This document shows, in pieces, positions 1-64,000 of a stretch of 64,000 nt of DNA. The stretch is taken from the NCBI GenBank assembly GCA_965205865.1, contig CBDBHR010000010.1, forward strand, positions 32,001 through 96,000. Reading direction: 5' to 3'. Position numbers and translations under genes: made by a program. The first letter of the stretch is position 1, and each line of letters begins with the position of its first letter. Source of the DNA: a bacterium (GTDB taxonomy: Bacteria; SAR324; NAC60-12). Below the pieces are notes generated by a model. That model searched no databases, was not told where the DNA came from, and saw nothing but the letters and a program-made list of their open reading frames with translations.

Positions 1-1
1 T

Positions 2-988
2 ATGCTGTTCGAGATAAGTAGAACTTTTATGAACCAAGACGAGTTCGCTGACCGGTTTTACCAGGATCTGTTGGATGTGATGGATGTCAGGGAGCTTGGC
101 AAAACGTATGTGTTCATAAGCGCTGTTGGTGAGCATAATCCCGGTTCCTGTAGAAGTGAGGATTTCTCCCAATATCGCGCCATCGATAGTGCTGTCCAGC
201 CAATGACAGCGTTCCACACCTCGTTCACACGCTTCAATGAGAGCTTGCAACTGCAAACGGGGTTCACATGTCAAAAAGGTTGCCTGCCGGAGCCATTGCC
301 GCATGGCTTCGGGTTTTGTTTCTCGAAGCGCATAAATTTCCTCAAAAGGGAAATTATCCCGGTGTTCCAGAATGATTAACTTACGTGCCCGCAAACGCGC
401 AGCCACTTCCAAGGCGATCTGATTGGCTTCCAAAATCAGCAAGCGTCCATTTTCTCCAATTGCGAATGGTGCGATGATTGGAAGATAATGATGAGCGAAA
501 GCCTCTTGCAAAGATTTAACATGAATGTCCTGCACTTTTCCAGTGCAGTGCGATGCGGAATCTTGAGAAAATGAGACTTTTTCTGCCCGCACGAAATGCC
601 CGGAATATGGGAAAATATCGCGTCCATAACGGCTCAGTTTCGTAATCAGCTTCCAGTTGGTGCTGGCAATGGCTTGCTGGACAATGGGTAGGGATTCCAA
701 GGGAACTCTAATCCGCCCTTCTACAATTTTCTCGTTATGTCCGTGAATTTGAAGGATCTCCCCGATCTGAGCATTGGCACCGTGCACAATGATGATCTTG
801 ATGCCTATGCGATACAACAGGATCATATCATCCATAATACCGGACAAATTCTTCTGCCGGAGTGTGTTTCCACTGATTTTGACGACGAAAGTTTCGTTAT
901 GAAATTCTTCTAAGTAGGGCAGAGCCCCTCGCAACCCATGAATGAAGTCTCTGAATTGTGACGCATCGGAGTCGGATTTTGCAGACAT
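2..988 (-). CDS. argA: Amino-acid N-acetyltransferase (N-acetylglutamate synthase), 3' end outside window
   Basis: Absent from the ORF track because it has no stop in the window. Manual translation of both ends (same frame) gives MSAKSDSDASQFRDFIHGLRGALPYLEEFHNETFVVKISG...ACERGVERCHWLDSTIDGAILGEILTSTGTGIMLTNSAYEHIRFAKLPDIHHI, matching the ArgA kinase-like domain and its GNAT junction. Confidence 0.85.
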   Translation of the reverse strand, partial: MSAKSDSDASQFRDFIHGLRGALPYLEEFHNETFVVKISGNTLRQKNLSGIMDDMILLYRIGIKIIIVHGANAQIGEILQIHGHNEKIVEGRIRVPLESLPIVQQAIASTNWKLITKLSRYGRDIFPYSGHFVRAEKVSFSQDSASHCTGKVQDIHVKSLQEAFAHHYLPIIAPFAIGENGRLLILEANQIALEVAARLRARKLIILEHRDNFPFEEIYALRETKPEAMRQWLRQATFLTCEPRLQLQALIEACERGVERCHWLDSTIDGAILGEILTSTGTGIMLTNSAYEHIRFAKLPDIHHIQQILVKPVSELVLVHKSSTYLEQH

Positions 989-1402
989 GATTCATTTCAA
1001 GGATTGATGTGAATGTAAGAGTATACAGATTTTTGCGTCATTTCCATGTCCTGATATCCCAAGTTTTCAAGGATTTGCTGTGGGTGGGGTGTTACAAAAT
1101 GACACCCTGCAACCAACTCGTGGAAAATGGCGACAGAGGGCGTCATTCTTCGAGCAACCCGACAATTCGTAAAGTGTTTTGCTGCTATTATAGCAAACAT
1201 CGTATCTCTTTTCGAGAAGTTACAAAGTTAGTCTTTTGTTTGAGCTGGGTTTCCGGAAAACTTTTTATCAGAATTGAAATAATCTCACAAACCATGTATT
1301 TTTTATATTATCGAGTCATTTCCTGTAGACGGACTGGCTTGCTGTTATGCCTTTTTTTCAAGAAACGTCGTATTCCCAATATTGTTGACTGAACATCCAT
1401 CT

Positions 1403-2263
1403 ATGTTATCAAAATTCACAACCTATAAAATTTCAAGAAAATCATTGCATAAATTCAAAAAGCAAGGATTCAGCGAAGAGAGTCTCAACACCCTGGCTGC
1501 GCTTGAAGAAAAATATTTTCCTTCCATGGAACAATTCCTACTCTATTTGGAAAAGCTGCCCAACAACGTGGAAATCCTGGAACGGAAAAACATGATCCTC
1601 AAACACACACGCAGCTATTTCCGTATGGATGGATGGATCACCCACAAATCAATTCGTGAATGGGTAGAAGCCTTGATATTTGCGGTAGTGGTGGCCATGA
1701 TTGTCCGCACTTTTCTCTTTGCTCCCTTTCGTATTCCATCCGGATCGATGATCCCTACCATTCAAATTGGGGATCAAATCTTTGCCACGATGTTTAGTTA
1801 TGGGATTCCGATTCCATTTACCGATATCAAATTACTGCGCCAACCGATCCAACGGGGAGACATTTTGATCTTCCCCTCCCCGCCGAACCCTTCCATTGAT
1901 TTTATCAAGAGAACGATTGCTCTGGAAGGAGAAGTGATTGAAATCCGCAATGACGAAGTCTACATCAATGATAAATTGTTACCGGAACCCTATGCTTTTT
2001 TCGACCCTGACAGTCGATCCGCCTCCCGCTTGCGGAATGTGAGCAACTTCGGGCCAATTACCGTGCCCAAAGGGCATATTCTGGCAATGGGAGACAACCG
2101 CTATAACAGTCATGATGGGCGTTTTTGGGGTTTTGTGAATATTAAGAAGGTCAAAGGAAAAGGTCAGCTGGTTTATTGGTCCAAGGACCACCGTAAAGGT
2201 CTGTTAGGTTTTTTCGATTTACAATCCTATCGTGTGAATCGTATTTTACATTTCTTGGAGTGA
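1403..2263 (+). CDS. lepB: Signal peptidase I with an extra N-terminal ~65-aa module
   Basis: [15 protein letters not shown] segment, IPSGSMIPT (catalytic Ser), DFIKR (catalytic Lys), [15 protein letters not shown]. Alternative TTG start at 1382. Confidence 0.95.
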
Positions 2264-2312
2264 ACTCCTTTGCCAAAGGCCTCAATTCGGTTGGTTCCAC
2301 ATCGATGAAATT

Positions 2313-3182
2313 ATGAAAAATATTGCGCGCAATGATCCTTGTCCCTGCGGGAGCGGGAAAAAATATAAAAAATGTCATCTCAAATTTGACCGCAAGAACC
2401 AACAGTGGGGCAAAAGCAACCGGTCTGGGATTATCGTCAAAAACCCGGAACAGGTGGTGGGGATTCGTCAAAGTTGTCAGCTGACCAGCAAAATTCTGGA
2501 TTTGCTGGAAGAGCAGATCCACCCGGGTATGACAACGAATGATATCAATGAGTGGGTTCATAATTACACCATTACGCATGGAGCTTATCCTGCACCCTTG
2601 AATTATCGTGGGTTTCCTAAAAGTGTTTGCACGTCACTCAACGATGTCATTTGTCATGGCATTCCCGACACAACCGTCATCCGTGATGGGGATATTTTAA
2701 ATGTAGATGTGACCTGTATCCTCAACGGTTATTATGGCGATTCGAATCGCATGTTTTGCATTGGGGAGGTGTCGGATGAGGCCAGCGCGTTGATTCGTAT
2801 TTCCAAAGAATGCCTGGAGTTGGGCATCGAGGAGGTCAAGCCCTTCAACACGATAGGGGATATCGGACATGTCATTCAACAGCATGCGGAACAGCATGGT
2901 TTTTCAGTGGTACGGGATTTTTGCGGACATGGCGTTGGCATCGAATTTCATGAAGATCCTCAAGTTCCCCACTATGGTGATCCTAAAAGCGGTCCCGTGT
3001 TGGTACCCAATATGGTTTTCACAATCGAGCCGATGATCAATATAGGGCGCTACGAAAGCCGGATTTTGGCGGACCGATGGACTGCGGTTACCCTCGATGG
3101 TTCCCTCTCCGCCCAATGGGAGCACACAGTCCTTGTCACGCAATCCGGTGTGGAGGTTCTAACGGCATCCTCATCGAATTGA
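2313..3182 (+). CDS. map: Methionine aminopeptidase type I with N-terminal SEC-C zinc motif
   Basis: [57 protein letters not shown]. Confidence 0.95.
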
Positions 3183-3264
3183 GATTTTTCCATGCCCTTT
3201 GCTATTGGCAATTCTACTCTGCCGCTTAGACAAACTGCTACATCACCCTTGGTTAAAGCAATAA

Positions 3265-3675
3265 ATGAAACAGAAAATTGTAAGCTGCGTTCTCATTTTG
3301 ACCTTTTTATTAGTAGCATTCGTGCTTAACGTCGCAGAAAAATCTGCCAGTCTCATAACCATTTCGGCATTGGAATCGGCTGCATTGATTGAGAAGAACA
3401 AAAACAATCCCGATTTCATAATTTTGGATGTGCGCACTGCCGAAGAATACGACGCGGTCCGTCTTATTGATGCAGAGATGTTGGATTTCCATTCTGCAAC
3501 CTTTACCGACGCGTTGAAGGAGTTGGATAAGGAAAAAACCTATCTCATTTACTGCCGGAGCAGGGTCCGTAGTAAAAAAATTCTCAGACTGATGGAAGAA
3601 ATGGGGTTTGAAATGGGTTACCATATGTTGGGAGGAATTTTGGCATGGCAAGCAGAGAATTTTCCGACCATCTGA
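3265..3675 (+). CDS. Rhodanese-like domain protein with N-terminal signal/TM segment
   Basis: ILDVRTAEEY, YLIYCRS, LGGILAW. Confidence 0.85.
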   Translation: MKQKIVSCVLILTFLLVAFVLNVAEKSASLITISALESAALIEKNKNNPDFIILDVRTAEEYDAVRLIDAEMLDFHSATFTDALKELDKEKTYLIYCRSRVRSKKILRLMEEMGFEMGYHMLGGILAWQAENFPTI

Positions 3676-3713
3676 AAATTGACGAGAGCAGTTCTATTCT
3701 AAGACAAATGGAG

Positions 3714-4163
3714 CTAAGGTCGTTTGGAAGCAATTTTGATTTTGCGAATGATTGACTGATGCAAGACAAGCACGGGCGGTCCTTGCGGGCGTCCCCAAAT
3801 CCAGGTGGCCAGGATCAATCCACCAAAAATCGTGTAACCCATACTGAAGACCCAGGGTTCTGCCTGGTAGAAGACGGTTTTGTGCAGCCAATAGGCAACG
3901 AAACTCCCGGAATAGGAAATCTTATCTGCCATCCCGCGTAGCTCATGTTCCCAGATCGTCAAAGGGCAAATAATACCCATCCAACTCTGGATGACGACAA
4001 TGCCGATTGCCAGTAAATGCGCGAGCCTGAACCAGAAACTACGTACCCAACGCCATTGTCTCAGCAAGCCCATCACAATCAATATCAGTCCAAACACCAC
4101 AAATGCAATGAAGCTCGTGTGAAGAATCAAAACAAAATCAGCAAGCAAAGAGTATGGATTCAT
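3714..4163 (-). CDS. DUF2784-like membrane protein
   Basis: LADFVLILH...FVVFG, LAHL, ICPLTIWE motif. Confidence 0.8.
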   Translation of the reverse strand: MNPYSLLADFVLILHTSFIAFVVFGLILIVMGLLRQWRWVRSFWFRLAHLLAIGIVVIQSWMGIICPLTIWEHELRGMADKISYSGSFVAYWLHKTVFYQAEPWVFSMGYTIFGGLILATWIWGRPQGPPVLVLHQSIIRKIKIASKRP

Positions 4164-4215
4164 CTTGATTGGTCACTGTTTGAAAAAAGAACACTTCCCC
4201 CACATTTTCTATGCT

Positions 4216-5364
4216 TCAGGGGACGATTTGGTAAATGTTTCCCATCAACCCCACCACATAGACTTCTCCAGCTTCATCTTCTCCGAAACTGGAAATATTG
4301 ATGTTTGTATTTATCAATAGACTCAGGTCCAGCAGGCGACCATTTATTTGGGTCAATCCCCAGATTTTGCCTGATCCAAAATCCCCGTAAAGGTAGTTGC
4401 CCTGCAAAGATGGGATCGCCATCCCACGGTAGACGAAACCGCCTGTGACCGAGTAGCCTTCGCTGTGGTCATATTCAACTAAGGGACGCTGCAACCCCCT
4501 CTGGGAGCAACCGAATGACGGTGCATAGCAATGATCGCCTTCCATGATATTCCATCCGTAGTTTTTCCCTTTTTCAATCAGATTGATCTCTTCATAACGA
4601 TTTTGTCCCACATCGCCCGCATAAAGTTCACCGGTCAAACGATCGAAGCTGAAACGCCAGGGATTTCGCAGCCCATAAGCCCAAATCTCAGGAAGGATAT
4701 TTTGAAGGCCCACGAAGGGATTATCTTTAGGGACGGCATAAGCGGTTTTACCGCTTTCACGGTTGATATCGATACGTAGAATGGCTCCATGCAGAGTTCT
4801 TAAATTCTGCCCATTGCCCAAAGGATCTCCGCCTGCGCCGCCATCTCCCATGCCAATGTACAAGTAGCCATCGGGACCGAAGGCAAGTTGACCTCCATTG
4901 TGATTGCTGTATGGCTGTTCAATCTCAAGAATGCGAACTTCACTGTCTGCCATCGCCTGGTTCGGATTTTGGGAAAGCGCACGAAATTTGGAAATGACGG
5001 TACGCCGGGGCAGTCCGACTGTATAATTGACAAAGAAAATGCCATTTTGCAAGTATTGTGGATGAAATGCCAGGGAAAGCAAGCCTTCCTCATTTCCCCA
5101 GCTGAGGACTCGTTTGCGGATATCCAAAAAAACATGGGAGACCGTCCGTCCTGTGGCGGGGTCTCGGTCAATGACCTGAATCCTCCCTTCCTGCTCCACC
5201 AAGAAGATCCGGCCGCTTCCATCCCAGGAGGCCGTTAGGTGAACAGGGCGATCTAACTCCACAGTTTGAAATACCTGCTTCAAACCCAGGGCCCATGGAC
5301 CAGGATAAAAGCTGCAAGAGATGGAGAACCCCACCAATATGATTCCCTGAACGATGATTTTCAT
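4216..5364 (-). CDS. PQQ-dependent glucose/sorbosone dehydrogenase family protein
   Basis: EEGLLSLAFHP, NHNGGQLAFGPDGYLYIGMGDGG, YGLRNPWRFSFD. Confidence 0.92.
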   Translation of the reverse strand: MKIIVQGIILVGFSISCSFYPGPWALGLKQVFQTVELDRPVHLTASWDGSGRIFLVEQEGRIQVIDRDPATGRTVSHVFLDIRKRVLSWGNEEGLLSLAFHPQYLQNGIFFVNYTVGLPRRTVISKFRALSQNPNQAMADSEVRILEIEQPYSNHNGGQLAFGPDGYLYIGMGDGGAGGDPLGNGQNLRTLHGAILRIDINRESGKTAYAVPKDNPFVGLQNILPEIWAYGLRNPWRFSFDRLTGELYAGDVGQNRYEEINLIEKGKNYGWNIMEGDHCYAPSFGCSQRGLQRPLVEYDHSEGYSVTGGFVYRGMAIPSLQGNYLYGDFGSGKIWGLTQINGRLLDLSLLINTNINISSFGEDEAGEVYVVGLMGNIYQIVP

Positions 5365-5664
5365 ACCACTTTCATTGCAAAGGTGACCAGGAATTTTCCT
5401 ATCATACCATTTCTCACTTCAAATACCATCAATTCCCAACCCTTTTCTCCATAAAAACAGCCTTGCCCACACAAAGCGGATTCTAATCTTCGCAATGTTT
5501 TTTCCCCTTAAGGCGAATCTATGGTGCCTTAACGAAAACCTCATCCTCTTCATTTTTTTCTGGAATCGACAAATCTTACACGATAATATCGATTGATCAC
5601 ATCATCACGGATCAAAAGTAAAAACCCGCGATAATCTCGTGAAGAAAAAGACAGAAAGTAAATA

Positions 5665-6039
5665 ATGCCACAAGCAGCAAAGGAGATTTGGGTTACAATA
5701 GGCAGCGCGGACGAAATCAATATCGACCAAATCAAGGCTGTTCAAGTTGGACCGGTACGAATCATTCTCGTACGAACAGAAACAGGTTATTTTGCCCTGG
5801 ACAGCCTCTGTCCTCACCAAGGAGTGCCTTTGAAAGACGGCACCGTCTGCAAGGGCGACAGAATTCGTTGTGTCTGGCATGGCTATTTGTTTGATCTGAA
5901 TACTGGTAAAGGACATGGCAATGAGTACGAAGTGGAGACCTTCCAAATTCGAGAAAGTTATGGCACCATTGAAGTATTGTTGCCAAAGCAAATGCGCAGG
6001 TGGGACTCTCTGTTAAGTGGTTGCAAAGCCCTTCTCTGA
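5665..6039 (+). CDS. Rieske [2Fe-2S] ferredoxin
   Basis: CPHQG...CVWHG ligands, FDLNTG. Confidence 0.88.
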   Translation: MPQAAKEIWVTIGSADEINIDQIKAVQVGPVRIILVRTETGYFALDSLCPHQGVPLKDGTVCKGDRIRCVWHGYLFDLNTGKGHGNEYEVETFQIRESYGTIEVLLPKQMRRWDSLLSGCKALL

Positions 6040-6053
6040 ACGATATCGAGACT

Positions 6054-6653
6054 ATGAACTCGCAGAATCCGGACAGAACTCGCTGGAACAAAAAATATTC
6101 TCGGAAAGGGATGGAAAGCTGGGAATCTCGTCCTTCAGACTGGTTGCGAAGCCATCATTCTCTTTTGAATGCGCAAAGGCGAGGAGCAGCGTTGGATGTG
6201 GCCTGTGGCAATGGGCGCAATTCATTTTTTTTGGCTGCCATGGGCTTTGAAGTGGATGCTGCCGACATTTCGGATGTGGCAGTCGTTTGGTTGCAGCAGC
6301 AAGTTGCTCAAAAGGTTGTGTCCATCCAACCCATTCAGATGGATTTTGAAAACAATCTCCTTGCCAAGGAAAAATATCAAGTAATCCTTTGTTTCAATTA
6401 CCTGGAGCGTGGTCTTTTCCCTGTCCTGCAAGACGCATTGCAGGCTGGAGGACTTTTGTTTTTTGAGACTGCCTATCGTGACGACATCACCATCTTGGGT
6501 AGCAGCATGAATCCACGGTATGTGTTGGATTACAATGAATTGCTGCGGGAATTTTCGGATCTGCGTATTCTTGAATATCAAGAAAAAATCGTTTATGTTG
6601 CGGAGCTTACTAAAAAGAAAGCCTTGGCCAGTATAGTGGCTCGCAAAATTTAA
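6054..6653 (+). CDS. Class I SAM-dependent methyltransferase (TehB-like)
   Basis: [27 protein letters not shown]. Confidence 0.88.
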
Positions 6654-6673
6654 TCGACTGCGAGGAGAGCGAA

Positions 6674-7405
6674 ATGCCATTCCCCCACCCATTGAGACGC
6701 GCCACAAGGCTTGGTTGGATTCTGATATTCGCTTTTACAGGCTTGTGGGGAAATCCATTATGGAGCCAGGAGTGGCAGTCTGCGCGTCAGGAGATGGTAC
6801 GGGTTCAACTCGAGAACCGGGGCATTCAGGATCCTGCTGTCCTACAAACCATGCGGGAAGTACCCCGACATTTATTTGTTCCGAAAGAACTCGAATTCGT
6901 GGCCTATTCAGACCGTCCTTTACCAATAGGTTCAGGACAGACGATCAGCCAACCCTATGTGGTGGCCTTGATGACAGAATTGCTCGATCTGCGCCCAGGG
7001 ATGAAAGTTTTGGAAATCGGCACGGGATCAGCGTATCAAGCAGCAGTCCTTGCGACCTTGAATATGGAAGTCTATTCAATTGAGATCATTCCGGAATTGG
7101 CCAGAGGAGCGATAGCTCGCTTACAAAGCCTGCAATTTCCGGTTTCCGTCAAAAATGCAGACGGTTATTACGGCTGGTCGGAGCATGCCCCTTTCGACCG
7201 TATCATCATCACCGCCGCCGCCAATCATGTACCCCGCCCCCTCCTCAACCAATTGAAACCGGGCGGAAAACTCGTGCTTCCCCTGGGACCGACCCTGTTT
7301 TATCAAACATTGACGATTGTCACTGTGGATGAAGACGGTCAAACCTCGGTTGAATATTCCATCGATGTCCGCTTTGTTCCCATGACTGGCAAAGTCCGGG
7401 AATGA
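6674..7405 (+). CDS. pcm: Protein-L-isoaspartate O-methyltransferase
   Basis: [45 protein letters not shown]. Confidence 0.95.
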
Positions 7406-7410
7406 GCCCC

Positions 7411-9771
7411 TCATCCATTCAGGCGAAATGCTGACAGCCAGGCAACTGTATAACAGAGAGTAGCTGCAAGGAACAGTGAGGAGAGTCCGGCGAATTGGGC
7501 CAGTAACAATGCTCCGATGGGACCAATCACTGAAGCGCAGCCATTGAGGCACCATGCCACGGCAATACGATTTTTCGTGATTTCCGAATCGGGATCCCGA
7601 GCTGAAATGGCAACCACCCCACGGGGGAAAGGAATGCCCATCAAAATCCCCAACCCTCCCACCGCTATTACAGCAACTGCCAGGCGTACGGGGAAATCAC
7701 TACCAGCCAAGACGGACAAAAATTCAGAAAATCCAAAAAAATACGCCACCAGGATTACAAGCAGGAGCCCTTGACCTTGGTTGAGCCGCCGCACAGGCAG
7801 ATAGCGACTGACGAAGGATCCAATTCCGGATGTCAGTAAGAGGGTACTCAGCACCAGAGCCAAGGAATAGACCGGTTCTCCGAGAAACAAAATCAGTTTC
7901 TCAAACAAAGCGATTTCCACTCCCATAAACCCCAAGCCAATCCAAAAGAAATAGGACATCTTCCAGCTAAACAACGATTTTGTTTGACGATGCGCCAGGA
8001 ATGGCAACAACAGCAATACCAGTACGATGAGGAGAACTTGTAGCAGCAGAAGAGGCAACAACAGTCCTCCCTCTACCAGACCTTCCCATTTGCGTCCAAG
8101 GATTTCGTAGGTGTCGCTCAATCGGTCCCATCGCAGGAAATGAAAAAAGAAGGGCTTGTCATCGCTCACCGGAGTCAGATCGAACAAACTTTGTTCATGA
8201 AATGCGCGAGCATCCTGTAGCAATTGCCGCACGGCGTCTGCGTAAATCGGTATTGCAAAACGGTTGATCCGGTTGGCGTCTTCCTTTTTCATGTCGGGGT
8301 AGTAAACTGGAGTGTATCCACGCTGCTCACAGAATTGCACGAACAGTTTTTTATCCCTGTCTGACCATTTCCGGGCGGATCCCACAATCATCAGGGTGGA
8401 GATGGTACGAAAAATTCCCAGTTGCCGGCTGGGTTGCCAGTTCAGTTCTTTCATGGCGGCAATCAAAGTGGCGATCCAACGGAGTTCTCCCCTTGGAGGA
8501 GGCAATAAATAGCGATGCACGCCAAACCACCCTTCCGCTGTCAAACGCTGAAGCAGAGTCATGTTACCTTCCACGGTTTCCAGGGAGCTTTCCTGCAAGG
8601 CGTGCATTCCTGTGGAACCCGTAGGCAGGGCCCCTTCCAAGGAAACCAAAATACGATCATAGTGTTCTTCCGTGCGGGAAAGCAGCGTCCGTGTTTTTTC
8701 AGCAACAATGGTTATATGAGATAGATTGTTTTGCTCGCTCAACCAGCGGGCAATCAATTGGTTTTCGGTTTGTACGACGATTTGCGGTACTTTGGCGTTG
8801 ACCGCAGACAGCACTTCCTGGCCGCCAATCACCTGGAGGATCAACACATTTCCGGGAACCGGCGGAAGCTTATAAATCAGCCAAGAAGGCAGGTTTTGGG
8901 CATAATCCAAATGATCCACCTCCCACGAGCTGAAGGCCGTCAGTCCGTCTCCGTCAATGGTGATGCCGATTTGCGGAGGCAAGGATTCCCGGTAATTGAG
9001 ACTCAATCCGGGAGCGGTGCGGACTAAGGGACTTTGCAGCCAATCCACTCGTGATGCCGCATCCCATGTCGTTTGCAAAAGGCGGCTATTGGATAATTTC
9101 AGTGCATGAGGGAGACTCTTATAGGGACTCATCTTCCACTCCGGCAAACCAACGAAATGCCAATATCCCAGTAATCCTCCTGCCAGGCAGACCAGAAGTG
9201 CCCGTTGGGACCATTTGGACATCAGGCAACCGGTTGCCAATCCGCCAATCAAAGCAGTGAAAGCCAGCCACTCCATTTCAAGCCAGTAAGGTGCAATGAG
9301 AAAAAAACAGGCACAGCCGGCGCCTGCTCCAATGAGATCGCAACCATACAAGGAAAAAGTCTTCTGGGGGTATCTTCGCAGCAATAGATTGATCGTCAAT
9401 CCGCTGAAGAAAAAAGGGACTGCCAACAGCAGGAAGAGCACATACAAATATCCCCACTGCCAGGCGGCAAGCGTGAGCAGCACCGGATCAAAAGGAACTT
9501 GCTGAAAGAGCGCAAACAAGGGAAGAATCGTGACTGCAAAGAAAAGGGACGGCCAGGCAGGGTGGGAAGGCCTCTTGAAGAGGAGCGAATAAGTTCCGGA
9601 AAACGCATATCCCAACAAGGCGCAGCTGATGATCAAGAACGCAAAGTGATACCAAAACCGGATGGCCAGCAGCCTCGACAAGCCGATTTCAAACATCAGG
9701 GCGGCAAATGTCTGAAAAAAAATGCCGACGCCAATGCGGAGGGGCATCTTCATTGTTCGCGTTATTGACAA
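7411..9771 (-). CDS. Multi-pass membrane protein with spermidine-synthase-like central domain
   Basis: N- and C-terminal TM bundles (FEIGLSRLL, LYGCDLIGAG, GLGFMGVE, GIPFP, AWCLNGCASV) and a PVSDDKPFFF motif. Confidence 0.75.
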   Translation of the reverse strand: MSITRTMKMPLRIGVGIFFQTFAALMFEIGLSRLLAIRFWYHFAFLIISCALLGYAFSGTYSLLFKRPSHPAWPSLFFAVTILPLFALFQQVPFDPVLLTLAAWQWGYLYVLFLLLAVPFFFSGLTINLLLRRYPQKTFSLYGCDLIGAGAGCACFFLIAPYWLEMEWLAFTALIGGLATGCLMSKWSQRALLVCLAGGLLGYWHFVGLPEWKMSPYKSLPHALKLSNSRLLQTTWDAASRVDWLQSPLVRTAPGLSLNYRESLPPQIGITIDGDGLTAFSSWEVDHLDYAQNLPSWLIYKLPPVPGNVLILQVIGGQEVLSAVNAKVPQIVVQTENQLIARWLSEQNNLSHITIVAEKTRTLLSRTEEHYDRILVSLEGALPTGSTGMHALQESSLETVEGNMTLLQRLTAEGWFGVHRYLLPPPRGELRWIATLIAAMKELNWQPSRQLGIFRTISTLMIVGSARKWSDRDKKLFVQFCEQRGYTPVYYPDMKKEDANRINRFAIPIYADAVRQLLQDARAFHEQSLFDLTPVSDDKPFFFHFLRWDRLSDTYEILGRKWEGLVEGGLLLPLLLLQVLLIVLVLLLLPFLAHRQTKSLFSWKMSYFFWIGLGFMGVEIALFEKLILFLGEPVYSLALVLSTLLLTSGIGSFVSRYLPVRRLNQGQGLLLVILVAYFFGFSEFLSVLAGSDFPVRLAVAVIAVGGLGILMGIPFPRGVVAISARDPDSEITKNRIAVAWCLNGCASVIGPIGALLLAQFAGLSSLFLAATLCYTVAWLSAFRLNG

Positions 9772-10157
9772 TCTATAGACTTCTCGAAAATTTTCTTATC
9801 AGGAAAATAGGAGTCCGCCCCTCATCGCCAGGACCGGGACTGTCCTTCCATTTAATTGTTTGCCGGGAGGCTACAGTTGCGTGATTGGGTTATTTTTGTT
9901 TTACTAAAACAGCATCAATTTATATAGTACCTAAATCCTGCAATTAGATGACAATCAAACATGGAAATGGTAATATACTCAAATAGTTAACACCAGAATC
10001 AACATTTTAAGAGTAAATCAAATCAAAACTATCAAAGAAGTATGGAATCGTTCCCACGTTTTATGTAAGATTTTGTCGGTGGTCGGCATGCCGATTCGAC
10101 CGCTACGCGGTGGCAAGGGACGCAAAACGACGGACGAGGAGTCAGAGGAGAAAAAAC

Positions 10158-11000
10158 ATGCGCGCAACCTATATTTCAACCGCAGATCTGGCCCCCCATC
10201 TCCAGGACCCGGATTGGGTCGTGATCGACTGTCGATTCGTACTCGATGACAAGGAACAGGGACGGCGGGACTACCACAAAGGACACATTCCTCAAGCGCT
10301 ATATGCGCATCTGGAAGAAGACCTGTCGGCTCCTGTGGTTCCACAAAAAACCGGACGGCACCCTTTACCGGATCCTTTTGATTTTTCACGAATTTGTTCA
10401 TACTGGGGAATTGATGGCAAAGTCCAGGTCGTGGTTTATGACGACGCGATCGGTGCCTTTGCTGCCCGCCTGTGGTGGATGCTACGTTGGCTGGGTCATC
10501 ATCAGGTTGCCGTATTGGATGGAGGATGGCAGCAATGGCAGAAAGAGAATCGCCCGGTTTCCGATGATGTTCCCAGTCGGACACCACGGTCTTTTTTGCC
10601 CCTGTTGCGCTCCTGCTTGCATTTGAATGCGAATCAAGTCCTGAAATTACTGGAGGATCCCGATTACAGGCTATTGGATGCCCGTGGAGCGGATCGCTAT
10701 CGTGGAGAAAATGAAACCATCGATCCGGTGGCAGGACACATTCCCCATGCCCTTAGCGCTCCTTATATGGAAAATGCAAGCCCCGACGGCAGGGTTTTGC
10801 TTCCGGCTGCCCTGCAAAAACGCTTTCTTGCCATGTTGGGTCACGTGAAGTCTGAGCAAACTGTTTGTTATTGTGGTTCCGGAGTGACGGCATGCCACAA
10901 TCTTTTGGCCATGGCACACGCAGGTTTGGGAGATGGAAAATTATATGCCGGTTCCTGGAGTGATTGGATCACGGATCCCAAGCGTCCCATTGCCTGTTAA
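10158..11000 (+). CDS. sseA: Thiosulfate/3-mercaptopyruvate sulfurtransferase (tandem rhodanese)
   Basis: GHIPQA, GRHPLP, LDGGW, CYCGSGVTAC, LYAGSWSDW; GAGGAG RBS before ATG 10158. Confidence 0.92.
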   Translation: MRATYISTADLAPHLQDPDWVVIDCRFVLDDKEQGRRDYHKGHIPQALYAHLEEDLSAPVVPQKTGRHPLPDPFDFSRICSYWGIDGKVQVVVYDDAIGAFAARLWWMLRWLGHHQVAVLDGGWQQWQKENRPVSDDVPSRTPRSFLPLLRSCLHLNANQVLKLLEDPDYRLLDARGADRYRGENETIDPVAGHIPHALSAPYMENASPDGRVLLPAALQKRFLAMLGHVKSEQTVCYCGSGVTACHNLLAMAHAGLGDGKLYAGSWSDWITDPKRPIAC

Positions 11001-11165
11001 AATCCGCAAAAATTGGACTTGTCTTTTTTTCATGCTAAACTACCGACATATTATGAATCGTGGTGTTGACGAAACACGGCACTTGGAGCAAATCGCCGGT
11101 TCACGGCAGTAATTCAACCATCACTGGAAAACACCAGCAGTAAGTCATTTAGAAAAGATAGATTC

Positions 11166-14100
11166 ATGTTACAGTCCCTTTTGACTAAAAGCACTCGTTT
11201 GTTTGGCAATGAAAATGAAAAAAACCTCAAGCGCTACAAAAAGATCGTAGCGCAGATCAATGCGCTCGAGCCGGAGATGCAAAAGCTGAGGGACGATGAA
11301 TTCCCTCTAAAAACAGCAGCATTCAAAGAGCAAATCTTTGCCAATTCATGCTTCACCCTCACTGAACGGAGCTTGTTCCGCATGGAATCGGAACTCTCAT
11401 CAAAGACGGTGTGGAAACAACTGAGAAGTTTGAAAGGCAAGGAATTCCAATCCCGGCAAGAACTGCTTGCTGAAATTGAAAAGCGGGTGATCGAGGAAGA
11501 AGCCGAAGAGATCCTCTATGCTGCCAGGCGCCAGATTCAGCAAGACGCCAATACCGTACTCGATGAAATCCTACCGGAAGCATTCGCACTGGTGCGGGAA
11601 GCCAGTGTTCGCACTCTCGGAGAACGTCATTACGATGTGCAGTTGATTGGTGGCATGGCACTCCATGAAGGCAATATTGCCGAAATGCAGACCGGGGAAG
11701 GAAAAACGCTGGCATCCACTTGTCCGGCCTATCTCAATTCCCTCACAGGCCAAGGGGTTCATATCGTCACTCCCAATGACTACCTAGCCAAACGGGACAG
11801 CGAATGGATGGGGCAGATCTACCATTTCCTGGGAATCATAGTGGGACTGATCCAGCATGATAATCATCCGACACAGCGTCAGAAAAGTTACCGGGCAGAC
11901 ATCACCTATGGTACCAACAACGAGTTCGGCTTCGATTATTTGCGAGACAACATGAAGATGGATCTGGCCGATTATGCGCAGCGTGATTTCCACTATGCCA
12001 TCATCGATGAAGTGGACAGCATCCTGATTGATGAATCCCGTACCCCCCTGATCATCAGTGGGGCCACTGACGACAACATCGAAAAATACCGAATCGTCAA
12101 CAAACTGATTTACGACCTACAGCGTGAAATTCAAAAAATTGAAGTGCCATTGCTCCAGGATCACGAAGCTTATGACATTGATCCCGAATGGGAACTCAAG
12201 GAAGACCGCGACATTGTCCGTGAGGGCGATTATACGCTGGATGAAAAATCCCGGCATGTGGCCTTGACCGATCGTGGAGCTGCCAAAATTGAAAAGCGTC
12301 TGGCCGCCTTTGAAAGCTACCAACTCACAGATCAAGAAATCCAACAGTTGGAATCGGAATTCAATGAAGAGATAGTGATCCGGGCATTGAAAAGTCTGGC
12401 TAATATTGAATTCAAACAGCAAGACGCATTATTGGATACCCTGTCCGCTAAAATCGACGATGTCAACGAGCAGATCTCATTCCAGCTACCCTTCAAATCA
12501 CGAATCCTCCAGTTGGCCCACAAAGGCATGCTTTTGCCAACTTATCGACTTTCTCAGGATAGCCTCGAGCACTTGGAAGCAAATGCGGAGTTGGAATCTG
12601 TTTTACCGGTGCTCACCAGTCTCAAGGATTTGGAATATGAAACCGAAGAAGCATTTTTTGAAGCCTTGCAAAGCACTTTGGGCGCCGAAAAAGCCTCTCA
12701 ATTCCGATCCACGATTTTCGCTGAAATACAAGTTTTGAAAAGTTTGTTCGACCGGGTGAACACGCCGGTTTTGCACCACGTCAATCAAGCGCTGAAGGCC
12801 CATTTGGTCTTCAAAAAAGATGTGGATTATGTCGTCCAGAACGGACAGGTGGTCATTGTCGACGATTTCACAGGTCGACTGATGCCCGGACGTCGCTACA
12901 GTGACGGGCTGCATCAAGCCCTGGAAGCCAAAGAAAAAGTCCGCGTTGAAATGGAAACCCAAACCCTGGCTTCCATCACCTTTCAAAACTACTTCCGGCT
13001 TTACCGGAAAATCGCCGGAATGACCGGGACGGCTGAAACTGAAAAGGAAGAATTCAAAAAAATTTACAACCTGGGTGTGGTGGTGATCCCCACCCATCAA
13101 CCCGTGATTCGCCAAGACAAACCAGATGTGATTTATAAAACGCAAACGTCCAAATTCAACGCCATCGTCAAGCAAGTACAGTCGCTTCATGAGCGGAGAC
13201 AACCGGTCTTGGTGGGAACAGTCTCCGTGGAAACATCCGAACTGATCAGTCATCGTCTACAACAAAAAAGCATCGAACACCGAGTGCTTAACGCAAAATA
13301 TCATGCTCAAGAAGCGGAGATTATAAAAAACGCAGGTCAATTAGGATCGGTAACGATCGCCACCAATATGGCGGGTCGAGGAACTGACATCAAACCGGCA
13401 GCGGAAGTCTTGGAACTTGGCGGAGTTTTCATTTTGGGAACGGAGCGGCACGACAGCCGCCGCATCGACAATCAGCTCCGGGGACGATCCGGACGACAGG
13501 GAGATCCGGGCGAATCCCAGTTCTTCCTTGCAATGGAAGACAATCTTTTACGCATTTTTGGGGGTGAAAAGCTGGCCAAATGGATGGATCGCTTCCAAAT
13601 CGAAGAAGACTTGCCCATTGAACATGTGTTTGTTTCACGGGCCATCGCCAATGCCCAGAAAAAAGTGGAATCGATGCATTTCAGCGCCCGTAAAAGTCTA
13701 CTCGAATACGACGATGTCATGGAAAGGCAACGAAATATTATTTATGACAGACGCCGGGCAATTTTAAGCGATGATATCCATCATTGCTTTTTGGATATGT
13801 GCGCAGAGACTATCGAAAATCTGATGGACCAATTCTGTAGTGACAAATTCCAGGATCAGTGGAAGCGAGATGAATTTACCCAAGAATATTTTCATATTTT
13901 CAACTCACACTTGGATGAGTCGTGGGAAGATCCTTCACTGCGTCGGGAGGAGATTGTCCATAGGCTTTTTGAGATCACTGAAGATTGTTACCAAATTAAA
14001 ATCGATCGCTTCAAGGAGGAATTTTTCAATAAATACAATGAATCAGAACTGTTCGAAGTAGCGGGGATCTACCTGCATATTATTCTTCATGAAAACGCCC

Positions 14101-14729
14101 GCTCCGGCAATGCGGCAAACTGGGAGTTCCCACATCCTCAAATGCCGCAGGTCCGGCAATTTTTTGAAAATTGGCTCAAGCGCTTCGAAAGCTATTGCCG
14201 TAACAAACAGATGAATTCCCGAGTGGAAGCCATTGCACCCTTCCTCAATGAAATTCCTGATGATTACCGGCAACAGTTTTTTGCAAGGTATATGCAGTTC
14301 AAGCAGGAAATTTTTGAAACCCTCGTACTGTTAGTACAACGTCAGAATCTCTTGCTCACCAATGACGAACGCTGGAAAAACCATTTGTTGGCCATGGATC
14401 ATCTCAGAGAGGAAGTGGGCTTGGCAGGCTATGCCCAGAAAAAGCCCATTGATGAATACCGTCGCAAAGCATTTGTCTTGTTCGAAAACCTTATTTCGGA
14501 TATTGCCCGCGAGTCGACCACTCAATTTTTCCATCGCAGTAAACTGCCTCATCCACGTTATTTGTTCTTCCATGTAGATCCTCGCCAGGCCTCCGAAGCC
14601 GTTTATAGCCATGGGAATGAAGCCACATTGGTCAATAAACCCAAGCCCGCTGACCGGAAAAAAGTCTACGTTTCCAATCGGGAACGCAAAAAACAGCGTG
14701 CCAGACGCAATAAAGCCCTTTCGGTTTGA
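11166..14729 (+). CDS. secA: Preprotein translocase ATPase SecA (1187 aa, several insertions)
   Basis: MQTGEGKT, DEVDSILIDE, GRRYSDGLHQALEAKE, TNMAGRGTDI, RRIDNQLRGRSGRQGDPG, WKNHLLAMDHLRE. Confidence 0.97.
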   Translation: MLQSLLTKSTRLFGNENEKNLKRYKKIVAQINALEPEMQKLRDDEFPLKTAAFKEQIFANSCFTLTERSLFRMESELSSKTVWKQLRSLKGKEFQSRQELLAEIEKRVIEEEAEEILYAARRQIQQDANTVLDEILPEAFALVREASVRTLGERHYDVQLIGGMALHEGNIAEMQTGEGKTLASTCPAYLNSLTGQGVHIVTPNDYLAKRDSEWMGQIYHFLGIIVGLIQHDNHPTQRQKSYRADITYGTNNEFGFDYLRDNMKMDLADYAQRDFHYAIIDEVDSILIDESRTPLIISGATDDNIEKYRIVNKLIYDLQREIQKIEVPLLQDHEAYDIDPEWELKEDRDIVREGDYTLDEKSRHVALTDRGAAKIEKRLAAFESYQLTDQEIQQLESEFNEEIVIRALKSLANIEFKQQDALLDTLSAKIDDVNEQISFQLPFKSRILQLAHKGMLLPTYRLSQDSLEHLEANAELESVLPVLTSLKDLEYETEEAFFEALQSTLGAEKASQFRSTIFAEIQVLKSLFDRVNTPVLHHVNQALKAHLVFKKDVDYVVQNGQVVIVDDFTGRLMPGRRYSDGLHQALEAKEKVRVEMETQTLASITFQNYFRLYRKIAGMTGTAETEKEEFKKIYNLGVVVIPTHQPVIRQDKPDVIYKTQTSKFNAIVKQVQSLHERRQPVLVGTVSVETSELISHRLQQKSIEHRVLNAKYHAQEAEIIKNAGQLGSVTIATNMAGRGTDIKPAAEVLELGGVFILGTERHDSRRIDNQLRGRSGRQGDPGESQFFLAMEDNLLRIFGGEKLAKWMDRFQIEEDLPIEHVFVSRAIANAQKKVESMHFSARKSLLEYDDVMERQRNIIYDRRRAILSDDIHHCFLDMCAETIENLMDQFCSDKFQDQWKRDEFTQEYFHIFNSHLDESWEDPSLRREEIVHRLFEITEDCYQIKIDRFKEEFFNKYNESELFEVAGIYLHIILHENARSGNAANWEFPHPQMPQVRQFFENWLKRFESYCRNKQMNSRVEAIAPFLNEIPDDYRQQFFARYMQFKQEIFETLVLLVQRQNLLLTNDERWKNHLLAMDHLREEVGLAGYAQKKPIDEYRRKAFVLFENLISDIARESTTQFFHRSKLPHPRYLFFHVDPRQASEAVYSHGNEATLVNKPKPADRKKVYVSNRERKKQRARRNKALSV

Positions 14730-14738
14730 AACAGTCAA

Positions 14739-15059
14739 TCAGTGACTGCGCTTTCCTCCTCCCAAGCATTCCGGCGTGTCTCGAATGGCATGTGCGGAGT
14801 GTCCCCATTGAGTGGGTGTTTTGGCTTGAATGGATAAAGCGTGGATAGGACCTGCCAGTTCTTCCGCCAGCACGTGATTGATGAGTTGATGCTGCTGTAA
14901 AAGGCTTTTTTGCTCAAATTTTGCCGAGACAATGACAACCTTGAAATGCGATTCTGACCCTGGAGGAACATTGTGTTGGTTGCTCTCATTTTGCACTTGC
15001 AGAAAAACGGGGTCGAATGCCGATTGTAGTTTTTTTTCTATTCTTCCTTGAACTTGCAT
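14739..15059 (-). CDS. bolA: BolA family protein
   Basis: NESNQHNVPPGSESHFKVVIVS...IHALSI; start moved to MQVQGRIEKKL. Confidence 0.9.
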   Translation of the reverse strand: MQVQGRIEKKLQSAFDPVFLQVQNESNQHNVPPGSESHFKVVIVSAKFEQKSLLQQHQLINHVLAEELAGPIHALSIQAKTPTQWGHSAHAIRDTPECLGGGKRSH

Positions 15060-15255
15060 AATTCTCTCACTTTGAATGGTTACCCTTTGGAACAGACTAC
15101 TGATTTTGCATATATATACAAGAAGAAAACGCATTTGCTCAGCATCACACCTTGTTTTTGACGTGGAAAAACGTAAAATTTCCTGGTTCTCTTTGCAAAG
15201 AAGAGTCGATTCTCTCGAACCAACTTGAATCATGATTCTTTTATTTTTCCTGAGT

Positions 15256-15331
15256 GCTCCTGTAGTTCAACTGGATAAAACAACGGATTCCTAATCCGTA
15301 GTTCTGGGTTCGAGTCCCGGTGGGAGCACCA
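15256..15331 (+). tRNA. tRNA-Arg(CCT)
   Basis: GCTCCTG/TGGGAGC acceptor stem, anticodon arm ACGGA-TTCCTAA-TCCGT, T-loop GGTTCGAGTC, encoded 3' CCA. Confidence 0.95.
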
Positions 15332-15353
15332 ATAATTTTAATCGGAAAATCCA

Positions 15354-15788
15354 ATGCTCGATATTAAAGCTGTTAATCATATCGGAATTCGAGTCCGTGA
15401 AAAGACGCGTTCCGTTTCGTTTTACAAATTACTTGGTTTCCAATTCACCTCAGATGTCGGTTTTGAAGAAGGCCATCCCATCATAATGAAACATCCCAGC
15501 GGCGTTGTTCTCAATTTACTGGGACCCGCGAATGGATCTTTCAATTCCAACATTCTGATGGATTCCGATGAAAAACACGCCGGAATCACGCACTTTGCTC
15601 TCACGGTCGAATCTATGGAAGAGACCAAGGAATTTCTGGAAGGGAAGCAGATTGAAATAACGGGATCATTCAGTTTTGGAGGAATGTCAGCCGTCTTTAT
15701 ACGGGATCCGGATCGCAACGTTATCGAACTCGATGCTTACGGACTGGATTGTAAGCAAGACATGGCCGAGTATTCCAGCCATTTATAG
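15354..15788 (+). CDS. VOC/glyoxalase family protein
   Basis: VNHIGIRV, GITHFAL, FIRDPDRNVIEL. Confidence 0.9.
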   Translation: MLDIKAVNHIGIRVREKTRSVSFYKLLGFQFTSDVGFEEGHPIIMKHPSGVVLNLLGPANGSFNSNILMDSDEKHAGITHFALTVESMEETKEFLEGKQIEITGSFSFGGMSAVFIRDPDRNVIELDAYGLDCKQDMAEYSSHL

Positions 15789-16078
15789 AGAACCGCCGAA
15801 TTGGTAGAGTAGTTCATTCACATATATACAGGTGTTATTTTCATCGGAAATTTTATGACTTTGCTATGATTTATTCGAAAGAAAAGAGAGAGGAGGAAGC
15901 ACAGGCATTGCTCAGGGGGCATCCCCGTGTTGGTTGGGTGGAATGCCGCGAAATTGAAGTCCACGAGTCTCTGCCACTACCGGGGTAACACTTCCATCCT
16001 CTCCTGGAGCGTTACCTGGAAAACAGCGCCGGTCCTACCACTGACACATCCATCCGACGCTGGGTGTTTCGCCCCACT

Positions 16079-17680
16079 CTAATGGGTGGTGTCCGGGGAA
16101 ATTGTCTCGCTGTCCTGCAGGGCTGCAAAATTTACCAATTTGTCCTCGAGACGCCTGGAATAAGTGACAAAGTTAGAGAGCGTACCAGCATCGCGTCGAC
16201 CCGGTTGTGCTAGCAAGGGTAGTAAATCCCTGTTGATATCGTCCAGCAATTCTTGGAGTTCTCCGGCTCTTGCCGTTACGTCCAACTGTCCTCCCACCAC
16301 AAGCGATTTACGGATGTCTTCGAACATGGCCAGCGTATGATTGGAGAGTTCCCTGACCATCAGCAAGAGGTCGCTCCTCAACTCGATATAGTGTTTATTC
16401 ATGGCTTTTTTCGTGTTGAAGATGTCATCTATTGAATCGTAAATCTGAAAGAGATAATCAAATTGCGTATTCATTCTCAGTAGTTCCCGAGATTCGTGTT
16501 CATGGCTGACGGAAGCGACGGCTTTTGAAAAATATTCCACATACTCTTTCTCCAGGAAATTGATGTACTCCATCCGTTTGGAGGACGCCTCAAAGATACT
16601 ACGATAGTTGGACTCGATACTCAGTGTCACCAGATTGTAACATTCCTGTAAAAAAATCAGCAGGTCCCTGAGGTTTTGGCGAAGTTCGGACTTCACCGTC
16701 TCAAAATCGGTTTGCTTATCAAAGGTTGGAATGACCAGTCTCTCGAAATCCATCTTGTCCTCCCCCAAAAGGACGTTGACAAGTCGAGTGAAGGGATTGA
16801 TCAATATTACAAAAATAACACTCGTTGCAGCGTTGAATACGAAGTGAATATTTGCCAGCACAATTGCAGGTTTGCTATCGAATCCATTCAACCTGTCTCC
16901 AAACAACAAGAGGACAGGCAGAGCAATCAGTACGCCACCGAAATTGAACATGAAGTGACTGAGCGCCGTCTTCTTGGCGGCGACGTCCATATTCAACATC
17001 GCGATCAACGCGGTTGCCGAAGTTCCGATATTTGCGCCTATGACGAGTGGAACGGCATTTTCGAGACTCAATAACCCTTGTTGCAAGAAGATGATCGCCA
17101 GCCCCGTCGTCACTGAGCTCGATTGCACCGCGGCCGTAAATAGACATCCTACCAGAATAGCGATTAGCGGATTTTGAGGCTGAATGAGGTAATTGGTCAG
17201 CGCCGGTTCACGCTGCAAAGGTTCGAGCGCGGAAGAAATCAGATTGAGGCTGAAAAAAACGAAACCAAAATAAAATATGGACTTGCCGAATATAGCAATT
17301 CTGGAGCGTATGAATGAGAGCGCAAATCCCAGAATGATGAACACGGGTGCAATCGCTGTGAGCTCGAATGCGACCAATTGGGCAGTAATCGTGGTTCCAA
17401 TATTCGCCCCAAAGATGATACCTACGCTGTTTTTGAACGAAAGCACTCCCGCATTGACCAGGCTGACGGCAATCACTGAAGTGGCAGAACTAGACTGGAT
17501 AACAGCGGTTACCAAGGCGCCTATCAGCATGCCTATTACTGGAATTTTCGTCGCCCTGGCGAGAAATTTGCGGAATCTTTCACCAGAAATTTTTTCAATC
17601 TCTGAAGAAAAATTTTCCAATCCAAAGATGAAGAGAATGATGGCGGTCAACCCAGCCATTATAATGTGGATATGTTCCAT
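16079..17680 (-). CDS. Na/Pi cotransporter family protein with PhoU-like C-terminus
   Basis: Two QSSS / GANIGT repeats; start could extend to 17731. Confidence 0.9.
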   Translation of the reverse strand: MEHIHIIMAGLTAIILFIFGLENFSSEIEKISGERFRKFLARATKIPVIGMLIGALVTAVIQSSSATSVIAVSLVNAGVLSFKNSVGIIFGANIGTTITAQLVAFELTAIAPVFIILGFALSFIRSRIAIFGKSIFYFGFVFFSLNLISSALEPLQREPALTNYLIQPQNPLIAILVGCLFTAAVQSSSVTTGLAIIFLQQGLLSLENAVPLVIGANIGTSATALIAMLNMDVAAKKTALSHFMFNFGGVLIALPVLLLFGDRLNGFDSKPAIVLANIHFVFNAATSVIFVILINPFTRLVNVLLGEDKMDFERLVIPTFDKQTDFETVKSELRQNLRDLLIFLQECYNLVTLSIESNYRSIFEASSKRMEYINFLEKEYVEYFSKAVASVSHEHESRELLRMNTQFDYLFQIYDSIDDIFNTKKAMNKHYIELRSDLLLMVRELSNHTLAMFEDIRKSLVVGGQLDVTARAGELQELLDDINRDLLPLLAQPGRRDAGTLSNFVTYSRRLEDKLVNFAALQDSETISPDTTH

Positions 17681-17964
17681 TGTTTCCTTACATCCGAGAG
17701 TATTGAGGCCTTCTGTCGTGTTTTCCGACAACCACGATTATCCCCAGCTAATGTGGTTTGTAGCAAAGGGGCTCTGATGAAACTGATTCAGTGCAGGCTG
17801 TTCTTGACATGTTCCGGACATCCATCGACTTCATCGTCAGTGAGTCCGTGGAGAGAGATTAGACTGCTGATACCAGCCTTTTCCAAGAGGCGCATGTAGA
17901 GTTAGTAGTCGAGTTTCCCCATCTCAACCGCAGGGAGAGCTTTAAGATTTCTCAATTTTTTTCG

Positions 17965-19592
17965 GAATGACAGTCTTTGAATGAGTAACACCTAAACCTG
18001 GAATTGAATATGATTGAGTTTCCCCCCACTCTTTGAAGGTTTTTTTAAAAAAGAATTTGAGAGTTGAATTGATCAGTCCTTGCTCATAAAGGTTTTTCCA
18101 AGTCCATGGAAGATAATCAATTTTGTGATGATCTGATACCCGCTTTCGCGGGCACAAGATTCAAGACGTACTTCTCCCTGGATTTGAAGGACTGATTTAC
18201 ATCTCAGCAAAATCTATCCACTGGAGTGAAACAAATCCAAACCTCCAACAGCGACCCATGTCATCCCATTGAGCATTGTAAAGTGTTCTTTCCGGAACTC
18301 CGGTTCAATGTCAATCCACTCGTCCATTTTCCTGCCATTCGGACCGATAGGTGCGCATGGTGGCCGGTTCCCAACGGCGCGATGCGTTACCACTACAAAG
18401 GGCCATCCAGCGCAGCGTGTTGTAATGTATCCGCATTGGATCAAGGCACTTTTGGCCCAAAAATCGTCGGTTTTAATCTGAGCCAGCGCAGTTTGATTTT
18501 TTGCTTCCTCAATCCATGTCTCAAAACCGCCCTGGCCATACTCTTTGTGAGCCTGAATCCAGGGAGTGAGCGCATCAGTGAAAACATAACGAAAAATAAC
18601 GTACTCTTCATCTCAAAAGGGTGGCCATCCCTTTGAGTTCCTCCTCTTTCTCCCTGCGTACGGCCATGAATTTTCTTGACCTCCTATGTCACATTGGTGG
18701 GAAAACTCACACCCTTCCCAAGCGGGCTGCCCCTTCAGCCATTTTTGGGTTTCCAACAACGAAGACAAGCCCCTTGAGTTTGACCTTGATCAGAAGCCAT
18801 GGCGTTCTTGGTCCAGCAAATCCCCCACAAAAAAACTTCACTGTCTCCACGAAAGGAGTGCGGAGTCCGATTTGGAAGGGAGCGAGAAGTTGCGGCAGAC
18901 GCTCATTGCTGATAGACACTCCTTATCGCCAACCCTGAAGAATCTCCTTTGTCTCTCGCAAAATGCAGCAAGGAGATACGAAGCTGCACGCGTTTGTGGA
19001 TTATATCCGACAGACACTCCTTGCTGCTTGACGGATCGTAGGCCGTTTTCACAGTGGAGTCCACGTCAATCACAAGACAAACACCCCATTATTCTGCTTG
19101 TCCCACTTCGCAAGCGCCTTACGCCAGATACCACTCGAAACACGGTTCAAGCTCTCCATCTCATTGATGTTTTTCTGTGTGAAAGTACGCAGTATCCGGC
19201 CGAATGTGGTTTCATCCGGAATCCTCAGCCAACCGGCCACACGACTCAAAACATCGTTCCAAATGTCACAATCGAACGAATGAACGGGCGCCACCAACAA
19301 TGCCGATACCGACAAACTTTGACCTGTCCACCGGGTCATTGAGACCCGTGGCGACAACGCCGATAATCGCCTGCTCTGTCTTTGAAACAATCACCTTCTT
19401 TGTGAAAAAATTTGACAGCGGAATTGCCTGCTTGCGCGGTCATATCTGCCTCCCTGGCTGATATGGAGTTTTTGGAAAGAGACTTGCGCTACCTTTGTTT
19501 TTCATGGTAATCGGTGAGCTCTTAATGTCTGATTCACTATCCGAGTATTTACCATTTCCATGTTTGAATGACACGTCTTTGAATGAGTAACA
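17965..19592. repeat. ~27-bp direct repeat flanking the IS1380 remnant
   Basis: GAATGACA(C)GTCTTTGAATGAGTAACA at 17965-17990 and 19566-19592. Confidence 0.8.
18214..19506 (-). pseudogene. Heavily degraded IS1380-family transposase
   Basis: Fragments in several frames: VAGWLRIPDETTFGRILRTF, LIKVKLKGL, TPWIQAHKEYGQG.FETWIEEAKNQTALAQIKTDDFWA; many stops and frameshifts; boundaries approximate. Confidence 0.75.
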
Positions 19593-19806
19593 AGCTATCG
19601 AACCGCTTGTTCTCACAGGTCCACGCGCCTCAGCTCAACTAATTCATCCGGGCTTTGAAGACTATTGAACAATTCCTAAAATTCCGTTACTGTCAATTCA
19701 AATATCATGGGGCAGGTCTCCCGACAATGGGTTCATGTCAGGAAACATCAAACCTACCGGGAAAGTCCCATGGATTCATGCCCTTCTCAATTTCACGCAA
19801 ATTAAT

Positions 19807-20028
19807 TTAACCTGAGTTCGAGATAAGAATTTAATAAATTCAATATGTTATGGAATCTTCATATCTTAGAGAAACCTTGTCATTCCTGCGAAAGAAGGAA
19901 TCCGGAGGTATGCAGCCAGACTGAAATCCGGATCCCCGCTCCCCGCTTTTGCGGGGACAAGTTTCGCGAGGATGACATATGCACTAGGATATTCATATTA
20001 TTGAAGATTTATGTCGAACTCAGGTTAA
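19807..20028. mobile_element. MITE-like element (~220 bp) with REP-like palindromic core
   Basis: Terminal inverted repeats TTAACCTGAGTTCGAGATAA / TTATGTCGAACTCAGGTTAA (19/20 match); internal GTCATTCCTGCGAAAGAAGGAATCC...TTCGCGAGGATGAC; no credible ORF. Confidence 0.75.
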
Positions 20029-20411
20029 TTTATGCAATCGATGAGACGTCATTGACTGGTATTAAAACGCATGGAATGGATCTTTAGAATAAAAATAAAG
20101 GATGTCCACTTGGGTCTCGACTTTGAACATTTTATCCAACTTTTGGGTTTAATAAAATCAATGTCTTACGAATCTGTATTGGAATTAATACAGGTCGTAT
20201 CATCAAAAACGGAAAACAGTAACCTGTATTAATTTTTTACAGAATTTCAACCAATTGATATTATTGAATAATGAAAATTAAAAGAATAAATCGAATGTCC
20301 AAAGTCCAGCTTGGGTGATAATTGCTATAAAAAAGTGAAAGAAGGAATGAAACATTTCGAGACAAAACATGAGATATTGACAACTGGGAATTCGCAAAGG
20401 AAGGTTGAGAA

Positions 20412-21437
20412 ATGAGTGCAATGAATAAACAAATCATCCTGCGTCGCACAGTGCAGGGTATGCCGGTTCCGGAAGATTACGAACTTGTGGAAAATCCCAT
20501 ACCGCAACCGGGGGAAGGGGAGGTCCTGGTTCGTACCATCTATCTGTCCCTGGATCCTTACATGAGGGGAAGGATGGGTAGGGCCGAGGCGGTGGGTCAG
20601 GTCTTGATTGGCGGTGTGGTTGGCCAAGTAGTTGCTTCACGCAATGCGCAATTCCAAGAGGGCCAATTCGTTTGCCAGTACGTGGGAGGTTATGGATGGC
20701 AAAGTCATGGTGTGGCTGCAGGCCCCGAGTTGCGCGTCTTGGACCCGGACCTGGTGCCATTATCCACGACCCTTGGTGTGGCCGGTATGCCGGGGGTGTC
20801 CGCTTATTTTGGCTTGTTTGCGGTAGGGAAACCGGTCTCCGGAGAGACAGTCGTGGTTTCGGCTGCAGCGGGCGCCGTCGGCGCCGTCGTGGGGCAGCTT
20901 GCCAAAATGAAGAACTGTCGGGCGGTTGGCATCGCGGGCAGCGACAAGAAATGCGCCTACATCGTCAATGAACTCGGTTTCGATGCCGCCATCAATTATC
21001 GTACCGGAGACCTGGCTGCCGGGCTTGCCAAGAGCTGTCCTGGTGGCGTCGATGTTTACTTTGACAACGTCGGAGGACCCGTCTTGGATGCAGCGCTGGC
21101 GCAGATCAACTCCCGGGCGCGCATCGTGCTCTGTGGTTCCATTTCCGAGTACAACGAGCCTCTTGGCGGGCGACAGGGACCAAGCCTCAACCGCCTCTTG
21201 CAGGGAAACCTGGCCCGTATGGAGGGATTCAATCAGGGTCAATACCAGGACCGTCACGAAGAGGCCCTGGCTCTGCTCGCCTGGTGGGTGCGCAGCGGCC
21301 AACTCAAGTACAAGGAAGACGTCATCGTTGGGCTGGAAAATACGCCCGACGCGTTCATAGGCATGATGCATGGCAAGAACTTCGGCAAACTGCTGATTCA
21401 GGTTAGCGAGGATCCTACTCGCTCCAGTGGCGCGTAG
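20412..21437 (+). CDS. NADP-dependent oxidoreductase (CurA/PTGR-like, MDR family)
   Basis: YLSLDPYMRGRM, GMPG, VSAAAGAVG, YFDNVGG, GKNFGK; visibly GC-richer than its flanks. Confidence 0.92.
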   Translation: MSAMNKQIILRRTVQGMPVPEDYELVENPIPQPGEGEVLVRTIYLSLDPYMRGRMGRAEAVGQVLIGGVVGQVVASRNAQFQEGQFVCQYVGGYGWQSHGVAAGPELRVLDPDLVPLSTTLGVAGMPGVSAYFGLFAVGKPVSGETVVVSAAAGAVGAVVGQLAKMKNCRAVGIAGSDKKCAYIVNELGFDAAINYRTGDLAAGLAKSCPGGVDVYFDNVGGPVLDAALAQINSRARIVLCGSISEYNEPLGGRQGPSLNRLLQGNLARMEGFNQGQYQDRHEEALALLAWWVRSGQLKYKEDVIVGLENTPDAFIGMMHGKNFGKLLIQVSEDPTRSSGA

Positions 21438-21606
21438 CGTTGGAGGAATGCATTCATTCCCGTCGTACCCCTGGTATGGCTGCAGATTCCTTTTCTATTA
21501 GGAAGTGCCGTCATCGTAGAGCAGGTTTTTTCCCTGCCAGGCAAGGGATGTTTGGTTCGATGCGTAAAAACAAAAAAGGATCAGGGTCAGCGCGATTTGA
21601 GAATTC

Positions 21607-22167
21607 GTGTTTAGAATTTTCTTATTTTGGCAACACGCCGAAGGCATTCTGCGTAGGGTGAAGAAAGACGAATCCTGGCCGCGCCAAATCCCTTCGATCA
21701 GTACAGCCAACGATGAACTCCGCGCTTTTTTCACAAAAAGTACGACTTCGATTTTGGGAGAAGATGAGGAACAGATAAAATTATGTATCCCACAGTATCC
21801 ACCGGTGGGAAAGCGGATGTTGATCGAGAATGGCTCTTGGTCGCGAGCATTGAAGCGGGAAAAAGTCCATTTTTCCAAATGCGAAATGCGCTGCATCCTG
21901 GGGTGTCTCAAATTGCTGCTGGAAACCGGTCACGCCGCTCTCGACTGCAAACAATCCGTCCATGACATTTACAACCAATGGGTGGACGAAGGGAATCTGC
22001 AAAGACCCTGGGGAGCGCCCCACATGAAAAGCTGGTCCAAAAATAGTAAAGGTCGGATGACCCAAAACTGGCCGTATACCTTGCTTGAGTTCTGGAACCA
22101 AACCCAAGCGCCCAAGAGATCGGATAACAACTTATTCTTTCACGACTGCGAACAAACTTTGAAATGA
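21607..22167 (+). pseudogene. Internally deleted fragment of a flavin (Baeyer-Villiger, HapE-like) monooxygenase
   Basis: PQYPPVGKRML.ENGSW and C-terminal SWSKNSKGRMTQNWP..LLEFW are present; the N-terminal FAD/NADPH domains and the central segment are missing. Confidence 0.7.
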
Positions 22168-22174
22168 TTCCAAC

Positions 22175-23059
22175 TCAGTTGACCAGTCCCAGCGTTTTCA
22201 GTTTTTGAAACAGCTCGCTTCGTTCGGAAGGGGTCAAACTTTGATAGGGCGGACGGGGATCACCGCAATCGACACCAAGCCTTTCGCTGATCACCGCTTT
22301 GATGACGGCTGGAAATCGAGGTGTTTCGGCTAAAACTGCCACCTTAGCGCATTTTTCCTGCGCAGCAATGGCTTCTTTGAAGTTACCGGCCTGGAACGCA
22401 TCCCAAACCGCCACCCACAATTCGGGTGCCATATTGGGAGGACCATCGATACACCCTTGCGCGCCCACAGTGAGGGCAGGCAGCATCAAGCGACAATTTC
22501 CAATCATGCAGTTCAGTCCCATGTTGCTGAAATGGCGAACGAATCCCATGTTAAGTGCGGAATGTTTCAGTCCCTCTAGTTGGGGTACCTTATCCTGGAT
22601 CTTCTGTAACAATGCCGGAGTGATTTCCACTTGGGTCGCTTGGGGAAGATTGTAAACAAAAAAAGGCAAATCGGCAGCCCCCGCTACAATGCGGTAATGT
22701 TCAACAATTGCCTCGTCCGACTGCGAGTAGAAAAAGGGCGGTACGCAACAGATTGCGTCAACCCCGCATTTGGCAGCATGTTCCGCCAGCTTGGCTGAGC
22801 GGACCGTGGTCGGGGCGCCCACATGCATGATGTTTTTAATTCTCCCTTGTGCCAGATCTACTGCAATTTCCGCAATGCGACGATTTTCTTCATCGTCCAA
22901 CAAGATACTTTCCCCCGTGCCTCCGGCAACCCAGAACCCATGGACCCCGGCTTGGATGTTGAATTCCATCACTTGCCGAAAAATGGATTCGTTCAATTGC
23001 CCGTCTGCTGTCATAGGCGTGATCATGGCGGGATAAACCCCGCTGAATTTTGATTTCAT
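22175..23059 (-). CDS. Dihydrodipicolinate synthase/N-acetylneuraminate lyase family aldolase
   Basis: GVYPAMITP, GGTGES, YNLP, GLKHS (Schiff-base Lys). Confidence 0.9.
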   Translation of the reverse strand: MKSKFSGVYPAMITPMTADGQLNESIFRQVMEFNIQAGVHGFWVAGGTGESILLDDEENRRIAEIAVDLAQGRIKNIMHVGAPTTVRSAKLAEHAAKCGVDAICCVPPFFYSQSDEAIVEHYRIVAGAADLPFFVYNLPQATQVEITPALLQKIQDKVPQLEGLKHSALNMGFVRHFSNMGLNCMIGNCRLMLPALTVGAQGCIDGPPNMAPELWVAVWDAFQAGNFKEAIAAQEKCAKVAVLAETPRFPAVIKAVISERLGVDCGDPRPPYQSLTPSERSELFQKLKTLGLVN

Positions 23060-23273
23060 TTGATTCCTTTATAAGTAGGAGATTATGATCTCCCGAGTCA
23101 GAAAATCGCAAAATTTCAGGTAAATATTTACTACTAATTCAGGCAACTTCAGATGTCAAGTATATTTTTGCTCATTGCTTTCTCATGTAACTTCAACCTG
23201 TTATTTATTCGCCTTCCTGAAGGCATCACGTAGTTTGTTGCTCTGGAGGGATTTCTAAGGAAATTTGAGGAGA

Positions 23274-24047
23274 TCATTGCTCAAGACACAGGCGGAAACC
23301 AATGTTGCCGCTGCGAAATTCCGGTAAAAACTTATCACGATTCCCCGAGCGCAAGTAATTCGGGATGCTGTCCCAACTGCCACCACGAAAGACTCGGAAA
23401 AAGCCTGACTCAGTCCCCAGGGATTGGCCGCAAAACTCTTCACCGGTGCTGCTCTCGCATGCGCATCCTCGCAGGATTGTTTCCATTGCAAATCTGAAGA
23501 TTGGTCGGCCAAATTAGCCGATTGACAAATATCCGCTGTGCTATCGCCCCAATGGTAGATCGTCGTGCTACCTGCGCGTGCCGCATATTCCCATTCTGCT
23601 TCGCTGCACAACCGGTATTGCTGTTCAGTGGTCTGATTTTTTCAGGCAATATATGCCTGCGTATCATGCCAACTGACACACACCACCGGATGATCGACCC
23701 CCTGTGAAAAACCAGGATCCAGCCAGGTTTTCGTGGGATCTTTCTTCCAATTCTCTCCCGTATGGAAATAACACCCCTCTCCTGGGTCGGATTCACTGGG
23801 GTACCCGGTGGCCTCCACAAACTCCTGAAATTCCCCACAGGGTCACTTCATGGTCCGAAATCAAAAAGTGTTGGCTGATGTGGACGTTGTGGACGGTTAT
23901 TTCATCTTCATCATGCTCCAGGCCGCCCCTCTGGAATTTTTCCGCTTCGATCCGCACAAACGCTAACGGGACCGTTTCCCGGGCAGAAAGCCCGCTCGTT
24001 GACAGTGGCAGCAAAGCGATTATAAAAAAGAGAAAAAATTTTCTCAT
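23274..24047 (-). pseudogene. Frameshifted formylglycine-generating enzyme (SUMF1/FGE-sulfatase domain) protein
   Basis: Pieces in different frames: HNVHISQHFLISDHEVT, SEAEWEYAARAG, APVKSFAANPWGL, RVFRGGSW...NIGFRL. Confidence 0.8.
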
Positions 24048-24093
24048 AATTTACTACCTTCAGCCCGGGTGGAGTTCCCCTTCAGCCTAAAAT

Positions 24094-24215
24094 TAACCTT
24101 TGATTGCTCCGGCCGTCAATCCGGAAGCGAAATAGCGCTGCAGCCAGATGAAAACGGCCACGACTGGCAGAGAGACAAACAAAAGCCCGGCGGACATCGT
24201 CGAGTAATAAAGGTA
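24094..24215 (-). pseudogene. C-terminal remnant of a carbohydrate ABC transporter permease
   Basis: Manual translation YYSTMSAGLLFVSLPVVAVFIWLQRYFASGLTAGAIKG*. Confidence 0.7.
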
Positions 24216-24246
24216 TAAGAAAAAACTTGCTTTGGCTCTCTTATTG

Positions 24247-24260
24247 AACTAAGGTTAGTT
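24247..24260 (+). promoter_or_regulatory. Putative TA operator palindrome
   Basis: AACTAA-GG-TTAGTT inverted repeat ~30 bp upstream of the antitoxin ATG. Confidence 0.4.
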
Positions 24261-24287
24261 TAGTTTAAATCAATGAGGAGAAAAAAC

Positions 24288-24530
24288 ATGAGGTCGATCA
24301 ACATGCATGAAGCCAAAACGAATTTATCCCGCATTGCCGAGGAGGTGGCCGCGGGAGAAGAAATTATTGTAGCTAAAGCCGGGAAACCGAAAATGAAATT
24401 GGTCCCTTGGGATCATGGCAAAAAAAAGATAAAGCTCGGCGCTTTAAAAGGGAAGATCCGGATCAGTGAAGATTTTGATGAACCGTTGCCTCAAGAAATG
24501 TTGGAGGCGTTCTATGGATTCCGTCAATGA
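24288..24530 (+). CDS. Phd/YefM family antitoxin
   Basis: INMHEAKTNLSRI...GEEIIVAKAGKP; ATGA overlap with the toxin gene. Confidence 0.92.
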   Translation: MRSINMHEAKTNLSRIAEEVAAGEEIIVAKAGKPKMKLVPWDHGKKKIKLGALKGKIRISEDFDEPLPQEMLEAFYGFRQ

Positions 24531-24910
24531 GAGTGTTATTGGACACGCACATTTTTTTGTGGTGTTTGGCTGAAAGCAAGGATTTACCGAAAGAAGCCCA
24601 TCAGTTGGTATTATCTGCCGATGAAGTGTACGCCAGTACTGTCAATATTTGGGAAATCGTGATTAAGCGTTCGCTCGGAAAACTGGAGCTGACGTTTGAC
24701 ATTCAAGAATTGATGAAAGTGACGGCAGAAAGTGGTTTTGAAATGCTGTACATCCAACCGGATCATGCCCTAAAGCTAATGGATCTGGAAAATCATCATA
24801 GCGATCCCTTTGATCGGATGTTGATTGCGCAAAGCCTGGTGGAACCCCTGCATTTAGTGACCCGCGATGCCATCGTGGCCAAATACAATGCTAATATTAT
24901 TCAAGTGTAG
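24527..24910 (+). CDS. vapC: VapC/PIN-domain toxin
   Basis: LLDTHIFLW, WEIVIK, HSDPFDRMLIAQ, LVTRD. Confidence 0.92.
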   Translation: MRVLLDTHIFLWCLAESKDLPKEAHQLVLSADEVYASTVNIWEIVIKRSLGKLELTFDIQELMKVTAESGFEMLYIQPDHALKLMDLENHHSDPFDRMLIAQSLVEPLHLVTRDAIVAKYNANIIQV

Positions 24911-26585
24911 GTATGGGCCGTTGCACTTGGAGCAAGGTCCCGAGAGGAGGTTGATCGATGCGAGTAAGATGACCGTCCGGCCAAATCACTTCCAAATGCT
25001 GTATGTCGTTGGCTTTGGCGTTGCCCAAACCAAAATGGACGCGGGGCGGAAGGCTGGAGAGATAACCGCTGCTGAGGCGTACCTCACGATGCAGGATCCC
25101 CTGGGTGGTGCGCAAACGCAGCTTTGCGCCAATGGCACGACGATTGGGGGAGCCCTCCCAGTGCAAGGCGACTTCCAAGGCGCTGCCGCCACAAAGTCGA
25201 TTCTCGAACAGGACCGACGGCTTTGCGAGGTTGTTGACCACGATATCCAAATCCCCATCATTGTCCAAATCGGCAAAACTCATCCCCCGTCCGCTCTCGA
25301 TAGCCCCCAGGCCCCATTCCGGAGCTGGGATGAAGTGCCCGGTGCCATCATTGCGCAAGGCCTGGTTTTCTTGAACCAATTCATTTCCTGGAAAAGTTGC
25401 AAAGATAACCGGGTCGAACATGCCATTGACGACGTAGATGTCGACGGCGCCATCGTTGTCCAGGTCCCCGAATTGTAACGACCAGCTCCAGCCGGTGGCA
25501 TCCACCCCTGCCTCCCTGCCACGTTCGGAAAAGGCTGAAACGTTGCTGCGGCGCGACTGTAGGGTATTGGCGAGGAACTGGACCCCATCTCCAGACTGCA
25601 TCGAAACAGGGCCTTCCAATTCCGGCTGCCAAATGGGGTCTGCCAGGTAGGGCTTCATATCGGTCGCCATGATTTCAAATTTTCCGTCGTTGTCAATATC
25701 GCCTTCTGCGAAGCCCATGGTATTGGAGGTGGTGCGCTCGAAGGGAAAGGCATCCTCCCAGCCCTCCGGTTTGTTGAGGAAGGCCACGTCAGGCGGAGCG
25801 AAATCGTTGCCAACCAGAATATCCCGGCGTCCGTCGGCATCCAGATCAGTTAGCAAGATCGCCAGGGCTTCGGCGGAAGGGAAAAGGAGAAATGCCTTGA
25901 AGCTCCCCCTTTCATTGGTGTAGAGATAGATTCCTCCACCCACCGGAGTGCCAGCAAAAATAGAGCCTAGCCCGAGAGAGTTGAGTTCACGATCATAGGA
26001 GCCCCCAACCATGTCGAGATCCCCATCATCGTCCAGGTCTCCCCAGGCCATCACAAAGGGAAATTGCCGGTTGATGAAATCTTGTTTGGCGACGCGGGTG
26101 AAGTCAGGCTGCCTGGGATTCCCTCCCGCACGCCAGAAAGAAGGGCGGTTACCGGAGTGGGTGAACACCAAGTCGAGCCGACCGTCGCCATCCACGTCCA
26201 CCGCATTGACGGCGCGTGAACCGTCGGCATCCAGGGATTCGCTCTGAAAACTCAAGCCCCCCTGGTTCCACAGAATGTTCGATGGCACATGTTGCCCGGC
26301 CAAGATGATATCGATCTGGCCATCCTCATTGAGGTCCGCCAAAGCCACTCCGGCCCCATGGCCTTGATACAAGCCGATGCGTTCTTTGTCACTGCGGGTC
26401 ACATGAGGTAGGCGATGGGGCACGAAGGAACCGCTGCACTGACGTGAATCAATGGACAGGGGTTGAGATTCCTCCACGACGGAAGCTGACGGAGCGCCAG
26501 GCCGCATAGTGGTACACCCTGACAGTACGATTGCTAGACCGAAAAGCGCTATAATTCGACTTTCAATGAACGCGATTCCATCCAT
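24897..26585 (-). CDS. CRTAC1/ASPIC-UnbV family FG-GAP repeat lipoprotein
   Basis: Lipobox-like LSGC, repeated DxDxDGxxD motifs, NRRAIGAK, VHFGLG, VIWPDG. Confidence 0.88.
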   Translation of the reverse strand: MDGIAFIESRIIALFGLAIVLSGCTTMRPGAPSASVVEESQPLSIDSRQCSGSFVPHRLPHVTRSDKERIGLYQGHGAGVALADLNEDGQIDIILAGQHVPSNILWNQGGLSFQSESLDADGSRAVNAVDVDGDGRLDLVFTHSGNRPSFWRAGGNPRQPDFTRVAKQDFINRQFPFVMAWGDLDDDGDLDMVGGSYDRELNSLGLGSIFAGTPVGGGIYLYTNERGSFKAFLLFPSAEALAILLTDLDADGRRDILVGNDFAPPDVAFLNKPEGWEDAFPFERTTSNTMGFAEGDIDNDGKFEIMATDMKPYLADPIWQPELEGPVSMQSGDGVQFLANTLQSRRSNVSAFSERGREAGVDATGWSWSLQFGDLDNDGAVDIYVVNGMFDPVIFATFPGNELVQENQALRNDGTGHFIPAPEWGLGAIESGRGMSFADLDNDGDLDIVVNNLAKPSVLFENRLCGGSALEVALHWEGSPNRRAIGAKLRLRTTQGILHREVRLSSGYLSSLPPRVHFGLGNAKANDIQHLEVIWPDGHLTRIDQPPLGTLLQVQRPIPTLE

Positions 26586-26618
26586 GTTGCAGATAAACTT
26601 GTGGTCACGGCAACTATT

Positions 26619-28240
26619 TTAACCTTTTACCGCTCCAGATGTCAATCCGGAGGCATAGTATTTTTGGAATGGAATATAGATAATTGCGATAGGAATGATG
26701 ATTAAAAGCAACCCTGCGGACATAGTAGCGTAAAATGTATAATAATTAATGCTATACTCTCTTAAGAGTCCCATTGGCACCGTCAACAATGTCTCACGGG
26801 TATTGAGGATCATCACATATGTAGTGACCACGGGTTGTCAATGGAGAATGCTTCCCAAAGATTTTCCTCCTTGGCAAAGTGTTTATTACCACTACAATAA
26901 ATGGTGCAAGAACGACACTTGGTTCCTGATTCACCAGTTTCTCCATCGGCAAACCCGAATAGAAACGGGCAGAGCTCCCGAACCCAGTGCTGCAATGATT
27001 GATAGTCAATCCGTCAAAACCACGGAACTGGCTGATAGTCGAGGTTTTGATGGAAATAAACGAATCAAAGGGCATAAAAGGCATGTAGCTGTCGATATCT
27101 CGGGAATTCCTCTCATGGTTAAAGTCACTGATGCCAATGCCTCCGATTCCAAAAGTGCTTACGATCTTTTGGAATCGATGTTTAGCTGGTTCTTTTCGAT
27201 TCAGATGATTTGGGCCGACGGAGGTTATCGAGGGGAATTAGCCCAATGGTTATGGAATCGATTTCAATGTGAACTTGAGATCACTCTAAACCTCCAAGGA
27301 ACGGGCTTTCAGGTCCTACCGAAAAGGTGGATCGTCGAAAGAACCTTTTCCTGGTTTGGATGGTATCGAAGACTCAACATCGATTATGAAAGAAAAACAA
27401 AAAACTCTGAAAACATGATCTATGTCGCTATGATTTGCTTGATGTTAAAGAGAATTAAATGACTTTCAAACAGGTTCTTAAGAGTCCCATTGGCACCGTC
27501 AACAATGTCTCACGGGTATTGAGGATCATCACATAGAGCAAATGATTCCAGGAAGCCAGGAAGGAGAACAAGGCGACCGATGCGATGCCCGGCGTAATTA
27601 CTGGGACCACAATATTCCATAAGATCCGGAATCTTGATGCGCCGTCAATGATGGTTGCATCTTCAAGGTCTTTATCAATCGTATCACAAAAACTTTTTAT
27701 CATCCAAATTGAGAAAGGAAGCACTATCCCCGTCATAGCAATGATCAGTCCTGTATAGGTATTGAGCATCTTCAGGTTTCTTTACATGACATAAAGTGGG
27801 ACAACGATTGCGATGTAGGGGAACATCTGTGTATTGAGGGCAAGAACCATCAACGATATCCTGCCAAAAAACTGAAACCTTGAAAACCCATATCCTGTCA
27901 TGATTGCTAAGACTATACTCAAATATGTCACTGAACCTGAGACAATCAACCCATTAATCACTAAACCAATAAAAGGGGAGAAACTGGGCCATGCTGGTGA
28001 CTTGTTCATGACTACCTCACCAGTTGTTTGATTTTCAAAGCGTCCTATTAAAGGGTGTAAATAATTATCCAGCGTGAAACTCCTCGGCAGCCAATAAATT
28101 GGACTGATGATGGTTTCACGATTATCAATGAAAGAGGTTTTCAGAAGCCATAATACGGGAAACAGAACTGCAATCAGACCAGCCGTGAGCACAATTTTTC
28201 TGCTGGCTTCTGTTATTGATTTTTCAAGTTGTTGTGCCAT
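26619..28240 (-). pseudogene. Carbohydrate ABC permease (MalG-like), disrupted by IS5 and a premature stop
   Basis: Segments 27782-28240, 27480-27769 (LEDATIIDGA, EAA-like motif) and 26619-26760 (QKYYASGLTSGAVKG). Confidence 0.85.
26820..27478 (+). mobile_element. IS5-family element, left end truncated
   Basis: YVVTTGCQWRMLPKDFPPW, IDSQSVK, WADGGY, RWIVERTFSW; right end TTTCAAACAGGTTCT. Confidence 0.88.
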
Positions 28241-28252
28241 CAGAACACCTTC

Positions 28253-29006
28253 ATTGTTTTAATTTAAATTACTGAAAAAACCATCAGTGTTAACAGCCAC
28301 ATTACCCCAAGGGCGCTTGTATATCCAAGATCCAGGTCCTTAAATGCCATTCTCTGAGCCAGGATGACCAGTGTTTCAGTTCGAGCATAAGGCCCTCCTG
28401 AAGTGGTAGCATAGATCAGGTCGAAAAATTAAATCCCCAAACGATGGAAAGTATGGTTGTGATAACAATAATATTTTTAAGAAAAGGAAGAGTAATGTAC
28501 CTGAATTTTGAAATTCCCCCGGCTCCGTCAATCATGGCAGCCTCCTCAATTTCCTTGGGTATGGTTTTGAGACCGGCAAGAAACATCGTCATGAAAAATG
28601 GAAAAGCCAGCCACGAAGTGACATTGATGATAAACCATGGAGCCAGCGTTGGGTCGACAAAAACATTTACGCTTTTTTCAACAATGCCAAACATCACCAT
28701 GAGTTCCACCATGACCCCCATCCTCTCATCGAACAAGTAGACGCACATGTAAGCAACACATACCCCCGGCATGATCCATGGAAGCATAAGGACAGATCCT
28801 ATCACTCTTGAACTTCTTTCCTCTCTGTTAAGGGCTAAAGCCATCATGAGGCCGAAAACAGCACCAAAAATTGTCCATAACCCCGTCATGAATATTGTAT
28901 TTGAAACAGCCCCCCAAGAAATAATCATCCGCAAACAGCTTCTCGTAGTTACCAAAGCCAATACAAATTGAAGATATGATAAAAAATGGTATCTCTTTAA
29001 TTCCAT
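28253..29006 (-). pseudogene. Carbohydrate ABC permease (MalF-like), frameshifted and degraded
   Basis: LPWIMPGV, EEAAMIDGAG, ITLPFLK; coding continues in another frame (ATTSGGPYARTETLVI) after ~28430. Confidence 0.8.
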
Positions 29007-29048
29007 TTTTAAGTGATAAAATTAAAGATTTTACTTTAAAGATATATT

Positions 29049-30800
29049 CCTAAGTTGAGCGATTCGTAATAAAAAAAGCTCCCAACCTTGGGAAAAATGT
29101 GTTATATTTCAGTGGTTAAAATAAAAAAATTCACAAAATCTAACACAACCCAACAGGTAGAGAGCTTTATGGGAAAAAATATAACAGTTCAGGATAAAAA
29201 GAAACAGATAATTGATGCCATTCAGCCAACCGATGAACACTTGACAAGTCGTGCCGGATTGGCCTTGTTTGCCCAGTATCTGCAAAGCATTCGGCTGATG
29301 CCGATCATCGAAAGGTTGTTTGGTTCGATGCGTAAAAATAAAAAAGGAATTGCTGTCTCTGATTTTTTTGTGCAGATCCTCTGTTTTTTCATGGACGGCA
29401 GCAGCCGTCATCTCAGTTGGTTCGATCACCTCAAAAGGGGCGAGGGTTATGCCGCCTTGCTGTCATGCAGTGAGCAAGACCTTGCCTCCTCGCATGCCGT
29501 GAAAAGATTTTTTGGAAAGTTCTCTTTTGTACGAGTCTACCTGTTTCGTCATCTGCTGCAGATACTGTTTATCTGGAGACTGAAGAAGACTTGTCCAACG
29601 GTGATTGTGTTGGGTCTGGATTCGATGGTACTTGATAATGATGATGCCCTGAAACGCCATGGTGTCCAGCCGACTTACAAGATGGTCAAAGGATTTCATC
29701 CCCTGCAGATGAATTGGGGTCGTTATATGGTTGACGCAGTTTTTCGCGGAGGTAGCAAACATTCGAATCACGGGAAAACTGTTCAGAATATGCTGGTTCA
29801 TATCGTGAAAAGGATTCGCCGCCAATACCGAGATGATGTACCAATCATGGTGCGCATGGACACCGGTTTTTTTGACGAAAAAATCTTTGAAACCTGTGAA
29901 CGACTGAACATCGGTTAGCTGAAGCGGAGGAAAGTCCTATGCCAATGTGAGGAATGCTGCGGAAGAAGCCACTGACTGGCAGACCTTCACTTCATCGGGC
30001 AAGAAGGAGATCTGGCAGTACACCGAGTTTAAGAGCCAGCAGGGGACATGGAAGAAGGCTCGTCGCACGATCTACAGCCGCTTGATTGAACACGATAGCC
30101 AACTCTCTTTGCCGGGTTTGGATCATGATGGCGTGATCATTACGAACCTTGGTATGGGAGAGGCCATTGATGGCCAACTCAGCCAAGCCGCTGAAGAAAA
30201 GCGCATCGATGCTCATAGCATCCTTGGCTCGTACCACGGACGGGGAAAGGATGAACTGGCCAACCGGGCGCTGAAAAACTTTGGTCATCAACAACTTCCC
30301 TTCAAGGACTTCATTTCCAATACCGCATGGTACTATCTGATGCTGCTTGGCAATAACCTCTTCGAATCCTTCAAAGAAGATGTCAGCAAGCCAGTGATTG
30401 CGGTAACGATGTATGCTGATACCTTCCGGCGCCAGTTTCTTGATACGGCAGGCAAACTGCTTCGTCATGCCGGAAAACTGATCTTGAAAATACCAAAAAA
30501 GACCTTTGAGCGCTTGCAATTGGACCAACTATTTGCCACCTGCCAGCACGCATTGGCGCCAATCTGATCAACGGGTTTCGCTTCAATTAAAAAACAAAAA
30601 CATTAAAGTTTAAGGGGATAAGTGCGTCCAAAACATGAGAAATGAAGACCTTCCACATCTGAAAACAGCATTTTGATGCTCATTCTCACTCAAACATCCA
30701 TGGATTTGATGATCAAAATCTGATTTCAGAATGATTGCCTTTCTCAGGCAAAAAAATCATCTTGAAAATCTGATCCTTTTTTAGAATCGCTCAATTTGGG
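29049..30800 (+). mobile_element. IS1380-family element; transposase inactivated by stop plus frameshift near 29916-29925
   Basis: IRs CCTAAGTTGAGCGATTC / GAATCGCTCAATTTGGG (15/17); LTSRAGL, LGLDS, RMDTGFF, YHGRGKDE; no matching target duplication. Confidence 0.88.
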
Positions 30801-33201
30801 ACAGTACTTGGTTGACCGGGAAATAATAGGTGAACAGGAGTTTCAGGATCATTGTGATTCTTCTAATTTGCCAGATGTGCTGCGTGATCGTACAGCTACG
30901 GAGAAATTGTTTACATGGCTCAGCGAAACTTTTAATGGTGACATGTTCCTTCCGGCTGCTACGGTGACACCCGAGGCTAACCATCTCAGCAGAGTAGCAG
31001 ATTTTCTGGAAGCGGTGGATCCGAAAACCGGACAAACCACGTTTTTCCCGTATCAGTTTGACGTAATTCCGGTCGAACTTCTCAGCGCCATTTACGAACA
31101 ATTTGTGCATACGGAAGAGAGACAGAAGGCAGACAACGCCAGCCATTCTAGTGCCAGACAGATGGGTGTCTATTACACCCGTTTGCCGGTCGTTTCCCTT
31201 GTGATTGACGAAGTTATGAATGACCTGACAGGAAAAGAAACCGTACTCGATCTTACTTGTGGGTCGGGCGTTTTTCTTGTCGAAGCTTTACGAAAACTTG
31301 TTTCCCTCAAGTCGAGAGATTCGGTGCGGAGCAGTGAAATGATTAGAACAACGCTGTACGAACAAATCTATGGTGTGGATATCAGCGAGAACGCGGTGCG
31401 TATCGCAGCATTCAGCCTTTATTTGGCAGCATTGGAACTTGACCCTGATCCGAAACAGCCGCAGGCCCTGAAATTCGAACCATTGCTTGGCAAAACTCTT
31501 TTTGTAGGTGATGCACATGATGTTGAAAACACGTCTGATGGAAAAAAGATTTTTGCCACAGGAACTGGTCTGAGAAAATTTGACATCATCGTCGGCAATC
31601 CGCCATGGAGTTTCAGAGGAAAAAAGGGCACAGATGTACGCCGAAACCGAAACTTTAATAACCCTCTGCAGCCTCGCGGTGAAAGTCTAGATTTTGTCAT
31701 GAGAGCGAAGGAATTCTCTCATGACGATACGCGCTTTGGCCTCATACTTAGTGCAACTCCATTTTTTTCGCGTAGCAGGACAGGCTTGAATGCTTCACAA
31801 CAAGTTGTCAAGAAGCTCTCACCCGTAACTTTGGTTAATTTATCTAAGCTTTCTTCCTGGCTGTTTCCAGAGGCCAATATGCCGGCAGTCGCATTCTTTG
31901 CGCGCCACCGTGCCCGGCAACCTGCAGATCAGATAACTCTTGTACATATTCCGTGGTCACCAACCGGAGACCAAAGTCATACTTTTAAGATTGCGCGTAG
32001 TGACATTATGACACTCCCGTTAGCTGAATGGGAACGTCAGCCGGAACGATTAAAAGCATCGATTTGTGGGTGCCGTCGGGATATTTCCTTGTTGGAGAGA
32101 CTGACAACCACCCATAGAACACTCAGCCACCGGCTTAAGGCGCTGGAGACAAAACTCAACGCCGGACTGAAGTTTGGAAACAGGAGTCGCGACGCAACAT
32201 TCCTTATGGGCATACCGTTGCTTCGCAAGCAAGATCACCAACGGTTTTTCGTATCTACTGATAATCTGTCGTCTTTCAGCGAAGATGCAGCAGAATGGTC
32301 GCGCACACGCGAGACCTATCGGGCTCCTCTGGTAGTTGTGAGGGAGTTTCTGAAGGAAGAACCTCGTCCGGTCGCTGCCGTAGCGGATCATGATCTTGTG
32401 TTCACTGACGCGTATTTTGGTGCCGTGTTGTCTCCTGATAGAATTGAAATTGCCCACCTGTTGGCGGCCATCCTGAGTTCATCGCTAGCTTCGTGGTATT
32501 TTATAATGACGGCTTCCACTTTTGGATTATGGATGCGACGTTTGCTAATCAAGGATGTAGCCAAGTTGCCAACAACCGACCTCGAAAAAGCTGTACAGTC
32601 CGAAGCTGGCCAGCACATTCTGCGACTGGTGAAAACATTTCAACGGGATCACTTGAGTGACGGTGATTGGAAAAGGCTTGATGAAGCCGTTCTCGATTTA
32701 TACGGGCTGGATGAACAAGAGCGTATTGTCGTTCATGACGGCTTCTTTCGCGCAAGCTGGGAATGGAAACAGGGCCGACTTGAATCGGTTAAACCGGCTG
32801 ACATTCAAGATCACATGCCAGACTATGCTCGCGCGTTCCTTTCGACAATCGACGTTTGGTTGTCCGCACGTAACCGGAAACGGATGTGTGCTGAGATATT
32901 CAATCTTTCTCAGCACGACCCACTCAGGGTTGTTCGATTCGTCCTTGAGGAAAAACCCGGCAACTCCGAAGTGAAAATAATTCAACCTGAAGGCCCACTA
33001 AAGGAGCTTCTGTTACAAATCGGTAACCGCCTTAATTTTCCGCTGACAAACTCGCTGGTTGGTGAGCGAGAACTACGCGTGTATGGCCCTGATGAAGTTG
33101 TGATCATAAAACCTGCGGCACGCCGGTACTGGCTGGGTGTTTCAGGGTTGGAAGATGCTGATACTGTTATCGCCGAAAGCTTTTCCGGAATGAACGCGTG
33201 A
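30796..33201 (+). CDS. Gamma-class N6-adenine DNA methyltransferase with TRD-like C-terminus, N-terminally truncated by IS1380
   Basis: IPVELLSAIYEQF, GVYYT, LDLTCGSGVFL (motif I), IVGNPPW (motif IV); the ORF starts inside the IS right IR. Confidence 0.85.
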   Translation: MGQYLVDREIIGEQEFQDHCDSSNLPDVLRDRTATEKLFTWLSETFNGDMFLPAATVTPEANHLSRVADFLEAVDPKTGQTTFFPYQFDVIPVELLSAIYEQFVHTEERQKADNASHSSARQMGVYYTRLPVVSLVIDEVMNDLTGKETVLDLTCGSGVFLVEALRKLVSLKSRDSVRSSEMIRTTLYEQIYGVDISENAVRIAAFSLYLAALELDPDPKQPQALKFEPLLGKTLFVGDAHDVENTSDGKKIFATGTGLRKFDIIVGNPPWSFRGKKGTDVRRNRNFNNPLQPRGESLDFVMRAKEFSHDDTRFGLILSATPFFSRSRTGLNASQQVVKKLSPVTLVNLSKLSSWLFPEANMPAVAFFARHRARQPADQITLVHIPWSPTGDQSHTFKIARSDIMTLPLAEWERQPERLKASICGCRRDISLLERLTTTHRTLSHRLKALETKLNAGLKFGNRSRDATFLMGIPLLRKQDHQRFFVSTDNLSSFSEDAAEWSRTRETYRAPLVVVREFLKEEPRPVAAVADHDLVFTDAYFGAVLSPDRIEIAHLLAAILSSSLASWYFIMTASTFGLWMRRLLIKDVAKLPTTDLEKAVQSEAGQHILRLVKTFQRDHLSDGDWKRLDEAVLDLYGLDEQERIVVHDGFFRASWEWKQGRLESVKPADIQDHMPDYARAFLSTIDVWLSARNRKRMCAEIFNLSQHDPLRVVRFVLEEKPGNSEVKIIQPEGPLKELLLQIGNRLNFPLTNSLVGERELRVYGPDEVVIIKPAARRYWLGVSGLEDADTVIAESFSGMNA

Positions 33202-33881
33202 CGATACCACACGAAGACAATATCGCATCTGGTCAAGTATTCATTAATCTTGCGAATGAGATCACTGCCGCAATTCTCCTGACACTCGAAGCTGGCTGGG
33301 CGATTGCGTCAACTTATCCCGATGTAAATGCTGCTACAGGAGAGGTTGAGATTACTGAACGTCTCCGAGATGGTATGCGACAAGCGTTGAACAATAATAA
33401 ATTTCGCTGGAACTTGGAATTAAATATGGTCGTTCTTCCTGGCACTGAGTCCCGTTCGCAACTGGAAATTCTACACCCTGATGGCAGGACGGACATACCA
33501 ATATTTATGATCAAAATATTTCTGCAATACCAAGCGCACGACCCCCACGCGATTATCGAATGTAAACGTGTAGCAGGAAGCGACACCAATCTCTGTCGTC
33601 TATATGTTGTTGAAGGCATTGATCGTTTTCAAGCCGGTAAATATGCAGGAAACTACAGGGTCGGTTTCATGGTCGGATATCTTTTATCGGGCGATGCGGC
33701 CGCTGCTGTCTCAGGCATAAACCGGTATCTGACCAGCAAGGGGCGACAAGCACAACACCTTAAACTATCCAATATAATCAAGAAATCCTGGGTATGGGGC
33801 AGCAGCCATTCGCGAACAAATTCATCATCACCCATCGAGTTGAATCACGCTTTTTTAAGGCTCAATGCAGCGCCGTCTTGA
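33198..33881 (+). CDS. Hypothetical protein, putative PD-(D/E)XK nuclease
   Basis: EVEITERL...GRTDI...IIECKRV, YVVEGIDRF..GKY, GFMVGY; GTGA overlap with the methylase gene. Confidence 0.65.
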   Translation: MTIPHEDNIASGQVFINLANEITAAILLTLEAGWAIASTYPDVNAATGEVEITERLRDGMRQALNNNKFRWNLELNMVVLPGTESRSQLEILHPDGRTDIPIFMIKIFLQYQAHDPHAIIECKRVAGSDTNLCRLYVVEGIDRFQAGKYAGNYRVGFMVGYLLSGDAAAAVSGINRYLTSKGRQAQHLKLSNIIKKSWVWGSSHSRTNSSSPIELNHAFLRLNAAPS

Positions 33882-33908
33882 GCTTAGCTGTTCTGACCAT
33901 CGCAGAAT

Positions 33909-34010
33909 TTATAACTCGCCTTTGAAGGCTTTGTCGAGTATGGCGGGAAGTATTGCGTCGAGTTCTTTCTGATTATCTGATTGGGCGTTTATTATGTCGG
34001 ATACTTTAGT
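33909..34010 (-). pseudogene. C-terminal remnant of a type I R-M specificity subunit (HsdS)
   Basis: Manual translation ...AQSDNQKELDAILPAILDKAFKGEL*. Confidence 0.7.
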
Positions 34011-34396
34011 CTATTAGAAGGGGGTCAGGCTTGCAAGTTTGCAAATTTAAGAAAACATTTTTAGGTTGAGTTCTTTTAACCGCTCTTGGAGATTTGTGGA
34101 TTCCTTCAATCTTTCTCTCAACTTATGTGCGCCACGACTGACAGTAGAATCATCTCGATTGAGAGCATTTGCCACTTCTCGGATTGTTGCAGATTTCCAA
34201 TCGAAGACTGATAAAAGCGTCGAGAGTCGCAGTCATCGAAAAAAAAACGTTGGCCCCCATCGCCTCAACGTATCACATGATAAAGCGTACCAGAGTCGTA
34301 CAAACGCGTTTTCCGAGACATCTTAGCAAATTGAAAAAGGTTAAAATTTAAAGAATACCCATTTCGTGCATGACCACCTTATACCTACCCACCGAA

Positions 34397-35308
34397 CTAT
34401 AGGCCATATGATGCTTGTTTTTCGAATAACATCAATTGCTTATACCTTATCGGCTCTTGGTATTCATAATCTGATGTATCGTAGTTAGTGACAATTGCTT
34501 CTATCATTGGATTGCGATTCTTTTCGCTACCACCAACATGATAGAAATGCTTTCGAGTTAAAACGTGAAAATTACCCCATAGAGTATTTATATAATCGTT
34601 TTTTCTAAAATCATTGTGATGCCATGTGGACAATATAAATTTACTTTCTGCATTTGATAAGGCCTGACACAGATTTTCTTCATGCTTTCCATTCCATCCA
34701 TTGTAATAATCAACATGTCTATCAATGTAGGGTGGATCGCAGTATATAATATCGTTACTCCCACTTTGAGAAATGGTTATATCAAAAGGCTGACACTTAA
34801 ATGAAAAATCCCTAGTTCTTAGTAACTTAGCTACATGAGCAACTTGATTTACTATTTTCGTTACATACGCCTGTGCAAATCTTTGAGGTTTTCGGCAAAA
34901 TGGGATATTGAATTGCCCTTTTCGATTGAAACGAATCATCCCATTAAAACCAGCCCTATTGAGAAACAAAAAATCCAATGGTTGATGTTCTTTGTTAAAT
35001 CGTTCTCTTATTTCGTAATAATGAGATTCGCCTACCTCTAAAAGCTTTGCGCCTTCCCGGTTTAAAAAATCTCTAACTATTTCATGTGTGATATTTCCAT
35101 TAGATATAGATTTATAAAAATTAATTAAATGCGGATTTGTATCACAAAGTAGCACGTGACTTGGCGCAAGATTGAAGGCAACAACGCCAGTGCCCATAAA
35201 TGGTTCTATCCATAAGCCATTAAAATCATGCGGAATTATACTTTTTATCCAAGGAACAAGCTTTGTCTTTATTCCTTGTGATTTTATTGGTGGTACGTTG
35301 ACTTTCAT
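34397..35308 (-). CDS. DNA adenine methyltransferase, M.EcoRV-like (Dam family)
   Basis: [47 protein letters not shown], close to M.EcoRV as I recall it. Confidence 0.92.
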
Positions 35309-36150
35309 CTCTCGGCCTTTCCGCGTATTCGGTTGTGTTTTGGGACAATTTTCGATATATCGCCCTTGCGGTATTCGACAAAATCCCTTAGCGAAGTGAT
35401 CTTTTTCGTACCGCCTTGCTCTTCTGTAATGGTGATTTTATTATAGTTCATCCAATAATCATCAAACCATGATTCGCCTAGCTTTGAAAACATGCCATTT
35501 TCATTGAAAATATCATCTATGTTGTTGATACTGCCTATATTTGCTGTATTCCCACTGCCACTCTTATCACTTGCAATTTTCCATTTTTCCACATTAAAAA
35601 ATTGAAAATCCTTCACCACTGAAGAGATTGAATGCATCTCACTTATTTTGTAGATTTTTGTTTCGTCAACACTAGAGTCATCCAAACGATTATAGATAAT
35701 CCCCAAACAGAAATGTCCTGAATATGTATTATATGGGAATTGAATGTTCTTTTTGCTTGTTCGGTCTTCAAAATATTTACCATGAGAACCAAGCGTAAAA
35801 CCGTTGCATAGATATGGCTTATCGGGATTTCGATAAGTAGTCTTGAAGTCTACTGCAAACTTTATCTTTTCATTATCGGCTTTTACGAAAGAAATGTCAG
35901 GATAATAGTTCTGATGTTCAGCAAGAACAATTTTGTATCCGTGCTCCTTCGCAAACTCCACGATTTTCGGAAACATATGAATTTCGAGTATTTTTGACAC
36001 AATTTTTGTATCGGTGGAAATTGTATAAACGTTTTGAAACACATCAACAAAGCCTTTGATAGTCCATTGTCCATCTTTTGTGCTGATATATTCTTGCAGC
36101 CCAACAACAAATTCATTAAGATGAGCCCCAAATTTTTCTTTCGTTAACAT
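35305..36150 (-). CDS. Type II restriction endonuclease, EcoRV family
   Basis: [52 protein letters not shown] coupling to the MTase gene; low GC. Confidence 0.88.
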
Positions 36151-36350
36151 GTGTTTCCGATACTTCTTTTTTTGCAACATATAGCATTTAATCAATAATG
36201 GTCTGATTGCACATTCATTTATCCTAGCACAAATTTCTGCAACCATTTCGGTTAAAATGCGTTTTCACGGAACTGTTTTTAGGGAGCTTACCGTGTATTT
36301 TGCTATTTTTATTGTATAAGGGAGGAAGAGCGAGAAAGCGAGTAAAAGGA

Positions 36351-37733
36351 GAGCTATAATCGAATCTGGTGTTTGAGGAATTGAAAAAAGGCGGCATATC
36401 TGGTTGACTAGAATTTTCGAATATCAATCAACCAAATAAAAAGGATATGCCACTATGGGAAAGAACAGCATTTTAGAGTTCGATAATAAAGAAAGTGTTT
36501 CAGATGTTCTGAACGAGTTGTTACGAGACGGGGCACAGCAATTAATACGTCAGGCTGTAGAAACAGAATTGAGCGAGTATTTGTCTCAGCATCAACGCAT
36601 AGCCGATGATGGAAGGCTTGCGTTGGTACGCAACGGCTACCTGCCAAAACGAGAAATCCTGACAGGTATAGGCCCAGTCAGTGTCCGCATCCCCAAGGTA
36701 CGTTCAAAAGATGGGAAGGCACTGACTTTCCGTTCTGCCTTGGTTCCGCCCTATGTCAGAAAAACCAGATCCCTGGAAGCAGCATTACCATGGCTGTACC
36801 TGAAAGGTGTTTCTACCGGAGAGATGGAGGAAGCATTAAAAGTCCTGGTCGGTCATGATGCACTGGGCCTCTCAGCCAGCACTGTCTCACGCCTCAAGAG
36901 TGAATGGGCAAATGAATATCATCATTGGCGGGAGGCACCACTGGATGAAGACCGCTGGGCCTATGTCTGGGTAGATGGCATCTATTCAGGTCTTCGATCC
37001 GAGAAAGATAAACTTTGCGCATTGGTTATCATTGGAGTCAACGAAAGAGGTCAGAAACGTTTTTTAGCCATCGAAGATGGTGTACGAGAGTCCACTCAGA
37101 GTTGGAGAGAAGTTCTGCTGAAACTCAAAAGCCGTGGCATGAATGTTCCTCAGTTAGCTATTGGTGATGGAGCCATGGGGTTTTGGGCTGCCATGGATGA
37201 AGTATATCCTCAGACACGTCATCAGCGCTGCTGGGTACACAAAACAGCTAATATCCTTAACTCTCTGCCCAAAAGCTCACAGCCTAAAGCTAAAGAGGCG
37301 ATACATGAAATCTGGCAGGCAGAGACTAAAATCAATGCGGAGAAAGCCTTTGAACTCTTCATTGAAACCTATCAGGATAAATATCCAAAGGCCACCCTTT
37401 CTCTACAGCAAGATCGTGAAGAGTTACTGGCCTTTTATGATTTCCCTGCTAAACATTGGCAGAGTATACGAACCAGCAACCCGATTGAATCCACCTTTGG
37501 TACCATAAGGCACAGAACTAAAAGATCAAAGGGCTGTCTCAATCGTGAAGGAATGCTGCACATGATGTTTAAGCTGGGACAATGCGCAGAAAAGAATTGG
37601 AGAAAGTTACGTGGCTTTGATTACCTGGCAAAGGTGATTGAAGGTGTACAATTCTCTGATGGAATCGAGGTGATTCCTGAAATCCGGATTGCCGCTTGAT
37701 TTTTAACTCAAACACCACTTTTGACAATAACTC
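36351..37733 (+). mobile_element. IS256-family element, intact transposase 36455-37699
   Basis: WVDGIY, IGDGAMG, QRCWVHK, TSNPIES; imperfect IRs GAGCTATAATCGAATCTGGTGTTTGAG / CTCAAACACCACTTTTGACAATAACTC; 9-bp TSD GTAAAAGGA (36342-36350, 37734-37742). Confidence 0.95.
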
Positions 37734-37825
37734 GTAAAAGGAAGAGCCGTTGGCGTAAAATCTGATGGTATAGAAGACATACTGATATTGATTTTTATGA
37801 CATTCAACTACAAAACGAAATAATT

Positions 37826-38740
37826 AGTGTCTGGCAGAAAAATACAATTTTACTAATAGTGAGGTGTGGAATTCGCGAGAACATCTGTTTTTGAACAAGC
37901 CATATTTTAGAGAATTGAAGCTATTTTTCTTTGGGATCCCTAATTTTTTGTTCCCCCCCCCCTCCCGGCCTCCCCTCTTGTTTCAGAATGGGGAGTCGTC
38001 CTTTGGTTCAGGCCGCTTTTTTGTAGGGTCCTCGTTTACGACGCTGCCGTTCTTTTTGCTGTTCACGCAGGACGGTGCCGAGACGGTGGATATTTTTTGC
38101 AAGCACAGCCAGAGCGACATAGCGTTCGAACCCCTTGATTCCATGATCCGGATATCGGTCGAGTCCTTGCGCTGCCAGAGCGTTGATGGCGGATTCGACC
38201 GCAGAGTGTTGGCGGCGCAGGAGTTTGAATTCCCGGGAATCTTCTCTTTGCCGGTCTGCTTGGCTCAGCCTGCCTTTTTTGGGAAGTACGACAAGATCCG
38301 GCAGTGCTTTGAGTTCACGCTGATTCTGTGGGCTGTGGGCGCCCTTGTCCCAACTCACGACCGCAAGCTCGGGGAAGCGTTTTTTGGTTTCTTCGACGAT
38401 TTCCACGGCCACCTTCTCATCGCTCTGCCTGCGCATCACCTGATGGTTAAGGATGAATTGATGCTGCTCCTCGATGAGGTTGACCCTGAGTCCGAGTTCC
38501 ACCGGCACTCCCCCCTTGCCCTTGCTGATCCACTCGGTGTGGGGCTCGAAGATGGAGAAGATTTTTTCATGATGAGGGATGGTTTCGTTGAGGCGCACCC
38601 TGCGGATGATTTGGCTCATGATTTTTTTTTGCAGAGCCCATGTACTCCCGCAAGCGCAGCAGTTTCAAGGGGGAGCGCACCCGTTTTTCCAAAAGTTCCA
38701 GGCTCGTCTGGGCCCGCAGGTGATACGCTTGGGCCATAAG
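37826..38740 (-). mobile_element. Truncated ISNCY/IS5-like transposase (C-terminal half) with probable element end
   Basis: EKIFSIFEPHTEWISKGK, WDKG, RRQHSAVESAINAL; frameshift in the A-run at ~38625; end-like TTTTCTGCCAGACACTA near 37826. Confidence 0.75.
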
Positions 38741-38910
38741 GACGAATTTGAGATATTCCTTGCGCCTCTCTTCTTCAAGGTGAAAATGGATTAAAATTTA
38801 GTGTCACTAGACTTTGCGTATGTGATCTTGTATGCTTGTATCATAAGCTTCGCAACGTGATATATCCGATCTATACATCGTTTATTCAAATTCTTTCAAA
38901 CAGGAAAATT

Positions 38911-39138
38911 ATGCTAGTAACAGTCAATGTCCCTGACAATATTCCTAGAAAAGAACTCGAAATCAGAATCAAAGAATTTGAAGAAAGTTTGGCAAATGAA
39001 GTAAAGAAAGAAGAGAAAAAGGGAGTATTAATTGAAACACTAGATAAATTACGATCTAAAGGAACTTTCAAGGGGATTAAAGACCCCATTGCATGGCAAA
39101 AAGAAATAAGGAGAGATCGTGTCTTATCTGATCGATAG
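38911..39138 (+). CDS. Putative antitoxin upstream of a PIN toxin gene
   Basis: Small charged protein ending IKDPIAWQKEIRRDR; overlaps the downstream PIN gene. Confidence 0.65.
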   Translation: MLVTVNVPDNIPRKELEIRIKEFEESLANEVKKEEKKGVLIETLDKLRSKGTFKGIKDPIAWQKEIRRDRVLSDR

Positions 39139-39505
39139 TAATATTTTCATTTATGCAGGTAATGCCACTTCAGATGAAGAAAAAGCCTACCAGTTCTTAA
39201 CGGATTTAGCTTCATTTTACTTTGCGTCTGTAACAAAGATTGAGGTATTAGGATATCATGAGCTTGACGCGGAAGATAAGAAAATTCTTGAGTCAATGTT
39301 CATTAAAGGGAGAGAAATTCCGCTTTCTTAAAAAGTAAAGGATAAAGCTATTGAACTGAAGCAAGAAAGGAAAATGTCTTTAGGAGATTCGATTATTGCA
39401 GCTTCCGCTCTTATACATAACGCAATACTTGTTACACGTAATGTCGATGATTTTACTCATATCGATGATTTGCAACATTTGAATCCGTATAAACCAACGG
39501 AATAA
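39119..39505 (+). pseudogene. vapC: VapC/PIN toxin with an internal TAA (39329-39331)
   Basis: YLIDSNIFIY...EIPLS*KVKDKAIELKQERKMSLGDSIIAASALIHNAILVTRNVDDF, all in one frame. Confidence 0.85.
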
Positions 39506-39535
39506 CACCGTTAAAAAAAACAAAATACCAAAACA

Positions 39536-40321
39536 CGCTCGAATCGGGATAGGAAGGGGTTTTTCTCCCCTCCCTCCCACACCACCCCGCATACGGGTCC
39601 GTACGGGGCGATTCCCAAAGAGTGTCGGGCCGTAGCCGGACCAGATTTGCAGCCACAAACCTGTACGTTTATTCGTCCCACAACGCACCTATTTTAATCA
39701 TCTCCACCGGTCGGCTTCATCAATGTACAGAGCATATGGGATAGAGCGTTCTCTTGGGTTCGGGCCTTCACTCTCCAGGAGCTACTATGCCCTCGGCTGA
39801 CTTCTGACCGCCTTCGTTGCCGATTACTCGACACCGCGCTACCTGAGACAAACGAGAAGAAGGAGAGTGATGCGCAAGAGAGGAATTAACCGCTCCTGGC
39901 TCTTCTAGTCTTCATCTCACTATCTCCGACCGCATCACGATCAGATCTCCCCGGGTAAGAGCATGAACTTTCCCTACACAATCGCAGCATTTACCATCCT
40001 CCTTAATCCGAGTGGACATCGCAATGTCGTGCTTGCTCGCCCCGAAGTTCAGCCTTATATGCTGTTTCTGTCCGTCGACTCGTAGGTTTGCGCTCAGGCT
40101 TCCTCCGCACGGCTCGTCACCTCCCCGCACTTGCCCTCGGCTAGTACTTTTTAAAGTTGTAATCACAAGCTGACTAGTATACTTTTCGGATAATGTACAG
40201 GGGACTCACACCCCATAAGTTCATGCCCATGCCGGGCACACACAAGCTGCTTGAGGTCGAAATTTGGGGCGGCGTTTGTACCTCACTCTGCCCCAAAGTC
40301 GCCTCAGCTGTTCGATTAGAC
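39536..40321 (+). other. attC-like integron recombination site split by the intron
   Basis: Removing the intron gives CTCGA|ACAAGCTGCTTGAGGTCGAAATTTGGGGC...GCCCCAAAGTCGCCTCAGCTGTTCGATTAGAC, an imperfect palindrome directly after a gene stop; the R' box is degenerate. Confidence 0.65.
39543..40241 (-). mobile_element. Group IIC intron (attC-targeting type) lacking an RT/maturase ORF
   Basis: 5' GTGTGCCCGGCATGGGCATG; DIII-like AAGTCAGCCGAGGGCATAGTAG...GAAGGCCCGAAC; DV GAATCGCCCCGTACGGACCCGTATGCGGGGTGGTGTGGGAGG; DVI ending CCTATCCCGAT; exon junction TTGT/T. Confidence 0.88.
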
Positions 40322-40606
40322 CCTTCGTGTCCCAGTCCAGCTCTCCATCGGGGCACGATGGGGATGTCCCTCAAAATTCATTTCGGGACCGCCGGCAGAG
40401 GCGGTCCAGCGCACGCCATTGGCGAACACCTGACGAATCTCGGGCTAGTGATACTTGTTCTGCATTGTGATTCAATTTCCTGATGGGAGAGGATATTCGG
40501 TCACTGCTCGAGCAATGACCGAGAAGGAGAAACGACGTTTTATACAACGGAAGAAACAATGAAAAAGCTAAAAATTGCCGGGTTAATTTGTCTTGGAAAG
40601 TATCTT

Positions 40607-41380
40607 TCAGACGAGTTCCAAGGCAATCTGCCGCATTCCCCATGTGATATCGGATTCTTCCCTTGATTGTCGTCTCAAATCGTCAAGATCAGACTGGAGT
40701 TGTTGAATAGAGGCAGGGGAATAGTTCGCCTCAATGAAAGGGCTGGCTTTCCAAGTCTGGATATTCAAATAAAACATGGCAGCAGCACGAGCCGTGGAGA
40801 CCTTTAATTGACGGACTACATTGCTGCGTTTCTTCAGGCTCTCAGTATCTTCAAGGCTATTCAATAGGGGGCCGATATAAAGTCGGTTGGCTTGCTGATC
40901 CAGAATCGTCTCCAGAATGCGGAGATAAGTCGCCAAAGTAGTATGTTTTGTCTGAATCCACTCCACTTCCTCCATCAGCAACTGCCTTCCCGGACTAAGC
41001 TGGCTTGCCCATTTGGCAATCAACTTTCGAGGATCTTTTATGTGCGAGAGCAGAAATCGGCAATAAAGTAAGTCGCAGGGTCCCACTGGGAAAGGGAGGG
41101 AGGTGATGTCGTGGTGATAAAATAAAACGCTGCTGGATGCAGTTTGTCGAGCAAGCGCAATGAAGCGTGCCGAATTATCGATCCCCGCGACATGTTGGCA
41201 TTGGAGGACTTCAGCTAAGTGATGGGTGGAAAATCCTGGTCCACATCCCAGGTCTACAGCCAATTGCGTAGGGCCGACTGTGACCTCCTGAAGAAAGAGT
41301 TTACTGGACTCGTCAAATACGTTGGCGAGCAATTCAAGCCTGTGAGCGGCCAGGTCTGTATCACCAAAGAGATAAGGCAT
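40607..41380 (-). CDS. Class I SAM-dependent methyltransferase
   Basis: VDLGCGPG, GIDNS, DLLYCRFLLSH. Confidence 0.88.
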   Translation of the reverse strand: MPYLFGDTDLAAHRLELLANVFDESSKLFLQEVTVGPTQLAVDLGCGPGFSTHHLAEVLQCQHVAGIDNSARFIALARQTASSSVLFYHHDITSLPFPVGPCDLLYCRFLLSHIKDPRKLIAKWASQLSPGRQLLMEEVEWIQTKHTTLATYLRILETILDQQANRLYIGPLLNSLEDTESLKKRSNVVRQLKVSTARAAAMFYLNIQTWKASPFIEANYSPASIQQLQSDLDDLRRQSREESDITWGMRQIALELV

Positions 41381-41478
41381 GAAAATTTTATGATGAAACT
41401 CAACAGTACAAAAAATGATTGCAAATCATTTTAGAATTGTAGCATAATCTGATTTTGTTCCAATCGCTTCTAATTCTT

Positions 41479-42702
41479 ATGCCCAAAGAGCCTCTCACTC
41501 ACCCCCCGAACGAAGTTGATGGTAGTCTTTTACAAATCCTTCCTTTGTTCCTGATTTTCTTTCTGATGGTGATGGACTACCTGGTGATGATTCCCTTGGG
41601 TCCGGACATCTCAAAGAGCATTGGTCTCGCCCCTGAATATAGTGGTTATTTGATTGCAGTCTACCCCTTGTCTTCTGCCATTTCCGCACTCATCTTGGCT
41701 CCTTTTTCAGATCGCTGGGGTCGCAAAAAAATGTTGGTAATGCTTTCTGCAGGATTCTGCCTGGCGACCTTTGGATGCGCTTTTTCCTTCAATGTCGTAT
41801 CCATGTTGACATTCCGCATTCTCTCCGGCATTTTTGGTGGACCCATCATGCCCAACCTGATGGCATATTCTGGGGATTTGTTTCATGGAGAAAAGCGCAC
41901 CAAGGCGATCACCACAGTGATGCTGGCCTTTGCGACTTCGAGTATCTTAGGTGTGCCTTTCGGCGCATGGATTGGCGAAAGGTTTTCCTGGGAAACTGCG
42001 TTTTTCATAATTGGAACCGCCGCCTTTTTTTCGATTCTGGGATTGATGAAAATCCGCTCGGTTGGCACCGGGATCAAGCAGGGAAAAATCATTTCCCAGT
42101 ATGTCGAGTTGTTCCAATTGTGGACCATCAAAGAAGTGCGAAAATTGTTTTATATACGTATTTTCATGACGGTTGGCATGTTTGGTTTGATGCCCAATAT
42201 CGGTATCTGGCTGACTTTGAATATGGGGATGAACGCCACAGAGATCGGGTTGTGCTATATGCAGGGTGGAATTGGCGCAGTGCTGGGAATCCAGTTATCC
42301 GGTTGGCTCTCGCGGGTGATTTCCAGACCGGCAGTGATCAGTCTGGGTTGCATATTCATGGGGGTCGTGATGTTGCTTTTCACCAATCTCACTTTTCCCG
42401 GAAAACTGGCAGGAATATTTCTGGCAGGTCTCATGTTTGGAGGCTCGATGAGAATGCCGGCGTTCCAACTGATCATGACAGAAGCGGCTCCTATCTATTT
42501 ACGGGGACGTCTGATGTCGATGATCATGATTGTCGGCAGCCTTTCCATGGGATTGGGCGGCCTCTGGGCCACACCACTCCTCACTATCGAAAATGGTAAG
42601 CTCCAGGGGGTGCCTCTTATTGGCGGCATCACCTTCCTCACTCTCTTGGCTGTCATACCATTGGTGTATTCTCTGCGAAAACATCCAGTGTCCAATCTTT
42701 AA
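41479..42702 (+). CDS. MFS transporter
   Basis: About 12 TM segments; SDRWGRKK motif A. Confidence 0.9.
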   Translation: MPKEPLTHPPNEVDGSLLQILPLFLIFFLMVMDYLVMIPLGPDISKSIGLAPEYSGYLIAVYPLSSAISALILAPFSDRWGRKKMLVMLSAGFCLATFGCAFSFNVVSMLTFRILSGIFGGPIMPNLMAYSGDLFHGEKRTKAITTVMLAFATSSILGVPFGAWIGERFSWETAFFIIGTAAFFSILGLMKIRSVGTGIKQGKIISQYVELFQLWTIKEVRKLFYIRIFMTVGMFGLMPNIGIWLTLNMGMNATEIGLCYMQGGIGAVLGIQLSGWLSRVISRPAVISLGCIFMGVVMLLFTNLTFPGKLAGIFLAGLMFGGSMRMPAFQLIMTEAAPIYLRGRLMSMIMIVGSLSMGLGGLWATPLLTIENGKLQGVPLIGGITFLTLLAVIPLVYSLRKHPVSNL

Positions 42703-42800
42703 ATAAAATGAGTTTCCAAAAAAATATTTGTTGTTTAAAATACTCTTGACACGTCTGCAAGAGATTATAATTTGAGTTTTTTTACGCAAAGGAGTTTGAA

Positions 42801-43583
42801 ATGAATGAAAATCGAATCAAAGCAATGTGGAAAGAAGGCAAGTCGGCGGTTCAAGTATGGAGTTGGACAGGCCATCCGGAAATTTGCAAGATATTGGCAA
42901 AGGCGGGTTTCGACGCGGTCTGTCTGGACTGGCAACATGGTCTTGGCGTAACCGAACAGTCGTTGGTGAACTGCATCCAGGCCATCAATACAGTACCCGG
43001 AGTAGCGGCGCTCGTCAGACTGCCCAAGGGGGATGCCTACTACATTTCTCATGTTCTGGATGCAGGAGCGGCCGGGGTAATCGTACCAATGGTGAACACG
43101 CCGGAAGAGGCCAAATCCGCGGGACTTGCCTGTCGCTTTTCTCCTACGGGAATTCGCAGTTTAGCCCATACGCCATTCATCAAACCTGGTGAGACGGTTG
43201 AAGAATATACGACCCGCGCCAATGAGGAGATTATTTGTTTGGTCATGATTGAAACCCGACAAGCCATTGAAAACATTGAAAGTATTTGCAATGCGCCCGG
43301 CATTGATGGAGTATACATTGGACCCTATGACTTATCCCTGGACATGGAGGTACCGACTTCCGCTTGGTATAATGATGAGCGGCATCTGGCCGTTGTAAAA
43401 CGTATCATTCAGGTTGCCGAGAATGCCTGTATCATTGCCGGACATCATGGATCCGGGCCTGCAATATCAGCAAAATTTGTCAAAATGGGTGCTAAGACGT
43501 GCCAAATTGGGACTGATTCCCTTATCTTGTCGGGAGCATTACGCGCATCCTTGAAGGCATTTCAAGAGGCACTTGAAGAATAA
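42801..43583 (+). CDS. HpcH/HpaI family aldolase
   Basis: LDWQHG, LDAGAAGVIVPMV, MIET, IGPYDLS. Confidence 0.9.
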   Translation: MNENRIKAMWKEGKSAVQVWSWTGHPEICKILAKAGFDAVCLDWQHGLGVTEQSLVNCIQAINTVPGVAALVRLPKGDAYYISHVLDAGAAGVIVPMVNTPEEAKSAGLACRFSPTGIRSLAHTPFIKPGETVEEYTTRANEEIICLVMIETRQAIENIESICNAPGIDGVYIGPYDLSLDMEVPTSAWYNDERHLAVVKRIIQVAENACIIAGHHGSGPAISAKFVKMGAKTCQIGTDSLILSGALRASLKAFQEALEE

Positions 43584-43666
43584 TGAATCCTCCTTTGGCC
43601 AAGTGCGAAGGTGGCAGAACTCGACAAGCATTCCCTGCTTGGCCAATCTTTGATTTCTCCCAGGAT

Positions 43667-44047
43667 TCAGTCTTCAATGTAACGTATGGGGCTTTCTCCA
43701 TCGTCTTTGACATCAAATTCCTTCATTCGCTCTTCTTCTTGTTGACAATTGATGCAAAGCCTGGCGAATGGGACAATCATCAACCGTTTTTTGGAGATCG
43801 GTTCACTACATTCTTCACAGTTCCCATAATTGTTTTCTTCAATGCGTCTAATCGCTTCCTCGATTTTTTCTAATTTTTCTTGTTCGCGGTCATGCAAAAG
43901 CATGGTCAATTTCCGTTCCTGCTCTTCCACGGAACTGTCAATTTCGTCTCCAATTTCATGTTCTGTGACAACCTGTTCCTTATTTTTAAGAATTTCCTCG
44001 ATCAGGTTTTCTTTTTCTTTCTGCAACATTGCTTTGATGTCCTGCAT
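43667..44047 (-). CDS. dksA: DksA/TraR C4-zinc-finger protein
   Basis: DEID coiled-coil tip, YGNCEEC...I...RL..VP.ARLCINCQ. Confidence 0.85.
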   Translation of the reverse strand: MQDIKAMLQKEKENLIEEILKNKEQVVTEHEIGDEIDSSVEEQERKLTMLLHDREQEKLEKIEEAIRRIEENNYGNCEECSEPISKKRLMIVPFARLCINCQQEEERMKEFDVKDDGESPIRYIED

Positions 44048-44217
44048 CTTCCCGTCCTTCTGCTCTCAAACAATCCTTTTATGAAACGAATAAGAACCCG
44101 CGATTTTGACAGTCGGAACAATTTCTGACAGTGAAACATGCAAAATGCCCCTGCTTTTAGTACTTAGCGAAACTGCTCTTTGAAATCGTGAATTTTTAGA
44201 GGATTTTTATCTGCAAG

Positions 44218-45558
44218 TCAAGAGAAATTATTCGATCGTCTCTCAGCGCGGCGTGATAAAACTGCTGCGAATAACCCCATCAAATCAGGAGAAGGCAGTG
44301 TTTTGTAATAGCCTTCTTCTGTCAAAAAAGGCATGCCGGGTTTGCAATGAGATAAAAATTGTCGAAACGGGAGAATAGCATAATCCGGATGGTTTATCAA
44401 AAACTGTTCAATTTGAAGTTCGTTTTCTTCCAACTCCAAGGAGCAAGTCGCGTATACCAGCATGCCCTCCGCCTTTAATAGATACGATGCTTGGTCTAAC
44501 AGCTGCTGTTGTATGTGAGTTTTGCTCAACAAGGCTTCCTTGGAGGCAATCCACTTTATATCCGGATTTTTGCGAATCGTACCTGTTGCAGAACAAGGAA
44601 CATCCAGGAGAATCACATCAAATGGCTCTTTGAATGGAAGTTTCAGACCATCTGAGACGAGCAACCCCGATGTCGGAAGTCGCAAACGTTGCATATTTTG
44701 ACGAAGCTTTCTCATCCGTTTTGGAGAATTATCATTGAAAAAGAGTCGTTGCGGATGAGGCGCTTGTAGAATCCCGATGGATTTCCCCCCAGGTGCTGCG
44801 CAGACGTCCAGAATTTTTCCCTTCCAGAGAGGTGCCGTGCAATCCAGAAAAATTTGAGAGGAGCTGTCCTGCGCATAACACGCTCCCTGCTGAAAAGCAG
44901 TCGTATGGAACAAATCGGCCGCGTTTTCAACTACCAGAGCCTGAGCGGCGATTGGATGCAAGCGTACCGAGAGACCTTCTTTTTCAAGGCATTCTAAGAG
45001 ATTTTCCCGTTTCCAGGGAGGCATGCTGCGAACCGTGACTCCTTCAAAAGTATTATTGGCCGTGCAAATGGATTCTACTTGCGCCGGTGTGTAAAATTTT
45101 TGCCAGCGGGCCACCATCCAATCCTGGTGGGATGTTCGAATTGCCAAAGGTTGACGGTGATAGGAATAATTTTTTTCCATATCACGCGCGAAATTCCTCA
45201 GTACGGCATTGATGAGAGCCTTTTGCGCGATGATACGGAAAGGATGGGCCAAAGCAACACTCTCATAGATGCTGGCGCGAATGGGAATGCGGTCCATGAA
45301 AAGAAGTTGATAAATCCCCAATACCAAAATTCCCACCACACTTTTTTGCAATTTGTGGAATGGTTTGTCCACCCGATTTTGGATTTCCGCATGCAACAAG
45401 CGTCGATGGCGGATCATGCCCTGCAAGAGATGGAAATAAAAACGACGATCTTTACGGGTCTTCAATTGCTCCGGAAGCTGATCCTGCCAGTGGGAGGAGT
45501 GGGGGAATTTTAGAAAATCTCTCACTACCAGAAAACGAACTCGATCATAAACCATCAT
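44218..45558 (-). CDS. rsmB: 16S rRNA m5C967 methyltransferase
   Basis: NusB-like N-terminus (GIYQLLFMDRIP, INAVLR), QDSSS, LDVCAAPGGK, DVPCSATG, YATCS. Confidence 0.9.
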   Translation of the reverse strand: MMVYDRVRFLVVRDFLKFPHSSHWQDQLPEQLKTRKDRRFYFHLLQGMIRHRRLLHAEIQNRVDKPFHKLQKSVVGILVLGIYQLLFMDRIPIRASIYESVALAHPFRIIAQKALINAVLRNFARDMEKNYSYHRQPLAIRTSHQDWMVARWQKFYTPAQVESICTANNTFEGVTVRSMPPWKRENLLECLEKEGLSVRLHPIAAQALVVENAADLFHTTAFQQGACYAQDSSSQIFLDCTAPLWKGKILDVCAAPGGKSIGILQAPHPQRLFFNDNSPKRMRKLRQNMQRLRLPTSGLLVSDGLKLPFKEPFDVILLDVPCSATGTIRKNPDIKWIASKEALLSKTHIQQQLLDQASYLLKAEGMLVYATCSLELEENELQIEQFLINHPDYAILPFRQFLSHCKPGMPFLTEEGYYKTLPSPDLMGLFAAVLSRRAERRSNNFS

Positions 45559-45705
45559 TCTTTCCACAAATGAGTTCTTCTACAAGAATCCTTCAATTGC
45601 CAAAAAAACGCGAAGGGATTCCCGAAAAATTGATTTGAACTTCCCGTGGGTTATCGATATGCTTGGCGTTCATACCTTACGTCCCACTCATGCCTTGAGG
45701 GTGTT

Positions 45706-47028
45706 GTGCAGACTTTAGTTCGTTTTAACTCAAAACGTGTCCTGCCTTTGGGAGGTTGTCTTCTTCTTGGATTTTTGTTTTTCCTGCATTTCCACAATTC
45801 AGAGGCGGTTTCCGATTCCCCCTTTTGGCTTACGGTTGCTGGTGATTTGAGGGGTGAGATCAAACCCTGTGGCTGCAGTTCCGAAGGAGATATGGGGGGG
45901 TTGCTGCGTCGCGCCAGCTATCTGGAACAACTGCGTACATCCCGGAGTCCGGTCTACTATCTCGATTTAGGAAACAATTTTCCTCCCCCTTCCGAGCAAG
46001 GTCGTTTGAAGGTGGAATTGATTCAAAATACCCTGAAACGTCTTAAGCCTCTGGTTATTTTATTGGGCCCGAATGAATTGCTCTATGAGCAATCGCTTTT
46101 GGACCTGCAGCTTCCTTATATACTCACCAATGTTCGTGCAGACTGGTTTGTTAAAAAATCGCACTTTGAAATGCAGGCAGAGCAACGAATCGGCATATGG
46201 GGTTATCTCTCTCCCACGCAAATCTATCAAAACAAGAACGAGGAACAAGCTGTTTTTCCCGTTGACTCCACACTACTCGAGGAATGGCGTCAGGAGTTGC
46301 AAAAAAGCCGGGTCGACTATACCATTTTGTTGTTCCGGGGCAATGAAGAGGAATTAACCCAGTTCGAACAAAGTCATTTATTCGATCTCATCATCACTGG
46401 CAGCAACAACGATGATGAATTGAATCAGATTCTAAGCATGCAAACCGCAACAGGGACTTTTCCCGCAGTGCCCACTAAAGGGCAAGGCGCCCTCCAGGCA
46501 CACATTGATTTGAGCAACAAGTCACCTCAATTCGAGGTGATTTGGCTCTATGATGATTTTGCTGATCATCCTGAAATTTTGCCTTTTTTTGACGATTATA
46601 ATGAATACGTCAAAGAACTGTTTTTTACCAATCTTGATCGTATGGAAAAACACGAACGCGAAACCCCCTATGGGGGAGATATCATTTGTAAAGCATGTCA
46701 TATTGCCCAGCATGCAATATGGAGCAGTAGCGGACACAGTCATGCCTACGCGACCCTGCAAAATGTGAACAAGCATTTTGACTTGGAATGCTTGCAATGC
46801 CATGTGGTGGGTCTGAACCAAGATGGCTTCCTCAGTGCGGAACTGACCCCCACCCTGCTCAACGTGCAATGCGAGAATTGCCACGGGCCTGCCATGGCTC
46901 ACATCCGCAATCCAACTCAGGTGCATCCCCCAACCAAACCTGCCGGAAAAGCCTGTATTTCCTGCCATCGAGGCAGTCATTCTCCGACTTTTGAATTCTC
47001 AACGTACTGGGCTAAAATTGCGCATTAA
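45706..47028 (+). CDS. Tetraheme c-type cytochrome fused to an UshA/metallophosphoesterase-like domain
   Basis: Four CxxCH motifs (CKACH, CLQCH, CENCH, CISCH); GEIKPCGC..GGLLRR..YLDLGN; signal/TM segment; start uncertain. Confidence 0.8.
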   Translation: MQTLVRFNSKRVLPLGGCLLLGFLFFLHFHNSEAVSDSPFWLTVAGDLRGEIKPCGCSSEGDMGGLLRRASYLEQLRTSRSPVYYLDLGNNFPPPSEQGRLKVELIQNTLKRLKPLVILLGPNELLYEQSLLDLQLPYILTNVRADWFVKKSHFEMQAEQRIGIWGYLSPTQIYQNKNEEQAVFPVDSTLLEEWRQELQKSRVDYTILLFRGNEEELTQFEQSHLFDLIITGSNNDDELNQILSMQTATGTFPAVPTKGQGALQAHIDLSNKSPQFEVIWLYDDFADHPEILPFFDDYNEYVKELFFTNLDRMEKHERETPYGGDIICKACHIAQHAIWSSSGHSHAYATLQNVNKHFDLECLQCHVVGLNQDGFLSAELTPTLLNVQCENCHGPAMAHIRNPTQVHPPTKPAGKACISCHRGSHSPTFEFSTYWAKIAH

Positions 47029-47073
47029 AGAGATGCGTCACCTTTTTCAATCCTATCCGATTTCCCCTTTTCT

Positions 47074-47211
47074 CCTTTGGGAACCCCTCCCTTTGGGAAC
47101 CCCTCCCCGCGACACCTCACCCCCGACCCCTCCCTCAAGGGGTCGGGGGTTCCTCGGCGCGGGATTCTTTGATCCCTTGCGCAGGGGTTGGGGGTTCCTC
47201 GGCGCGGGATT
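47074..47211. repeat. GC-rich tandem and palindromic repeat cluster
   Basis: CCTTTGGGAACCCCTC x2; hairpin ACCCCCGACCCCT..AGGGGTCGGGGGT; AGGGGTYGGGGGTTCCTCGGCGCGGGATT x2 at a 45-bp period. Confidence 0.8.
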
Positions 47212-48781
47212 TTTCTTCCCGATTTTCCAACCAATTTAAGATAGCGGCCGGGTCCACAAAGCAATTGGGATAGGTCATTGTGGGGCGCTTTATCACAATC
47301 AAGGGAATATCCAACGTCAGGGCTGCTGCGGCTTTTGCTTGATAACCACCGGCTTCTCCGGAATCTTTGGTGACGATACAATCGACTTGCCAGCTCTGCC
47401 AAAGCGCTTCATTGAATGCCTGCGTGAAGGGCCCTTGCACGGCACAGATATGATTGGCCGGGACCCCGCAATCAATAGCGCGTTGCACGATGGAAGGGTC
47501 AGGAGTAGTGCGGATGAACCATTCACGTCGGGCAGAGCCTGAAGTGTCGAGAAAAATACCGAGATCTTTAGAACCGGTCGCCAAAAAGATGCGTTTCCCT
47601 TTGGCGATGGCGACTTTTGCCGCCTCTTCCATGGTTTGACATACCGTGATGGAGGGAGACTCGGGTGTCCCTGAGGGTTGGCTTCCCGGACGTTCCAAGC
47701 GTAAATATGGAATCTTCAGTTCAGCGGATAGCCGCATCAGTTGTGAGGAAATTTCAGTTGCAAAAGGATGGGTTGCGTCAATAAGGGCACAAGCAGAGCT
47801 TTCCTGTAGTTCTTGACGACGTATTGCGATGCCTTTTCTTCCTCCTGTTACCGGCAATTGAGGATATTTTTTTTTTACAAACGCCTTTCCATATTCAGTT
47901 GCCGTGGAAACTATGACGGAATAACCCCGCGTTCTCATCTCCGCAGCCAGGCGGTTGCCATCGCTGGTTCCGGAAAATACCCAATAAGCATGGTGAGGAA
48001 TTGCGCTATTCCTTTGAGTCGATTCAGCGACGTCTTGGTCGGACGCCTGCCATCCGAGATAACCCCGTGGGGTGACCAGAAAATTGCCTTTGCGACGCGT
48101 GAAACGATTGCCGACGATAATAGTGGTGAGCATATCGAATTGCTGATCGAGCAGATCTTCCAAGGCTACGATGGCAATTTTTTGCTCTTCACGATAAGCA
48201 TTACGCACCACCCCGCACCAGGTCGTTGACGGTTTATATTCTAACATGATACGCAAAATCCGATAAATCCCTTGCTGCCGCGCTTGGCTTTGGATGTTAT
48301 ATAAAACGGCTGCCAGATCGGCCTGCGCGATGGACGTCGCCCGTTTCTCAATCCAATCCCAAGGGCATAAAAGGTCTGAAAGCGAAAGGGCGGCAAAATC
48401 ATGGGACAAGGGCGCCCCTAAAAGTGAAGCACAGGCGTTGGCTGCCGTGATACCGGGAATGACTTCCACTTGAAAAGGTTCCTGCTCTTCCATCAACTCA
48501 AAGGCAAGGCCAGCCATGGCAAAGATGCCGATATCGCCACTGGATATCAAACTCACCTGCTTGCCGGCACGTGCCAACTCGATTGCTTTAAATGCCCGTT
48601 CTCGTTCTTGGGTGAGAGGGAAGGTATGGATTGCTTTACCTGCCAATTCCTCCTTGATCCATCGCAGGAAGCGATCATAACTGACAATCTCCTCACTCCT
48701 CTCAATGGCCTTCGTAGCCAAGGGTGGAATGAGCTCTTTGCTGCCAGGTCCAACGGAGACAAGATAGAGTTTACCCTGCAT
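47135..48781 (-). CDS. cobJ: Precorrin-3B C17-methyltransferase (CbiH/CobJ) fused to precorrin-6A reductase (CbiJ/CobK)
   Basis: ISSGDIGIFAM, GAPLSHDF, DMLTTIIVGN, TPRGY; then FSGTSDG, IDATHPFA, VTKDSG. Confidence 0.9.
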   Translation of the reverse strand: MQGKLYLVSVGPGSKELIPPLATKAIERSEEIVSYDRFLRWIKEELAGKAIHTFPLTQERERAFKAIELARAGKQVSLISSGDIGIFAMAGLAFELMEEQEPFQVEVIPGITAANACASLLGAPLSHDFAALSLSDLLCPWDWIEKRATSIAQADLAAVLYNIQSQARQQGIYRILRIMLEYKPSTTWCGVVRNAYREEQKIAIVALEDLLDQQFDMLTTIIVGNRFTRRKGNFLVTPRGYLGWQASDQDVAESTQRNSAIPHHAYWVFSGTSDGNRLAAEMRTRGYSVIVSTATEYGKAFVKKKYPQLPVTGGRKGIAIRRQELQESSACALIDATHPFATEISSQLMRLSAELKIPYLRLERPGSQPSGTPESPSITVCQTMEEAAKVAIAKGKRIFLATGSKDLGIFLDTSGSARREWFIRTTPDPSIVQRAIDCGVPANHICAVQGPFTQAFNEALWQSWQVDCIVTKDSGEAGGYQAKAAAALTLDIPLIVIKRPTMTYPNCFVDPAAILNWLENREEKSRAEEPPTPAQGIKESRAEEPPTP

Positions 48782-48790
48782 ATTGTTTCC

Positions 48791-49549
48791 TTATCTTGGT
48801 AAAAACACAGGATCTTCGACAATGGCGATCGCGATGCCGTTCCAGACCGTTTTCTCCAAAATTAACTCCCCACGTACACTGGCCAGCAAGGCGCAAGGCT
48901 CACATACGCCTGCCACTCCCACGTTCTGCCGCACCCATTGGGAAGACCGGGTGACCCAAGGACGTTTTGCCAGCAGTTCACCTTTGATTCCATGTAAAAG
49001 AAAACCACGACTCGCACACCACTGGCGCAGTCCTGGCTCTTTTTCCTTCAAATCAATCGTTGCGATTTCACGAACTTCCTGGAAGCTGCGCCCGATCTGT
49101 CGCAATGCTTGGCATACCGCATCTTCGATTTGATCAGATGCCACTCCCTTGCGGCAGCCAATGCCAATCACAAGCGGTTTGAGGGTTTCAGTAGCGGTGG
49201 TGACTACCGGAACTGCGCCTGTCAGTGTGGCGATGCGGTGGGCCAGTAAATTGGCTTTCCCTTCGTGACCTCCGAGCAGAGAAACCGCGTAACGTGACCC
49301 TTCGTCCAGCACGACTACTCCCGGATCTGAGTGTTTGTCCTGAGGCAATCCGTGTAAATAGCGCACTGCAATCCCTGTCGTCATCACCAACACCCACGGC
49401 GCGTATTCAAAAAACAACTCCGCAAACAGGGACCTCCCGGATTTTCCCGGATGCTTCCATGGATGCAACAACTCTCCGGAGAGTTTTTGTTGCAAAAAAA
49501 TACCCAAAGGTTCGGCTTCCTGGCGAACCAGCCAAATGCCTGGTTTCAT
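48791..49549 (-). CDS. cbiG: Cobalamin biosynthesis protein CbiG
   Basis: DKHSDPGVVVLDE, LLGGHEG.AN, TTAT, GIGCRKG, GVCEPCAL; start reassigned to the ATGA overlap. Confidence 0.9.
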   Translation of the reverse strand: MKPGIWLVRQEAEPLGIFLQQKLSGELLHPWKHPGKSGRSLFAELFFEYAPWVLVMTTGIAVRYLHGLPQDKHSDPGVVVLDEGSRYAVSLLGGHEGKANLLAHRIATLTGAVPVVTTATETLKPLVIGIGCRKGVASDQIEDAVCQALRQIGRSFQEVREIATIDLKEKEPGLRQWCASRGFLLHGIKGELLAKRPWVTRSSQWVRQNVGVAGVCEPCALLASVRGELILEKTVWNGIAIAIVEDPVFLPR

Positions 49550-50310
49550 ATCTTTTTTGCTCTGCGAAAACGGTGGGTGTATCGGTGAGAGTACAATTGA
49601 GATTCCTCCCGCAGTTCCTCTCCCAAAACGGATCCCACAAGAATCATGGTACACAAGGCCCATTCCTGGACTTTGATTTCATTGAGAATGTTACCCAGAG
49701 TGCCACGATGGACACGCTCTTCAGGCCATGTGGCTTTTTGAACCAGGGCAATAGGCGTGTTGCTGGCATAATGTTGACCGAGTTCTTTGACGATTTCCGG
49801 CAAACGGGGACCAGAGAGAAAAATACACAAGGTGGCCTGGTGCGCAGCAAGCTTTGACAAACATTCCTCTTCAGGCACCGGGGAAGCTCTTCCTGAAATT
49901 CGTGTCAAGATGACAGTCTGCGACATATACGGTTTGGTCAATTCCGTCTGTAAACAGGCTGCCGAAGCGGAAAAAGAAGAGACGCCCGGCACGATTTCAA
50001 AGGGGATCCGCAATTGACGCAATCGCTGAATTTGCTCAGCAATCGTTCCGTAGATTGTCGGATCTCCGGAATGCACACGGGCTACCTCCCAATCGTTTTG
50101 GCGGGCTTGTCGATAGTAAGCTTCCTGTTCTTCGAGGTTCAATAAAGCCGTATCGATCACTTTTGCAGCTTCTTGGCAATGCATGAGAATTTCCCGACTG
50201 ACCAGAGATCCCGCATACATCACCATTGGCGCTCTTTTGAGGATTTGGATGCCCCGCCAAGTAATCAGATCCGGAGCCCCGGGTCCTGCTCCTATAAAAT
50301 AGACTTTCAT
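49546..50310 (-). CDS. cobM: Precorrin-4 C11-methyltransferase (CobM/CbiF)
   Basis: FIGAGPGAPDLIT, YAGSLV, RVHSGDP, QTVILTR, ATWPEE. Confidence 0.93.
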   Translation of the reverse strand: MKVYFIGAGPGAPDLITWRGIQILKRAPMVMYAGSLVSREILMHCQEAAKVIDTALLNLEEQEAYYRQARQNDWEVARVHSGDPTIYGTIAEQIQRLRQLRIPFEIVPGVSSFSASAACLQTELTKPYMSQTVILTRISGRASPVPEEECLSKLAAHQATLCIFLSGPRLPEIVKELGQHYASNTPIALVQKATWPEERVHRGTLGNILNEIKVQEWALCTMILVGSVLGEELREESQLYSHRYTHRFRRAKKI

Positions 50311-51062
50311 AAATGCCGTTTTTCTCGTGGACGCTTGCGTATCAACATGGTGGATAAATAACCTGTTGCCTCTTCGGCATGTAATTGTGTCAGATCGTCA
50401 CATAAAATCTCTTTTTCGAACCCCAAATGTCCGGCAAAGGCACAAAACAGTTCGATCTTCATGGATTGCAGGAGTTGCAATACCCGGGGAAGCCGTTTGC
50501 CGATTTTCATGAGTACCACCACGTCATGGCTTTCAATGTCTTCCTGCAGACTTTCCATCGTTTCCGGGCAGGGTAGAATCAACAACCGTTCTTTTCCCTC
50601 ACCCAAGGGCCAGTTCAGGGAAGCGGCAATGGCAGCAAAACTGGTAATTCCAGGGAAAGTATGGTGAGGAACGTCGGGAAGCGCATCCAGTAACGCTGAA
50701 ATCGTATAACCATAGGTGGAATAGGTCAGGGGATCCCCCAGGGTGAGATAGCCTACATTTTTTCCCTGCTTCAACTCCTTGGCGATCAGATTCGAGACTT
50801 GAAGGTAATGCTCTCTAAGCACATCACGATTCGGGTCCATCTTGAAGGGAACTTCACGGAATTTTGCTTGGGGAATCTCGAGTCCTCTCAAACACCACCA
50901 TGCTTTGGAAACCTCTTTGGAGTCGGCTCTTGGACAGAAAATAACATCACAATCATCTAGTGCTTGCAGAGCACGGACAGGCACAAGCCCCGCAGGTCCC
51001 GGTCCTACCCCAACCCCATAAAAGGTGCCCAGATGATTTTTAGTGTCGGAATAGTGCGTCAT
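50307..51062 (-). CDS. cobI: Precorrin-2 C20-methyltransferase (CobI/CbiL)
   Basis: YGVGVGPG, TLGDPLTYST, PGITS, VVLMK, YLST. Confidence 0.92.
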   Translation of the reverse strand: MTHYSDTKNHLGTFYGVGVGPGPAGLVPVRALQALDDCDVIFCPRADSKEVSKAWWCLRGLEIPQAKFREVPFKMDPNRDVLREHYLQVSNLIAKELKQGKNVGYLTLGDPLTYSTYGYTISALLDALPDVPHHTFPGITSFAAIAASLNWPLGEGKERLLILPCPETMESLQEDIESHDVVVLMKIGKRLPRVLQLLQSMKIELFCAFAGHLGFEKEILCDDLTQLHAEEATGYLSTMLIRKRPREKRHL

Positions 51063-51086
51063 GATTCGTAACAATTCAAGCAAGCA

Positions 51087-52232
51087 TTAAAGTGTTCCAC
51101 GCAGTAGGGTTCGCTGCATGGCAATCAATCGCACTTGCACCTCTTGCGCGCGTTTTGTTTTTTTTTGAACAATCTCTGCGATTTGATTTTCCACCTCCTG
51201 CCAAAAAAGCATGGGGGACGTTTCTTTTTCCAGCAACCGGATGACCTGTTCCATGGAGGTCGATTGCCGGCATTTGTCAATCAGTAATGGTGCCATTCCG
51301 AAGTGTTTTGCTGCCCGGCATATCGCATACACGGCAGTCCTACTGGTTTTGGAATGAGTGTCCCATACCCGATCCAGCAATTTTGCCAATTTTCCGGGAT
51401 GTCCAACCAGCCAGAGCCGGGGAAGCACGAAATCATATTCCACCAGGGTTTGGTTCAACGAATCAATGGAAAATCCGACAAAATTGGACATCTGTACGAT
51501 GCGCTTAAGGGGGAATCCCAAATTCCGAGAAGCGAAACGCTGGCCAATATTTCCGGGAGTGAAGACAATCTCCCGGGGACGGTCGGCCATGGCAATCCGG
51601 ATGTACAATTCAATCGATGCCAGATAAGACGAGAGTGATTTGGGTTCGACAATGCCGGTAGTGCCGAGAATGGAAATTCCATCGACAATCCCCAAGCGAG
51701 CATTGTAAGTTTTTTTGGAAATTTCCGCTCCATTTTCACAGCCAATCTCGAGATCAAAGCCAACATCTCCCGAATACTCGACCTCATTCAGAATCTCATG
51801 GACGGCTGCAATCATCATTTGACGAGGGACGGGGTTGATCGCAGGTTCTCCGGGGGGGAAGGCAAATCCGGGTTCAGTGATCGTCCCTACTCCCATTCCT
51901 GCAATAAACCGAATTTTTGCTTGATTATTGGCTCGAGCAATCGCAAAAATCTTTGCTCGATGCGTCACGTCGGGATCGTCTCCCGCGTCTTTCTCCACAG
52001 TGGCCCGCACCCGACCCGGGTATTCCTCCAGGATGCTCAAAATGGGAATTATGATAAAATGAACACCGTCCACTAAATTGACCACGACCTCACAGCATTC
52101 CCTGCCTCCTACCAACTTGAGCAAAGCCGCTTTTACAGCAGCTGTCGCACAAGATCCGGTTGTCATTCCACGACGCAATCCGTTGGCTGCCGGTTCTTCA
52201 AAATCGAAAGGTTGTCGTGGCGGGAAGGTCAT
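51087..52232 (-). CDS. cbiD: Cobalt-precorrin-5B C1-methyltransferase
   Basis: LRRGMTTGSCATAA, KDAGDDPDVT, AINPVPR, GISILGTTGIV. Confidence 0.93.
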   Translation of the reverse strand: MTFPPRQPFDFEEPAANGLRRGMTTGSCATAAVKAALLKLVGGRECCEVVVNLVDGVHFIIIPILSILEEYPGRVRATVEKDAGDDPDVTHRAKIFAIARANNQAKIRFIAGMGVGTITEPGFAFPPGEPAINPVPRQMMIAAVHEILNEVEYSGDVGFDLEIGCENGAEISKKTYNARLGIVDGISILGTTGIVEPKSLSSYLASIELYIRIAMADRPREIVFTPGNIGQRFASRNLGFPLKRIVQMSNFVGFSIDSLNQTLVEYDFVLPRLWLVGHPGKLAKLLDRVWDTHSKTSRTAVYAICRAAKHFGMAPLLIDKCRQSTSMEQVIRLLEKETSPMLFWQEVENQIAEIVQKKTKRAQEVQVRLIAMQRTLLRGTL

Positions 52233-53827
52233 GCCGATGCCAGACGATTGACAGCTCGAATCATGAGGGCATTCATCACAGATGCTGCCCAAGGGGAACC
52301 CCCACGGTTACTGGTGTTGGTGATGTGAGGGACCATTTGGCATTGATTCAGTACTGCCTTGCATTCCCGGGTTCCGACAAACCCAACTGGCAAGCCAATG
52401 ATCAAGTGGGGACGCCAGTTTTGCTCATTGACAAGTCGCACTGCTTCCTTAACAGCAGTCGGCGCATCGCCAATAGCAAGCAACACATTGTCTCCCCATC
52501 GCTCCCAGGCACGTCGGATCCCTGCCGCAGACCGTGTGATCCCTCTTGCTTCTGAAAGCAATCGTGTATCTTCTTCATGCACTCCACAGAACGCCTCAAT
52601 TGCCAACTGGGAGATTAAATTCCTTTTCAATCCGCTCTGCACCATGGTCACGTCAGTAATGACATTGCTGCCGGAAATCAATGCTTGCACCGCCACTTCG
52701 ACGGCATTTGCAGAAATCCTCACGTCGTCCACGATTGAAAAATCACCACTGGCGTAAACCAGTCTCTGCAAGATTGGGATATGCGATTGCGAGAACCGGG
52801 ACCAATCCAATCCCTGTTCAATGATTCTGAAACTTTCAGCCTCTAATGGATGTTGTTGATACATTTCTGGTTTTTGTCCTGTCTTCCTTGCTTGCCCGCG
52901 TAAGGGAGGATGGGGGTCCTGGTGAGAGTGAGGGTGGTGATGAGCCTCTTGCATTCCCCGCACATGGAAATGATGGGCTCGCTGCTCGGTCCCTACTTCG
53001 TCTTCAAAACCGACAATTTGCGCACGGTATTTGCACAGACTACAATTCATTACTGCCCGTCCTTCGATTCCTTCCTGCGCTTTTTCCATCCAGACATCTG
53101 CCACATGTGGGTGCGCCCCAAGATAGTGCGCTTTCAGAATTTCAACTTCCGGATGACGCTCACTGACAGCATCCGCTACCTGATAAATCCGTTTGACCAG
53201 GATCCCTGTGAATAAAAAATATGGAATGACGATCAATCGTTTGAATCCCATACAGGCAGCAAATTCAATCCCTTCGGCGACGAGAGGTTTTGCCGTTCCT
53301 GAATAACAGACATAGGATCCTCCAAATCCCATCCCCTCCTCCATCATCCGTGCCAATTTGCTTACATTTGAATTGATATCCGGATCCGTCGTCCCTCGCC
53401 CGACCACTACCAGCAAAGTTTCAGAGCGTTTTGAGAGCAGGGAGGAATTTTCCTCTGCCCGAACAATCCTTTCCCGGAAAAGTTTCAGTAGCAAGGGATG
53501 GAGTTCCATAGCTCCCCCATACTGGAATTCGATTTGCGGAAATTCTTGCTTCATGGCCAGTAATTCGATGGGCATATCATTTTTGCCATGACTGGCGGCA
53601 AATAAGATGGCCGGGATCATTACGATACGCGTCGAGCCTTGCTGGATATTTTGCCGAATGGCGGTATTGATGGTGGGTGTCGCAAATTCTAAAAAACCAT
53701 GGGTGATGATTTGCTGGGGGTGAGTCTTTTTCAGCAATGAGATGGCTGTTTCAAATTCTTGCGTACCAGCAGCGTCCCGACTGCCATGACCGGCGACAAC
53801 GATGCCATAACTGGTTGTTTTTGACAT
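52229..53827 (-). CDS. cbiX: Sirohydrochlorin cobaltochelatase CbiX fused to precorrin-8X methylmutase CbiC/CobH
   Basis: GHGSRD, FLEF, GRGTTD, MNCSLCKYR, His-rich linker; then EAESFRII, TDVTMV, IGDAPTA, PVGFVG, RGGSPWAA. Confidence 0.9.
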   Translation of the reverse strand: MSKTTSYGIVVAGHGSRDAAGTQEFETAISLLKKTHPQQIITHGFLEFATPTINTAIRQNIQQGSTRIVMIPAILFAASHGKNDMPIELLAMKQEFPQIEFQYGGAMELHPLLLKLFRERIVRAEENSSLLSKRSETLLVVVGRGTTDPDINSNVSKLARMMEEGMGFGGSYVCYSGTAKPLVAEGIEFAACMGFKRLIVIPYFLFTGILVKRIYQVADAVSERHPEVEILKAHYLGAHPHVADVWMEKAQEGIEGRAVMNCSLCKYRAQIVGFEDEVGTEQRAHHFHVRGMQEAHHHPHSHQDPHPPLRGQARKTGQKPEMYQQHPLEAESFRIIEQGLDWSRFSQSHIPILQRLVYASGDFSIVDDVRISANAVEVAVQALISGSNVITDVTMVQSGLKRNLISQLAIEAFCGVHEEDTRLLSEARGITRSAAGIRRAWERWGDNVLLAIGDAPTAVKEAVRLVNEQNWRPHLIIGLPVGFVGTRECKAVLNQCQMVPHITNTSNRGGSPWAASVMNALMIRAVNRLASA

Positions 53828-54088
53828 GAGAACGTCCGTTGCTGATATTTACAGGGAAGATTTATAGGAGTAGTATGGAAGTATGAGCTACACTGGTGGT
53901 TTGATTCGTTAATCTCTTTCTAACTAAGAATAATTGGAGAACAAACCCTTTTCAAGGTAAAAAGCAAAGGGCTTGGTTTACAAATAAATTGTCTCTTGAT
54001 CATCGATATGGTAAATTTGACGAAATGAATGGACTCCGAGTCGAGAACAATGGATCCGAAATCACCTGTGGAGTAGGAGTGAAGTCTT

Positions 54089-55186
54089 ATGGAAAAAAAA
54101 AACAAGGAAACTAAAAACGGTCTCGCGCATCGCATATTTTCCACCAACTGGATCCTGATCGCCCTCTTAGTCCTGATGGGGTATTGGATTTTCTTTGGAG
54201 GGAATAAAAGGTTTGACCAATCCTTTTCTTTCCAGCCTCGCAGATCGATTGTGGGAATGAGTGATTCCCTCAATGCAGATGCAATTGCAAAATTAGGGGT
54301 GGATTTGACAGAAAATCTGGATCCCAAATTGATCCCCTCCCTTGTCGAGCAGGCGATGAAAGAAACGGTGGAGTCCGGAGTCAGAGAACAAGAATTTGTC
54401 CGGACGCTGGTCACTCGAGTTTCCAATAAAATTCGAGATATCAGCACCATTGATTTGAACAACGATAGCATTGCGGACCCGATTCTGGTGGTGCCTCAAA
54501 ACATTGCGGAAGGCGGGGAAAATCTTCAACTTTCCATTCGGGTACCGGATCCTGCTGAAGTGGGCGCTTTTCCTCGAGGCAGTGATCAGAAAGCCTGGCT
54601 GGATATCGCAGAAAACAAGTCGATCGAAGTAATGACGGCAACTGCTATCAAAGAAAATGACCAGAATATGGTCATTCAATCCGCCCCCAATCCCCAAGTT
54701 TATAGCACCCATCCTCCCTATTATCACCATAGCGCCAGTCTTAGCAATGTGTTATTGACTTCCATGATGCTCAGTTGGATGTTCTCTCCGGCATATTATG
54801 GCCCGGGTTTTGGATCTGGTTATTACGGGGGATCTCCCCGGACAACGACCGTCATCCGGCAAAACCGGGCGGGCAACATCAGCAATTTGCGAACGGCGAG
54901 AGGTTCTTCTGCTGCAGCAGTCAATTCCAAAGGACAATCGATTGCCTCCAATAAATTCAAGAACGTCCCCCCCAAATCGCTCAATCAAATCAAGACCACC
55001 CAATTCCGGTCCGGAAGTGGTCAACGCGTTTCCCGTGCTGGCGGGTTTGGTAGATCTTCTGCCGTTCGCGGCGCTCCTTCTTCCAGAAGCACCTTCCGTT
55101 CCAGTTTGTCACAGCGCCGCAGTTCTAGCAGTTTTGGACGCAGAGGATTCCGCCGCAGTTTTGGTGGATTCGGTCGCAGACGCTGA
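54089..55186 (+). CDS. Hypothetical membrane-anchored protein with Arg/Ser/Gly-rich tail
   Basis: 365-aa ORF with RBS, an N-terminal TM segment, a DLNNDSIAD motif and a low-complexity C-terminus. Confidence 0.75.
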   Translation: MEKKNKETKNGLAHRIFSTNWILIALLVLMGYWIFFGGNKRFDQSFSFQPRRSIVGMSDSLNADAIAKLGVDLTENLDPKLIPSLVEQAMKETVESGVREQEFVRTLVTRVSNKIRDISTIDLNNDSIADPILVVPQNIAEGGENLQLSIRVPDPAEVGAFPRGSDQKAWLDIAENKSIEVMTATAIKENDQNMVIQSAPNPQVYSTHPPYYHHSASLSNVLLTSMMLSWMFSPAYYGPGFGSGYYGGSPRTTTVIRQNRAGNISNLRTARGSSAAAVNSKGQSIASNKFKNVPPKSLNQIKTTQFRSGSGQRVSRAGGFGRSSAVRGAPSSRSTFRSSLSQRRSSSSFGRRGFRRSFGGFGRRR

Positions 55187-55256
55187 CAAATTTTCACTGA
55201 AGAATGGGATTCATAGCAAATTTCCCCAAATGTTTTTGGGGAAACCCCTGCCTTGT

Positions 55257-58200
55257 TTATAATGTTTTCGAAACCTCTTTTATCTCCACGGGAGCAGGTT
55301 CTGATTTTGGGAACAGTTTTCGGAAAGGAACCAGGATGTCTTCCAGAATGAAATAGAGAGAGGGAATGAGTAGCAGGGTGACGAAGGTGGCCATCATCAC
55401 GCCAAATCCCAGGCTGATCGCCATCGGGATGAGAAAACGGGCTTGCAGTGAAGTCTCGGTGATCATAGGCAGGAGGCCAAAGAAAGTGGTGAGGGAGGTG
55501 AGAATGATCGGACGGAAGCGTCGTGCGCCCCCTTGCAAAATAGCGTCTTTCAAAGTTGCTCCCCGCCGACGGGCATTGTTGATGAAGTCCACCAAAATCA
55601 GCGAATCATTGACCACAATTCCCGACAAAGCGACAATCCCGAGCAGACTGACCAAGCTCAATTGATATCCCATAATCCAATGCCCGACAAAAGCGCCAAT
55701 GACGCCAAAAGGAATTGCCGACATCACTACCAAAGGCTGAAAATAACTACGGAATTGCAATGCCAATAAGCAGAAAATTCCAAACAAAGCAAATATGGCG
55801 CCTTGGCTCAAGCTGTTCATAGAATATGCGCGGCTGCGATTTCGTCCGGCAAAAGAATACTCCAGTGCCGGATAGTCATTTGCCAATTCCGGTAACACTT
55901 CGTTGTCGAGATTGGCTTCGATTTGACGGGTATTGGCAATTGTATGGTCGACTTTCGCCGTGATATCCACAATCCGTTTACTATCCTCTCGATTGATTTG
56001 GCTGTAGGAGTATCCATATTCGATATAGGCCACTTCGGAAAGAAGAATCTCTCCACCTGATGGGGTTTTGACCACCATTTCATCCAAATTTTGGCGATAT
56101 TGTCGTTCTTCCCGCGGGAAACGCAGCATCACCTTCACTTCATCACTACCCCGTTGCAAACTCAACACTTCGGTTCCCTGAAATGCGGCACGGACTTGTT
56201 GGGTCAATCCCAGAGTGGTCATGCCCATCGCATTGCCTTCCGGTCGAAGCCGGAGTTGGATTTCCGGTTTACCTTCGGCGTCACTGTCCTCGATATCGCT
56301 GACACCAGGGTATAGTGCCAAAGTGTTTTTCAATCGCTCTAGGGCCTGGGTCAAGGTATTATAGTCGGGATGGACCAAACGAACATTCAAATCCGAACCG
56401 GCGCCCGGACCAATGCTGAAACGCACTGTTACGGCTTCAGCACCCGGAATGCCTCCCACTCGACTTCTCCATTTCATGGCAAATTCCCCGGCAGAAAACC
56501 CACGCGCGTCCAAAGGCTGGAGAAAAACTCTGGCGTTGGTAAGGTGAGTGCCCCGATTGCCGCGTCCACCATGACCACCAAGCGTGCTAAAAATACCTCG
56601 CGATGTGGGATGGCCCTGCTGCCGGTCATATTCAGCAATGAGGCTCTGTGCTTCTTTGACCAGTTTTTCCTGCGCTTGTCGGGTGATGTGAAGTGGTGTA
56701 CCAAAGGGCATGGTGACGGAAGCAATCACCCGATCTCCTTCGATCCTGGGCATAAATGTGTATTTCAGATGTCCCGCCGCTACCGCTCCGCCTCCCACAA
56801 CGAGCATGAAAACTCCAATGGCCAGAGTTGTGTAACGATATTCGATGGCCAGGTTGAGCAATTTGCGATAAGGTCCATGGATGGCTTTCTCCATTCCCAG
56901 GCTGGGATAGGCTTTGATCTTTTCCAGTTTGCCCAACAATCCTTTATGCTTCCTGAATTTATTGGAATGGGCCAAGTGAGCAGGCAGGATATAAAGGCAC
57001 TCCAGCAAAGAGACCACGAGAACTATGACTACGATGATCGGAATCGCTTTCATGAATTTTCCCATTGTCCCTGCAATGAAAAAGAAAGGCATAAAAGCAA
57101 CAATCGAAGTCAAGATTGCAAACAAGACCGGCCCACCTATCTCTAGTGTCCCTTCCACGGAGGCCCTTAATTTGGATTTCCCCATTTCTTGGTGGGCATA
57201 AATATTTTCTCCCACCACAATGGCATCATCCACCACGATCCCCAGCACCAGGATAAAGGCAAATAGTGACATCATGTTGATACTCGTATCGGCAGCTGGC
57301 ATGAGAAGGAACGCCCCCATGAAGGAAATGGGAATTCCCATACTGATCCAAAAGGCCAATTTTGATTCCAGAAACAATGCCAGAAGCAACAACACCAGCC
57401 CCAGCCCCAGTGCCGCGTTTTTCACCAGCAGGTTGATCCGGTCTTCCAATGCCAGGGAACTGTCATCCATGATTTCTATTTCAACACCAGGAGGGAAGCG
57501 GTCCTTGATATCAGCCAGACTGATGCGCGCCGTTTCTGAGATTTCAGTGGGCGTCTGATTTCCCACCCGATAGATTTCTATGAGGATAGAAGGCATCCCA
57601 TTGTACGTAGAAACGGTGTCGACTTCTTCAAAACTATCTTTGACGGTGCCAATATCTTCCAGCAGAACTTCGCCGTCTTCTGTGGAAAGGATTGGAATCC
57701 TGGCATACTCTGCTGCCGTGTAACGCCGCTCCTTGGTGCGAATCAAGACATCCCCACCCGAAGTTTTCAGCGTTCCACCCGGCAAATCCAGAGTCGAGAC
57801 CCGAATCGTATTGGCCACTTGCTGCATGGTCAGTCCATAACGCCGCAACTGTGTTTGTGGGATCTCGATGGAGATTTCGTGATCCCGTATACCGATAACA
57901 TCCACCTGGGTGATTTTTTCTTTGCTCAACAGATCGTTTTTGACGCTTTCTGCCAGATCAATCAAGGCTAGTTCGCTAATATTTCCAAACAATACGAGTT
58001 GCATCACTTCTCGTCGACGTCGAATCATGTTGACGAGCGGGGTTTCCGAATCTTCGGGGAAAGAAGATATATTGGAAACAGCTGTTTTAACCTCCTCCAA
58101 AACACGTGGATTGTCGCTTCCTTCCTCCAGTTCTATTCTGAAACGCCCCGACCCTTCATTTGCATATGCCCTCACGTTTTTGATATCAACAATGCCTTTC

Positions 58201-58412
58201 AATGCTTCTTCAACTGGAATCAGGATGCTTTCTTCAATATCTGCAGGAGTGGCTCCGCCATAGGGAATTGCGATGTTGATGATATCCAGTTCAAACTCGG
58301 GGAATACTTCCTGTTTGATCGAATTCAAATTGATAAATCCGCCAATCAGGCAAACAAACATCAACAAATTGGCCGCCACCGGATTTTTGGCCATCCATTC
58401 AACTAATTTCAT
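55257..58412 (-). CDS. RND efflux transporter permease
   Basis: NPVAANLLM, GIVVDDAIVVGEN, GIVVNDS, RFRPIILTSLTT. Confidence 0.95.
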   Translation of the reverse strand: MKLVEWMAKNPVAANLLMFVCLIGGFINLNSIKQEVFPEFELDIINIAIPYGGATPADIEESILIPVEEALKGIVDIKNVRAYANEGSGRFRIELEEGSDNPRVLEEVKTAVSNISSFPEDSETPLVNMIRRRREVMQLVLFGNISELALIDLAESVKNDLLSKEKITQVDVIGIRDHEISIEIPQTQLRRYGLTMQQVANTIRVSTLDLPGGTLKTSGGDVLIRTKERRYTAAEYARIPILSTEDGEVLLEDIGTVKDSFEEVDTVSTYNGMPSILIEIYRVGNQTPTEISETARISLADIKDRFPPGVEIEIMDDSSLALEDRINLLVKNAALGLGLVLLLLALFLESKLAFWISMGIPISFMGAFLLMPAADTSINMMSLFAFILVLGIVVDDAIVVGENIYAHQEMGKSKLRASVEGTLEIGGPVLFAILTSIVAFMPFFFIAGTMGKFMKAIPIIVVIVLVVSLLECLYILPAHLAHSNKFRKHKGLLGKLEKIKAYPSLGMEKAIHGPYRKLLNLAIEYRYTTLAIGVFMLVVGGGAVAAGHLKYTFMPRIEGDRVIASVTMPFGTPLHITRQAQEKLVKEAQSLIAEYDRQQGHPTSRGIFSTLGGHGGRGNRGTHLTNARVFLQPLDARGFSAGEFAMKWRSRVGGIPGAEAVTVRFSIGPGAGSDLNVRLVHPDYNTLTQALERLKNTLALYPGVSDIEDSDAEGKPEIQLRLRPEGNAMGMTTLGLTQQVRAAFQGTEVLSLQRGSDEVKVMLRFPREERQYRQNLDEMVVKTPSGGEILLSEVAYIEYGYSYSQINREDSKRIVDITAKVDHTIANTRQIEANLDNEVLPELANDYPALEYSFAGRNRSRAYSMNSLSQGAIFALFGIFCLLALQFRSYFQPLVVMSAIPFGVIGAFVGHWIMGYQLSLVSLLGIVALSGIVVNDSLILVDFINNARRRGATLKDAILQGGARRFRPIILTSLTTFFGLLPMITETSLQARFLIPMAISLGFGVMMATFVTLLLIPSLYFILEDILVPFRKLFPKSEPAPVEIKEVSKTL

Positions 58413-58439
58413 AAATCCTCCGGGAAAACGAGTGAATCA

Positions 58440-59570
58440 TTATTTTGATTTTGTTTGATCATCTGTTGTCGACGTTTTTTGTAATGAGCCTCTACCCTCC
58501 TCAGCGTCTTTTCTAAAAGGTTTTTTGCCTTGTAACCGTTTTTTTCCGTCAACCTCTGACGGATTCCTTTGTCTGCCAAGCCCTTGATTTTCAAGAGGTT
58601 GTCCTTTTTTTCCAGCCACTCTCAATTTCAAACCCGGGACAGCGCCTTTCAAAGGAGAAATAATCAGTTTTTCACCTGCTCGTATTCCATTGGAAATAAA
58701 AACCTCATCTTTCTGAATGTATGCTATCGCCACAGGCCTAATCTCCAACAAACCTTCTTTTTCCAGAAAAACGGTGTTTTGATCCCGCAGAGCATGGGCT
58801 GGAATGATGAAAACATTTCGCAAGGTTTGTGCTGGAATAGCAACCTCCACAAATGCGCCAATGAACAGAGAAATTGGAGGATTATCATGCTGGTAAGGGG
58901 CTTTTAACTGAAATGGATCCTGAATTTCAATCAAGAGTTGGGCCATGCCGCCTTTTGACGTCAGTTCCGGTAAGTTATGTTGCACGATCCCATTCCAGAC
59001 TTGATTGCGATTCCCATAGCTAAACAGGACTTCTGCCGGAATGTTGAATTGATTGGAAATTCCTTGCAAGGGAAGCCGTGCCATTTCACGCAAGGGAAGA
59101 TCGACTTTCACTTGTGCCGTATCACTACCAATCAAGGTAGCAATGGCAAATCCAGGGGAGACATATTGATCGCCGGAAACATCCAATGCCTGCACTATCC
59201 CATTGAATGGCGCTTCCACTTCCGTGTAAGTCGTATTCACTCCTGCTGCCGGTTTGATGCCGAGGAGGACCTCTTCTGCGCGTATGTATCCTCCTTCGAC
59301 CAGCGAAGGGCTGATGTAATCGACAATCCCTGCAATGGGTGGGGTAAGAACAACCCGTTCTTTCGCGCGAACAATGCCATGAGTTTGGATTTGGATTTTT
59401 CGGGTTTCTTGCTCAAGAGTGCTGACTTCGACTAAAATTCCTGAAAAAGAGCTTCTTCGAGGAGTGATTTGGGGTTTGGTTGCATCAAAATATTTCCAGA
59501 CTGCCCCTCCTAGTACAAGAATGACTACAGGGAGAACGATCTTGAGCAGGATTCCTACTGATTTCGACAT
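58440..59570 (-). CDS. RND periplasmic adaptor (membrane fusion protein) lacking the alpha-helical hairpin
   Basis: N-terminal TM anchor, lipoyl halves (PPIAGIV...EAPFNGIV), GAFVEV, IPAHAL; AAGAGG RBS before ATG 59570. Confidence 0.85.
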   Translation of the reverse strand: MSKSVGILLKIVLPVVILVLGGAVWKYFDATKPQITPRRSSFSGILVEVSTLEQETRKIQIQTHGIVRAKERVVLTPPIAGIVDYISPSLVEGGYIRAEEVLLGIKPAAGVNTTYTEVEAPFNGIVQALDVSGDQYVSPGFAIATLIGSDTAQVKVDLPLREMARLPLQGISNQFNIPAEVLFSYGNRNQVWNGIVQHNLPELTSKGGMAQLLIEIQDPFQLKAPYQHDNPPISLFIGAFVEVAIPAQTLRNVFIIPAHALRDQNTVFLEKEGLLEIRPVAIAYIQKDEVFISNGIRAGEKLIISPLKGAVPGLKLRVAGKKGQPLENQGLGRQRNPSEVDGKKRLQGKKPFRKDAEEGRGSLQKTSTTDDQTKSK

Positions 59571-59607
59571 GGACCTCTTTGATGTGATTTCCTCGTTTAC
59601 AAAGATC

Positions 59608-60711
59608 TCAGGCAAGGGTTAGCGCATAGAGGACAATGCCCACGTATAAAATGAGCATCAACGCTGATTTGAATTGGTTGAGTGTGTAATTATTGGAATA
59701 AAAAAAGACTATTGTTATTATTGTAGCTCCTATCAGAGTCCATAACAATTCTTTTTGAGGCAGTTCGATAAGGGTATATGCCGAACCGCCAAAAAACATC
59801 ATTGCCACGGGAACACTCAAACAAACGCAGATGTCAAAGATATTGCTGCCAAAAACATTGGAAACCGCGGCATCATAGTTGCCTCGTTTTGCGCTGAGCA
59901 CGGAAAGAACGGTGTCCGGTACCGATGTTCCCGCGGCAATCACCACAAATGACATAATCACCGCATCAAATCCCAATAAGTTTCCCATACCAATCGAAGC
60001 CTCCACCAACACGTAAGAAGTTCCTCCCATGACCAGCATCATGCCAATAATCCAAGCCCAGGCTTCTTTTTCACTGGCGATGCGCAATTCTTTCTTTTTC
60101 TTTTCAGGAGTTTCCGGGTGCGCTGTTTGTTCCTGATGATTCTTGTAGTGTTGGTGCAGTAAAAAGATATAGGCGACATAGAGGAAAAAGAAAACGGAAG
60201 CAATACCAATACTCCATTCTGTCGTTTGGTATAAAAAAAACACCAGAACTGTTACCACAACGAGGTAAAAAAGACTGTCTCGCCAGATCACTTCGCGGCT
60301 GAGAACGAGTGGAGTGGCAGCGACCAGTCCGGATGCGGCAGGAATCACCAGCACATTGTACAAAGCCGAACCGGCTACGGTAGCCACACCAACTTCAAAT
60401 CTTCCAATAACGATTACTGCAATCACCACTACCGCAAATTCAGGAAACGAACTGGCAATGGCATCGATCACTGCGGCTTTAACGGATTGAGGAACATTAT
60501 AATGCGCTTCAATAAATTCCGCAGCGGGAGAAAAATGGTCCGCCGCCCGCCAGATCACCAGAGAAGAGAGGGCAATCAATGAGAGATAATAGAAGAACTG
60601 CATCATACCAACCGGGAAGGGCCAGGTAATGATGGCAATTCCTCCTAAAATCAAACAAGGTTTATAAACGTTACGGCCTAAAAAACGTTCTAATTGGGTC
60701 AAGGGAAACAT
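59608..60711 (-). CDS. Sodium/calcium exchanger family antiporter
   Basis: Alpha repeats ASSFPE...GSALYN and AGTSVPD...GSNIFD. Confidence 0.9.
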   Translation of the reverse strand: MFPLTQLERFLGRNVYKPCLILGGIAIITWPFPVGMMQFFYYLSLIALSSLVIWRAADHFSPAAEFIEAHYNVPQSVKAAVIDAIASSFPEFAVVVIAVIVIGRFEVGVATVAGSALYNVLVIPAASGLVAATPLVLSREVIWRDSLFYLVVVTVLVFFLYQTTEWSIGIASVFFFLYVAYIFLLHQHYKNHQEQTAHPETPEKKKKELRIASEKEAWAWIIGMMLVMGGTSYVLVEASIGMGNLLGFDAVIMSFVVIAAGTSVPDTVLSVLSAKRGNYDAAVSNVFGSNIFDICVCLSVPVAMMFFGGSAYTLIELPQKELLWTLIGATIITIVFFYSNNYTLNQFKSALMLILYVGIVLYALTLA

Positions 60712-60752
60712 CTGGTTTCTAATTCGGAAGAAGTTGCAAGAGTAATAATCGG

Positions 60753-61385
60753 TTAATTGGATTTTTGAAAAATGTTGAGTTGTTTTTCTTCTCCTTTCAA
60801 CAAGCGGGCAATATTCTCACGATGCCGGTATATCAGTAAGGCTGATAATCCGCAGAATAGCAAAAATTGCGGAAAGGATATCGTCTTTTCCATTCCCCAC
60901 GGAATGATCAGAAATAAGAAAGGTAATAGTGTTAACGTCACGAGAGCCGCCAAACTGGAAATGCGTTTCACCAGAAACACGCCAACCCATACAAGCGCGG
61001 AGACCAGACCAACGGGTAAGTGGAGCACGGCCAGCACGCCGAACAAAGTGGAAATTCCCTTGCCCCCCTTCAATTTCAGGAAAATGGAATAAATATGACC
61101 ACAAACCAAGGCAATCCCCAAACAACTCCACTGGAACACAAGGACACTTCCGCTCTCATCCAGCAGCCATGGTCGAGCAATCGCCATCATTACCCCCCCT
61201 TTTGCGAAGTCCATTAAAAAGGTAAGAATGCCTGGCAGTTTCCCCCCCACTCGCATCACGTTCGTCATGCCAATATTTCCACTGCCTTTGGTGCGGATAT
61301 CCACCCCAAGTATTCCTTTTCCAATTAAAAATCCGAAAGGAATGCTGCCAACACAATAGCCAATCAAGAGAAGAAGGTAAAACAT
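60753..61385 (-). CDS. plsY: Glycerol-3-phosphate acyltransferase
   Basis: GSIPFG, GSGNIGMTN, DFAKG, GGKGIST, HRENIARL..GEE. Confidence 0.95.
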   Translation of the reverse strand: MFYLLLLIGYCVGSIPFGFLIGKGILGVDIRTKGSGNIGMTNVMRVGGKLPGILTFLMDFAKGGVMMAIARPWLLDESGSVLVFQWSCLGIALVCGHIYSIFLKLKGGKGISTLFGVLAVLHLPVGLVSALVWVGVFLVKRISSLAALVTLTLLPFLFLIIPWGMEKTISFPQFLLFCGLSALLIYRHRENIARLLKGEEKQLNIFQKSN

Positions 61386-61648
61386 ACCAGGGTTACTTTT
61401 GCATGAGAATCAAGAATTTGAGAAGAAACTATATCCAAAATTCCGGAATAAACCAATTGCTTTTCCAGGGACGCCGGATTAGAGGCGCCGTGGTCTGTCG
61501 ATTTATAGGAAGGACGTTGGTAATATTCCATTGGCGTTCTATTACGCCCGTGATAAAAGAAAGTGAAGGTGACTCGAGGCTTTGTTGCGTAATTAAGCGA
61601 GATCACTCGTCTTGGCGGATGGACGGAAGGATTCATTGAAAACCGGCT

Positions 61649-62488
61649 ATGCCTGAAAAATGGGGACAGCATTTCTTGATCCGGCAATCTTTTGTCGACC
61701 AGATGCTGGAAACAGCACAAATCTCGACCGATGATCGCGTCCTGGAAATCGGTCCTGGCAAAGGGATGCTGACCCGCGCGTTGCTTGCGCGACAAGCGAG
61801 AGTCACGGCAATAGAGGTGGATCCGGTTTTGTATGGCTTCTTGAAAAAACATTTTGCCAGAGACGTGTCTCTGTTACTCCTCCATCGCGATGTCTTAGAG
61901 TGCGACAGGGAATTTTTAGCAAACCTGTATCCCAATCCCTACAAAGTGGTGGCAAACCTTCCTTACAGTATTGCCACTCCCATCTTTTTCAAACTCTTGG
62001 AACTACGTCCTTGGTTGCAAACAATCACGGTGATGATTCAAAAAGAAGTCGCCCAACGGATCTGTGCCACCATCAAAAAACGCTCTTTCTATGGAGTGCT
62101 CTCACTCGTGGCGGAATTGGGATTTGAACGCAGACTGGCATTTTCGATTCCTCCCACGGCCTTCTCTCCTATTCCCAAGGTGGAATCTGCGGTGGTACAC
62201 TTGGTTCCGAAACCCAGGCTGTTTTCTGCCAAAGAGGAGCAGATTTTTCTCAAGTGGATACAGCGTGTTTTCAATCAACGCCGCAAGACATTGTTGAACA
62301 ATCTCCAGCGCTGCTGTCCTACTGAATTCAAACGTCATGAAATATATCTAAAAGAAAAGTATGCGCAAAAACGAGCCGAAACCCTCACCTTGCAAGAGTT
62401 AATCGATCTGTTCCAACTGCTTTTTCAAGCAGAGGGACAACTGCCTCTAACAGGTACCTCAAACCATAAGAAAGCAATTTCGCAATAA
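61649..62488 (+). CDS. rsmA: 16S rRNA dimethyladenosine transferase
   Basis: GQHFL, LEIGPGKG, ANLPY, QKEVA, FNQRRKTL, RAETL. Confidence 0.95.
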   Translation: MPEKWGQHFLIRQSFVDQMLETAQISTDDRVLEIGPGKGMLTRALLARQARVTAIEVDPVLYGFLKKHFARDVSLLLLHRDVLECDREFLANLYPNPYKVVANLPYSIATPIFFKLLELRPWLQTITVMIQKEVAQRICATIKKRSFYGVLSLVAELGFERRLAFSIPPTAFSPIPKVESAVVHLVPKPRLFSAKEEQIFLKWIQRVFNQRRKTLLNNLQRCCPTEFKRHEIYLKEKYAQKRAETLTLQELIDLFQLLFQAEGQLPLTGTSNHKKAISQ

Positions 62489-62557
62489 CCGCTTTTTCAA
62501 GGAAAGCTTCTTCACCTTCTATTCCGTTTTGGAAATTTTTTGATTTTCCCCGAGACC

Positions 62558-63364
62558 ATGTTGGAACTGAGAAAAGAGCACAATCGCAATTTGGCTGGTC
62601 GACTGTTGGACGGGATTCGATGGTTCATTCCTCCGAAATGCTGGGATTGCCAGCAATGGCTGGTCCGGGAAAAGATCACCCTGCAACAACCCCCGCAAAA
62701 TGCATATCCCTTTCTCTGCAAGCATTGTCTGAAAAATCTACCGTGGACGATACCGGAGTTCTGCTGTACCCATTGTGGTCAGCAAACTGGCGAACCCAAC
62801 CGGAAATATTGTGCGGAATGCCTGGAGCGTCCTTTCTATTTTGATCAACTTTGGGGTGGTTTTCACTATGATGGGCGGATTCAACAGTGGATTACACAAT
62901 ACAAATATGGGAAAAAAATGCACATGGCCCCCTTGCTGGGGCGCTTGCTTTCCTTGAGTCTGGATCGCTATGCTTTGCCTGCTGAGGTGGATGGCGTCGT
63001 TCCCATTCCCTTGCACCGGAAACGATTGTGGGAAAGAGGATTCAATCAAGCATTGCTGCTGGGTCATCATACTTTTACGAAATCATCCCTCCTGCAACCT
63101 TATTGGCTGCAGCGGGTCCGGCTTACCGTTCCACAAACCAGACTTTCCTTCAAAATGCGGCTCCAGAATATGGAAAATGCCTTTCAAGCCGATCCCCAGG
63201 TTGAAGGGAAACACCTACTGCTCCTCGATGATGTAATGACCACAGGTGCCACTCTCAATGCAGCAACTCGAGCACTGAAAGAAAGGGGAGCCCTCTTTGT
63301 CGGAGTGGTAGTACTGGCGCGTAGAATGCGATCCGCATCCCTTATTACGGAATATCAGCTTTAG
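62558..63364 (+). CDS. comF: ComF family protein (zinc ribbon + PRTase)
   Basis: CxxC motifs, PIPLH, RGFNQA, LLDDVMTTGAT. Confidence 0.9.
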   Translation: MLELRKEHNRNLAGRLLDGIRWFIPPKCWDCQQWLVREKITLQQPPQNAYPFLCKHCLKNLPWTIPEFCCTHCGQQTGEPNRKYCAECLERPFYFDQLWGGFHYDGRIQQWITQYKYGKKMHMAPLLGRLLSLSLDRYALPAEVDGVVPIPLHRKRLWERGFNQALLLGHHTFTKSSLLQPYWLQRVRLTVPQTRLSFKMRLQNMENAFQADPQVEGKHLLLLDDVMTTGATLNAATRALKERGALFVGVVVLARRMRSASLITEYQL

Positions 63365-63543
63365 TCTCTTCGTGTCTGATTCTTAAAAATTTGCTGCATG
63401 ACTATTCGTTCCCTCGCTACGCGTCCCCCGAGACCGAGAAGCAATCGATTCGACATTCCCACGCAAAAGGTGAGATCAATTCTAATAACTCGATCTTGCC
63501 GCAGGAGTGTATTTTCTTAAGAATATTTCATGATATGCTTACA

Positions 63544-63592
63544 AAATAGATATATTTAATTTTTAATATAAAAAAAGTTGATATATCTATTT
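63544..63592. promoter_or_regulatory. Perfect 12-bp inverted repeat, candidate WYL-regulator operator
   Basis: AAATAGATATAT (63544-63555) / ATATATCTATTT (63581-63592) with a 25-bp spacer, just upstream of ATG 63617. Confidence 0.55.
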
Positions 63593-63616
63593 AAAGTGTA
63601 TATTTTGGAACCCATT

Positions 63617-64000
63617 ATGAAATGGGAACAACAACAACGTCTGACAATCTTGGAATTGACTGTGCTTTTCAGAGGACAGTTGACAACCAAAGCATTGACA
63701 AAAACTTTTGGAGTGGGACGAGTGCAGGCTTCCAAAGATTTCACTTTCTATCAGCTACGATTTCCTGAGAATTTGGAATATAACCGCAAAAAGAAATGCT
63801 ACCTGCCTACCGGGCAATTCGAGCCCGGCTTTCTACCTAAAAATGGGGATGAAATGCTGAAGATGTTCTGCCAGTATATCCAACCGGAAGCGTTTCTTTT
63901 TTTTGGAGAAAACCAATTCAATGCTGCTCTGGAAGTCATCACTCCCATTAACCGAGTGATGGATTGGCAAGTGGTTTCCCGACTCAGTCAGGCCATCCAT
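63617..64000 (+). CDS. wHTH-WYL transcriptional regulator (CapW-like), runs off the window
   Basis: Absent from the ORF track. Manual translation MKWEQQQRLTILELTVLFRGQLTTKALTKTFGVGRVQASKDFTFYQ...NLEYNRKKKCY...EVITPINRVMDWQVVSRLSQAI. Confidence 0.8.
   Translation, partial: MKWEQQQRLTILELTVLFRGQLTTKALTKTFGVGRVQASKDFTFYQLRFPENLEYNRKKKCYLPTGQFEPGFLPKNGDEMLKMFCQYIQPEAFLFFGENQFNAALEVITPINRVMDWQVVSRLSQAIH

Follow-up and report, generated by a model that had tools for sequence, protein, structure and literature searches.

A Promiscuous, Unnamed Helical Domain Inserted in SecA and Signal Peptidase I and Greatly Expanded in SAR324 Bacteria

In the window, i.e., the whole 64-kb stretch of SAR324 DNA that was analyzed, a genuine domain of about 60 residues that has as yet no name occurs four times, in the proteins SecA and signal peptidase I (LepB). 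This domain is promiscuous, occurring both as single in-frame insertions in the loops or at the termini of unrelated, often essential proteins and as tandem arrays, and it has been greatly expanded in the SAR324 lineage. Moreover, three tandem copies make up part of the Cas7.4 insertion region in the solved structure of Cas7-11 from Desulfonema magnum. The module is best read, with a probability of roughly 0.55, as a domain that folds autonomously and is a largely passive insertion or spacer in surface loops, and not as a coupling tag specific to the Sec machinery.

The Four Copies in SecA and LepB

The two host genes and the features within them are the following:

1382..2263, + strand: lepB, encoding signal peptidase I (293 aa, start codon TTG); one-module host (ORF list)
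1424..1610, + strand: module in the N-terminal extension of LepB, aa 15-76 (translation, independent profile, AF2 model)
1649..1705, + strand: sole predicted transmembrane (TM) helix of LepB, aa 90-108 (Kyte-Doolittle scan, score 1.85)
11166..14729, + strand: secA, 1187 aa; three-module host (ORF list)
11337..11543, + strand: SecA insertion 1, N-terminal motor domain, aa 58-126; encloses copy 1 (11352-11525)
12309..12527, + strand: SecA insertion 2, preprotein-binding domain (PPXD), aa 382-454; encloses copy 2 (12318-12520)
12540..12734, + strand: SecA insertion 3, PPXD, aa 459-523; encloses copy 3 (12543-12729)

A sequence-only reading of the window had proposed one shared module in these four places, and the peptides it quoted are the exact translations of 1424-1610, 11352-11525, 12318-12520 and 12543-12729. 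Pairwise similarity alone is not significant, as phmmer comparisons between the four copies give E-values of at least 2.1 and the other copies are 18-26% identical to the first copy. Leave-one-out profiles, built from three copies each, give only weak matches to the SecA copy omitted (domain E 0.014, 0.065 and 0.3), and the profile from the three SecA copies does not recover the LepB copy. The decisive test is a profile built independently, from 266 copies among the global matches described below, which excluded SecA and LepB hosts as well as copies at least 50% identical to the own copies of the window's genome. Searched against the complete set of 44,104 stop-to-stop ORFs in that genome, it finds SecA copies 1, 2 and 3 with domain E-values of 1.5e-9, 7.2e-7 and 8.3e-12, the LepB copy with 1.6e-9, and six further copies, against no match with E<1 among the reversed ORFs. 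The proposal of a single module in both proteins is thereby upheld. Mere chance likeness of amphipathic helical linkers, which the pairwise values and the missed LepB copy had left some room for, is refuted by this profile and by two independently built structure models that land on the same solved repeat (7zoq_B), while the same length and motifs also recur throughout 271 copies.

The window's SecA contains all SecA Pfam domains (SecA_DEAD, P-loop_SecA, SecA_SW and SecA_PP_bind). Alignment with 14 other SecAs confirms that the three segments are clean, in-frame insertions, private to the window's protein in this comparison; insertions 1 and 2 are gapped in all 14 comparison SecAs, and the short linker between copies 2 and 3 aligns with a native loop. 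The match to PF01043, the PPXD model, is split in two stretches, consistent with the location of copies 2 and 3 within the PPXD that had been claimed for them. The insertion sites are loops whose length varies among other SecAs. The inserts are seen only in the window's genus and a few related genera, between which orthologous copies are stable, and the nearest insert-free SecAs come from related lineages. RNA-library contigs from two studies read through all junctions: one (X17 record 9) spans 11253-12173 unbroken, through insertion 1, and another (X16 record 7) spans 12271-12828, through the PPXD insertions. Joints skipping a module are absent from the contigs of both studies.

In LepB, the Peptidase_S26 domain is matched at aa 91-266 (Pfam, E 7.5e-48). 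As had been noted from the sequence, the module lies ahead of the TM helix; because this is the only one predicted, the module is probably cytoplasmic, assuming an N-in topology. An N-terminal module is also found in seven LepB orthologue loci of relatives, which were fetched via their module matches.

Fold, Conservation and Selection

Structure prediction shows the domain as an autonomously folding, compact bundle of a short β-bridge and five helices. The AF2 model of SecA copy 3 has a pLDDT of 93.5 and a pTM of 0.75; that of the LepB copy, built from LepB orthologues only, reaches 80.1 and 0.56. Both models have the same best match, residues 1138-1199 of 7zoq_B, with a Z-score of 7.8 for SecA copy 3 (rmsd 1.9 Å, 61 aligned residues, 30% identity) and of 7.1 for the LepB copy (rmsd 1.8 Å, 60 aligned residues), so that modelling of the copies, suggested earlier as a check, speaks for a common fold. 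The module is 58-67 aa long and is marked by a start motif [FY]-x-[LI]-T-x-x-S-L, a mid motif L-x-x-L-K-[ND]-x-x-[FY] and an end motif I-L-K-H-A, with F/Y conserved at the beginning and A at the end.

Among 271 full-length copies, the conserved positions are hydrophobic or are cap and turn residues (T4, G15, P17, N/D29 and G47), and no charged or polar residue is invariant. Several polar positions are moderately conserved, i.e., K23 (47%), K28 (47%), Y54 (69%) and H61 (44%). The net charge differs by copy, being basic in LepB and acidic in SecA. In a comparison with an 88%-identical orthologue, dN/dS is about 0.15 (0.144/0.933) in the modules vs. about 0.05 in the rest of SecA. This shows that the modules are constrained and not neutral, as a specific function would also make them.

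Hosts and Distribution

Profile iteration within the window's genome converges on 10 robust copies in eight proteins: SecA (three copies), LepB, an MsbA-like ABC exporter with its copy in the TM1-TM2 loop, an LptA/C-like protein, LptD, an ArnT-like (PMT_2) glycosyltransferase, an M16 peptidase and an antiporter-family protein (Na_H_antiport_3). Seven of the eight are envelope or membrane proteins. By prediction, the inner membrane has copies on either side, about half of them in the periplasm, with SecA in the cytoplasm.

The module is present in 70 of 88 SAR324 genomes, including all 44 of one family and 18 of the 19 of another. Nearly all relatives examined are positive (30/31), with 2-32 matches per positive genome, while the five outgroup genomes contain none and a phylum sample centred on a Desulfococcus-titled genome has one positive among 201. 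A global search yields 1,826 protein-cluster representatives at E≤1e-3, 357 of them at E≤1e-10. The best 150 of the 1,826 contain 1-13 copies each at the cut-off applied, and 65 of these 150 also match another Pfam family (searched in three batches, with cut-offs of 1e-5, 1e-8 and 1e-10). Tandem arrays are frequent and reach a maximum of about 13-15 copies.

Most annotated global hosts are again envelope or membrane proteins, among them LptA, PBP1, MreC, AcrB and TssG. The annotated hosts further include periplasmic binding proteins, PPIases and a T4SS coupling protein, as well as RecG, sigma-70, a methyltransferase, RAMP/Cas7 and STAND-WD40-TIR-caspase proteins. With at least eight unrelated host proteins in one genome and such a spread beyond it, the promiscuous mobile domain that had been offered as one explanation is supported.

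No Pfam or NCBIfam family names the module, which the sequence-only reading could not assign to a named family either. The only Pfam family with a recurrent signal is DUF2795 (PF11387), to which 3 of 37 module copies show a weak match (best E 0.011) limited to the central helix-turn part. One 9-copy array protein scores 30.4 bits against a cut-off of 25, as the sum of partial matches (profile positions 23-48), and none of the window's copies attains the cut-off. The DUF2795 model matches none of 41 module-bearing SAR324 genomes vs. 3 of 14 control genomes.

The Repeats of Cas7-11

A search of PDB sequences with the module profile matches Cas7-11 of D. magnum (7ZOL/7ZOQ) at E 2.6e-13, with three tandem copies at residues 1074-1129, 1139-1197 and 1204-1260 of chain B that pack inside the solved insertion region. 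These repeats are the same domain by sequence and structure and are likewise inserted in a host domain, here of a CRISPR effector from another phylum. In its available part, the report on this protein (PMC9935389) neither describes these residues as a repeat family nor ties them to other proteins. A figure legend in the same report has the Cas7.4 insertion-1 subdomain bound by crRNA spacer segment 2, and if the repeats fall in this subdomain, there may be RNA contact there. The INS domains of Cas7-11 from D. ishimotonii and S. brodae have no profile match at E≤1 among the PDB sequences. According to the accessible text of a preprint, D. ishimotonii Cas7-11 still cleaves after deletion of its INS domain, whose role is called 'a complete mystery' (bioRxiv 10.1101/2024.08.01.606276); this result is not strictly transferable to the module because that protein lacks a profile match.

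A Passive Insertion Domain and Its Alternatives

A self-contained fold would allow the module to be inserted in surface loops, as in the SecA motor domain, the PPXD and the TM1-TM2 loop of the ABC exporter, or to be added to a terminus, as in LepB, with the host unharmed; the module would be tolerated there because it folds autonomously. The copies would have arisen by old duplication and in-frame recombination instead of through a currently active DNA element. Purifying selection would then act mainly because an unfolded insert damages its host protein, and the tandem arrays would probably serve as stalks or spacers of variable length. Conservation confined to core and turn positions, copies on both sides of the membrane and the variable length of the SecA loops argue for such a passive role, and the dispensability of the INS domain for cleavage in D. 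ishimotonii Cas7-11, a related protein, may by analogy point the same way, as far as the accessible text goes. On the other hand, the envelope and membrane lean of the hosts could reflect shared function rather than tolerance, and the fairly conserved polar positions and a possible RNA contact in Cas7-11 may also count against passivity.

A general interaction module is possible, though rather doubtful. Analogous to small helical interaction domains of the SAM type, it would bind itself or one common partner and thereby co-localize or scaffold its carriers, e.g., the machines of envelope biogenesis. The richness of the hosts in such machinery (Sec, Lpt, MsbA-like, PBP1, MreC, AcrB, TssG), the purifying selection and the tandem packing in Cas7-11 agree with this, as does a weak fold likeness to five-helix bundles of the SAM, HRDC and PWI types, which are all-helical and of similar size (Z 3.4-4.3). 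However, these bundles give no sequence signal, their Z range is common for helical models (values <5 are within chance for small helical bundles according to the guidance of the structure tool), and the module has an N-terminal β-bridge and a motif set of its own. Moreover, a single partner or homotypic network cannot serve all copies, since both compartments of the same cell are predicted to hold them; a conserved polar surface residue is not found among the 271 copies, and unrelated cytoplasmic proteins (RecG, sigma-70, methyltransferase, Cas7) are hosts too.

Binding of a ligand or nucleic acid is improbable; examples would be a contact with RNA, as for the insertion in Cas7-11, or, in envelope hosts, with the membrane or LPS. 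The crRNA contact of the insertion-1 subdomain given in the available part of PMC9935389, several moderately conserved basic positions and the many membrane-associated hosts would fit it. The shift in net charge from basic in LepB to acidic in SecA, the missing invariant polar residue and the periplasmic hosts, which have no nucleic-acid substrate, do not.

Known in-frame intervening sequences offer two further comparisons. Inteins, like the module, occur within essential proteins, and their splice junctions carry Cys/Ser...His-Asn motifs. The module, in contrast, measures only 58-67 aa, has F/Y and A at its ends, interrupts variable loops of its hosts instead of conserved active-site motifs and gives no intein Pfam match. 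Rickettsia palindromic elements are short selfish repeats inserted in frame in many unrelated genes, housekeeping genes included, and are kept in the mature protein. If the module were likewise the coding footprint of a mobile element, its fold being secondary, this would account for the same unit of about 186 bp standing in frame in many unrelated, even essential genes, for copy numbers that range from 0 to 32 matches among related genomes, and for an 8-nt word common to both junctions of the PPXD insertion. Such selfish DNA is nonetheless an unlikely source, as the module is conserved as a protein fold, strongly and with confident prediction, and not as DNA. At the nucleotide level, the copies are on average 39% identical, falling to 32% at third positions vs. 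25% expected; none of the 11 copies has hairpin potential (mean z -0.21, range -1.52 to +1.02), and target-site duplications that would convince are not found, three of the five junction pairs tested having no junction repeat. These features favor old over active DNA. Orthologous copies are, furthermore, stable between genera, and the module, unlike the Rickettsia elements, forms long tandem arrays.

A Sec-specific tag, the other explanation proposed at the outset, is very improbable. Here, the cytoplasmic N-terminus of LepB would dock on the SecA modules and couple translocation to signal-peptide cleavage. Contact is topologically possible, as the LepB copy and the three SecA copies are all predicted to be cytoplasmic, and lepB and secA share the window. 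The enrichment in secretion or membrane proteins that was suggested as a check exists as a tendency towards envelope and membrane hosts. However, no more than four of the ten robust copies lie in Sec proteins, about half are predicted to be periplasmic and thus apart from the cytoplasmic SecA, and the scatter of matches over unrelated proteins leaves a Sec-specific role unsupported and favors a mobile domain. The SecA inserts are moreover seen only in a few genera, and the seven module-bearing LepB loci include genera for which no three-copy, SecA-sized frame is listed. Lastly, the LepB copy is no nearer to the SecA copies than to other copies; its best partners in both nucleotide and amino-acid sequence are the LptA/C-like and M16 copies.

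Host proteins and insertion sites

The module, a helical domain of about 60 residues, occurs once in signal peptidase I and three times in SecA of this SAR324 genome, whose assembly measures 4.74 Mb. Copies 2 and 3 of SecA lie in its preprotein-binding domain (PPXD).

Features of the window that host the module
1382..2263, + strand, lepB (signal peptidase I), ORF of 293 aa with PF10502 Peptidase_S26 at aa 91-266 (7.5e-48); module copy at 1424-1610
11166..14729, + strand, secA, ORF of 1187 aa; module copies 1 to 3 at 11352-11525, 12318-12520 and 12543-12729

Both hosts have the domain content expected of them. The DEAD-like motor, PPXD, wing/scaffold and P-loop domains of SecA are all present in Pfam (PF07517, 7.9e-123; PF21090, 3.5e-76; PF07516, 3.3e-47; PF01043, 1.4e-34), and the S26 catalytic domain of LepB is preceded by one TM-like segment at aa 90-108 in a hydropathy scan. 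The four segments translate into exactly the peptides quoted in the sequence-only reading, which had also described the SecA copies as in-frame insertions. This description holds, since module-less SecAs are gapped at all three sites: in an alignment of the window's SecA with 18 other SecAs, aa 58-126, 382-454 and 459-523 are gaps in 14 other full-length sequences. Among these 14, L041-L044 (L044 being titled SAR324) represent the nearest lineages without the inserts. All three modules are common to the three closest SecAs (L038-L040). Identity of the window's SecA is 88% to that of a MAG chromosome and 70-73% to those from records titled 'SAR324 cluster bacterium'. The PPXD insertion sites are loops of variable length in other lineages too. 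SecA-sized frames with three module matches were additionally found in four related genomes (G001, G004, G007 and G016). LepB orthologues with the same N-terminal module were found at seven loci, one from the order's second family, a count that is not a frequency because the loci were fetched through module hits.

The module as one protein family

Compared pairwise with phmmer, the four copies do not match significantly (E 2.1 or worse), and their identity to the first copy is 18-26%. Leave-one-out profiles of three copies each gave the withheld SecA copies domain E-values of 0.014, 0.065 and 0.3 and missed the LepB copy. Searched against 44,104 ORFs, the four-copy profile picked up a fifth copy that was not among its training sequences, in an ABC exporter encoded on a different contig (E 4.6e-7), and iterative searching of the genome settled at 10 copies in 8 proteins. 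An independent profile was built from 266 copies taken from global hits only, after removal of 5 out of 271, namely copies from SecA/LepB representatives and copies at least 50% identical to those of this genome. It scores SecA copies 1-3 at 1.5e-9, 7.2e-7 and 8.3e-12 and the LepB copy at 1.6e-9, scores six further copies in this genome as well, and gives 0 hits at E<1 on reversed ORFs. These scores, together with the clean control, confirm that a single shared module is present in both proteins.

An ORF with a DciA domain just upstream of the window (L007, G000:C10:29206-30384) contains a module-like stretch (E 0.34 in the in-genome iteration), which may be a degenerate copy. It was rejected as a member of the family, as the independent profile gave no match at E<1.

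Fold and relation to Cas7-11

With an alignment of 37 copies as input, AlphaFold2 predicts SecA copy 3 to consist of a short beta-bridge and five helices (mean pLDDT 93.5, pTM 0.75). Foldseek returned nothing from the PDB at E<=0.001. In an exhaustive structural search (VIA-align) over 48,161 chains, the top rank went to residues 1138-1199 of 7zoq_B, with 61 of 62 residues aligned at an rmsd of 1.9 Å (Z 7.8, 30% identity), followed by a runner-up at Z 5.3 and all others at 4.3 or below. The LepB copy, modelled from LepB orthologues only (pLDDT 80.1), matches the same segment with Z 7.1 and rmsd 1.8 Å over 60 aligned residues. Structure prediction, which had been proposed as a check, thus converges: both models share their first match, among the same 48,161 chains, and also their second. 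The latter, 9qqk_A 437-496 (Z 5.3 each), is situated inside a much larger enzyme, a GH161 phosphorylase, and shows no similarity at the sequence level; it may be either a look-alike without common origin or a far-diverged insertion of this fold.

The first match belongs to the Cas7-11 (Craspase) of Desulfonema magnum. When searched with the profile, the PDB sequences yield the same protein (7ZOL/7ZOQ, E 2.6e-13), with tandem copies at 1074-1129, 1139-1197 and 1204-1260 in its insertion region, and no convincing match beyond these two entries. The window's copies belong to the same family as this repeat, by the independent profile as well as by the fold of both models. For the Cas7-11 of D. ishimotonii, a preprint describes an INS domain whose removal leaves cleavage intact and whose role is 'a complete mystery' (10.1101/2024.08.01.606276). 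Since the module profile did not match the D. ishimotonii protein in the PDB, this deletion result transfers to the module only by analogy.

Distribution and array length

Of 31 related genomes, 30 are positive with an 11-copy profile, at 2-32 matches per positive genome. Across the phylum the same profile is positive in 70 of 88 genomes, unevenly over its families (f1 44/44, f2 18/19, f3-f5 0/4, f6 1/1, f7 6/19). The 37-copy profile matched none of 5 outgroup genomes; in the phylum sampled around a Desulfococcus-titled genome it matched 1 of 201, through three tandem copies in one frame. A homologue search with a three-copy protein gave 3 proteins at E<=1e-5, query included, one of which is a 'conserved hypothetical protein' of Candidatus Magnetomoraceae bacterium gMMP-15; in the ESM Atlas the best score for a three-copy protein was 0.87, below the meaningful level of 0.9. 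Worldwide, an exhaustive HMM scan across 1.84 billion cluster representatives hits 1,826 at E<=1e-3; of these, 357 reach <=1e-10 and 22 reach <=1e-30. The top 150 of these hits have 1-13 copies each at the cut-off used, many in tandem arrays.

Match counts vary widely across G000-G030, from 0 or 2-8 in genomes of 1.6-3.9 Mb to 32 in a 5.1-Mb and a 7.6-Mb genome. Module number does not simply track assembly size, as a 12-Mb assembly has 4 matches.

Proteins resembling LptA/LptC have one copy in this genome (L002), five each in array-bearing frames of two relatives (L014 in G008 and L024 in G010, for which orthology to L002 is not assumed) and six each in two global LptA-type representatives (P0007 and P0009). 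Array length in LptA-like hosts therefore changes quickly, which might alter the reach of the Lpt bridge. More generally, the variable array lengths point to duplication and recombination at the level of the protein module.

Hosts and their compartments

Besides SecA and LepB, the hosts in this genome are an ABC exporter (ABC_membrane and ABC_tran, with the module between TM1 and TM2), an LptA/LptC-like protein, LptD, a PMT_2 (ArnT-like) glycosyltransferase, an M16 peptidase and an Na_H_antiport_3 protein. From a hydropathy scan and canonical family topologies, the SecA copies and the N-terminal LepB copy are predicted to be cytoplasmic, and those in the ABC loop, LptA/C, LptD, M16, the antiporter loop and the C-terminus of the glycosyltransferase extracytoplasmic. 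Copies in both compartments make one shared partner in a single compartment unlikely.

Globally, Pfam (cut-offs 1e-5, 1e-8 and 1e-10) assigns an additional family to 65 of the top 150 hits and none to the other 85. Among the envelope, membrane or secreted hosts are LptA-type (6 copies) and PG_binding_1 (6-10 copies) proteins, cyclophilin and parvulin PPIases, TM2, periplasmic binding proteins, SecA, a LepB with 4 copies, AcrB, a T4SS coupling protein, TssG (3 proteins), PBP1, MreC (2 proteins), MFS and ABC permeases, HlyD-type proteins, NfeD, subtilases, FG-GAP and Laminin_G surface proteins and a TcA-like protein. Among the cytoplasmic hosts are RecG (with three copies separating its helicase lobes), sigma-70, a methyltransferase, a molybdopterin enzyme, RAMP/Cas7 proteins (2) and STAND/WD40/TIR/caspase proteins (9). 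A test for enrichment in secretion or membrane proteins had been proposed. Global hosts do lean to the envelope; no single pathway accounts for them.

The earlier suggestion of a tag coupling Sec components finds no support, as hosts are mostly non-Sec and copies are predicted on both sides of the inner membrane. The other option offered, a promiscuous mobile domain at the protein level, proved right, given its spread over 8 proteins in this genome and over the phylum and global clusters.

STAND NTPase/WD40/TIR/caspase hosts make up 9 of the 65 Pfam-annotated hits (P0022, P0071, P0072, P0077, P0116, P0117, P0131, P0140 and P0144). This architecture is typical of conflict and defence systems, and two more hosts are the RAMP/Cas7 proteins.

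Comparison with known families and elements

It had been stated that the module could not be assigned to a named family, and this stands: neither Pfam nor NCBIfam covers it. Pfam gave only sub-threshold noise for the four copies and for the 37 copies, and in NCBIfam 10 module-rich proteins or copies came nowhere near a cut-off. The sole recurrent weak Pfam signal, DUF2795 (PF11387), appears in 3 of 37 copies (best E 0.011). Membership was rejected, with zero window copies matching at the 25-bit gathering cut-off; the sum of partial matches brings one array of 9 copies to 30.4 bits. The DUF2795 model is positive in 0 of 41 SAR324 genomes, whereas 3 of 14 controls are positive. Against SAM/HRDC-type bundles the module models score structural Z of only 3.4-4.3, and no Pfam match links the copies to these domains. 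No published description was found under SAR324/SecA insertions, promiscuous in-frame domains or PPXD lineage-specific insertions in the literature outside subscription journals.

In-frame insertion into many unrelated genes (8 hosts here, dozens of families globally) recalls the Rickettsia palindromic elements. The likeness is in phenomenon only: unlike those elements, the module has neither a nucleotide-level repeat family nor hairpin potential. Codon-aligned copies have a mean pairwise nucleotide identity of 39%, and third positions agree at 32% versus 25% expected by composition. Folding energies of 11 copies gave no sign of hairpins relative to dinucleotide shuffles (MFE z -1.52 to +1.02, mean -0.21). 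Of the 5 junction pairs, 2 have a word in common between their windows, of no more than 6 nt or 8 nt. The low nucleotide and third-position identity, the lack of hairpins and the shortness of the junction words indicate that the spread is old, and there is no sign of an active DNA element. As target-site duplications the 6-nt and 8-nt words were rejected, being probably due to chance; the 8-nt word, TTGAAAAG, is common to the two junction windows of the PPXD insertion (12312 and 12747).

Inteins, judged by splice-junction residues and a Hint domain of at least about 130 aa, do not resemble the module at all. Modules measure 58-67 aa, begin with F/Y (99%), end with A, T or V and have zero Hint or intein Pfam hits, and contigs from RNA libraries keep them.

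Selective constraint and possible roles

In the comparison with the orthologue of 88% identity, dN is 0.144 and dS 0.933 over the three SecA modules (ratio about 0.15), compared with dN 0.055 and dS 1.07 (about 0.05) for the rest of SecA; amino-acid identities are 76% and 90%, respectively. In two more distant orthologues dS is saturated. Informative positions in 271 full-length copies are hydrophobic (F/Y1, L/I3, L8, L11, L24, L27, F/Y32, F38, L42, I46, Y54, I58, L59) or lie at caps and turns (T4, G15, P17, N/D29, G47, A62), and no charged residue is invariant among these copies. The pattern is that of a scaffold that maintains its fold, and not of a catalytic site or one for specific binding; a surface of moderate conservation is possible.

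The reading we favour, at a probability of roughly 0.55, is that of a self-folding, largely passive insertion or spacer domain that has expanded in SAR324. The module would be tolerated in surface loops and at termini of many proteins, and purifying selection would keep it folded. A role as an interaction module is less likely; a predicted complex of the SecA tandem modules with the LepB module scored 0.00 against a mark of 0.32, which, without controls, is evidence neither way. Less probable still is a reading of the module as a lineage-wide assembly code, by which SAR324 and a few filamentous or multicellular Desulfobacterota would mark their envelope-biogenesis machines with a tag that self-associates or is commonly recognised. 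Here, separate cytoplasmic and periplasmic networks would cluster the tagged machines (Sec, signal peptidase, MsbA-Lpt, PBP1, MreC, efflux and secretion systems) into shared biogenesis zones, and the Cas7-11 insertion would be a borrowed copy. If the module did mediate interactions, this would be a new way of organising bacterial envelope biogenesis.

As a named family the module is new, and it connects to a so far unexplained region of a CRISPR effector whose structure is solved. It has about 1,800 clusters and lies outside Pfam and NCBIfam, its solved example having never been named, and through it the 'mysterious' insertion region of D. magnum Cas7-11 acquires an evolutionary identity. One small fold has repeatedly colonised essential conserved machines without being removed, including SecA (three times), LepB, LptD, the MsbA-like exporter and, elsewhere, RecG, PBP1 and MreC. 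This repeated colonisation therefore provides a clean natural data set on insertion tolerance, useful for engineering sites in SecA or Cas7-11. It also flags SAR324, an abundant uncultured lineage of the ocean, as having unusually remodelled envelope machinery.

Additional observations on secA

RNA-library contigs from two studies cross every SecA module junction and zero joints skip a module, with the caveat that DNA can occur in such libraries. A contig of run X17 (record 9) spans 11253-12173 and one of X16 (record 7) 12271-12828; contigs of X18 and X19 partially cover the PPXD inserts and their junctions. The uncovered parts in X17-X19 and the sole joint, 11587->11898, are all outside the modules. 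Window positions 11862-11977 have very high depth in all four runs (up to about 490), with many short pieces and loose ends, which suggests a pile-up of conserved SecA motor motifs from other organisms and not a property of this gene. As the joint ends in this stretch, nothing is drawn from it.

In the C-terminal wing/scaffold region, SecA has another lineage-specific insertion, its fourth, of 72 aa (window 14019-14234, aa 952-1023), where at least 80% of the 14 comparison SecAs show a gap. This insertion is about module-sized and has no match to the module profile at E<1. Furthermore, a segment of about 25 aa in the PPXD region (window about 12153-12230, aa about 330-355) is common to L038-L045 and wholly or mostly absent in distant SecAs, of which L055 and L056 retain about 12 residues; it is an older lineage-specific expansion adjoining the module sites.
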